A stretch of DNA of 32,000 bases. Source: Candidatus Heimdallarchaeota archaeon B3_Heim (GTDB lineage: Archaea; Asgardarchaeota; Heimdallarchaeia; Hodarchaeales; Hodarchaeaceae). The stretch covers positions 723-32,722 of the forward strand of contig NJBF01000040.1 of the NCBI GenBank assembly GCA_003144275.1. Direction: 5' to 3'. The notes under the pieces were generated by a model. It was given only the letters and a program-made list of their open reading frames with translations, ran no database searches and was not told the DNA's origin. The stretch's first letter is position 1. Each line of letters starts with the position of its first letter. Both the position numbers and the translations under genes were made by a program. Shown here one piece after another: positions 1 to 32,000 of the stretch.

Positions 1-60
1 TACTTCATGCTCAAAGATTTTTCTAAAAGGCTGCATGTTTATCGGATCCATATCGGTCAT
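1..60 (-). CDS. 5' end of a probable CDS running off the left edge (MTDMDPINMQPFRKIFEHEV...), product unknown
   Basis: ATG at 60-58, 20 open codons to the window edge, AT-rich divergent intergenic region upstream (61-213). Too short to assign. Confidence 0.45.
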   Translation of the reverse strand, partial: MTDMDPINMQPFRKIFEHEV

Positions 61-213
61 ATATTTTTAAAATCTTTAAGTTTCTTATGCTTAAGTAAAA
101 AACCACTTTCTAACTTACGAAAAACCAAATCTTAGCACTAACATAAATAAGAGGTAATAGTGACTAGAGCTTCAAAAGAGTTTCACCTCTTGAATATAGG
201 AAAGGGTTGAAAA

Positions 214-1215
214 ATGGAGAAGAAGTTAAAAATTAAACCTAAATACAATCCATGTTGGATTTCATTCTTAGGTGCCGTTTCAGGAGTTTTACAAGCTTTA
301 GATAAACAAGAATATGATCTAGTTAATACGGGTGGATATACCGGTTATGCTTTTGCCTTACCCAATGTTATGAATAACTGTACCTGCCCCTCGGGTCCAA
401 CATCACTGGGAGAGATGTGGAACGAAATATTAACGGGAACTAATTCCTTGGGGTATGAAACTACACTGTATAATGACCCAATCTGTTTTCCTGAGAAAGA
501 GGGAGAACTTACTGAAAAAGATCGTCAGCGTGCTTTGAGAATTTTTAAGACTGTAAAAGCCTCCATTGATGCCGACTATCCCGTTGTTCTCTGGGGACTT
601 CCAATCCCCGAATATGGAATTGTAGCTGGTTATCAAGGAAATTTTTACCTTGCTAGCACATATCGTAGTCTAATGAAAATCCCTGAGGAGCCTGTTCATT
701 ATGAATCCCTTCAAGCACCGGGTGGTCTTCATGCTATCACTTTTAAAAACTTAATTGGTGATACTGATCCTGATTCAGATAGAATAAGCTTACAAAGGGC
801 AGTTACTCTCGCAAAAGGTGATGTAACGGAGAAAAATTATAGTGCAGGTATTCAAGCATACATAGAATGGACAAATGTGCTTGAGAACGCACCAGAAAAA
901 GATGTAATATATCATGGTAATGCATACGTGAATGAGTGTACTCTAGAGGCAAAAGAAATTGCATTTGCGTTTTTGCAGAGACTTGCAGAGAAATATCTGG
1001 AAGAACCTTTCTCACTAAAACTGCAAGCGGCAGGAATGAAGTATCAGAAGGTTGTCGAACAATTGAAGGAATTCCAGAAATTGTTTCCGTTTGCCATGGA
1101 AGGTGAAATTACTAAAGAAAAGCGGCTCGAAGGTGCAAAGGTACTCCGAAATGCTATTCCATTTGAGGAGGAAGCTTTAAAACTCATGAAAGAAGCACTA
1201 TCTCTTTGGAAATGA
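214..1215 (+). CDS. Hypothetical protein, possibly BtrH/DUF4872-like (papain-like N-terminal domain plus helical C-terminal domain)
   Basis: 333-aa ORF preceded by AAGGG. Segments CWISFLGAVSGVL, GGYTGYAF, SIDADYPVVLWG, EYGIVAGY and a helical C-terminus (GIQAY.EW...L, AFAFLQRLA) resemble this family as I recall it. CDS is confident; product is tentative. Confidence 0.75.
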   Translation: MEKKLKIKPKYNPCWISFLGAVSGVLQALDKQEYDLVNTGGYTGYAFALPNVMNNCTCPSGPTSLGEMWNEILTGTNSLGYETTLYNDPICFPEKEGELTEKDRQRALRIFKTVKASIDADYPVVLWGLPIPEYGIVAGYQGNFYLASTYRSLMKIPEEPVHYESLQAPGGLHAITFKNLIGDTDPDSDRISLQRAVTLAKGDVTEKNYSAGIQAYIEWTNVLENAPEKDVIYHGNAYVNECTLEAKEIAFAFLQRLAEKYLEEPFSLKLQAAGMKYQKVVEQLKEFQKLFPFAMEGEITKEKRLEGAKVLRNAIPFEEEALKLMKEALSLWK

Positions 1216-1231
1216 ACTTTACCAAAACTAC

Positions 1232-1244
1232 TCTTTTCTTTTTT
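1232..1244 (+). terminator. Archaeal-type oligo(T) terminator candidate
   Basis: TCTTTTCTTTTTT 17 nt after the stop codon at 1215. Confidence 0.45.
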
Positions 1245-1449
1245 CCAAAATTTTTCAAGTTACTGTAGAATTTTGACTCCACATACGTTAACATTGAATG
1301 AGATATCCTTTCAATACGTGTACTTAAAGGAAATTTTGAAGGGGTCGGTAGATTACTTTTACTTTAGTATACTGAAAGATTAAAAAGAACAATATATGAA
1401 TTGTGTTTGATTGCTTCTGATCTATTAGTAGGTTGGATTAAAACGGGTT

Positions 1450-1454
1450 AGGAG
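1450..1454 (+). promoter_or_regulatory. Shine-Dalgarno site of nurA
   Basis: AGGAG 6 nt upstream of the ATG at 1461. Confidence 0.55.
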
Positions 1455-1460
1455 TAGTAA

Positions 1461-2510
1461 ATGGTGAAAAAATCTTTTCATAATTTTTTGGAACAGATCC
1501 AAAACACACAAAGACAGGCTATAGAGCAAGTTGAAAGGGTACAGTCTGATAGACTTCAAGATTTTGATTATCAAGAAGATCCTCCAAAAATGATTGCGAT
1601 CGACGGCTCGAATCGCTGGATCTGGAATAATCCCGACATTAATGCACGTATTGCAATTATTCGTACCGCTTATGTTGTTTATGAGTTTAATAGCGACTTT
1701 TCCCCTCCTATGCAGATTCTTAATCAAGGTTCTCAAGATGAAGCGGTTCTGATTGCACCTGATAACCCCAACATTCATACTTATGATCAAGATTTCCAGA
1801 AATTGCATACTGAAATACAGAGAATAATTGGTCGCAAAAATCCATTAGGGGAAACCCTCTCTTTGCTTCGTTCACTTGCTGAATTCAAAATGGTGGAGGA
1901 ATTGGCTAGTAATTATACGGAATCACTGATTGTGATGGATGGCGCTTTGACTTATGTACAGATAAAAGAATTTGAAGACACCATTAGGAATATTGTCAAG
2001 GCCTGCAAGAAAAATAACAATATTTTGATTGGAGTATCAAAAAGGAATATTACACGGTGGCTTGGATCCGAACTAACTGATGAAGCAGTTATGAGAGAAA
2101 TTGCCCGAAATGACCAAAAAATGATGTATATGGATATTCCAACGATACCCAAATCCCAACAGAAATTCCCATCTATTGGTAAGACTTATCTAGCGAAATT
2201 GCATGCAAAACCTGTTAAAACCTTTAGAGTGGATATTTATAACCCTTTAAATGTAAATGATAATAAAGTTCTGTCACATCTAGCATACTACTCACAGGTG
2301 AACACATTTCCTGGATATCCATTTCCCTTAGTAGATGCACATACTATTGCAGCCCTTTTAAGGCGTGTTCCGGATATGTATAATCACGAATTACTAGAAG
2401 TCGGCATTCAACTTGGTTTCACAGAAGATGAATTACTCCAATACATGATAACACATGAAAATATGGAAACTGATCCATTCCACAGATATTTAGACGATGC
2501 AACAAGATAA
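1461..2510 (+). CDS. nurA: NurA-family DNA double-strand-break repair nuclease
   Basis: Motifs AIDGS, VMDGAL, IGVSK, YLAKLH and GYPFPLVDAH; lies directly upstream of herA. Confidence 0.9.
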   Translation: MVKKSFHNFLEQIQNTQRQAIEQVERVQSDRLQDFDYQEDPPKMIAIDGSNRWIWNNPDINARIAIIRTAYVVYEFNSDFSPPMQILNQGSQDEAVLIAPDNPNIHTYDQDFQKLHTEIQRIIGRKNPLGETLSLLRSLAEFKMVEELASNYTESLIVMDGALTYVQIKEFEDTIRNIVKACKKNNNILIGVSKRNITRWLGSELTDEAVMREIARNDQKMMYMDIPTIPKSQQKFPSIGKTYLAKLHAKPVKTFRVDIYNPLNVNDNKVLSHLAYYSQVNTFPGYPFPLVDAHTIAALLRRVPDMYNHELLEVGIQLGFTEDELLQYMITHENMETDPFHRYLDDATR

Positions 2511-2537
2511 CATTCATTAAAATAAGAGGACAAAAAT

Positions 2538-4124
2538 ATGAAGAAAGATATTGAAGAAAAGATAGCTCTAGGTGAAGTTATTTCGGGTGCTGTAAGTGGT
2601 GCAATCCAATTAAAGCTCAGGACCGATAGTGAGGAAGTGAAAATAGGATTTCCTGCAGTCATTGAGGGGAAAAAATATGATTTCTTTTCCATTATTTCTG
2701 ATATTCAATTCCCAACAAGTAATGCGGTCACTATGTTAGCAAATGCAGAAAAACTGCGAAATACGATACCCTTGAATACCATCGACACTTCTAGGGGACG
2801 TACATTTTATAGTATTGCTGAGCTCCAGTGTGTTCAAATGATTGAGCAGACATCTGGCAAAGCTTTTGAATTTGAGACCCTTCCCCCTTATTTTTCATCA
2901 GGTCGATTAGCGAGTAAATCTGATGTGCAACGGGTATATCAAACAGACCTCCCTGAAAATACTCAATCAGTTGGAACCCTCAGAGGGGTAGAAGGATTTG
3001 AAATTCCAATTGATTTCAAAAAACTCGTAGAGGTACCGTTTGGGATTTTTGGTCGAACACACTCGGGAAAAACTTTTCTCAATAAGATAATCCTTGGAAA
3101 TATTATTAAAACTGAGGTATCGCAGATTCTGGTTTTTGATATGCAATCCGAATATGGGTGGCGATCCCGCGCTGATAATTCCCCTGGTCTGAAGTTTTTC
3201 TTTGAAGATCAAGTCACTCTATTAAGTCTTGACCCGAGCACAAGTAAAAGCCACGATGAGGATTTATTGATAGGAGAAAACGAAATAGAACCTGAGGATT
3301 TAATCGTAGCTTTCCAAGATCTTTCACCTACAATGATTGATGCAATTTATGAGATAAATCGAACGAAACCCTCATCACAAACTCTTATGGAAGGAATTCA
3401 TGCAGCACTGATAGCCGACCCCCCTCCTCAACGCATTAATCGTGGAACTTTGAACGCTTTGAGTAGACGTATCATGAGATTAGATCGCTTATCTTTTGTA
3501 GTGAAATCCGATAAGGGAAATTTGAATAACATACTAAAATATATACAATCAGGCCAGAATATTGTAATCGACTTTGGGAAGTTTGGAGCGGATTTCTTCG
3601 CGTATGTGTTTGTGGCAAACATAATTTCTCGTCGATTATATAAAAGCTATAGTGAAATGGTCGATATGAGTGATTATCCTAGACTAGTTGTCCTTCTTGA
3701 AGAGGCTCATAAGTTTTTAGACCCCAGAATCTCGAAAAATACCATTTTTGATAGGCTTGCACGAGAAATGCGTAAATTTAATCTAGTATTGGCAATGGTC
3801 GATCAGCGACCTTCGAGAATTGACCCTGAGATATTATCACAACTCGCAAATCGATTCATTCTTTCCTTAACAGATCCTAAAGATACCATTAATGCTTTAA
3901 CGGGCCCTGTTGATCCGGCGGCATGGCGAGCAATTGTACGTGCTATGCCTCCTCGTACTGTATTAATGTTTGGTGACGCAATCCGCGCACCGACGGCCAT
4001 GGATGTTCTGGAGTATAATGAAAGCACAATGACTCAAAAATGGCAAATTAGCAGTACGTCCCAGGAGTTACGTGATACTCTTGATTCCCTATCGGATGAT
4101 GATAAAAGAAACATGTTCAAGTGA
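2538..4124 (+). CDS. herA: HerA-family ATPase/translocase (HAS barrel plus DUF87 ATPase)
   Basis: N-terminal HAS-barrel-like region (LGEVISGAVSG), Walker A GRTHSGKT, FDMQSEYG, Walker B LLEEAHKF, arginine-finger region REMRKF and DQRPSRID.EILSQ. Confidence 0.93.
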   Translation: MKKDIEEKIALGEVISGAVSGAIQLKLRTDSEEVKIGFPAVIEGKKYDFFSIISDIQFPTSNAVTMLANAEKLRNTIPLNTIDTSRGRTFYSIAELQCVQMIEQTSGKAFEFETLPPYFSSGRLASKSDVQRVYQTDLPENTQSVGTLRGVEGFEIPIDFKKLVEVPFGIFGRTHSGKTFLNKIILGNIIKTEVSQILVFDMQSEYGWRSRADNSPGLKFFFEDQVTLLSLDPSTSKSHDEDLLIGENEIEPEDLIVAFQDLSPTMIDAIYEINRTKPSSQTLMEGIHAALIADPPPQRINRGTLNALSRRIMRLDRLSFVVKSDKGNLNNILKYIQSGQNIVIDFGKFGADFFAYVFVANIISRRLYKSYSEMVDMSDYPRLVVLLEEAHKFLDPRISKNTIFDRLAREMRKFNLVLAMVDQRPSRIDPEILSQLANRFILSLTDPKDTINALTGPVDPAAWRAIVRAMPPRTVLMFGDAIRAPTAMDVLEYNESTMTQKWQISSTSQELRDTLDSLSDDDKRNMFK

Positions 4125-4158
4125 TTAATCCTTATTTTTAATTCGAGATTTGATTAGA

Positions 4159-5382
4159 ATGGCAAAAATCGTCATAGTGGGAGATGTCCATATTGGAAAG
4201 CGATATGCATATCGTGTCAATTTGAAAACAGGCATTAGCGACCGTACTTTAGATTTTATTAATGCTCTTTCTAGAGTAGTTGCTTATGCAATCAATAATA
4301 AGGCCGATATATTTATCATTGCAGGGGATCTGTACGATCGCGTCACAGTCGGTCCAACACTTCTTCGACAAGTTAGAGAAACAATTTGGCAGCCTCTTAT
4401 TGAAGCAAAAATTCCGATAGTTTGTATTGGGGGAAATCATGACTCACCACAAATATTTGAGAAAGGATCACCATTGGGAGAAATTTCTCTTTTTCCGAAT
4501 AGTATTGTAGCACGATCTCCACAAACCGCTATAGTACACACTATGACTACAAAGGAAGAAATTGGTTTTCTTCTCCTACCATATCTAACGGCATCCCAAG
4601 TTGTGAAGTTTGTAGAAGAACGTCTTGGTAAATCTGTCGAGAAGGAAAGACAGATGGTTTTAAGTCAAGAATATCTTAAATACTTTATAGAAAATGAATT
4701 AAAACAACTTCCCACTAAGACAAATCTTCTTGTTGGTCATTACTTCTTTCAAGGATCCAAAATTAATATTATTCCATACCCAGATCATCTTCCTCATGAA
4801 TTCAAATTTAAGAAAGATATGCTACCATTAGATAAAATTGACTTAGCAATATTCGGTCATATTCATACCACTCAAACTTTACATGGTGGAAAAGTTTTAG
4901 TTCCTGGATCATTGGAACGAGTAGATTTTGGTGAGGTGAACGAGGATAAAGGATTTTATGTATTCGAAACTACAACAGGAAAGCTAGAATTTATTACAAA
5001 TAATCCTCGTTCGTTAGTTAAACAGTTTATTGAAGTACCAAGGGTAGAGGATCCTACAAATTACATAATTCAAAATTTACCAAGAACATTAGAAGAGTCT
5101 ATTGTCCGTATAATTATAAAAATATCCCCCGAATTAAAGAAGAAAGTACGTCTGCCACGTATTCATCAAGCGTTAGATTCAACATTTCATTTTGAATTGT
5201 TCTGGGATACTTCTATAACTCAACGTGAAATAGTTCTCACTGATTTTGTTCTAGATCCATTAGTCTTATTTAATGACTTTATTACGAGAAAACTTGATCA
5301 AGACCCCAATTTGGAACAATTACGTCAAAAAGGATTAGAAATTCTTGATCGAGCACTCGCTCAGGTGGAAGAAAAGCTATGA
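4159..5382 (+). CDS. mre11: Mre11/SbcD metallophosphoesterase nuclease (alternative TTG start at 4150)
   Basis: All five phosphoesterase motifs: GDVHIG, AGDLYD, GGNHDS, VGH and FGHIH; also PGSLERVDFGE. The stop overlaps the rad50 start (ATGA). Confidence 0.93.
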   Translation: MAKIVIVGDVHIGKRYAYRVNLKTGISDRTLDFINALSRVVAYAINNKADIFIIAGDLYDRVTVGPTLLRQVRETIWQPLIEAKIPIVCIGGNHDSPQIFEKGSPLGEISLFPNSIVARSPQTAIVHTMTTKEEIGFLLLPYLTASQVVKFVEERLGKSVEKERQMVLSQEYLKYFIENELKQLPTKTNLLVGHYFFQGSKINIIPYPDHLPHEFKFKKDMLPLDKIDLAIFGHIHTTQTLHGGKVLVPGSLERVDFGEVNEDKGFYVFETTTGKLEFITNNPRSLVKQFIEVPRVEDPTNYIIQNLPRTLEESIVRIIIKISPELKKKVRLPRIHQALDSTFHFELFWDTSITQREIVLTDFVLDPLVLFNDFITRKLDQDPNLEQLRQKGLEILDRALAQVEEKL

Positions 5383-7754
5383 GCGATACAGCCCATCACT
5401 CTTTCGGGGGAGGTTTTGATCTAATTTCTCTAGAAATATATCGCTTCATGAATTATCTGGGGAAACCAGTTAAATTTGCTTTCAATGCTCCCAATATCGT
5501 CATCTCTGGTCCAACCGGTTCAGGAAAAACAACAATTTTAGATGCCCTAACATTTGCTCTATTCGGTAGAAGCTCCCGATTGGATCTAACTATTGTTAAA
5601 ACAGAAGATATATGTGGGAATAATGGAAGAGTAACTTGTGAATTCCATATAGACAAAATCTATTACAAAATTATCCGTGGGAGGGACAGTAAGGGCAAAA
5701 GCTTTTTAGAACTGTTTATCAACAATGAACGGATTAATGGGAAAATTCCTGAGTTAAATGAGAAAATTCGGTCTACCATCCTTGGAATGAATTATGCTGC
5801 TTTTGTAAATTCGACTATCATTCGCCAAGATGAAATGAAATCACTGGGATCTAAATCCTCAACAGAACGATTAAAAACATTACAAAACCTATTTCGACTG
5901 GATATTTTTAATAAAGCTATACAAGACACTCAAGAACAACTAATGACAATAAATGGCTTGAAAAATAAAGTAGAGGGTGAATTGCAAACAAATAAGAAGA
6001 ATTTTTCCTCTAAAATACTTTTAGAAAAGAAAGTAAATCAATTAGTTCCTCAATTACAGAAATTGAAGAGTGAGGAAAAGAAGTCATTCAAGATAATCGG
6101 TGAAAAGGAACTAGAGAAGAATGAGAAACAAGAATTACATGAAAAATTCCAAATCACTTTAGATAGTATGAAAAACTCTGAAAAACAACTTATGAAGCTT
6201 GAAAATTCAGAGAGGAAATCAGAAGAAGAATTAAAAAAATATATGAAATTAAAAAATAATTCTATGGTTTTAGAGAAGCAAATTGAAGTAATTCGTAATC
6301 ATGATGAGGAAATAAGATCTCTTGAAAGCAAGAAAAAAGAGTATACATTTATAAAATCTGGGATAGAAAAATTGATCCAGAGACGAAGGAAAGATGAATT
6401 ACGACTCATAAAAGATACAGAAAAGAAGAATAATCTGAAAGCAGAAACAGTAAAGCGAATTGCGAACCTTACGACCGATATCGATCATAAAAAGGCTTTT
6501 CAAATCTTGCAACAGGAGGGAAGATTAGGGGAACGAATTCAAAGAATTTCTCTTGAAAAATCATGGAAATTACCCGATAAACTCATTCAGGAATTACTAC
6601 AGGAACAATTAAACGCAAGATCTGATCTCAAAGAGTTATTAACGGAGAAAACAAAGATCAATATCGACTCTTTTAGATTATCTGAAATCCAAGACACGGA
6701 AAACCAGTTAATAGCGGAAATCGAGAAATTAAATGAACGATTAAGCGAGTTAAAGGAATCTTCAGAGAAGGAAATCCAAGAGGAGAAAAACAAGCAAAAG
6801 AAGATTGGATTTTCTCCAGAAATACAGAAACATCTTGATATGTTGAAAAACTCACAAATTACTAATGAAAAGATAAAAAAAGAGTATACTACAGCAAAAC
6901 ATAACTTTGAGTCAATAATTGATCCTACAAGCAAAATAAATACTCTACAAAATCAAATCAAAGTGATTAAAGAGGAGAGAGTAAGATTTCGAGAGGAACT
7001 TAAAGATTATCGACAATTTCAAAAGGAGTTTGAATTTCTTAAAACTGACTTGAAAGAAAAAAAAGAAAGTGTCGAAAAATTACAGATCCAATGTGTTCGT
7101 ATGGATCAGGATATTAAGAACCTGCAATTTAATATTCTAGAACTTCAAAAATTAAAGCCAGAAATTAAAAAACTTGAGAAAAAGTTGGACAAGTTTATTC
7201 AGGAAGAAAACGTTTTAATTAAACTGAAGAATGAGGTGTTTCATATAAGGGGCGCTCCTTTCTATGCAATTAACAAGATACTACCTCATCTTGGTAAGCG
7301 TGCTTCCCTAATTTTGTCAGATTTAACAAGCCGAAAATTAACTAGTGTTCAATTAGAAAGAATTGATAAAGGAAAACAAGGTTTGGGATTCAACATTAAC
7401 ATCCAAACTCCTCAAGGACCTCGGGATATTTCAACCTTTTCTGGTGGTGAACGTACTCAAATTAATGCGGCATTAAGATTAGCGATCAGTGAAGAACTTT
7501 CCTATTTTGGTGGAGAAAGAGCTCAAGAATCAGGAACAAAGAAGACACTATTTATTGATGAGGGAGATTTGGGATCCCTTGATACTATGGAAGCTCAACA
7601 AGCATTCGTCAAGAAGCTCTTTGAATTAAGTAATAAATTTAAGATCATATTAATAACCCACATCACAGAAATTGCGGATCAATTTCCACATTCCATTCAG
7701 ATTACACGTGATACTTACGGGAGATCTATGAAAAATGCTGCGAGTGATACTTAG
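5379..7754 (+). CDS. rad50: Rad50/SbcC SMC-like ATPase lacking a CXXC zinc hook
   Basis: Walker A GPTGSGKT, Q-loop IIRQDE, about 440 aa of coiled coil, signature FSGGE, Walker B/D-loop LFIDEGDLGSLD and H-loop LITH. Confidence 0.92.
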   Translation: MSDTAHHSFGGGFDLISLEIYRFMNYLGKPVKFAFNAPNIVISGPTGSGKTTILDALTFALFGRSSRLDLTIVKTEDICGNNGRVTCEFHIDKIYYKIIRGRDSKGKSFLELFINNERINGKIPELNEKIRSTILGMNYAAFVNSTIIRQDEMKSLGSKSSTERLKTLQNLFRLDIFNKAIQDTQEQLMTINGLKNKVEGELQTNKKNFSSKILLEKKVNQLVPQLQKLKSEEKKSFKIIGEKELEKNEKQELHEKFQITLDSMKNSEKQLMKLENSERKSEEELKKYMKLKNNSMVLEKQIEVIRNHDEEIRSLESKKKEYTFIKSGIEKLIQRRRKDELRLIKDTEKKNNLKAETVKRIANLTTDIDHKKAFQILQQEGRLGERIQRISLEKSWKLPDKLIQELLQEQLNARSDLKELLTEKTKINIDSFRLSEIQDTENQLIAEIEKLNERLSELKESSEKEIQEEKNKQKKIGFSPEIQKHLDMLKNSQITNEKIKKEYTTAKHNFESIIDPTSKINTLQNQIKVIKEERVRFREELKDYRQFQKEFEFLKTDLKEKKESVEKLQIQCVRMDQDIKNLQFNILELQKLKPEIKKLEKKLDKFIQEENVLIKLKNEVFHIRGAPFYAINKILPHLGKRASLILSDLTSRKLTSVQLERIDKGKQGLGFNINIQTPQGPRDISTFSGGERTQINAALRLAISEELSYFGGERAQESGTKKTLFIDEGDLGSLDTMEAQQAFVKKLFELSNKFKIILITHITEIADQFPHSIQITRDTYGRSMKNAASDT

Positions 7755-10018
7755 TGATCTCTGAATTCATTAAGAAAATCAAGAATACATCTTATTATAA
7801 AGACCAAATTATATTCCAAAGGAGTATTCCTGAGAAAGACCCCCAATTTGGATCGCTTGCCTTCCAATTAGCTCCAGAACTTGAGCAATGGCTGCGAGAG
7901 AACGAATGGAAGCTTTATTCTCACCAAGCCGATGCCCTGAATATTATAAATAAAGGAAAAAATGTTGTTGTAACCACTTCAACAGCATCGGGTAAAACAT
8001 TAATTTTTTCATTGGCGGTAGCTCAAGCAATCACTCAAAGAGAAAATTCAACAGCATTATTCTTATATCCTATGAAAGCCCTAGCTAATGATCAGCTCAG
8101 TAAAATGGAAGAACTGAACGCAGTGTTGGAGGGGAGACTGCGACCTTTTATTTATGATGGAGACACACCATCCGAAAGACGACCAGCGATTCGAAATACG
8201 GCCCGGGTTATTATCTCAAATCCATATGCCTTCCATCGCTATTTAGACTGGCATTCAAAGTGGGAACGATTTTTTCGAAATCTAAGATTTATAGTTATTG
8301 ATGAGGCACATACCTACCGAGGAGTGTTTGGTTCAAATGTAGCACAACTTATTCGGAGATTACAACGGATCTGTGAATTTTATCGTTCCCAACCACAATT
8401 TATTCTCTCTTCAGCTACAATAAACAATCCAAGAGAATTTGCTGAGAAGCTTATTGGTACTCCTCTTCATATCATCACGAACGATGGTTCTCAGCAAGGT
8501 TCAAAGGAATTAGTTATATGGAACCCTCCCTTTGTCGATCAGTTTAATTCAAAACGAAGATCACCACATCAAGAGACACGTGATTTACTTTTTAGCCATT
8601 TAAGTGAACATTATCAGACGCTTTGCTTCACCCTTTCAAGAAAAATGTCGGAAATCATTGCAGTCTGGGCGCGTCAAGATCTCGAGAAGCACGAATTAGA
8701 TCCTGAACAAGTAATGGCTTATCGAGCAGGGTATCGTCCCCTAGAACGAAGGAGAATTGAGAGCCAATTAAGGAATCGGGAAATATCTGCAGTCGTTAGC
8801 ACAAATGCTCTTGAAGTAGGTATTGATATTGGCAATCTAGATGCAGTGCTTCTAAGTGGATTCCCAGGTACAATAATTTCAACTTGGCAACAAATCGGAC
8901 GTGTCGGTAGAACTACTCGTCCTTCTCTTGCCACTCTAATTCTCTTTGAAGACGCTTATCAGCAGTTCTTAGGGCGTCATCCAGAATATTTCCTAGAGAA
9001 GACCCCTGAGAATGCTATAATTGATTTAAACAATCCATATATCGTAAAAGGACACATTTTGTGTGCAGCTTCAGAACTACCTATTAAAAAAGCTGAAATC
9101 AGCAAAATATGGGGAGAAGTTGGGATGAAAGTTATCAAAGAGTTATTAAATCAGGATGTACTAAAACTAGTTCCTGCAGGTATAGTTCCCAAGTCAATTA
9201 AGCATCCTTCACAACAAGTCAGTTTAAATTCAGCATTTACAGAGTCTATTGAGATTATAGTGAGTGAAAAGTTGTTAGAAACGATGACAACGGCCCAAGC
9301 ATATCGTGAAGCGCATGAGGGAGCGATTTTAATCCATCAAGGGGAGAAATATCTTATTGAGACTATTGATTGGGAGAATAAGAAGGCTTATGCATCTCCC
9401 CATCGGGTTGATTATTATACAGAAGCCATTTCTATAAGTGATGTAGAAATTATTGCCCAAGAAAACGAAAAGGATATTGGGTACTTATTGACCTTTGGTG
9501 AAGTTAAAGTAACTGAGTTCTATCATTCCTACAGAAAAAAAACATACGATGAAGTGCTTGAAATAGTACCATTCGACCTTCCCCCACTGGAATTTAATAC
9601 GAAAGCTGTGTGGATTAATCTTCCTTCATCTATAGTAACTAAAGTAAAAGCGGAGAAGAAAGATTTTTCTGGGGGAATTCATGCATTAGAGCATGCAACG
9701 ATCGCTTTATCTCCCTTATTTGCTCTTTGTGATCGCTGGGATATCGGAGGCACGTCTTACCCTAATTTTCCAGATGATGGAACAGCTAAAATCTTTATTT
9801 ACGATGGATTCCCGGGGGGCATTGGAATTGCAGAACAATTATTCGAAAAGTGGGAAGTCCTCTTATCAAATGTGCTACAGCTAATCCAAGAATGTCCTTG
9901 TAGTGAGGGATGTCCTTCTTGCATTCAATCGCCTAAATGTGGTAATGATAACTTTCCTCTAAGTAAAGAAGTGGCAATTGACCTTTTGAAAGAATTAAAA
10001 TTGCTTTCAAAGAACTGA
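7754..10018 (+). CDS. DEAH-box SF2 helicase with C-terminal DUF1998 Zn-binding domain (MrfA/SftH/Hrq1 family)
   Basis: LYSHQ (Q motif), TSTASGKT, YPMKALANDQ, YDGDTP, IDEAHTYRGVFGS, SSATINNP, YRAGY, STNALEVGIDIG, QQIGRVGR; C-terminal HALEHA, YDGFPGGIG and CPCSEGCPSCIQSPKC. The GTG start overlaps the rad50 TAG. Confidence 0.93.
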   Translation: MISEFIKKIKNTSYYKDQIIFQRSIPEKDPQFGSLAFQLAPELEQWLRENEWKLYSHQADALNIINKGKNVVVTTSTASGKTLIFSLAVAQAITQRENSTALFLYPMKALANDQLSKMEELNAVLEGRLRPFIYDGDTPSERRPAIRNTARVIISNPYAFHRYLDWHSKWERFFRNLRFIVIDEAHTYRGVFGSNVAQLIRRLQRICEFYRSQPQFILSSATINNPREFAEKLIGTPLHIITNDGSQQGSKELVIWNPPFVDQFNSKRRSPHQETRDLLFSHLSEHYQTLCFTLSRKMSEIIAVWARQDLEKHELDPEQVMAYRAGYRPLERRRIESQLRNREISAVVSTNALEVGIDIGNLDAVLLSGFPGTIISTWQQIGRVGRTTRPSLATLILFEDAYQQFLGRHPEYFLEKTPENAIIDLNNPYIVKGHILCAASELPIKKAEISKIWGEVGMKVIKELLNQDVLKLVPAGIVPKSIKHPSQQVSLNSAFTESIEIIVSEKLLETMTTAQAYREAHEGAILIHQGEKYLIETIDWENKKAYASPHRVDYYTEAISISDVEIIAQENEKDIGYLLTFGEVKVTEFYHSYRKKTYDEVLEIVPFDLPPLEFNTKAVWINLPSSIVTKVKAEKKDFSGGIHALEHATIALSPLFALCDRWDIGGTSYPNFPDDGTAKIFIYDGFPGGIGIAEQLFEKWEVLLSNVLQLIQECPCSEGCPSCIQSPKCGNDNFPLSKEVAIDLLKELKLLSKN

Positions 10019-10048
10019 ATGCTTTCAGTAAATGGGGATAGTTCATTT

Positions 10049-10344
10049 TCAGACCAATCGAATCCGAGGATCCAAATAGCCATACAATAGGTCAACAACT
10101 AGATTTGTTAAGACAAAAATCAGAGCAGAAATTATTACAAAACCTTGGATTATCACCATATCTATTGAATTGATTCCATCTGTAGCAAACGTACCTAATC
10201 CTGGCCACTTAAAGACAGTCTCAATCAGTACAGACCCTGTAAGTAATGTGGCTAGAATAATAGATCCAATTTAAATATATTTACTGATGCAAGAACGATT
10301 TGGAACTTCTCTTCAGTTCCAACAGGAATCAAATGGTTCAACAC
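10049..10344 (-). pseudogene. 3' remnant of a DppB/OppB-type peptide ABC transporter permease gene
   Basis: Manual translation of 10270-10049 gives IGSIILATLLTGSVLIETVFKWPGLGTFATDGINSIDMVIIQGFVIISALIFVLTNLVVDLLYGYLDPRIRLV*, the typical DppB C-terminus. There is an in-frame TAA just upstream and no start codon. VLNHLIPVGT (10344-10315, another frame) resembles the preceding LRNALIPVVT motif. Confidence 0.8.
10300..10322. repeat. Perfect 8-bp inverted repeat (possible terminator hairpin between convergent genes)
   Basis: TTGGAACT-tctcttc-AGTTCCAA, 24 nt past the subtilase stop. Confidence 0.5.
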
Positions 10345-10346
10345 AG

Positions 10347-13300
10347 TTATGAGTTGAATGTTTTTCCACAACTACTACAAAACTTTGCTTCTAGAGGCAT
10401 TCGAACGCCACATTGGACACAATATTTGTGCAATGGAATCTGGGGTTTTGGGGTGATTTCTAGGGATTGCTTACGTTGATAAGAGTACGAATAGGGGTCA
10501 TATCGTTTCCGTTCATTTCGACGAATAAAGTATATAATTGCAATCGTAACTCCCAGCGCAAATACGACTGCGAGAATGAGAAGGGGAATATCAATGAAGC
10601 TAGGATTTGATATTTGAAAGAAGATTGGTTCGAGAATTGAATTCCCTTGAGCGTCACGAACATAGAAAAGAAGAAGAAAATATTCCCCCTGAATCTTTAC
10701 TTCTAGATCTTCCTCATCTGGTAAAGGTATAGGGAGATCAGGTACAGTAAATATACCTGTATGCACGCTACTATCTAAAGAGGATGGATTAAGAGTAAAA
10801 CTGTCAAAAACAATTCGATCAGCGGCAAAGAGGTAATAATGGATAAGCTGGTAATAAACTTCAAATTTTACTGAGTTTTCATCGTATAAGCTAAGCGAAA
10901 TCTCTATCTCTTCTGCAGGTTTCCATTTAGGGACATCTTGAAAAGTTAAGATTTGCAGATAATCATCAACAGTACGATCCCCAATAAAGCTCTGAGACCC
11001 TAGAATTACTGGTTCTTCGTCAGGAACATAAAAATAGTCACGATCTGTTTTTATTAACATCGGTTGTTTTTGCTCATTTTCCCACCATACTTGGATTTCA
11101 TAAGTGTAATATCCTGGATGCAATCCTCCTGGAACTAACCAACTCGTCAATTTTAAGGTCGAATTATAATTGTAAAATTTCTCTTCAATCATGTAACTAC
11201 TAGAGAAAATCTCTGAATCCAATGGAGGAATTATAACGTCCAGTGAATCTTCATATTGGCTGGAGATGATAAGAATTGCTGAAATATTGGAACTTGAGGT
11301 ATGCGTTACGGCCACGTCTAACCCCCTATCAAGAAGAAGATCATCTGAATTATCCCACCAAGAGGGAGTAGGTATTTCAAGAGACGTTATAGGGTGGACT
11401 TCAATTTCTTCAACAGTCGGAATTTGAGAAGTAGAGAGAGGTACATCTGACGTAACATTTAATGTTCCGAGAATAACATCCCCCACAAGGTTTATTCTCA
11501 CATGTGTTCCATCAACACCAGCTAACGAAAAGTCAAGATAGGCAAAAGTAAGTGTACCATTATATGGGACATTAATATCATTGATTTGTGATCCATTTTC
11601 GAGTTCGATTGTAAGTGAGAAATTCTGTTCTAAAGATGGGTAAATGGCAACCTCCATTGCCAAAGAATCTGGAGCTACTTGAACATTGAATGTGGTATGA
11701 TTTGGAGATAACCAATCCAAAACATTGGACAGAAAGATCTGTCCTGAGGTACTTCGGAGATAAGATGAATAAATCCACTCTTCACTGCCTAAAAGAAGCA
11801 CCTTTCCCTTCCCCTCTGGCTCCAAACCTGCCAGTACAAGTTGGGTGTCGACTTGAGCATAATGCGCTAGTGACTGGTCAGTTTTATTTCCGTAAAAAGC
11901 AGTTCCCCCCAATCTTGGAAGATTTTCTACTCCAACAAAGAATGGATTGTCACTACTTATATCTAAATCATCTTTTGATAGAAAATATGGTACTGGAATT
12001 CTATCTTGTCCATCATCGATGTATTCAACTAGCTCTGTTCTATCAGAAAGGTTGAGAGGTAGATTCAAGGCACTAATCAATTTTTCATATGGATCGAGAG
12101 TGTAATATGGAAGGAAAGATGTTACTAATAGAATTGAACCATTATTTTTGTGAAAATCGATAATACAGTCAATTTCACGATAAGTAAGGGGATCTTCAAG
12201 ATCGGTTAGGACTAAGATTCCATTTTGGGTGAGATTTGAGCTTAGTATTGGGGAATTATAGTCAATTATATCATATCGAGAACTTTGGAATAGTTGATTC
12301 AAGTAGTGATAATTATAGAAATATGAATCATCTTTTCCAGTATGGTACGTATCCCAATAAATTTTCTCATCAGGTAATTGTACCTCAAATGCTATGGGTA
12401 ATTCAAAGGTCTGATCTTCAAAAGAATAACGAATAAACCCTTGATAGGAGTCTGGGGGAGCATTAAAGGGAATATCGATAGCAAGAACCTTTTCAAAATA
12501 AGTGGCAGAAGATATAATCGTAGGAGAGAGATCAAAATCGATAAATGGAATTAGATCATTACTTACTTCCCATGTAATTGTTCCACCCGTTCCAGTTACA
12601 AAGGGCAGAGTAATTTCAACGTGATCACCAGGAAATGAAACTGGTTGAAAAAACTCTATTTCATTCCCGTTTGCTTCTGGTACTGTGGAAATTAGCTCAT
12701 AACCTGAACTTAGTTTCGAATTTTTTAACATGTCAGCTGCCATCCCTACATTTACCAGTCCACTTCCTTGGGTGTAAATAGATTCACTACCCCCTAGATC
12801 TGAGGCTGATTCCTGTAAGGCTGCACGTATGGCATAAGGAGAAGCATCTGGAAACTGATCCAAAAGCAATGCTACTGCTCCACTTACAACTGGTGCTGCC
12901 ATCGATGTCCCTGACAATACAATATAATCAGAAAGGTAAACATCCACTAATGCATTATAAGCCAAGTCAATTACCCCTCCTGATGCAAGAGGGCCAATGA
13001 TTTGGTATCCTGGAGCCACAATATCTGGATCTGGTCGAAAATCATAGGTAGGTCCTTGACTGGAAAAAGAAACGACATTTTGACTCCCATTTGTCGCACC
13101 TACTGTTAACGCTTTTTTTGCAGAAGCAGGTGTATTAATTGTCATGAAAGGAATAGAACCATCTGCTTCATTCCCTGCAGCCGTTACAACAGTAATACCA
13201 TGACCCACAACAGAATTTACTGCAAGAGCTAGAATATCCTCTGACTCCCAAGGAGCAGTAAGTCCAAATCCTAAAGAAATTGAGATTATATCAACATTTA

Positions 13301-14060
13301 ATTCAACAGCCCTATCTAAAGCGGCAATTACTGCAGAGCTGGAGGCACTCCCAAACATATCAGCCACTTTGAGATTTACTAACTCAGAACCAGTAGCTAC
13401 TCCTGGGAAAGGCCCTCCACCCGCTGCAATCCCCGCAACATGAGTACCATGCCCATGTAGATCAGAAATGTCCTCTTCAGAAGAATATCCATAATCTGAT
13501 GTTACAAATGATTCTTGATATCCGACGTTGACAAAATCTGAGTGTGAAGTATCTAATCCCGAATCTAGTATAGCTATTTTTACACCCGAGCCATCATATC
13601 CAGAAATTGTTAATGGAGATGCATTAATAATATCACTAGGGAGTTCATAATCCTGTTGTATATCTTGAATATACTTCGGGGTTAGTTCCTCTAATGAAGG
13701 TAATACTGTCATCAGTTTTGAGGATTGTACACGAGAGAATATTTGTCCAAAATCATTTTTCAGTATAGATAGATCATTTTGTGATAAAGAAACCTTACCA
13801 ATATGTAAATTTTCAAAGAATTTTAGAGAGGAATTACCATTCTGCTCAAAATGTTCTTTTAAAAGCTCCTTTTCTTCTGGGTGGTATGTAAATAAATAAA
13901 CAGAAGTACTCTCGATATTTGAAGACATATTAACAGAGTTATCCGTTGATATTTGGAGCGTTTCCCCTCCTAAAGCGACCTTCGGAATCGGGAGGATCAT
14001 TAAAAGAATTAAAACTATTTTACTTGCAAGATAAAAGGTTCTATGTTTTGCTAGATTCAA
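10347..14060 (-). CDS. Membrane-anchored S8 subtilase with a class-I-GATase-like domain, C-terminal TM helix and zinc-ribbon tail (site-1 protease-like architecture)
   Basis: Hydrophobic N-terminal signal; catalytic triad ILDSG, HGHGTHVAG and GTSMAAP; oxyanion AAGNE; SSQGP; KIYWDTYH domain; TM IPLLILAVVFALGVTIAIIYFI; CVQCG...AKFCSSCG. TTG start with GAGG upstream. Confidence 0.92.
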   Translation of the reverse strand: MNLAKHRTFYLASKIVLILLMILPIPKVALGGETLQISTDNSVNMSSNIESTSVYLFTYHPEEKELLKEHFEQNGNSSLKFFENLHIGKVSLSQNDLSILKNDFGQIFSRVQSSKLMTVLPSLEELTPKYIQDIQQDYELPSDIINASPLTISGYDGSGVKIAILDSGLDTSHSDFVNVGYQESFVTSDYGYSSEEDISDLHGHGTHVAGIAAGGGPFPGVATGSELVNLKVADMFGSASSSAVIAALDRAVELNVDIISISLGFGLTAPWESEDILALAVNSVVGHGITVVTAAGNEADGSIPFMTINTPASAKKALTVGATNGSQNVVSFSSQGPTYDFRPDPDIVAPGYQIIGPLASGGVIDLAYNALVDVYLSDYIVLSGTSMAAPVVSGAVALLLDQFPDASPYAIRAALQESASDLGGSESIYTQGSGLVNVGMAADMLKNSKLSSGYELISTVPEANGNEIEFFQPVSFPGDHVEITLPFVTGTGGTITWEVSNDLIPFIDFDLSPTIISSATYFEKVLAIDIPFNAPPDSYQGFIRYSFEDQTFELPIAFEVQLPDEKIYWDTYHTGKDDSYFYNYHYLNQLFQSSRYDIIDYNSPILSSNLTQNGILVLTDLEDPLTYREIDCIIDFHKNNGSILLVTSFLPYYTLDPYEKLISALNLPLNLSDRTELVEYIDDGQDRIPVPYFLSKDDLDISSDNPFFVGVENLPRLGGTAFYGNKTDQSLAHYAQVDTQLVLAGLEPEGKGKVLLLGSEEWIYSSYLRSTSGQIFLSNVLDWLSPNHTTFNVQVAPDSLAMEVAIYPSLEQNFSLTIELENGSQINDINVPYNGTLTFAYLDFSLAGVDGTHVRINLVGDVILGTLNVTSDVPLSTSQIPTVEEIEVHPITSLEIPTPSWWDNSDDLLLDRGLDVAVTHTSSSNISAILIISSQYEDSLDVIIPPLDSEIFSSSYMIEEKFYNYNSTLKLTSWLVPGGLHPGYYTYEIQVWWENEQKQPMLIKTDRDYFYVPDEEPVILGSQSFIGDRTVDDYLQILTFQDVPKWKPAEEIEISLSLYDENSVKFEVYYQLIHYYLFAADRIVFDSFTLNPSSLDSSVHTGIFTVPDLPIPLPDEEDLEVKIQGEYFLLLFYVRDAQGNSILEPIFFQISNPSFIDIPLLILAVVFALGVTIAIIYFIRRNERKRYDPYSYSYQRKQSLEITPKPQIPLHKYCVQCGVRMPLEAKFCSSCGKTFNS

Positions 14061-14274
14061 TGGAATATCCTCAACTTCTTTGTAGTGCCCTGTGACCTAT
14101 TAGACTATTACAAATCTCAATAACTGTACAGAGAATCTCTATGTAAAAACGCTTGCTAGAGATTATCTGTAATGAATATTAATAAATAATCAAATCTGCA
14201 AGAAATATCTTTGTGTTTAACTGAGATCACCTAGATCTAGCAAAAGAAATCGAGAGGAAATACTCAGGAAGCCT

Positions 14275-14297
14275 AAAAATAAAAAAGGATCAAAAAA
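14275..14297 (-). terminator. Oligo(T) terminator candidate
   Basis: Minus strand reads TTTTTTGATCCTTTTTTATTTTT just after the stop at 14303. Confidence 0.5.
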
Positions 14298-14302
14298 GGA
14301 CT

Positions 14303-14527
14303 TTATTGGCTAGTTCTGTCTCTTAGTTCTTTCATTCCCTCATGTAGCTGCTTCGCAGCATTCTCTTTTCTACGTTGATATTCTTGGTCAATTTGTATCT
14401 GTCTTTCTCTCTCTTGTCTGACGACTTTCAATTGATCTTCAACGGGAATATCGCTTTTCCTCTGTTTTTGCTCCTCTACTGAACGTTTTAATCTTTTAAC
14501 TATTTCTTGGAAATTTGTATTGCTCAT
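14303..14527 (-). CDS. Small highly charged coiled-coil protein, function unknown
   Basis: 74-aa ORF rich in E/Q/K/R, with its own promoter-like and terminator-like elements. Confidence 0.7.
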   Translation of the reverse strand: MSNTNFQEIVKRLKRSVEEQKQRKSDIPVEDQLKVVRQERERQIQIDQEYQRRKENAAKQLHEGMKELRDRTSQ

Positions 14528-14618
14528 TTTGAGAGGACGTCCAACTTTATGTTCTTCGGAGCCATTTCGTGAGTATTTTATTGTCGTAATTTTCTACCTT
14601 TTCATTAGGATTTCCTTT

Positions 14619-14633
14619 CTTATAAGGCTTATT
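14619..14633 (-). promoter_or_regulatory. BRE/TATA-like promoter candidate
   Basis: Minus strand AATAAGCC-TTATAAG about 90 nt upstream of the ATG at 14527. Confidence 0.4.
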
Positions 14634-14679
14634 GCTTTGACCAGTGTGGGTCTCAAAGAGATTTTCCAATAGAATATCG

Positions 14680-15639
14680 CTATCGTTTGGGAGCTTGGCG
14701 GACTCTTCGTGTTCTTTTCTCTACTAGATTATTTCTATATTCGCCTTTACCCAAAAAAGATTCAGAGGGAATTAACTCACCTGGATAAATGTCCAGAGTT
14801 TTTTCAAAAAGATATTCCTTAAGATTAAAAGGTAATTCCGAAACAATCTCATCTCTAACCTCCTCAGGATCGATACCTATCTTATATATTCGCTTAAAGA
14901 ATTGATTAACATTAATTATATCGGTTTCAAGCATTTTGACTGCTCTATCAATACGAATTCGTACAGGTGTGTTAGTAAATGTCTTAGTGTTATATTCTAT
15001 GGATTGAGAGACGTCCATTGTAAAGAGCTCACCAGAATGTGTTTGAATCATGAGATTATGTTCAGAAAAATCGCCATGGATCATCCGACTTTTTAAAAAG
15101 ATTTGAGCTATTATATCGATTGCCGAAAATAGGATTTCTTCTGGATTGAAAGATAAGAGATTTACATCCCGGATTAGCGGGGCTGGAGTCATTGGTGCAG
15201 AGGGACTTTCGGGGATAAAGTCCATTAAAACAATATTTTGTAACAAACCACGAGGTTTTGGTACAGCGGTGAATTTTGCCATTGCATGTAAATTCCAGTA
15301 CTCTTGTTTCGCTGCAATCACTGCCATATCGCTAGGTAGGAGATGAATTGTTCCTCTAAGTCGTTTTTTGATGGTACTAGTATAATACCGAAATACTTTT
15401 GCACAGATAAGGCCATCCTTCGGATCCTCAGCCAATAAAACTGTCGCTTCTTTTCCCCCTCCTATAACAGAGTAGACCTGTTTTACTTTTTGAGTTTCAA
15501 GGAGCTGGGTTATTGCATCAGCAATACGTACTTCAGCAGGGCTTACTTTGAACTGTCGTTTTTTACGATGTTCCTCACGTCCTGGAGCAATTTTTCCATA
15601 TCTTTCAAATCCAATTCTTTGATTATGATCCGTGCTCAT
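14680..15639 (-). CDS. rio1: RIO1-family atypical Ser/Thr kinase
   Basis: IGGGKEATV, AKVFRY, QEYWNL, PKP, VLMDFI, catalytic loop HGDFSEHN and metal-binding MDVSQS; strong SD AGGAGGT at 15653-15647. Confidence 0.88.
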   Translation of the reverse strand: MSTDHNQRIGFERYGKIAPGREEHRKKRQFKVSPAEVRIADAITQLLETQKVKQVYSVIGGGKEATVLLAEDPKDGLICAKVFRYYTSTIKKRLRGTIHLLPSDMAVIAAKQEYWNLHAMAKFTAVPKPRGLLQNIVLMDFIPESPSAPMTPAPLIRDVNLLSFNPEEILFSAIDIIAQIFLKSRMIHGDFSEHNLMIQTHSGELFTMDVSQSIEYNTKTFTNTPVRIRIDRAVKMLETDIINVNQFFKRIYKIGIDPEEVRDEIVSELPFNLKEYLFEKTLDIYPGELIPSESFLGKGEYRNNLVEKRTRRVRQAPKR

Positions 15640-16049
15640 AGTACAGACCTCCTGGTGAAATAATAACCCATAAATTCTATGATGGCAAACAGGATTATTC
15701 GAAAACGTTTATTTAAAGGCAATTTTTCCTTCAATTTTATTTTTCACCGTAAATTTCTGCTTTTAAACAGTGAGTCGTCATCTTTTCAACTGAATTTAAA
15801 AATATTTCCATCTAATCATCTATATAAGTTAAAGACGGTATATCCACTTATCAGAGATGAAATTACACCTAAATCTGTCAAATTTTGCATATTGAATTCT
15901 CCACGTTCAAAATTTAACCAATTAACTTAATGTATCAAAGGATACCTACTTTTCAAGCCATTTAATCAAAAAAGATCCATCTATCAAGGAAATCTCAAGC
16001 TAACTTTGCAAACAAATTGAATATCCTTGAGAAAAGAGAGATTATTTCC

Positions 16050-16127
16050 TTAACTCACGTTACCCGCGGTTTGTGTGCAAGTAGACTTGACTAAACGGAT
16101 TTTCATTATCATTTTATTTCTTAACAT
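16050..16127 (-). CDS. Candidate 25-aa peptide MLRNKMIMKIRLVKSTCTQTAGNVS
   Basis: GAGGTGA at 16143-16137, 9 nt before the ATG, downstream of a BRE/TATA match. No homology evidence. Confidence 0.25.
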   Translation of the reverse strand: MLRNKMIMKIRLVKSTCTQTAGNVS

Positions 16128-16231
16128 TGCACCAATTCACCTCGGAGTTTTAGTTTTCATAAACAAGACGGAAAAATGGTCTCGTGCATTATAATTGATA
16201 ATTCATGCAAGATGAAAACTCAAATTATGTG

Positions 16232-16246
16232 TTATAAAGTCTTTCG
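16232..16246 (-). promoter_or_regulatory. Canonical-looking archaeal BRE-TATA promoter
   Basis: Minus strand CGAAAGAC-TTTATAA immediately after the pncC stop codon. Confidence 0.55.
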
Positions 16247-16852
16247 TTATGGCAAGTCCATTGCCTTCAGAAAGTCTTCGAGAGCTAGTAATACATTCCA
16301 AGCAATTTCCTGACGCATCAATAAACGGGAAAGTTCCATATTTAGTTCCAACTTAATAGTGGTACTTTTGGTTACCGTGTCAATTGCCAAGAAAACCTCT
16401 CCAGCTCTTTTTTGTGTTCGGCGACTTTTAAAATTTGTAGGTAACATTCCAGTCTCCGCAAGGCCAATCTCAGATTTAGAGTACTGACGAACTTTTTGTG
16501 CAAGAGCATGAGCAGATTGAGGTGATACTGTTCCTGGCCCATCATGGGTTAGCAGATCAGGGGAAAGTCCAAGCTTAATTTTCATTTCCGAGGTGTAAGG
16601 GGTAATCCCAAGAATAAAAAAGTCAGAGGCTCCACTCTTACCTGTTAAGAGATCACTCACTAACCCACACGTAGTCAGTTCAACAGTTGAAATTGTTTTT
16701 TTGGCTTTGATGAATAAAGGGATTACAAATCTTTGGGAATACTGGTGCAACAAAGAATATCCTTCCCCAACAAGCGATTCGTATTCAGCGGTTGAATCTT
16801 CTAAGGAGTGTCTTAATTTATCAAGGAATGTTCCTTTAGTAATTCGTAACAC
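16247..16852 (-). CDS. CinA C-terminal domain / PncC-family NMN deamidase
   Basis: STVELTTCGLVSDLL (variant of AESCTGG), GASDFF, PYTSEMK...LG, GTVSPQSAHALA, IGLAETG and GEVFLA. The GTG start overlaps the upstream gene by 40 nt. Confidence 0.8.
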   Translation of the reverse strand: MLRITKGTFLDKLRHSLEDSTAEYESLVGEGYSLLHQYSQRFVIPLFIKAKKTISTVELTTCGLVSDLLTGKSGASDFFILGITPYTSEMKIKLGLSPDLLTHDGPGTVSPQSAHALAQKVRQYSKSEIGLAETGMLPTNFKSRRTQKRAGEVFLAIDTVTKSTTIKLELNMELSRLLMRQEIAWNVLLALEDFLKAMDLP

Positions 16853-17838
16853 CTCTTTTCCAAAAATAGATTATTTTTCACTCGATATTCACTGAGGATA
16901 CGTGTTTGAATTTTCTTATCATTCCCATTTTTTGAAATGAAATTATGGATAATATCTGAACATTTATTCCGATCTACCCCTTCTTTAAGCAATATTCTTA
17001 CGAATATTTGTACAATTATCTGTATTACGATGATGGAAGGATTTTTTGAATAGAGGTGATTTTTATGAATGAACAGTAACGTTTGTGAGTTCAAGGAAGA
17101 GATCTCAATTGACTGATCTAGTGATAATTGCTTTCTTACCTTTGTGGAACTCTCAAATTGAAATTTCTTTTGTAAAGGTAAGAAAATTATATTATCAGTC
17201 TCTTTTATCGCATTCTGAGATTCAGATGGGAGTGAATTGATATAGAATAAGAAATCGTCAATATCTACGATATCTCCTCTCCCTGCAACAATGTAATCAG
17301 TTTGAAAAATCTCAGGAAGAATATCTCTCAGTGGTTTGGAATAATAGACCCCCTGGAATAATTTGTCAAATACATCAATGCCCATAATATAGGTGTTTTT
17401 ACTTAATTTTTGTAACAATCGCTTAATGGCTACTGTTAGATCAATATATCGTCCACTGTTGGAAATTCCAATCATCCATGGTACACTAAGATCTGTTTGT
17501 GACAACAAACTTTCCAACATTTCAACACGTAAGCCTAATAATGAGTGAATGAATAAATCTGTCTCCTTTTCCACGTGAGACAGCGAAAGAAGAACCATGA
17601 GAGCTACTTTAGCATTAGGTAATTGTTTTTGATATAAAGAAATTGATTGATTGATTAATTCAGTATGAGAAAGGAGTGGGGGGTCAAAAGATCCCTGAAT
17701 AACCAATATATGATCATAATGGTTACTGTCTGTATTGCCCCTTACTATGTGAATAAGAGGCCCTTGGGTCTTGAAATCTTGTAGAAGTTTTTGGGCTATC
17801 CACTCTACTTCAATAGTCGATTTTAGATACTTTTCCAT
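16813..17838 (-). CDS. HIGH-superfamily nucleotidyltransferase, NMN/NaMN adenylyltransferase-like (Pof1-like)
   Basis: GSFDPPLLSH, LLSLSHVEK, RVEML, YIMGIDVFDKLF..VYY, VAGRGD and ESSTKVR. Confidence 0.75.
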   Translation of the reverse strand: MEKYLKSTIEVEWIAQKLLQDFKTQGPLIHIVRGNTDSNHYDHILVIQGSFDPPLLSHTELINQSISLYQKQLPNAKVALMVLLSLSHVEKETDLFIHSLLGLRVEMLESLLSQTDLSVPWMIGISNSGRYIDLTVAIKRLLQKLSKNTYIMGIDVFDKLFQGVYYSKPLRDILPEIFQTDYIVAGRGDIVDIDDFLFYINSLPSESQNAIKETDNIIFLPLQKKFQFESSTKVRKQLSLDQSIEISSLNSQTLLFIHKNHLYSKNPSIIVIQIIVQIFVRILLKEGVDRNKCSDIIHNFISKNGNDKKIQTRILSEYRVKNNLFLEKRCYELLKEHSLIN

Positions 17839-18002
17839 CTATTTTCTCCACGTAATAACAAAAAAAATCAGGTAACTGTTTCAATCTGTTATCAGAAAAC
17901 ACGAGTTAAAATATTCGTGTGTGACTCAAAAGGACAAACCCAAACCTTTTTTCTCATAGCTTAAAACTCGCTATTCGCTATCTATTATGGAAGTGTCAAT
18001 CA

Positions 18003-19082
18003 ATGATTGAAGAAACAGAATTTCTAGACTTGTTTATTCCAGGACCAGTTAATGTATCAAAGGATAGTCGTGAAATGATGACTTATCCAATGATTGCTCA
18101 TCGAAGTAATACCATGAGCGAATTACATAATGATATCGCACATTACTTGCAGAAAATGCTCTTTACTACCAACCAGATAATTCTCTCTACTTCTTCATCA
18201 ACGGGATTAATGGAAGCAGCGATGCGGAATTGTGTAAATAAGAATTCAGTACTAAATGTAGTAAACGGGGCATTTGCTGAACGATGGAGTAAAATCGGTT
18301 CGGCAAACGGAAAAAAAACGGATATTCTACAAATTGACTGGGGAAAGGCAGTAACACCTAAACAATTACAAGAAAAGCTTGAAAGTAATACATACGACGC
18401 AGTCTGTCTAACACATAATGAGACATCAACTGGCGTTGCTACACCACTTCAAGATTTATATAAAACTGTTAAAGACAATAATTGTCTTCTTCTGGTTGAT
18501 GCTGTATCTGGGGCAGGTGGATTAGAGGCCCGAATTGATGATTGGGAGATCGACGTTTACCTATTTGGACTTCAAAAATGTATTGCCCTCTCTCCAGGTC
18601 TAGCTGTTGCCTCAGTGTCAGATGCTGCATTAGAGATGGCAAAAAAAACTCCAAATCGAGGATTATATTTTGACTTCTTAGATCTCAAGAAATATCATGA
18701 TCGTGGCATGCAACCAGCGACCCCTGTTATTCCTATCTACTATCAACTTCAATACAAGCTCCATCAGATCGTTGATGAAGAAGGAATAGAAAACCGGTGG
18801 GCACGACATCAACAATTGGCAGATTATACCCGAGATTGGGTGAAAAGTAAGAAGTTGTCACTATTTGCAGAGGAGGCGGTTGCTTCAAATACCGTTACCT
18901 GTGTAAACAGTAAAGGTATTGATGTAGCAAAGCTCAAAGCAGATCTCATGAAAAAAGGCTATTTCTTCGCAACAGGATATGGAAAATTCAAAGAAACTAA
19001 TTTTCGTATTGCACACATGGGGGATCGTACATTAGACGAAGTGAAAGCCTATTTAACCACAATTGAAGAATTGACGAGTTAA
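18003..19082 (+). CDS. Class V PLP-dependent aminotransferase (alanine-glyoxylate/serine-pyruvate family)
   Basis: LFIPGP, SSSTGLMEA, NGAFAERW, THNETSTGV, VDAVS, PLP-lysine GLQKCIALSPGL and FRIAHMG. Confidence 0.92.
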   Translation: MIEETEFLDLFIPGPVNVSKDSREMMTYPMIAHRSNTMSELHNDIAHYLQKMLFTTNQIILSTSSSTGLMEAAMRNCVNKNSVLNVVNGAFAERWSKIGSANGKKTDILQIDWGKAVTPKQLQEKLESNTYDAVCLTHNETSTGVATPLQDLYKTVKDNNCLLLVDAVSGAGGLEARIDDWEIDVYLFGLQKCIALSPGLAVASVSDAALEMAKKTPNRGLYFDFLDLKKYHDRGMQPATPVIPIYYQLQYKLHQIVDEEGIENRWARHQQLADYTRDWVKSKKLSLFAEEAVASNTVTCVNSKGIDVAKLKADLMKKGYFFATGYGKFKETNFRIAHMGDRTLDEVKAYLTTIEELTS

Positions 19083-19253
19083 ATTAATGAGAATTTAGAG
19101 CTACTTATGATTTCAATTGTGCTTATATCGCATCAAGAGAGACAGAGGTTACTTCAAATAAGACCGTCAGAATTCGCAGATGTTATAAAGGCTTAAATTT
19201 TGATGACAGGTACTACTATTCAAAAATGAGATTAACGTCGGACAGTATCAGCA

Positions 19254-21566
19254 GTGGCTGAAATATTTGATGCAATCATCCTTGGCAAAGTAAATCCTTT
19301 CCGGAGTACCTCAATTGGGGATCCTTGGCAGACGGATGTAATTGATGTACCTGAGTACAACGAGAAAGCAACACGTATCGTACTGGAAACTCTAGATGAA
19401 GTACGTTCCACAGGACGATCAGGTATGTGCATGATCTTAGGGGATGCTGGAGTAGGTAAAACACATGTTCTAGCGCGTTTACGTCGCATTGCTGAAGAAA
19501 ATAAGTACTTATTTGTGAGTGTACGCCCTCTTGGTGACCTAACCAGAATTTACGGCCATATTCTCCAAGAATTGATGATATCTCTCAGAAAAAAGGATGA
19601 GGAGGATCAATACAGCCCATTAGAACATTTTATTGGTGATGTTATTTCACGGGCATTAAGCGATGGTCTGCCAGATAACCCTTCAGCGCAACATCTAGCC
19701 TCCAGCTTTGACCAAAATCCGATGAAAATCTTTTCTTATAAGCCTGAACGATTCTATTCATCAAATCTGAGGAAAATGGCTATCAATTATCTCGCTTCTT
19801 CCGCTCCCGACATCGATATACAATTTTTAGAAGTTCTGTTCCATGTTCTGAACCCCACCATGCGTGCTACAGCTTTCAAGTGGTTATCTGGGATAGAAAT
19901 TTCCCAAAAAGATTTGGATAGATTAGAAGTTCCTCATTCGATTAATTCCGAGAATCGAGCATTATCGATCATTCAAACAATAGCCTCACTCGCTCAAAGA
20001 CCTATCTTACTTTCATTTGACCAATTAGAGTCAATATATATTCGTTTTAAGCGTGATAATGGCATTCAACTTTTATTTGATTCATTAACTAATCTATATA
20101 ACCAATGTCGGCATCTTCTCGTTCTTGCTATGTGTCAATCACTTGTTTGGAATGAATCCATCACCAAAGAAGTTCCAGAATATGCCCGTCAGCGTATTGA
20201 CTATATCACACGTCTAGAACGGTTGTCACACAAAAATGCGGTGGCTTTAGTTAAAGCACGTTTTGATACCATGTTTTTAGATTCGGGAGTTATCCCTCCG
20301 TACGCTACTTACCCCTTTAAAGATGATTTTATTGCTAAAACCGCTGATAAAACCGATGGAAATCCACGATTGTTCCTTCGACATTTAAGGGATCGAATAA
20401 ACGAATTTAAAGATCAAGGAGAAATCCGAGAACTTACAGTGGTAGATATTACAACAGAAGTTCAAAAGGAAGCTGTTGCTGGGGTTCCCCCTATGACTCC
20501 GGATGAGGTTGTTTCGGCAGCTTCTTCGTCGCTTTCTCAAGATAGCGTAAATGCTTTACAATCCTTATCTGAAGTAGAGAAAGAAGCTCTTACCGGATTA
20601 TTCACTGAACCAGATATGATGTCGGTCGAACCAGCTCCACTAGCCACAAGAGCTGAAGAAGCATTAGAAGTTTTAGATGATTTGGCCCCAGTGATGCCTT
20701 CTTCATCAACACCAACTGAAATAATTTCTTTTCTCGAATCAAAATGGGCAAAATATGCCCAAGAATTTGAAATGGAAATATTTGCTTTTCCCCATCCAGT
20801 TCGCCGAGATTTCTGCAAGGGAGTTCTTTATGAAATCTTAAACGCAGCCATCGAGAAAAAGCGTCCGATTTATGGAATCAATCTACTGAACGTGCGCATC
20901 GATCGGAATCTTGTTGAGAAAGATACCAAAGGATTGGACCTTGTATTTACATATCAAACTCCTCGTGGGCCAACTTCAGTGGGCATTGAAATAAATAACA
21001 GTGAACACGGCTCCACAGTATTTCAGAGTCTTCGTCGGTTAAAAAAATTAGTAAAGGGTAATATTCGGTATGCCTTTATTCTCAGAGATGAAGAATTGTC
21101 TCTACAAAGGACCGCTACAAAATCTTTGGATCTCGCTGAATCTTTAACCGATTATGGCGGTCTCTATTACATAGATTTTCTATCAAATCAAGCTTTACTC
21201 GCTACGAAGAAATTACTTGATCTAGCGTCTGCTGGCGATTTAGTTTTAGGATCACAGACTGTAAGTAGAAATCAAGCATTATCATTTATCTTTGAGGAAT
21301 GTTTAAGTCGAATAACAATTTTTCAAACAGTATTCTCTCATTTACAATCTTCTCAGGAACCCGGTGTTCGAAGAACGGGTTACACGTCCGAATCATCTGA
21401 AGCAGTTGAAGCAATTGTCACCATTCTGAAATTTAATCCTAGGATGACAACTGATCGTTTATGTATGCTTCTCAATCGTAATGAGCAAGAATTAAACCCG
21501 ATTCTAAAAATGCTTGCCATCCGCGGTTTGATTTCATTCGATGGCAAAAATATTAATTTGCTTTAA
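19254..21566 (+). CDS. STAND/ORC-Cdc6-like P-loop ATPase with acidic linker, restriction-endonuclease-like domain and C-terminal winged helix
   Basis: Walker A GDAGVGKT, Walker B LSFDQLE, helical-domain motifs TYPF and GNPR; LDLVF...GIEINN; terminal HTH with wing (RMTTDRLCMLL...LAIRGLISFDG). Confidence 0.75.
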   Translation: MAEIFDAIILGKVNPFRSTSIGDPWQTDVIDVPEYNEKATRIVLETLDEVRSTGRSGMCMILGDAGVGKTHVLARLRRIAEENKYLFVSVRPLGDLTRIYGHILQELMISLRKKDEEDQYSPLEHFIGDVISRALSDGLPDNPSAQHLASSFDQNPMKIFSYKPERFYSSNLRKMAINYLASSAPDIDIQFLEVLFHVLNPTMRATAFKWLSGIEISQKDLDRLEVPHSINSENRALSIIQTIASLAQRPILLSFDQLESIYIRFKRDNGIQLLFDSLTNLYNQCRHLLVLAMCQSLVWNESITKEVPEYARQRIDYITRLERLSHKNAVALVKARFDTMFLDSGVIPPYATYPFKDDFIAKTADKTDGNPRLFLRHLRDRINEFKDQGEIRELTVVDITTEVQKEAVAGVPPMTPDEVVSAASSSLSQDSVNALQSLSEVEKEALTGLFTEPDMMSVEPAPLATRAEEALEVLDDLAPVMPSSSTPTEIISFLESKWAKYAQEFEMEIFAFPHPVRRDFCKGVLYEILNAAIEKKRPIYGINLLNVRIDRNLVEKDTKGLDLVFTYQTPRGPTSVGIEINNSEHGSTVFQSLRRLKKLVKGNIRYAFILRDEELSLQRTATKSLDLAESLTDYGGLYYIDFLSNQALLATKKLLDLASAGDLVLGSQTVSRNQALSFIFEECLSRITIFQTVFSHLQSSQEPGVRRTGYTSESSEAVEAIVTILKFNPRMTTDRLCMLLNRNEQELNPILKMLAIRGLISFDGKNINLL

Positions 21567-21583
21567 ATCCAAGAAAATTAAAA

Positions 21584-22045
21584 TTATGAGATTTCCCATG
21601 GCTTAAACGCAAATTTTTGGGGAAATCGTTTTCGTTCTATGAAAAATTGCCCTTTTTTGGTTATCAGAGATAAAAATTCTAGCTCCTTTTGAGTTTCTGC
21701 TGTATCCCGTCCATTAATAGATATTAATTCTTCGATTGGGACAAAATCATTAGAAAGATTTTGAATTAAGAGATCAAGTCCTTTAATATAATCAATTCGA
21801 ATTCTTGATTGATTACGTTCTATGTTAAATGGAGAAACAATAATTTTCCAATTTCCATCGGATTCAACAACTTTTCCAAAGGAAGTTAGATAAACCATCA
21901 ATTTAAGTACTTCACTTGCATCTGGACTGCAAGATCCAATCGTTCGAGCAATTTGAAAGGAGGAAAGTCCTTTATCAATTCCTTCAAACATTTCAACGAT
22001 TCGTGGCATCCATTTAAAAGGATATTTACGCTCATCGATTCTCAT
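21584..22045 (-). CDS. Small protein with two tandem winged-helix-like repeats
   Basis: 153 aa with two similar units: SSFQIARTIG...LKLMVYLTSFGKV and PIEELISING...LEFLSLITKKGQF. Confidence 0.65.
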   Translation of the reverse strand: MRIDERKYPFKWMPRIVEMFEGIDKGLSSFQIARTIGSCSPDASEVLKLMVYLTSFGKVVESDGNWKIIVSPFNIERNQSRIRIDYIKGLDLLIQNLSNDFVPIEELISINGRDTAETQKELEFLSLITKKGQFFIERKRFPQKFAFKPWEIS

Positions 22046-22111
22046 AACTGCTCTCCACGTTATACTATGTCATTCGAAAGATAATTCGACAGTTGAGACT
22101 CCAATTATTAG

Positions 22112-22345
22112 ATATTCTTTAGATTTTTCGTACACATCGGTTCTTCCTCGAAAAATGTAATAGTTAAAGAAATATGGTCGTCAGGAGTAATGGGTGAGAA
22201 TACTAAAGAACATTCACTATTTCTCCAGTTGTCCAATGAACGAATTTTAATCGTAACAGGATGTAGTCACCCGTCTCTAACTCAATTTTTGAATAGTGCA
22301 CGTACTTTAGACAAAAACCACGGTATTTTAGATAGGTTTCATTAG
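22112..22345 (+). pseudogene. Fragment of an MBL-fold metallo-hydrolase gene
   Basis: Manual translation gives ...EIWSSGVMGENTKEHSLFLQLSNERILIVTGCSHPSLTQFLNSARTLDKNHGILDRFH*, matching the EQSL...VITGCSHPG...IGGFH pattern. The N-terminal HxHxDH motif is absent and the frame is bounded by stops. Confidence 0.7.
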
Positions 22346-22386
22346 CTTAAAGAATTACTAATGATCATAATAAATCTCATTATACT

Positions 22387-23184
22387 TTAATCAGGTGTAA
22401 TCGGCCGATAACCCTCCAGATCAAGGGTGACATAGCGATAACCCAATTTTTTCAACTCCTGTACGATCAAGGTGATATCTTTTGTGCAGATATCTTTAAT
22501 CGACTCTGGAGCTAACTCAATACGTGCAAGATTTCCATGATTACGTATTCTTAGCTGGGATGATAAGTTTAATGTCCGTAGGAAGGTTTCAGCATTTTCT
22601 ACTCGTGTTAGACCTTTAATCGATATATCTTCTCCATACGGAATTCTTGAAGCAAGACACGCCATCGCAGGTTTCTTCGCAACGGATAATTCATAAAATT
22701 CAGCAATTTGCCGAACTTCCAGTTTAGTAAGTCCACCTTGGCGTAAAGGGCTGTATACAGATAAAGTTTCAAGAGCTTTCAATCCTGGCCTATGACCATC
22801 TGTATCAGAGGCGTTAGTCCCATCAACAACAATTTCATAGCCTTCTCTCATCGCTAAATCATGTAATTGTGAAAAAATTAATCTCTTACAATGAAAACAA
22901 CGATCAGGAGGGTTTTTCCAGAAAATATGCTCCTTATTCACCTTTACATTTAACACTTCATGAGGGAGATCCAGTTGGTTCGCAATTTCCTTTGCTTCGT
23001 CTATTTCCTGCCTTGATATCCACTCAGAAGTGACCGTAATAAGTTTTAAATTGCTAGTAACGTCTTGTATAATTCTAGCAACGACAGTACTATCAACTCC
23101 TCCCGAAAAAGCAATAAGAACCGCTTTACCAACGAGAGGAGAAATGGCTTGAGTAATTTTATATTTTAGTGCAGTTGTTAACAT
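22387..23184 (-). CDS. larE: LarE-family ATP-dependent sulfur transferase
   Basis: PP-loop AFSGGVDS, DRCFHCK, DGTNASD..GHRPG, SPL, KPAMACLASRIPYG, RIRNHGNLARIE and LDLEGYR; SD AGGAG upstream. Confidence 0.88.
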   Translation of the reverse strand: MLTTALKYKITQAISPLVGKAVLIAFSGGVDSTVVARIIQDVTSNLKLITVTSEWISRQEIDEAKEIANQLDLPHEVLNVKVNKEHIFWKNPPDRCFHCKRLIFSQLHDLAMREGYEIVVDGTNASDTDGHRPGLKALETLSVYSPLRQGGLTKLEVRQIAEFYELSVAKKPAMACLASRIPYGEDISIKGLTRVENAETFLRTLNLSSQLRIRNHGNLARIELAPESIKDICTKDITLIVQELKKLGYRYVTLDLEGYRPITPD

Positions 23185-23201
23185 AATTCTATACTCCTGT
23201 T

Positions 23202-24254
23202 CTATTTTTTTATTCTAGCTCCAGGAACAACATGACCAGAATACACCACTCCCCCGGAAAGCTCCATAGCTTGTTGTACTTCTTTCTCACACCCTGGACA
23301 AAAAGCAATCATACATCCTCCATTTCCACTCCCCGTTATTTTGCATCCTAATGCGCCTGCTTCTTTAGCAGCCTTAATCATCTTTTCAATCTTTGGTGTA
23401 CTAATGTGAAGAAGATCCTTGAGCGATGTGTGATGAGAATTAATTAGATCTCCAATAACTTGATGGTTAAAATTTCCTTTGTTTGTCTTAAATTCAGAGT
23501 AGGCACTTTTAGTAATATTAAAGTTCTGGACTGCAGCTGTTAGGCAGGATCGAGCATACACATCTCTAATTTCTTCAGGATTAAACTTTGACTTATCAAT
23601 ATCCATAATACTGTTTGATCCAAGTTCATGAAGAGCATTATTAACGCCTTGTTTGATCATTGCTAATGTAGTCAGAGTATCCTTTTTTTCTTGGGAATCA
23701 CCAATCAATAAGCTAGGGAATGAATCCAAAAGCTTCGTACACCGAACAGGATTAAATTCCTCATAATTGACAAAACCATGAGCAATCACCATGTGATCCT
23801 GCATTCCTCCAGGTTCATTAAATTCTACGACTTCTGCTTGATAAGCGAATTCAGTCAGTTCCATTGGAGACAATGAGTGATCAAATAGCTCGGACAAGAA
23901 TTTGAGCCATACAACTACCAAAGCACTGGAGGACGACAAACCTGCCTGAATTGGAATTCCACTCTGAATCTGAGCATTTATACCAATTTTGTGGGGAAGA
24001 ATTCCCTCTCGTTGAAGAATACGAACGCTTGACTGAAGATAAGCCCTTTCTGGGAGAGGGTTATCCATAGTTGGGGTAAATGATTCTACATATCCTAAAT
24101 CATCTAGTATTATCGAAATACGTGAACCTTGAGCTTTCTGACCACTAACTTCGATTTGTAAATCAATAGCTGCTGGGATAACTGGTAAACCTAAATAATC
24201 CTGATGTTCTCCGAAAAGTACGATTCTTCCTGGCGCAGAAGCTTTTAAAACCAT
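23202..24254 (-). CDS. GHMP-family sugar kinase (galactokinase-like)
   Basis: APGRIVLFGEHQDY, IPIQAGLSSSSA, GGMQDH and KITGSGNGGC. Confidence 0.85.
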   Translation of the reverse strand: MVLKASAPGRIVLFGEHQDYLGLPVIPAAIDLQIEVSGQKAQGSRISIILDDLGYVESFTPTMDNPLPERAYLQSSVRILQREGILPHKIGINAQIQSGIPIQAGLSSSSALVVVWLKFLSELFDHSLSPMELTEFAYQAEVVEFNEPGGMQDHMVIAHGFVNYEEFNPVRCTKLLDSFPSLLIGDSQEKKDTLTTLAMIKQGVNNALHELGSNSIMDIDKSKFNPEEIRDVYARSCLTAAVQNFNITKSAYSEFKTNKGNFNHQVIGDLINSHHTSLKDLLHISTPKIEKMIKAAKEAGALGCKITGSGNGGCMIAFCPGCEKEVQQAMELSGGVVYSGHVVPGARIKK

Positions 24255-24622
24255 TTTACTTCATCTACTAGGTGTTTAGAAGGTCACCATTGTGTAAATA
24301 TTACCTAATTCTTTGAAATCTCTCAGATTACGAAAGACCTACTTAGGTTATAAGAAAGATTTTTCGATTTTTTCGGATTTTGATGAGAAGTTCTAGATTG
24401 ATTATTTCTATGCAAATTATCGATAATTAAAACTAGGGAGGATTATGTCGGAAAATTATTGCTTATTTATGCTTTATGTCGAATCTTTTCAGGCAGAACA
24501 CAATTTATTCTCTTCTGTGAATCGTACATATGTAGTCAGTAGATTACTGACATATTATACGATATTATAAATAAGAAATCAGTGAATTATCTGAAGTTAA
24601 TCCTTTAAGTGAGAAATAGATC

Positions 24623-25003
24623 ATGACAATGAACATTTTATCAGATAACCTCCAAGAGTTAACTGTTACAGTTTTTGAATCACTTGGATTTTCCACACAT
24701 CATCCAGCTTTAATCTTTCAACACCCTCTTGCAGATTCCCGCTTGAATTTAGTAGTCAAATTACCGAATTCAACTGATTTTGTCGGAGTTGCGATAAGGG
24801 ACTTCAAACGAGTCGTGGGTATTAGACAGATAAGGTGTGTTGAAGAACTCATTGTAGCTTGTCCAGAAATTTCAAAATTAATTGTTGTTTCATCCATGGG
24901 CTTTTCTTCAGCAGCAAAAAAGCTTGCAGAAGAGTTAGATATCAGTTTAGCAACAAAAAATGAACTAATTTCAATGCTTGTCAAACGCATTGAATTATCT
25001 TAA
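24623..25003 (+). CDS. Stand-alone Mrr-cat/restriction-endonuclease-fold protein, catalytic residues apparently substituted
   Basis: LQELTVTVFESLGF, VVGIRQIR and IVVSSMGFSSAAKKLAEELDISL match the Mrr-cat scaffold. The expected D and (Q/E)xK positions read N and AIR. Confidence 0.7.
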   Translation: MTMNILSDNLQELTVTVFESLGFSTHHPALIFQHPLADSRLNLVVKLPNSTDFVGVAIRDFKRVVGIRQIRCVEELIVACPEISKLIVVSSMGFSSAAKKLAEELDISLATKNELISMLVKRIELS

Positions 25004-25022
25004 TTTTTACTACAAATATTAA

Positions 25023-26357
25023 TTAATTCTCCTTTGAGATTTGAGGTGTAATTGTCTCAATTACCTGTTGTAAATATTGCAATTGTTTTTCAGTATGAGC
25101 AAAGGATAAAGCACCAACACCATGCATACCAGTAATATGTCGATTTAACAAGGCTAATTGTGTCAAGGCCTCTTTTTTCTTGTCACCAAAATGAACAATT
25201 TCAGCAGGATCAGACCCATCTAATACTTTTGAAAGTGAATGAAGTGTAACAAGTGATTTGTGACCTACTGCTAAGTAAGAGAACTGTTTTTCAATGAAGA
25301 ACTGATTTAAATTCATAATAAGCGATGTACCAAGTTTATTGATCCGATTGTATTGTTCTGAAGAAGTTTTCAGTACATTGAGCATTTCTAAACCAGCGAT
25401 CATTGAAAGAGGGTAGCTAGAAAAGGTTCCACCACCAATCCAAACACGGTCGTGTAAAGTTGGATTCGCCTGCTCAACAATATCATGTCTTCCACCAATA
25501 GCACCGATCGGAAAACCCCCGCCAATAATTTTTCCCATTGTGGTAAGGTCAGGGTACACTCCTAATTCATTTTGGTACAATGAATTACAGAATCGATAAC
25601 CTGTAATTATTTCATCAAAGATTAAAAGAATATTATGACGTTCTGTTTCCTCCCGAAGCAGCTGTAAAAATTCAAGCTCAAGAGAAAAGCCACCTCCACC
25701 TCCCTGCACGGGTTCAACAATGATAGCAGCTAAGTCGTTCTTGTGTCGTTTTAAAATCTCTACAACAGCTTGGTCGTTAATATCTATTGATATCACTCCA
25801 GCCTCTTTATCATCTAAAATTCCTCGGGTTTCTTTTCCCGTTAATGGTGCACGTACGTCATAGAATAAGGTATCTGCTGCCCCATGCCATCCAAATTTAG
25901 CTTTAGCAACTTTTTTCTTACCAGTAAATGCACGAGCTAATCGAGTAGCATACATAGTAGCTTCTGTACCACTTGTACAAAATCTTATATTCTCTAAACT
26001 TGTATTATCTTCAATTAGCTTCTCTGCCAGCAAGACTTGATACTCCAGAACTGTTCCTAAATGCCATGTGTTCTCCAACTGTTGTTCAACTTTTTTCTGG
26101 ATTGTGGGATTGGAATAACCTGTAATCATAGCATAATGGGCTCCCCAGTAATCATCATATACTATATCATCGATATCCGTCACAGTCGCTCCATGCCCCT
26201 CCTGTATAAACGGGGGGAAAGCTCCTATAAGAGGAAGATTTAGATTCCGTATATTATGGGATACACCCCCAGCAAGAACGTTATTCGACCGGTTCCACAT
26301 TTTCTTAGAGTTTGGATGGGAAGTAATATATTTAGTCAACTCTTTCTTTAAAAACAA
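25023..26357 (-). CDS. Class III PLP aminotransferase, glutamate-1-semialdehyde aminomutase-like
   Basis: GGVSHNIR, FCTSGTEATMYATRLARAFTG, GWHG, IVEPVQG, LIFDEIITGYR, PLP-lysine TMGKIIGGGFPIGAIGG and GTFS; TTG start with AGGTGA SD. Too divergent from HemL to give the symbol. Confidence 0.85.
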   Translation of the reverse strand: MFLKKELTKYITSHPNSKKMWNRSNNVLAGGVSHNIRNLNLPLIGAFPPFIQEGHGATVTDIDDIVYDDYWGAHYAMITGYSNPTIQKKVEQQLENTWHLGTVLEYQVLLAEKLIEDNTSLENIRFCTSGTEATMYATRLARAFTGKKKVAKAKFGWHGAADTLFYDVRAPLTGKETRGILDDKEAGVISIDINDQAVVEILKRHKNDLAAIIVEPVQGGGGGFSLELEFLQLLREETERHNILLIFDEIITGYRFCNSLYQNELGVYPDLTTMGKIIGGGFPIGAIGGRHDIVEQANPTLHDRVWIGGGTFSSYPLSMIAGLEMLNVLKTSSEQYNRINKLGTSLIMNLNQFFIEKQFSYLAVGHKSLVTLHSLSKVLDGSDPAEIVHFGDKKKEALTQLALLNRHITGMHGVGALSFAHTEKQLQYLQQVIETITPQISKEN

Positions 26358-26471
26358 TTGAAAGTCACCTACTCCATGCGAATATAAGAGATTAAGCTAA
26401 TATGTGCTAATATTATTGCTGTGATTAAAAAGAAATCCGGTTAACCTATTTTCGATTATAGCTGAAATTAT

Positions 26472-26502
26472 AAAAAAAAAGAAGAGAGAAGAATGGAAAA
26501 AA
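26472..26502 (-). terminator. Pyrimidine/oligo(T) terminator candidate
   Basis: Minus strand TTTTTTCCATTCTTCTCTCTTCTTTTTTTTT directly after the stop at 26503. Confidence 0.5.
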
Positions 26503-27939
26503 TTAAAGCTTCTTGAAGAAACTCTCTTGAGATAGTTGTTCCAGTTCCCTGATTTTTGGCAAGACACTATACAACATTATTTGCTCTAAATCGTCTCGAA
26601 AAGAAGTAAAATGCTCATCTTCCATAAACGGGTCCTGAAATTTCGAACGTATCTTAAAGGAAGGTTCTTCCCCTTTCAAATTCCAGAAGATATTGAGTTT
26701 TGTGTCTGTGATATGATAAATATGATTACGTAGATCAATATCTTTATCTACTATATCTGTAGGCCACTTCGAAAAAGCCAGATAAGCACCAAAGAATAGT
26801 AGTAAGGGCACAATCACAAATCTTATGGTTGTGGCAGCAACACGAGCATTCTCAGCTACACTTCCAAAAGAAATAACAGCTAAGACCACTCCAAGCAAGA
26901 ATATCAATAATCCAAACGTGACAATAAGCTTGGGTGCTCTAAGAACTTTTGGTTCAAAAGAATGCCAGAAATTTGGAATAGTAAATCGAGCTCGCTTTTG
27001 ATCACCAGAAAGTGCCTTTAACTTTCTAAGCTCCTTACGCGTTTTATTTCCTGCGTAATAATGAAAACTATCATACCTGACTTTCTCAAGCTCCCATTCT
27101 GAATTTACTTTTCGAATATATACAAAAAATGGTGCATAATCCATATCGTGGGTCGCATGGGTAAACGCGGGTGGTTCTCGCCACCAAAAGTATAATGCAA
27201 TTATACCTGCAATGATAAACACCGCGGCTACATAACTAAACCTTAGTTGATATTCTAAAGTTACGAATTCTCCAATAATATCCTCACTTAGAATTGTAGG
27301 ATGCCATGCTTCAGCTCCTTCAACTACTTCTCCAGTTGGTTTCGTGAGAAACATTTCAATAAGAAGCGTCCACATCACAAGGCCAAAGACCAAGAAAAGA
27401 TGTTGATTACTGAAGTAAAAAGAACCTTTAGGTAACCCACGTAAAGCTTTTGAAAATTGAACAGCGCCAAGAATGGAAAATAATGCTCCAATAAGAATAA
27501 TACTCATGACTGCTGATTGATAAGATAAATAAGAGTAAATTAAAGTACCTATGATTCCAAGAATAAATAGAGGCAGTACAGTAACCCAAAAGGAAATGAA
27601 GAAGCGTTGTTTTGTCCACACATAAACATGCTGAATGCATTTATGGTCAGGATTATTCAATTCTTCAATCACACGGAAGTAAGAGCCTCCCCATGCTTTA
27701 CTTTTACGTTCAGATCGCAATTCCAATCCTGATAATCGTATCTCTGGCATGAACTCCTTAACTAAATCAATATTTTCTTTTGTGACATCTTCACCGTCTA
27801 AGGGAAGAAATAGTCCTTTTTTTCTCATTCCTGCTTTTTCAATCTGTTTTTTCATTGATTTAGTTTGCCATTTAACATCCTTAACGTCCTTCTCAGTCTT
27901 CTGTAGATCTACAATTTTTCCGAATAGAATTTCTTGCAT
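26503..27939 (-). CDS. Polytopic membrane protein, possibly with a split Vps62/NPP1-like soluble domain
   Basis: 478 aa with about 6-7 hydrophobic segments; soluble motifs EFMPEIRL, YFRV, IQHVYVWTKQ, HDMDYAPFFVY, RYDSFHY and WHSF. Confidence 0.75.
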   Translation of the reverse strand: MQEILFGKIVDLQKTEKDVKDVKWQTKSMKKQIEKAGMRKKGLFLPLDGEDVTKENIDLVKEFMPEIRLSGLELRSERKSKAWGGSYFRVIEELNNPDHKCIQHVYVWTKQRFFISFWVTVLPLFILGIIGTLIYSYLSYQSAVMSIILIGALFSILGAVQFSKALRGLPKGSFYFSNQHLFLVFGLVMWTLLIEMFLTKPTGEVVEGAEAWHPTILSEDIIGEFVTLEYQLRFSYVAAVFIIAGIIALYFWWREPPAFTHATHDMDYAPFFVYIRKVNSEWELEKVRYDSFHYYAGNKTRKELRKLKALSGDQKRARFTIPNFWHSFEPKVLRAPKLIVTFGLLIFLLGVVLAVISFGSVAENARVAATTIRFVIVPLLLFFGAYLAFSKWPTDIVDKDIDLRNHIYHITDTKLNIFWNLKGEEPSFKIRSKFQDPFMEDEHFTSFRDDLEQIMLYSVLPKIRELEQLSQESFFKKL

Positions 27940-28082
27940 GCGTTATCACCAGTGAAAATTTCTGTAGTAATTTTAAATCATGATAGATAGGATAAGAATA
28001 ATAGTCGTTTTTTAAGGTTGCTTATTCAATAAATTCATACTAACATGTGTTCCGACCATCAGAACTACCCTATAGATGAACC

Positions 28083-28097
28083 AATAAGTTTTAAGTA
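28083..28097 (+). promoter_or_regulatory. BRE/TATA promoter, probably giving a leaderless transcript
   Basis: AATAAG-TTTTAAGTA with the TATA-like box starting 30 nt upstream of the ATG at 28119. Confidence 0.5.
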
Positions 28098-28118
28098 CAG
28101 TAATTTAGCTAGCTTCTT

Positions 28119-29411
28119 ATGGAAATTCTACTTAAAGATATTAAATTACTAGTAGATCCCCATGAAGGGGTAGATCAAAAACGGGTGAATATTGTCATAG
28201 AGGAAGATCGAATTACCGAAATTAGTTCTAATGCACAAATACCCTCACCTGAATATGTGATTGATGGAAAAGCGTTAATTGTCCTCCCTCCATCGATAAA
28301 CAGCCATACACATTTACCTATGACTCTTTTACGAGGATATTCTGACAATAAAGTGTTATACGAGTGGTTAGCCGACATTTGGGCCATTGAGGGAAAATTT
28401 GATGCCAAATGGATTGAATTAGGCACAAAATTAGCTTGTCTTGAAGCAATTAAAGCAGGAACAGGTGGAACATTTGATTTTTATTTTCAAGAAAGTGTAA
28501 TTGGACGAGTATTGGACCAAGCAGGAATTCGTGGCTGGTTAGGGGCAGGATTATTACCCAGTGCTTTTGTTGACCAAGGAGGATTAGAATCTCAGCTAAA
28601 GGATTTCGAACGGGTGATTGAGGAAGTAAAAACATCCTCCTTACTAAATGCAGCGATTGCTCCCCATTCTCCAACAACTGTGGAGGAAGAACACTTGTTA
28701 CAAGCGAGAGATCTCGCTGCAAAACACAATATTCCCATTTCGATTCATGCTTCCGAAACTAGAAAAGAAGTCCTTGACTGTGAAGAAAAGCATGGAGTTC
28801 CTCCCGTTGAAAGACTTGATCAAATAAGCTTTTTTCAGGAGGGGACAAAAGAAGTAGTTGCTCATTGTGCTTGGATCACGCAACGAGAAGTAGAAATTTT
28901 AGGAAAACATCATGCCATGGTCGCCTGGTGCCCGACCTCAGCCCAAAAATTAGCATATGCAGGAGTTACACCCATACCAGAATTAAGAAAAGCTGGAGCT
29001 GTAGTTGCACTGGGAACGGATGGAACAGCCTCAAATAATACATTAGATCTATGGCGAGAGATGCGTGAAGGTGTGAACATGGTTTCTTTTACCCGTTGGG
29101 ATCCTGCAATCTATCCTGCTGAGGAAGTACTTGAGGATACTCATTGGTCATTTCGAAATTACTTCCTCCCCGAATCACAAATAGCAGTAGGAAACAAAGC
29201 AGATTTAGTGGTAGTGAATTTCCATTCTCCCCATCTACAACCGATTCACAATGTTGTATCCAATTTAGTTTATGCTGCGAATGGTAGTGATGTGCATTCA
29301 TTAGTGGTTGATGGGAAATTACTCATGCATGAACGGAATGTGCTTTCTTTAGATGAAAAGAAAATATTGGATGAGATTGAAACCAAAGTTCCAGATCTAA
29401 TAAAGGATTAA
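28119..29411 (+). CDS. Amidohydrolase-superfamily deaminase (MTA/SAH/5'-deoxyadenosine deaminase-like)
   Basis: NSHTHLPM, APHS, IHASET, AHCAW, LGTDG.ASNN and GNKADL. Confidence 0.9.
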   Translation: MEILLKDIKLLVDPHEGVDQKRVNIVIEEDRITEISSNAQIPSPEYVIDGKALIVLPPSINSHTHLPMTLLRGYSDNKVLYEWLADIWAIEGKFDAKWIELGTKLACLEAIKAGTGGTFDFYFQESVIGRVLDQAGIRGWLGAGLLPSAFVDQGGLESQLKDFERVIEEVKTSSLLNAAIAPHSPTTVEEEHLLQARDLAAKHNIPISIHASETRKEVLDCEEKHGVPPVERLDQISFFQEGTKEVVAHCAWITQREVEILGKHHAMVAWCPTSAQKLAYAGVTPIPELRKAGAVVALGTDGTASNNTLDLWREMREGVNMVSFTRWDPAIYPAEEVLEDTHWSFRNYFLPESQIAVGNKADLVVVNFHSPHLQPIHNVVSNLVYAANGSDVHSLVVDGKLLMHERNVLSLDEKKILDEIETKVPDLIKD

Positions 29412-29438
29412 CTTTTGATTAATGAGAGTACGATTGGC

Positions 29439-30752
29439 TCAACAATCGATATATCGGTCAAGTTCCCAGGGAGTGATTTCCTTCTTCTCAAAACTATATT
29501 GGCTTGTAAAATGTTCCCATTCTAACTTTCGTGCCTCATAGAACTCTTGATGGAGATCTTTACCAAGAACAGACTTTGCTAATTTACTCTTGTGAAATAC
29601 TTCCAACGCATTAATTAATGTACGAGGAAGTAAATCCACATTTTTCTCTTTAAGTTCACGAGGACTTAATAAATCAGCATCAAAATCAGCAGCTGACGGA
29701 GGTTCTATTTTTTTTCTTACTCCCTCAAGACCTGCAGCTAATAACATGGCTAAGGTAAAATAGATATTACTGGCAGCATCAGCTGCTCGGTACTCAAGAC
29801 GCCCTGATTCGTACCCTGGAACTCGGATTAATGCTGTTCGATTGGCAATTCCCCAATTAATGTAAACAGGAGCTTCTATCCTAGGGACCAATCGTCTATA
29901 TGAGTTCACGATAGGATTGGTTATAGCTGTAATTTCTCTGGCATATTTCAACTGTCCTGCAATAAAATGTAGAACAAATTCGGATAAATCGTTTGCACTT
30001 TCCTTAAATAGATCAGTTTTCTCTCCTTTTACCATTTGATGGATATGCATTCCGTTACCTGAGTCATCAATAAAGGGTTTAGGCATAAACGATATGATCC
30101 AGTCCTCTGTGTTGTTTAACGCAACCATCTTGGCAACTTGCTTGAACATCTGAACTCCATCAGCAGCAGCTACCGCAGGTAATGCCTGAAATTCAATTTC
30201 GTGTTGTGATTTTCCCACCTCTGAGTGGAACGTTTTGAAAGGTAAATTAACCAGCTCTAAAGTTTCAATAATCATTTTTCGGACAAAATATCCCCGATCT
30301 CGTGGAGGTAATGCCATGTAAGTGGCAGTATCCACAGGTTTAAGATCAGAGGTTAAGATATAAAACTCCATTTCAGGCCGAGCATAATAATTCGCATTAT
30401 ATTCCTCTAGTAATGAACGATTGACTTCTGAAAGAATTCCCCTTGGATCAGTCGCAATTCTTTCATGTGTATCAGTACTTCGTAAATCACAAAAGACACA
30501 TGCAGTATTATCTTGCCATGGAACAAGTGTAACAGTAGAAGGATCGGGTACAATAATCATATCAGACCGTTTAGTTCTAAGAAATCCAATGGACGACCCA
30601 TCAACTCCAACCTGTTCAATTTTGCTGAAAGCTCTTTTAGAAAGTTCCACACCTTTTAAATTTCCATCTGCTCCCGTGAATTGTAGTAAAAGGTATTTAG
30701 AACCGATTTTTTCCATCTTTTTAATGATATTATCCCTTATTTCTACGGACAT
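29439..30752 (-). CDS. glnA: Glutamine synthetase family (type I-like) protein
   Basis: DGSSI, EMEFY, HSEVGKSQHEI, FMPKPF..SGNGMHIH, NPIVNSYRRLVP..EAP, WG..NR...IRVP and RLEYR; SD AGGTGAG. Substrate may not be ammonia. Confidence 0.8.
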   Translation of the reverse strand: MSVEIRDNIIKKMEKIGSKYLLLQFTGADGNLKGVELSKRAFSKIEQVGVDGSSIGFLRTKRSDMIIVPDPSTVTLVPWQDNTACVFCDLRSTDTHERIATDPRGILSEVNRSLLEEYNANYYARPEMEFYILTSDLKPVDTATYMALPPRDRGYFVRKMIIETLELVNLPFKTFHSEVGKSQHEIEFQALPAVAAADGVQMFKQVAKMVALNNTEDWIISFMPKPFIDDSGNGMHIHQMVKGEKTDLFKESANDLSEFVLHFIAGQLKYAREITAITNPIVNSYRRLVPRIEAPVYINWGIANRTALIRVPGYESGRLEYRAADAASNIYFTLAMLLAAGLEGVRKKIEPPSAADFDADLLSPRELKEKNVDLLPRTLINALEVFHKSKLAKSVLGKDLHQEFYEARKLEWEHFTSQYSFEKKEITPWELDRYIDC

Positions 30753-30826
30753 GTTAGCTCACCTTGAAACAAAGACCTTGGTACTTAGGTCCGAGATTTC
30801 TTTTGAGAGTAAATAATTTTCGTGAG

Positions 30827-30840
30827 AAAAAAAAGAGGGA
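30827..30840 (-). terminator. Oligo(T) terminator candidate
   Basis: Minus strand TCCCTCTTTTTTTT about 30 nt after the stop at 30869. Confidence 0.4.
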
Positions 30841-30868
30841 GATTGAGGTTTAATTTAATAAAAAATAC

Positions 30869-31291
30869 CTATTCTTTTAAATTTTCGTAAAATGGGACGA
30901 ATGGATAGATATACACTCCGATTATTCCCCCTAACCCCGAAAAACTCGCTAAAATTAACAAAATTACGATGTGTACTAAAAATCCTAATCCTGAATAACC
31001 GACAGCCGCTCCCATTAACGCTTCGACAGCTTCTATACCTGTAAATAGGGCAAAATTACTATAAACCAGTAATGCAACCAGCATCCCAACAAAACCTGCG
31101 AAAAACCCACGAATTGCTCTCTCACTTATAATCAATCCTCCAAATATTGCAGGAACGAAATAAAGCTCCCAATAAGGAAAGAAAATTAGTTCAAGCCATA
31201 ATCCTACTGCTGTAATCCCGATTCCTATATGGTATCGATAAGGAAGCAATTTAATAATGTTAGCTGTAATTGTTTCTCTCGTATTACTCAT
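30869..31291 (-). CDS. Small Gly-rich membrane protein (about 4 TM), function unknown
   Basis: 140 aa, hydrophobic, with GGLI, GFFAGFVG and GLGGIIG; starts 3 nt after the upstream stop. Confidence 0.8.
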   Translation of the reverse strand: MSNTRETITANIIKLLPYRYHIGIGITAVGLWLELIFFPYWELYFVPAIFGGLIISERAIRGFFAGFVGMLVALLVYSNFALFTGIEAVEALMGAAVGYSGLGFLVHIVILLILASFSGLGGIIGVYIYPFVPFYENLKE

Positions 31292-31294
31292 TTT

Positions 31295-32000
31295 TTATCC
31301 TCCTGGCTTAAATGTTAATGTACTTTCGATATAGAAAGAGTCAGAAGAGCTTTCAGTAGCTGCTGCTTTAAATTCCGCAGCCGAGGGATAAAAGTAGGCT
31401 ACATGGTACCCAAAGATACTATCTGTTCTAACAATATAGAGAGTTTCAAGTTGATCTTTGTAGTGCTTTGAGAGGGGGTTACCGTTTTGACCTGAGGGAA
31501 TTGATGTCCATGCATGAGGAAGATTACTTTTACTCGGATCTAAATCATACACAGCTCTTTCAGATGCCCCATGATGAACGGTACGCCCACTAGCAGCCGC
31601 TAGGGTATAGTCATTTCCATAAAAAGGATAGGGGCCAGCATTAAATGGACCTAATTCTGTTAAATGTAAAGGAAATAGAGTATGATAATTCCCATAAAGC
31701 CAGTCGTCCATGTTTAATGTATTAAGACCATAAGGGGTGGCTAAAAAGTTCACTGCATCAACAAGTGACTGATAGGCAATATCATCAATTGTCTCTACTT
31801 GTGGAGTGGAACTATCATCAAACCATTTAACAGACTGATTATAGAGAGTCATATTCTCTAGGGTATGGTCTTGAGGAAAAGGTGTTTTTACATTCTCGTG
31901 GGCCTTAGCAAAATCATCTGCAAATGTATTATATCTGAAAAACTCGAGCCATTCCGCATAAATCGTTGGTGCAACCAAGTCCTTATGCATTTCACCAAAT
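31295..32000 (-). CDS. Penicillin acylase family (Ntn hydrolase, S45) protein, C-terminal part; truncated by the window edge
   Basis: GPYPFYGNDYTL, GASERAVYDL and IPSGQNGNPLSKHYKDQ. The frame stays open from 31990 to 32000. Confidence 0.85.
   Translation of the reverse strand, partial: FGEMHKDLVAPTIYAEWLEFFRYNTFADDFAKAHENVKTPFPQDHTLENMTLYNQSVKWFDDSSTPQVETIDDIAYQSLVDAVNFLATPYGLNTLNMDDWLYGNYHTLFPLHLTELGPFNAGPYPFYGNDYTLAAASGRTVHHGASERAVYDLDPSKSNLPHAWTSIPSGQNGNPLSKHYKDQLETLYIVRTDSIFGYHVAYFYPSAAEFKAAATESSSDSFYIESTLTFKPGG

Follow-up and report, generated by a model that had tools for sequence, protein, structure and literature searches.

Throughout one genus of Hodarchaeaceae, the gene for an MrfA/YprA-type helicase lies directly behind rad50 as the fifth cistron of a nurA-herA-mre11-rad50 cluster, a gene pattern that points to a natural swap of the helicase's nuclease partner. 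Among archaeal orders, the Hodarchaeales are regarded as the nearest to eukaryotes. MrfA/YprA helicases are widespread and, to our knowledge, have no known repair nuclease partner besides MrfB. The genus considered here contains Ca. Hodarchaeum mangrovi and is represented by 22 genomes, counting that of the 32,000-nt stretch of DNA analyzed (the window). It offers a clean natural experiment, in that a single helicase family is found with MrfB in the nearest relatives and with an Mre11-Rad50/HerA-NurA operon here. The association of rad50 with an MrfA-type helicase is undescribed in the 2025 survey of the YprA family (Bell et al. 2025), in the 2026 review of NurA (PMC13748450), and in the literature covered by full-text searches.

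Operon layout

Open reading frames and Pfam matches confirm the layout given in the preliminary description, with five codirectional genes in the order nurA-herA-mre11-rad50-helicase (Table 1). The junctions that it claimed can likewise be read from the sequence: 27 nt separate the nurA stop from the herA ATG, the herA stop is followed by a possible TTG start of mre11 after 25 nt and by an ATG after 34 nt, the ATGA at 5379-5382 is common to the mre11 stop and the rad50 start, and the G at 7754 is common to the rad50 TAG and the helicase GTG. For mre11, the alternative TTG lies at 4150, and the 407-aa database orthologues start at the ATG at 4159. In the helicase frame, a TGA occurs at 7745-7747, just ahead of GTG 7754, which is the sole ATG, GTG, or TTG within the first 40 codons after this stop and so is the only plausible start of the gene.

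The AT-rich string ahead of nurA is a candidate for the operon's promoter; other members of the genus carry TTAAAAG/TTATAAG-like strings upstream of nurA at a similar distance, and TTAGGGGTT/TTAGGAGT is kept ahead of nurA in 8 genus genomes. A 333-aa gene at 214-1215 was rejected as a member of the operon: it matches no family, and its position upstream of nurA is not kept at the other genus loci (a near-identical one, G013, left out). Public sequencing runs containing window positions 5379-10018 were from DNA (metagenomes) only, with no RNA run among them.

Table 1. Features of the five-gene cluster, in window coordinates
Feature	Position	Strand	Evidence or remark
AATATAT, TATA-like AT-rich string	1391..1397	+	~65 nt ahead of nurA; candidate for an archaeal promoter serving the operon
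AGGAG, Shine-Dalgarno-like	1450..1454	+	6 nt before nurA ATG
nurA, 349 aa, predicted 5'-3' nuclease	1461..2510	+	PF09376, 52.5 bits (cut-off 21)
herA, 528 aa, FtsK-like ring ATPase/translocase	2538..4124	+	DUF87 PF01935, 70.8 bits
mre11, 407 aa, predicted Mn-dependent nuclease	4159..5382	+	Metallophos, 56.5 bits; TIGR00619 SbcD, 75.8 bits
rad50, 791 aa, ABC ATPase with coiled coil, without CxxC	5379..7754	+	AAA_23/SMC_N
MrfA/YprA/SftH-type SF2 DEAH helicase, 754 aa, WHD + MZB (DUF1998)	7754..10018	+	Pfam

The five proteins

Clustering of the four genes and intact catalytic motifs identify NurA, HerA, Mre11, and Rad50 as an archaeal end-resection set, with activity predicted from sequence. Among 12 Hodarchaeales orthologues of NurA, 42 residues are invariant, including those of the acidic motifs IAIDGS and VMDGAL. 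HerA, which also matches the HerA models of NCBIfam and PADLOC, has largely conserved Walker A (GRTHSGKT) and Walker B (LLEEAH) motifs. In Mre11, the key residues of phosphoesterase motifs I to V (GDVH, GDLYD, GNHD, VGH, and GHIH) are invariant across 16 to 22 orthologues. The best PDB matches of Rad50 are to archaeal Rad50 heads; they include Methanocaldococcus jannaschii Rad50, along with Thermotoga maritima Rad50 and Escherichia coli SbcC. Its Walker A motif, Q-loop, signature SGGE, Walker B/D-loop, and H-loop are conserved and flank a coiled coil. A CxxC zinc hook was found in none of 16 Hodarchaeales Rad50 orthologues, and the zinc hook family PF04423 was detected in none of the 22 genus genomes; it is present in other Heimdallarchaeia. 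Given a Rad50 without the hook, the four-gene core may differ from the textbook machine.

No second mre11/rad50 set was detected; the pair in the operon is the only one found in the genome. Three weaker candidates were set aside: a Rad50-like ATPase of 838 aa with CPTC at residue 337 (contig C4) adjoins an AAA ATPase and not an Mre11, a 956-aa open reading frame with a weak SbcD-like match (C32) marks no second operon, and a partial NurA-domain frame (C35) is solitary.

The fifth protein is, by sequence, a clear member of the MrfA/YprA family, with Pfam scores of 115 bits for DEAD, 83.7 for MZB (PF09369), 54.2 for Helicase_C, and 39.2 for WHD_HRQ1 (PF22982). Its best solved relative is Bacillus subtilis YprA/MrfA (6ZNP_A; E 9.6e-147, residues 53-726). 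The match to TIGR03817, which describes the actinobacterial SftH type ("helicase/secretion neighbourhood DEAH-box helicase"), is full length (723 bits, E 4e-217) but below the trusted cut-off of 874 bits, and in the helicase tree the actinobacterial SftH clade is separate from the clade holding the window's helicase. Motifs I, II, III, and VI (TASGKT, DEAH, SAT, and QxxGRxGR) are invariant and all intact, as are the four MZB cysteines C714, C716, C720, and C723. Characterized bacterial MrfA-type helicases have 3'-to-5' polarity. The architecture, a DEAH core followed by WHD and a four-Cys MZB, is the same as that in the B. subtilis MrfA-MrfB system of mitomycin repair (YprA-YprB; 6ZNP/6ZNQ/6ZNS), whereas the gene overlapping the helicase from upstream is here the rad50 of a resection operon.

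Conservation of the linkage within one genus

A survey of gene neighborhoods places rad50 directly upstream of the helicase in all 17 same-genus loci with an assembled upstream side and, additionally, in Ca. Hodarchaeum mangrovi. The full order nurA-herA-mre11-rad50-helicase is present in nine complete and five partial same-genus loci, and wherever the junction could be read through (14 of 14 loci) it is kept, with a rad50-to-helicase spacing of -4 to +14 nt. Linkage persists although identity to the window's proteins falls to ~44% for Rad50 (over the part compared) and 64% for the helicase. Since order and spacing have been held through such divergence, the five-gene arrangement is more than chance.

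The operon-type Mre11 and the helicase co-occur in the same 18 of the 21 other genus genomes and are jointly missing from the remaining 3, all of which are incomplete; in one of these, a 100-N scaffold gap falls exactly where the operon would be expected. A convergent subtilase gene adjoins the helicase in most genus loci with an assembled downstream side, and, where assembled, the chromosomal surroundings of the operon are conserved throughout the genus. The concern raised in the preliminary description, that the adjacency might be peculiar to this genome, is therefore dispelled in one respect, as it occurs in at least 18 species-level genomes, and sustained in another, as it is confined to one genus. 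Within that genus, the helicase gene forms a fifth cistron that is stable and tightly coupled, and such genus-wide conservation makes a functional partnership the best reading.

Origin of the linkage and absence of MrfB

Outside the genus, the two components are found apart. In Hodarchaeales of the LC_3 type (including Heimdall LC_3), nurA-herA-mre11-rad50 is followed by a convergent gene and no helicase, and the sister family, like more distant Hodarchaeales, has either the helicase at another place or the four-gene operon without it. None of 79 other helicase loci had a resection gene within 10 kb in searches with phmmer and profile HMMs. The closest outside helicases (~40 to 47% identity) are from Bathyarchaeia, methanogens, and Thermotogota, and there a gene for an MrfB-like exonuclease (PF13482) lies immediately upstream, overlapping the 5' end of the helicase gene. 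In one sister-family genome, a contig ends 308 nt past an MrfB-like gene, and the helicase stands at the start of a different contig. The Rad50-linked helicases group together in a single clade (SH-aLRT 100) nested in a clade with a support of 99 that holds the group with mrfB upstream. As judged from this tree and these neighborhoods, the rad50-helicase link is derived, not ancestral, with a single origin in one Hodarchaeales genus.

The statement in the preliminary description that no MrfB-type exonuclease is adjacent can be extended, in that none was detected anywhere in the 94%-complete window genome or in any of the 22 genus genomes. When an HMM of 17 MrfB-like proteins was run against all six-frame open reading frames of the window genome in search of remnants, the only matches were in the exonuclease domains of two family-B polymerases. 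In B. subtilis, MrfA and the DEDDh exonuclease MrfB are binding partners that work in a single pathway (bioRxiv 10.1101/426304), from which it follows that a helicase of this family would normally work with a nuclease.

A partnership with the resection proteins

We favor, with moderate confidence, the explanation that this is a lineage-specific five-cistron resection operon in which MrfA was recruited to Mre11-Rad50/HerA-NurA, with Mre11 or NurA replacing MrfB. All five genes would be transcribed from a promoter upstream of nurA, the helicase would be translated in step with Rad50, and its product would provide the operon's nucleases with single-strand translocation and unwinding. Mre11 could fill the place of MrfB, both having 3'-5' exonuclease polarity; alternatively, NurA (5'-3') could degrade the strand displaced by the helicase, in the manner of RecQ-RecJ or Sgs1-Dna2. 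Likely substrates would be DNA ends and gaps that are blocked, adducted, or cross-linked, en route to homologous recombination.

The proteins themselves bear no visible docking element, as no clade-specific insertion or extension is present in any of the five, the only clade-specific changes being 17 substitutions: the helicase has no such insertion or added domain relative to MrfB-linked and stand-alone relatives, and NurA, HerA, Mre11, and Rad50 have no extension or insertion relative to the LC_3-type orthologues that lack the helicase. Complex prediction for a single pair, Mre11 with helicase residues 246-754, gave a score of 0.00, which counts neither for nor against binding. The position next to rad50 is in itself unspecific, since a gene of any kind is most easily added at an operon's 3' end, and in some species a TATAAA-like string inside rad50, 30 to 38 nt upstream of the helicase start, makes an internal helicase promoter possible.

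These observations bear on a simpler account, in which the helicase is an independent enzyme of adduct or cross-link repair that shares the operon's DNA-damage regulation and does not cooperate with its products. Appending at a 3' end requires no functional link, the five proteins carry no clade-specific domain or extension, and many MrfA homologues have no conserved neighbor, for example, those of the Loki/Odin clade and the stand-alone helicases on the "YprA only" branch of Bell et al. (2025). We nevertheless consider mere co-expression unlikely, if still worth serious weight, in view of three features: MrfB is not found where the rad50 linkage arose and is retained, overlapping, in the nearest relatives; the junction spacing was held while Rad50 diverged; and genomes either contain both the helicase and the operon or are missing both.

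Recruitment of the helicase to the resection proteins also has a stronger form, in which Mre11-Rad50 or HerA-NurA would hold the helicase as a stably docked, physical fifth subunit of one holo-complex. Translational-coupling geometry with rad50 in 14 of 14 genomes, the binding of Bacillus MrfA to its own nuclease partner (bioRxiv 10.1101/426304), and a clustering of genus-specific substitutions at helicase residues 389-412 and in the MZB at 649-707 are consistent with such docking; against it, none of the partners shows an added module for interaction, and we find it doubtful. Only tentatively, then, would we propose that after the disappearance of MrfB, MrfA became a physical part of the hook-less Mre11-Rad50 (or HerA-NurA), yielding a five-protein complex for resection and adduct repair convergent with that of RecQ-family helicases and MRN.

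Comparison with known systems

The same four families are clustered in the herA-mre11-rad50-nurA operons of Sulfolobales and Pyrococcus, and Thermococcus has the order nurA-rad50-mre11-herA. The operon described here differs in its order, nurA-herA-mre11-rad50, in the added SF2 helicase cistron, and in its short Rad50 without a CxxC zinc hook. The gene orders given in the 2026 NurA review comprise four genes only (PMC13748450).

YprA-family helicases also occur in antiviral defense (DISARM DrmA/B, Druantia DruE, Dpd, and ARMADA; Bell et al. 2025), with which the window's protein shares the helicase superfamily and the MZB. The locus might accordingly be a defense or restriction module, a five-gene antivirus system built on a YprA-family helicase, HerA, and nucleases; HerA is known in defense systems, and there are partial PADLOC matches to DruE (150 bits, over short stretches), HerA models (up to 85), and LmuB (53). 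However, these matches cover generic helicase and ATPase cores only, the best full-length relatives are repair-type MrfA and MrfB-linked helicases, and the helicase is not of DruE size. DrmB, DrmC, methyltransferase, PLD, Vsr, and BrxHII-like companion genes are all missing from the locus. Unlike patchy defense islands, the operon occurs in 18 of 21 genus genomes, with conserved synteny where assembled, and no other mre11-rad50 pair was found in the genome. The suggestion in the preliminary description of a repurposed DNA-restriction system thus lacks support on three counts, the grouping of the helicase with MrfB-associated repair helicases, the want of defense companions, and the chromosomal context, conserved where assembled; a defense role is unlikely, and the five-gene antivirus system in particular we regard as highly improbable.

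The eukaryotic partnerships of RECQL4 with MRN/CtIP, Sgs1/BLM with Dna2 and MRX/MRN, and Hrq1 with Pso2 (general knowledge and PMC7947261) are analogous in function, with an SF2 helicase joined to Mre11-Rad50 and to a 5' nuclease, and the window's helicase matches the Pfam family WHD_HRQ1. The archaeal link is late and lies in one Hodarchaeales genus, so the eukaryotic arrangement does not derive from it. The likeness to RECQL4-MRN can be at most a convergent parallel, because the association is late and derived inside the Hodarchaeales, and a derived link in a single genus carries no direct information on how the eukaryotic machinery arose.

If the proteins of the operon cooperate, the MrfA motor can serve different nucleases, and the genus would provide a tractable prokaryotic model for cooperation between SF2 helicases and Mre11-Rad50. 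The arrangement is also relevant to how archaeal Mre11-Rad50 and HerA-NurA pass DNA to each other.

Organization of the operon

The helicase-terminated locus of the window is genuine and represents a variant of the archaeal resection operon, conserved at genus level, in which an MrfA helicase has been captured; MrfB, the DEDDh exonuclease (PF13482) that partners this helicase in Bacillus subtilis, was not found in the genus. A mechanical ORF listing combined with Pfam gives five consecutive co-directional genes in the window, which belongs to an assembly of 3.95 Mb that is 94% complete. Reading of the sequence confirmed exactly the gene junctions named in the preliminary description: gaps of 27 nt between nurA and herA and of 25 (TTG) or 34 nt (ATG) between herA and mre11, an ATGA overlap of mre11 and rad50 at 5379-5382, and a G at 7754 common to the rad50 TAG and the helicase GTG. 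This GTG is the only plausible helicase start, because an in-frame TGA (7745-7747) closes the frame just upstream and no other ATG, GTG, or TTG occurs within the first 40 codons after it; the ortholog alignment also starts there.

Features of the operon, its surroundings, and related loci (window coordinates unless a locus is named)
Feature	Position	Strand	Basis or remark
Upstream elements, diverged version	1391-1460		upstream of nurA
nurA	1461-2510	+	ORF + Pfam
herA	2538-4124	+	ORF + Pfam
mre11	4159-5382	+	alternative TTG at 4150; 407-aa database orthologs begin at ATG
rad50	5379-7754	+	ORF + Pfam
SF2 helicase	7754-10018	+	Pfam DEAD, Helicase_C, WHD_HRQ1, MZB/DUF1998 domains
Large membrane subtilase	10347-14060	-	convergent with helicase
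Rad50/SMC-like ATPase, 838 aa	L060:7704-10220		contig C4
Partial NurA domain ORF	L040:1423-2151		contig C35
SbcD-like ORF, 956 aa	L061:6409-9279		contig C32
Helicase paralog, 919 aa	L004:973-3732		contig C70
Second MrfA-type helicase of G005	L154 (G005:C284:140-2530)		genus genome

In several species (loci L158, L159, L161, and L162), nurA is preceded by a TTAAAAG/TTATAAG-like box, then a conserved ~18-nt element resembling AATCATCCTAATAATCTA, and finally a strong ribosome-binding site (GGGG/GGAG); the window carries a more diverged version. A shared promoter and operator may lie here. A promoter within the 3′ end of rad50 could also drive the helicase: in some species, a TATAAA-like string coinciding with conserved codons lies 30 to 38 nt before the helicase start.

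By every sequence test, the last gene encodes a member of the MrfA/YprA family. It matches B. subtilis YprA/MrfA (6ZNP) over residues 53-726 (E value, 9.6e-147) and TIGR03817 over its full length at 723 bits, which is under that model's 874-bit cutoff, and its TASGKT, DEAH, SAT, and QxxGRxGR motifs and four MZB cysteines are invariant in the ortholog alignment. Motifs are likewise retained in Mre11 (all five phosphoesterase motifs), Rad50 (Walker A/B, Q-loop, signature motif, and D- and H-loops), HerA (Walker A/B), and NurA (acidic motifs). The CxxC zinc hook, a defining feature of Rad50, was seen in none of 16 Hodarchaeales orthologs, and the Pfam zinc-hook model matched nothing in the 22 genus genomes; the same model detects Rad50s of ~940 aa with a hook in other families of the Heimdallarchaeia, the sister-family genome G022 among them. 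Within the Rad50 coiled coil (apex at approximately residues 385 to 408), invariance is limited to one patch, a motif without Cys close to the midpoint.

Conservation within the genus

The GTDB genus holds 21 species representatives besides the B3_Heim genome; all genomes considered are metagenome bins, and absence is read as “not found.” A survey of the rad50-helicase adjacency showed that it is not unique to B3_Heim: in every one of the 17 same-genus loci with an assembled upstream side, the gene immediately before the helicase is rad50, and the same holds for “Candidatus Hodarchaeum mangrovi,” whose helicase is 65% identical. Longer stretches of sequence revealed the full gene order at 9 complete loci and 5 partial ones. 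Among 14 genomes, the helicase start lay −4, −1, +5/6, +9, or +14 nt from the rad50 stop; across these genomes, identity to the window drops to ~44% for Rad50 (in the part compared) and to 64% for the helicase. In a class-wide search of 83 genomes, the helicase ortholog and the operon's type of Mre11 were found in the same 18 of the 21 other genus genomes and were missing together from three incomplete ones, one of which (G006) has a 100-N scaffold gap exactly at the expected operon site, beside the conserved subtilase gene. The apparent split of the operon in G015 is most likely an assembly join, since it splits the rad50 gene, and the assembly is a single record, 70% complete. The five-gene linkage is thus conserved within the genus.

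The subtilase gene keeps its position in most genus loci with an assembled downstream side, and the chromosomal context of the operon is therefore stable. A second MrfA-type helicase in G005 (7% contamination) clusters with Promethearchaeota/Odinarchaeota sequences and reflects either bin contamination or transfer.

Origin of the linkage

In more distant Hodarchaeales, including Heimdallarchaeota LC_3 (Mre11 identity, 37 to 40%), nurA-herA-mre11-rad50 is followed by a convergent gene, without the helicase. Both sister-family genomes hold the helicase (39 to 43% identity) elsewhere, and an MrfB-like gene was likewise seen in one of the two. A scan of GTDB species representatives for helicase relatives yielded 80 loci, and single-sequence and profile HMM searches found no NurA, HerA, Mre11, or Rad50 gene within 10 kb at any of the 79 non-Hodarchaeum loci. 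The closest outside helicases, from Bathyarchaeia, Methanocellaceae, Methanoregula, Methanospirillum, Thermotogota, Bacillota, and, in one case, another Heimdallarchaeia family, are directly preceded by a gene for an MrfB-like PF13482 exonuclease, which mostly overlaps the helicase start; one bacterial group has MrfB downstream.

In a maximum likelihood tree of 106 helicases, built by quick search and with SH-aLRT support alone, a single clade (support, 100) unites the Rad50-linked sequences and lies within a 99-supported clade that also contains a stand-alone Loki/Odin clade, the two sister-family helicases, and the mrfB-upstream group; actinobacterial SftH-like helicases fall in a separate clade. 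The tree gives no settled branching order inside the 34-member clade around the Rad50-linked helicases. The five-gene linkage is derived, not ancestral. The simplest history would start from a hook-less, four-gene Hodarchaeales operon (nurA-herA-mre11-rad50), which an mrfA gene, its relatives normally preceded by mrfB, would have joined as last cistron in the ancestor of one genus. Because the linkage arose within that genus, the proposed parallel with eukaryotic RECQL4-MRN stands at most as convergence and not as shared ancestry.

Possible function

Mre11 and MrfB have the same 3′-5′ exonuclease polarity. MrfA of B. subtilis binds MrfB, and the two share a pathway (bioRxiv 10.1101/426304), so helicases of this family ordinarily operate with a nuclease of their own; we therefore moderately favor functional recruitment of the helicase into the resection operon. 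It would feed DNA to Mre11 or, alternatively, unwind DNA for the 5′-3′ nuclease NurA, with blocked or adducted ends and gaps as probable substrates. That the helicase is merely coregulated with the resection genes is possible but doubtful. A stable five-protein complex, a stronger form of recruitment, would be less likely. Comparison with relatives showed no clade-specific insertion in the operon's proteins that would indicate a new interface. The earlier suggestion of a repurposed DNA restriction system fared worse: the locus has no companion defense genes, the helicase relatives are of the repair type, and the operon is core-like and syntenic within the genus, making a defense role very improbable.

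A 2025 survey of ~52,000 YprA homologs (Bell et al.) describes a repair branch that is context-free or MrfB-linked and several defense branches; its main text does not mention Rad50, Mre11, HerA, NurA, or SbcC. A 2026 NurA review (PMC13748450) gives four-gene orders only, and Hodarchaeales are outside its coverage. No relevant paper came from full-text searches that paired DUF1998 with Rad50 or combined Hodarchaeales, helicase, and Rad50.

Related genes elsewhere in the genome

The noted lack of MrfB beside the helicase extends to all 22 genus genomes, B3_Heim included, in which no MrfB-like protein was found; a 17-sequence MrfB profile, searched against all B3_Heim ORFs, had no matches apart from exonuclease motifs in two family-B DNA polymerases. 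Nor was a second mre11-rad50 pair found in this genome. Three unlinked relatives do occur in it: a Rad50/SMC-like ATPase, an ORF with a partial NurA domain, and a helicase paralog. The Rad50/SMC-like ATPase has CPTC at residue 337, resembles 615- to 620-aa CPTC proteins of another Heimdallarchaeia family, and precedes a 525-aa AAA ATPase, without an adjoining Mre11. The ORF with a partial NurA domain is solitary, between beta-propeller and Rce1-like protease genes. A further, SbcD-like ORF belongs to no Pfam family, and its match is weak (34 bits). The helicase paralog (~27 to 29% identity), upstream of a 397-aa gene without a family, is extended at its N terminus and ends in a Cys-rich, MZB-like region not called by Pfam; most genomes of the class that were searched carry it.

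What the first reader, a model, noticed from the sequence alone, without database searches (positions are those of the whole stretch)
6471..6683. Rad50/SbcC with no zinc hook: the coiled-coil apex is a Cys-free segment
Seen: the protein has only three cysteines (about residues 79, 87 and one in the distal coil) and no CXXC. The coiled-coil midpoint (about residue 398) reads EGRLGERIQRISLEKSWKLPDKLIQELL, flanked by short non-coil segments (LTTDIDHKKAF, KINIDSFRLSEI). Established: Rad50, SbcC and T4 gp46 dimerise at the apex via a CXXC zinc hook, while SMCs use a globular hinge. Inference: there is a different, metal-free apex (helical hairpin or new dimer interface) on a short arm, while all ATPase motifs remain intact.
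Basis: partly seen in the sequence, partly recalled or inferred. Interest (0 to 1): 0.7.

Follow-up and report, generated by a model that had tools for sequence, protein, structure and literature searches.

The report
Rad50 with helical apex, no hook
The only Mre11-partnered Rad50 of this Asgard (Hodarchaeales-type) archaeon has no zinc hook; instead it has a strongly conserved 75-residue helical hairpin at the tip of its arm that is predicted to pair two Rad50 molecules without cysteines, a design shared by about 200 uncultured-archaeon relatives and not found described in the searchable literature.

Summary
Observation confirmed. The 791-aa Rad50 (window 5379-7754, +) has Cys only at 79, 87 and 572 and no CXXC. 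This is not an assembly error: all 199 retrieved family members (28-97% identity; Asgard, Thermoplasmata, Methanocellales, Hydrothermarchaeota MAGs) lack any CXXC. More distant Rad50/SbcC homologues almost all carry CPxC at the midpoint.

Its mean top-residue frequency is 0.59, against 0.38-0.40 for the arms and 0.65-0.67 for the ATPase heads. G381, R389, I390, E393, W396 and F432 are invariant.

AlphaFold models it with confidence (pLDDT 92) as a two-helix hairpin set between two breaks in the arm. A two-copy prediction passed its controls (ipSAE 0.61 against a best control of 0.06), with the invariant residues in a parallel helix-helix interface.

The gene always follows Mre11 inside a NurA/HerA cluster and is the only Mre11 partner in this 94%-complete genome.

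Best reading: a cysteine-free, four-helix-bundle-type dimerisation module replaces the zinc hook. Dimerisation and absence of metal are predicted, not shown.

The scan has noted hook-less Rad50 before: one untested note on this family in another genome, and a different, hydrophobic-hairpin type in Thermofilum. I found no paper describing it. Classed as a new variant of a known kind.

The parts
5379..7754 (+). rad50 gene, 791 aa (P0001). Its start overlaps the mre11 stop (ATGA) and its last base is the first base of the helicase gene
   Evidence: ORF list and translation. Pfam AAA_23, AAA_29 and SMC_N. Best solved relatives by sequence are M. jannaschii and T. maritima Rad50 and E. coli SbcC. 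Best structural match is C. thermophilum Rad50, 7zr1.
5379..5903 (+). N-terminal ATPase half (residues 1-175) with Walker A GPTGSGKT and the Q-loop
   Evidence: Invariant G44, T46, G47, G49, K50, R149, Q150 in 83 sequences. AF2 beta/alpha head.
5904..6464 (+). Ascending coiled-coil strand (residues 176-362), with a break at 299-308
   Evidence: AF2 helices 176-298 and 309-362. Low conservation, 0.38.
6465..6485 (+). Junction 1 of the apex (residues 363-369, L-x-T-x-I-D motif), non-helical
   Evidence: AF2 loop 363-369. L364 at 92% and T366 at 84% conserved.
6486..6557 (+). Apex helix alpha1 (residues 370-393), the predicted core of the homodimer interface. Carries A373, F374, L377, E380, G381, L383, E385, R386, R389, I390, E393
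   Evidence: Invariant or at least 90% conserved. i-with-i contacts 377, 378, 381, 382, 385, 389 and 393 between the two copies.
6558..6575 (+). Tip loop (residues 394-399) with invariant W396
   Evidence: AF2 loop. W396 is invariant and lies in the predicted interface.
6576..6650 (+). Apex helix alpha2 (residues 400-424), less conserved and probably the outer helix of the bundle
   Evidence: AF2 helix. Only E409 and A413 are well conserved.
6651..6689 (+). Junction 2 (residues 425-437, K-I-N-x-D-S-F-x-L-S-E-I motif), the return into the descending arm
   Evidence: I427, D430, E436 at least 90% conserved and F432 invariant. 429 and 432 lie in the predicted interface.
6690..7238 (+). Descending coiled-coil strand (residues 438-620), with breaks at 477-479 and 512-516 (conserved D-P-T)
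   Evidence: AF2. D515 at least 90% conserved.
7239..7751 (+). C-terminal ATPase half (residues 621-791) with signature FSGGE, Walker B LFIDEGD, D-loop and H-loop
   Evidence: Invariant S688, G689, G690, E691, D727, E728, D730, D735; H761 at least 90% conserved.
4150..5382 (+). mre11 (410 aa), the nuclease partner and the only Mre11 in the genome
   Evidence: Pfam Metallophos. NCBIfam SbcD/Mre11 hits. Single match in the genome. Precedes the hook-less rad50 in 75 of the 80 loci; the other five are cut at or inside rad50 (L023, L027, L079) or have the Mre11 frame within a read-through Rad50 frame (L090, L091).
1461..4124 (+). nurA (1461-2510) and herA (2538-4124), the end-resection partners in the same operon
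   Evidence: Pfam NurA and DUF87/HerA. Conserved with the hook-less rad50 in the loci.
7754..10018 (+). Hrq1/MrfA-type DEAD-box helicase with an MZB zinc domain, fifth gene of the operon
   Evidence: Pfam DEAD, Helicase_C, WHD_HRQ1, MZB. Follows rad50 in all 16 Asgard-type loci, L012-L027.

Best explanation
This is the genuine Mre11-partner Rad50 of a nurA-herA-mre11-rad50 end-resection operon. In it the Zn(Cys)4 hook has been replaced by a cysteine-free helical module of about 75 residues (363-437). Each arm ends in a conserved junction (L-x-T-x-I-D on the way up, K-I-N-x-D-S-F-x-L-S-E-I on the way down). The junctions frame a two-helix hairpin, alpha1 370-393 and alpha2 400-424, with invariant W396 in the tip loop.

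Proposed mechanism: two hairpins pack about a two-fold axis that runs along the helices. The alpha1 helices lie side by side in parallel, approaching closely at invariant G381. Contacts come from F374, L377 and L383 and from a belt of invariant charged residues (E380, E385, R386, R389, E393). The result is a four-helix-bundle dimer of the kind seen in the dimerisation domain of histidine kinases.

Both arms leave the same end of the bundle, so the module would do the hook's job: hold two Rad50 arms together at the end far from the Mre11-ATPase head, giving a closed M2R2 ring or rod.

Shown: absence of CXXC, the conservation, the operon context, and uniqueness in the genome. Predicted: the fold and the homodimer. 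Inferred: no metal is bound, and the function equals that of the hook.
For: 1. No CXXC in the protein or in any of 199 relatives, while 75 of 100 more distant long homologues have mid-chain CXXC. The apex profile and CXXC are mutually exclusive.

2. The apex is a conservation island: 0.59 against at most 0.41 for any other 75-residue window of the arms, and close to the heads at 0.65-0.67. It has six invariant residues across 83 sequences of 28-73% identity, none of them Cys or His.

3. AF2 gives a confident helix-loop-helix between two arm breaks, in the full-length model (pLDDT 79.6) and in the isolated apex (pLDDT 92, pTM 0.66).

4. Two copies of residues 320-480: ipSAE 0.61/0.61/0.58 against a best control of 0.06. 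That mark was reached by 20 of 30 proteins solved as pairs of one chain and by 1 of 23 solved as single chains. The runs share at least 48% of their contacts and partner pLDDT is at least 64. The interface is 370, 374, 377-386, 389, 393, 396-399, 402, 429, 432, with i-with-i pairs. No solved structure or Pfam family matches the apex sequence, so a pass from memory is unlikely.

5. Predicted interface residues are more conserved than the rest of the apex (0.72 against 0.54, Mann-Whitney p = 0.004).

6. Context: the gene follows Mre11 in 75 of the 80 loci (the other five are cut at or inside rad50, or have the Mre11 frame within a read-through Rad50 frame), with NurA and HerA in most where the contig reaches. 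There is one Mre11 in this genome.

7. Replacing the hook with an unrelated stable dimeriser (the MukB hinge) keeps Rad50 functional in fission yeast (PMC6969161). A non-zinc dimeriser is therefore mechanistically sufficient.
Against: Dimerisation rests on a predictor that was given my own alignment. The agreement between interface and conservation is therefore not independent, and the calibration allows up to about 19 in 100 single chains to pass. No coordinates were available, so the bundle geometry and the direction of the arms are inferred from contact lists and secondary structure only. The invariant residues are largely charged (R389, E393, E385, R386), which would suit a partner-protein or DNA-binding surface equally well. 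Carboxylate-bound metal (Mg, Ca) cannot be excluded by sequence. No family member comes from a cultured organism among those listed, so there are no experimental data at all.
Confidence: 0.65

Rival explanations
1. The conserved apex is a docking site for another macromolecule rather than a Rad50-Rad50 dimeriser. Candidates are a protein of the resection machinery (HerA, NurA, or in Asgards the translationally coupled Hrq1/MrfA-type helicase) or DNA, as at SMC hinges.
For: The invariant residues are mostly charged or aromatic surface types: R386, R389, E385, E393, W396. The gene is always embedded in a multi-protein operon. In Asgard-type loci a helicase gene is welded to rad50.
Against: The helicase is absent from the Thermoplasmata/Methanocellales-type loci, which conserve the same apex residues. 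The homodimer prediction passed with the same residues at the interface. Docking and dimerisation are not mutually exclusive.
Confidence: 0.15
2. The apex is only an intramolecular cap that closes the antiparallel arm. These Rad50s are joined solely through the ATPase heads and the Mre11 dimer, so the hook's tethering function has simply been lost.
For: The monomer folds confidently on its own. Up to about 19 in 100 single chains may pass the complex test.
Against: A simple cap does not need six invariant and twelve nearly invariant residues at head-like conservation across phyla, including solvent-facing charges on alpha1. Other parts of the arm drift freely. Loss of hook dimerisation disables Rad50 function in the studied systems: a CXXC-to-GG mutant gave hook-open complexes, and a replacement dimeriser restored function (PMC6969161).
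Confidence: 0.12
3. The protein is not the functional Rad50 but a diverged paralogue with another role (for example defence), and the real hook-bearing Rad50 lies elsewhere in the genome.
For: A second Rad50-like ATPase with a CPTC hook exists on contig C4. P0001 scores far below the NCBIfam Rad50 equivalog cut-offs (82.6 bits against 700).
Against: The C4 protein has no Mre11 neighbour. It sits among AAA+, AAA_15/21 and Schlafen-like genes and carries an extra C-terminal domain. The genome has a single Mre11, and it overlaps the start of the hook-less rad50. The NurA-HerA-Mre11-Rad50 context is conserved in most of the 80 loci where the contig reaches. The genome is 94% complete, so a missing second system cannot be fully excluded.
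Confidence: 0.05

Closest known systems
Canonical archaeal Rad50 of the herA-mre11-rad50-nurA cluster (Pyrococcus furiosus, Methanocaldococcus jannaschii; PDB 3AUX, 3AV0, 5DNY, 1II8, 6ZFF)
   Same: ABC-ATPase head split by a long antiparallel coiled coil. Mre11 partner encoded immediately upstream, with NurA and HerA in the cluster. These are the best sequence matches among solved structures.
   Different: No CXXC and no PF04423 match. The apex is a 75-residue conserved helical hairpin. Arms are shorter (about 185 residues per strand). It scores far below the curated Rad50 equivalog cut-offs.
Engineered Rad50-MukB-hinge chimera of fission yeast (Tatebe et al. 2020, PMC6969161)
   Same: The zinc hook is replaced by an unrelated, metal-free constitutive dimerisation module at the arm tip, and Rad50 function is retained.
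   Different: That is a laboratory construct using a globular hinge. Here the replacement is natural, purely helical, and conserved across at least two archaeal phyla.
Homodimeric helical-hairpin four-helix bundles such as the histidine-kinase DHp domain (for example 7N0E chain A)
   Same: The two-helix hairpin (model residues 35-94, protein residues 369-428) superposes at Z 9.4, rmsd 1.7 A over 60 residues. The predicted parallel alpha1-alpha1' pairing about an axis along the helices is the DHp arrangement (DHp geometry from general knowledge).
   Different: No sequence relationship. The Z-score lies within the range expected for any helical hairpin (note). This is an analogy of architecture, not family membership.
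RecN (bacterial SMC-like repair ATPase), whose arms dimerise at the tip without metal (from my own knowledge of the D. radiodurans RecN structures; not tested here)
   Same: An SMC/Rad50-superfamily ATPase whose short coiled-coil arms join at the tip through helices, not through a hook or a globular hinge.
   Different: RecN has no Mre11 partner. TIGR00634 (recN) was not among the NCBIfam hits for P0001. The apex sequence is unrelated.
Hook-less Rad50 with a hydrophobic, membrane-like hairpin apex
   Same: Mre11-linked archaeal Rad50 lacking CXXC, with a two-helix hairpin at the tip.
   Different: The hairpin here is hydrophilic (Kyte-Doolittle mean -0.7 to -0.9; the maximum 19-residue window in the whole protein is 0.95). 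It carries a different, charged motif, so it is a separate solution to the same problem.
Archaea-specific SMC-related proteins (ASRP: ClsN/Sph; PMC9389158)
   Same: Rad50-like heads, a coiled coil, and an archaeal distribution that includes Heimdallarchaeota.
   Different: The vast majority of ASRPs carry a zinc hook and are not Mre11-linked. P0001 scores 18.8 bits against a cut-off of 300 on NF045487. The C4 paralogue resembles ASRP more (84.7 bits).

Membership tests
Rad50/SbcC (Mre11/SbcD-partner ABC ATPase) | Walker A, Q-loop, ABC signature, Walker B, D-loop and H-loop in a split head | tested here: met
   All motifs are present in P0001. All are invariant in 83 relatives except the H-loop His761, which is at least 90% conserved. 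Pfam AAA_23, AAA_29 and SMC_N.
Rad50/SbcC (Mre11/SbcD-partner ABC ATPase) | Long antiparallel coiled coil between the two head halves | tested here: met
   AF2 helices 176-362 and 429-620. Best structural match is the Rad50 chain of 7zr1, E 1e-21.
Rad50/SbcC (Mre11/SbcD-partner ABC ATPase) | Encoded next to, and working with, an Mre11/SbcD nuclease | tested here: met
   mre11 ends 4 nt inside rad50. Adjacency holds in 75 of the 80 loci; the other five are cut at or inside rad50, or have the Mre11 frame within a read-through Rad50 frame. It is the only Mre11 in the genome. Physical interaction was not tested.
Rad50/SbcC (Mre11/SbcD-partner ABC ATPase) | CXXC zinc hook at the coiled-coil apex (PF04423) | tested here: not met
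   No CXXC. No PF04423 match in this gene. 0 of 199 family members have CXXC.
Rad50/SbcC (Mre11/SbcD-partner ABC ATPase) | Score over the curated NCBIfam Rad50 or SbcC model cut-offs | tested here: not met
   TIGR00618 101 bits against 478. NF003034 82.6 bits against 700. The other Rad50 equivalogs score lower.
SMC proper | Globular hinge domain at the apex | tested here: not met
   The apex is 75 residues and all-helical. TIGR02169 scores 22.9 bits against 729.
ASRP (ClsN/Sph) | NF045487 match and zinc hook | tested here: not met
   18.8 bits against a cut-off of 300. No CXXC.
Hook-less Rad50 with membrane-type hairpin (earlier scan notes) | Hydrophobic two-helix hairpin at the apex | tested here: not met
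   Kyte-Doolittle mean is -0.88 and -0.79 for the two apex helices. No 19-residue window in the protein exceeds 0.95.
Homodimeric four-helix-bundle dimerisers (DHp-like) | Two hairpins forming a parallel-axis four-helix bundle | tested here: inconclusive
   The prediction gives i-with-i alpha1 contacts and passes its controls. Structural matches are generic. No coordinates or experiment.

The most novel reading that the evidence does not exclude
A natural, cysteine-free four-helix-bundle 'hook substitute' defines a whole subfamily of Mre11-partner Rad50s in Hodarchaeales-type Asgard archaea, Thermoplasmata, Methanocellales and Hydrothermarchaeota. If so, the supposedly universal zinc hook is dispensable in nature, provided another constitutive dimeriser sits at the arm tip. 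Sister Asgard families keep a CPTC hook, so the whole Mre11-Rad50 module of this lineage would be a distinct, anciently diverged or exchanged version.
Probability: 0.6. Interest if true: 0.75.

Novelty: new variant of a known kind. Interest (0 to 1): 0.66.

Why it matters
The zinc hook is presented in the field's literature as the characteristic apex of Rad50 (for example the introduction of PMC6969161). What it contributes beyond holding two arms together is still debated: dynamic opening, zinc sensing, or rod against ring geometry. A large natural clade that swaps the hook for a small, metal-free helical module is a ready-made comparison. If these complexes resect DNA ends normally, then constitutive dimerisation is the only essential job of the hook. 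If they behave differently, the difference isolates what zinc coordination adds.

The module is small (about 75 residues), is modelled with high confidence, and could be grafted into model Rad50s as the MukB hinge was. It occurs in the Asgard lineage whose public records are labelled Hodarchaeales. From my own knowledge, not tested here, that group is often placed nearest to eukaryotes, whose Rad50 has the hook. This is relevant to reconstructing the repair machinery of the archaeal ancestor of eukaryotes. On the practical side, these proteins are currently annotated only as 'AAA family ATPase', 'SMC family ATPase' or 'exonuclease SbcC'.

Tried and rejected
1. Assembly or local-loss artefact: rejected. 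There is a 97%-identical copy in an independent MAG and 0 of 199 relatives have CXXC.

2. A hidden hook elsewhere in the protein: rejected. It has three Cys in all, none paired as CXXC. Cys79 and Cys87 lie in the head and are absent from the Thermoplasmata-type members.

3. Alternative Zn site with His: no His or Cys is conserved in the apex; H370 is only 41% conserved.

4. Membrane hairpin as in the Thermofilum type: rejected on hydropathy.

5. The C4 CPTC protein as the true Rad50: rejected. It has no Mre11 neighbour and a defence-like neighbourhood.

6. The search for related loci with the apex-only alignment A2 failed because no stretch was conserved enough to back-translate. The full-length alignment was used instead.

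7. Fold searches with the apex model gave only generic helical hairpins: Foldseek E at least 0.1 and TM at most 0.47; VIA Z at most 10.6, below the roughly 13 needed for helical models. No known fold can be assigned, and none is excluded.

8. Profile search of PDB sequences and Pfam with the apex: nothing meaningful.

9. Literature: seven searches found no description. The 'hinge-less SMC' of marine Actinobacteria (PMC12153180) is an unrelated case.

10. Search for a cultured member: none among the 120 relatives listed or the 80 genomes.

11. Direction of evolution (gain against transfer): not resolved. The Asgard-type and euryarchaeal-type members are sister clades when rooted on other hook-less groups, in a quick tree with long-branch warnings.
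Full report
WHAT IS THERE. The finding lies in a 791-aa ORF (window 5379-7754, + strand). It is the fourth gene of a tightly packed operon: nurA 1461-2510, herA 2538-4124, mre11 4150-5382, rad50, then an Hrq1/MrfA-type helicase 7754-10018 (Pfam). The closest database proteins are labelled Candidatus Hodarchaeales, Hodarchaeota or Heimdallarchaeota, so the organism is an Asgard archaeon. The genome is 3.95 Mb in 103 contigs and 94% complete.

OBSERVATION. All ATPase motifs are present and are invariant in the family alignment, apart from the H-loop His761 at 90% or more. The Pfam zinc-hook model does not match this gene.

NOT AN ARTEFACT, AND NOT LOCAL.
- A word-indexed search and an exhaustive HMMER search gave 245 relatives.
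- Every full-length hit above about 130 bits lacks CXXC. Below that score nearly every hit has CPxC at the chain midpoint.
- I built a profile of the apex (A2) and scored all long homologues. 98 have the apex and no CXXC, 75 have mid-chain CXXC and no apex, and 25 have neither. The two features are mutually exclusive.
- A second search seeded with a Methanocellales member added 101 proteins. All match the apex profile and none has CXXC.
- A scan of one genome per prokaryotic species found 130 genomes. The 80 listed are labelled Thermoplasmata/Thermoplasmatota (35), Methanobacteriota (16), Methanocellales (9), Asgard phyla (15), Hydrothermarchaeota (2), Bathyarchaeota (1) and unassigned (2, one of them titled Candidatus Aminicenantes bacterium and probably mis-binned).
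- One locus (L012) is a 97%-identical copy from an independent MAG.
- All sources are MAGs. I saw no cultured representative.

IT IS THE MRE11 PARTNER.
- In 75 of the 80 loci the hook-less gene directly follows an Mre11 gene. The other five are cut at or inside rad50 (L023, L027, L079) or have the Mre11 frame within a read-through Rad50 frame (L090, L091).
- Asgard-type loci have the order NurA-HerA-Mre11-Rad50-helicase. Thermoplasmata/Methanocellales-type loci have Mre11-Rad50-NurA-HerA.
- The window's genome holds one Mre11 only (tblastn with three divergent Asgard Mre11s).
- A second Rad50-like ATPase with a CPTC hook exists on contig C4 (838 aa). It has no Mre11 neighbour, carries an extra C-terminal domain and sits among AAA+, AAA_15/21 and Schlafen-like genes. 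It scores better on the ASRP model than P0001 does.
- Solved relatives by sequence are M. jannaschii, T. maritima and P. furiosus Rad50 and E. coli SbcC. The best structural match of the full-length model is a Rad50 chain (7zr1).

THE APEX.
- In the 83-sequence alignment A1 (28-73% identity to the query) the arms are almost free to vary, but residues 363-437 are an island of conservation.
- Invariant: G381, R389, I390, E393, W396, F432.
- At least 90% conserved: L364, A373, F374, L377, E380, L383, E385, R386, E409, I427, D430, E436.
- Mean top-residue frequency is 0.59 for the apex. It is 0.38 and 0.40 for the two arm strands, and the best other 75-residue arm window reaches 0.41. The heads are at 0.65 and 0.67.
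- The consensus is L-x-T-x-I-D ... A-F-x-L-L-x-x-E-G-x-L-x-E-R-I-x-R-I-x-x-E-x-x-W ... K-I-N-x-D-S-F-x-L-S-E-I.
- No Cys or His is conserved.
- The segment is hydrophilic (Kyte-Doolittle -0.7), so it is not the membrane-like hairpin that earlier notes of this scan reported for Thermofilum-type hook-less Rad50.
- AlphaFold2 with A1 gives arm helices 176-298 and 309-362, a loop 363-369, helix 370-393, a loop 394-399, helix 400-424, a loop 425-428, then the descending arm (mean pLDDT 79.6).
- The isolated segment 335-465 gives the same four helices at pLDDT 92, pTM 0.66.
- No Pfam family and no PDB sequence matches the apex. Fold searches return only generic helical hairpins. Among these, the two apex helices superpose on dimerising hairpins such as a histidine-kinase DHp domain (7n0e_A, Z 9.4, 60 residues, rmsd 1.7 A). 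That is an architectural analogy, not a relationship.

DOES IT DIMERISE?
- Two copies of residues 320-480, with the family alignment, scored ipSAE 0.61, 0.61 and 0.58. The best of three controls scored 0.06.
- That mark was reached by 20 of 30 proteins solved as pairs of one chain and by 1 of 23 solved as single chains. The runs share at least 48% of their contacts and the partner's pLDDT is at least 64.
- The tool's verdict is that the model supports binding; it does not show it.
- The confident interface is 370, 374, 377-386, 389, 393, 396-399, 402, 429, 432. It contains five of the six invariant residues.
- The tightest pairs are residue i with residue i (377, 378, 381, 382, 385, 389, 393). 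This means the two alpha1 helices lie parallel about a two-fold axis that runs along them.
- Interface residues are more conserved than the rest of the apex (0.72 against 0.54, p = 0.004). The predictor saw the alignment, so this is not an independent test.
- The base of the hairpin (374, 429, 432) and its tip (396-402) both lie on the axis. I therefore infer that both arms leave the same end of a four-helix bundle, as arms leave a hook or a hinge. I had no coordinates, so this geometry is inference.

WHY THE MECHANISM IS PLAUSIBLE. High-speed AFM and genetics showed that the hook acts as a constitutive dimeriser. A CXXC-to-GG mutant gave hook-open complexes instead of rings. Replacing the hook with the MukB hinge gave fission yeast whose Rad50 the authors judged physiologically interchangeable with wild type, and the cells were fertile (PMC6969161). 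A natural replacement by another stable dimeriser is therefore sufficient in principle.

EVOLUTIONARY SETTING.
- On a head-only tree of 137 homologues the apex family is one side of a branch (SH-aLRT 90). It sits inside a larger hook-less clade (55 rows, support 98) with two other groups of about 720 aa. These also lack CXXC, have different centres, and lie next to Mre11, with NurA nearby in two of the three contexts and HerA in one.
- Within a 301-genome sample of the phylum, the apex was found in 22 genomes including the window's own. Excluding the window's genome, that is 17 of 20 in its own family, single genomes of two other families, and two genomes of a fourth. In three of these other-family genomes the match lies in an open frame of about 1190 aa, the length of the Mre11-Rad50 fusion proteins seen. 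It was not found in the other families of the same class that were searched.
- Those relatives have hook-bearing proteins. A roughly 940-aa CPTC Rad50 follows a distant Mre11 in the sister family of the same order, and a roughly 970-aa CPTC Rad50 occurs in another family. Proteins of about 720 aa with C-[DE]-x-C occur in a third, next to an Mre11-like gene in three of the ten loci checked.
- The nearest hook-bearing sequences overall are roughly 700-aa proteins labelled Njordarchaeales, Korarchaeota and Bathyarchaeia.
- Rooted on the other hook-less groups, the Asgard-type and euryarchaeal-type members are sister clades (a quick tree with long-branch warnings).
- The patchy distribution fits either ancient divergence with loss or transfer of the whole cluster. 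I cannot decide between them.

RIVALS. There are three: a docking surface for a partner or DNA; a mere intramolecular cap; a non-Rad50 paralogue. They are weighed in the Rival explanations section. The last is the weakest, because of the single Mre11 and the conserved operon.

PRIOR KNOWLEDGE. Seven full-text searches found no description of a hook-less Mre11-linked Rad50. A 2026 review of NurA that covers Asgard homologues does not contain the word 'hook'. The ASRP paper treats the zinc hook as shared by Rad50 and ASRP. Within this scan there is a first-reader note on a 789-aa relative in another genome that makes the same observation (e1-5455354). Several follow-ups describe a different, hydrophobic-hairpin kind of hook-less Rad50. 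Hook-lessness as such has therefore been seen by the scan before. This particular conserved hydrophilic module and its predicted dimer have not been described in the papers I could search.

VERDICT. Observation confirmed and interpretation supported. The object is a Rad50 in function and context that fails one defining feature of the family, the zinc hook, and replaces it with a new conserved helical module. I class it as a new variant of a known kind, with interest 0.66.

Noticed in passing
G000 contig C4:93703-96219 (= L011:9704-12220, +): A second Rad50-like ATPase (838 aa) with a CPTC hook at 337-340 and an extra C-terminal domain of about 200 aa. It has no Mre11 neighbour and is flanked by an AAA+ protein (525 aa), an AAA_15/AAA_21 ATPase and a Schlafen/AlbA_2 protein. 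It is probably a defence-type or ASRP-like paralogue (NF045487 84.7 bits, below cut-off).
   Followed up: partly
window 7754-10018 (+): An Hrq1/MrfA-type helicase (DEAD, Helicase_C, WHD_HRQ1, MZB zinc domain) whose start overlaps the rad50 stop. The same gene follows rad50 in all 16 Asgard-type loci but in none of the Thermoplasmata/Methanocellales-type loci.
   Followed up: partly
window 6273-6302 and 6912-6929 (residues 299-308 and 512-517): Matching breaks in the two arm strands in the AF2 model, with a nearly invariant D515 in a D-P-T motif on the descending strand and a nearly invariant L315 on the ascending one. This is a conserved elbow or joint about one third of the way down from the apex.
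   Followed up: no
P0079, P0080, P0124, P0125, P0127; genomes G165, G228, G243: Single-chain Mre11-Rad50 fusion proteins of 1169-1207 aa. P0079 and P0080 carry Metallophos plus Rad50 head domains by precomputed Pfam, and P0124, P0125 and P0127 match P0001 only from about residue 417-435 onward. None has CXXC. In G165, G228 and G243 the apex profile matches inside open frames of about 1190 aa. The fusions themselves were outside the length window of the tree and were not checked one by one against the apex profile.
   Followed up: no
L093, L094, L095/L096 (proteins P0128, P0143, P0148 and relatives): Two further groups of Rad50 of about 720 aa without CXXC and without the apex module described here. 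They also lie next to Mre11 (with NurA, and in one case HerA, nearby) and are sister to the family studied here. One group has a conserved G-G-I-S-I-D-E-Y-T-E-I-A-like centre. So there are several independent-looking hook substitutes.
   Followed up: partly
window 5613-5641 (residues 79-87): A Cys pair spaced by seven residues in the N-terminal head is conserved in most Asgard-type members (positions 74/82 to 79/87; one subgroup keeps only the second Cys). It is absent from the Thermoplasmata/Methanocellales-type members. Its role is unknown and it is not at the apex.
   Followed up: no
L037 (WVZL01000043.1): A 6-kb contig binned as 'Candidatus Aminicenantes bacterium' carries the archaeal-type Mre11, hook-less Rad50, NurA, HerA cluster. 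It is probably a mis-binned archaeal contig rather than a bacterial member.
   Followed up: no
window 6587-6934 (-): A 115-aa antisense ORF inside the rad50 coiled-coil region. The sense strand here is very A-rich (AT skew 0.247 for 6001-8000) because of Lys/Glu codons, so this is most likely a chance frame.
   Followed up: no
window 10347-14060 (-): A 1237-aa S8 subtilase with a C-terminal zinc-ribbon, just downstream of the repair operon on the opposite strand.
   Followed up: no
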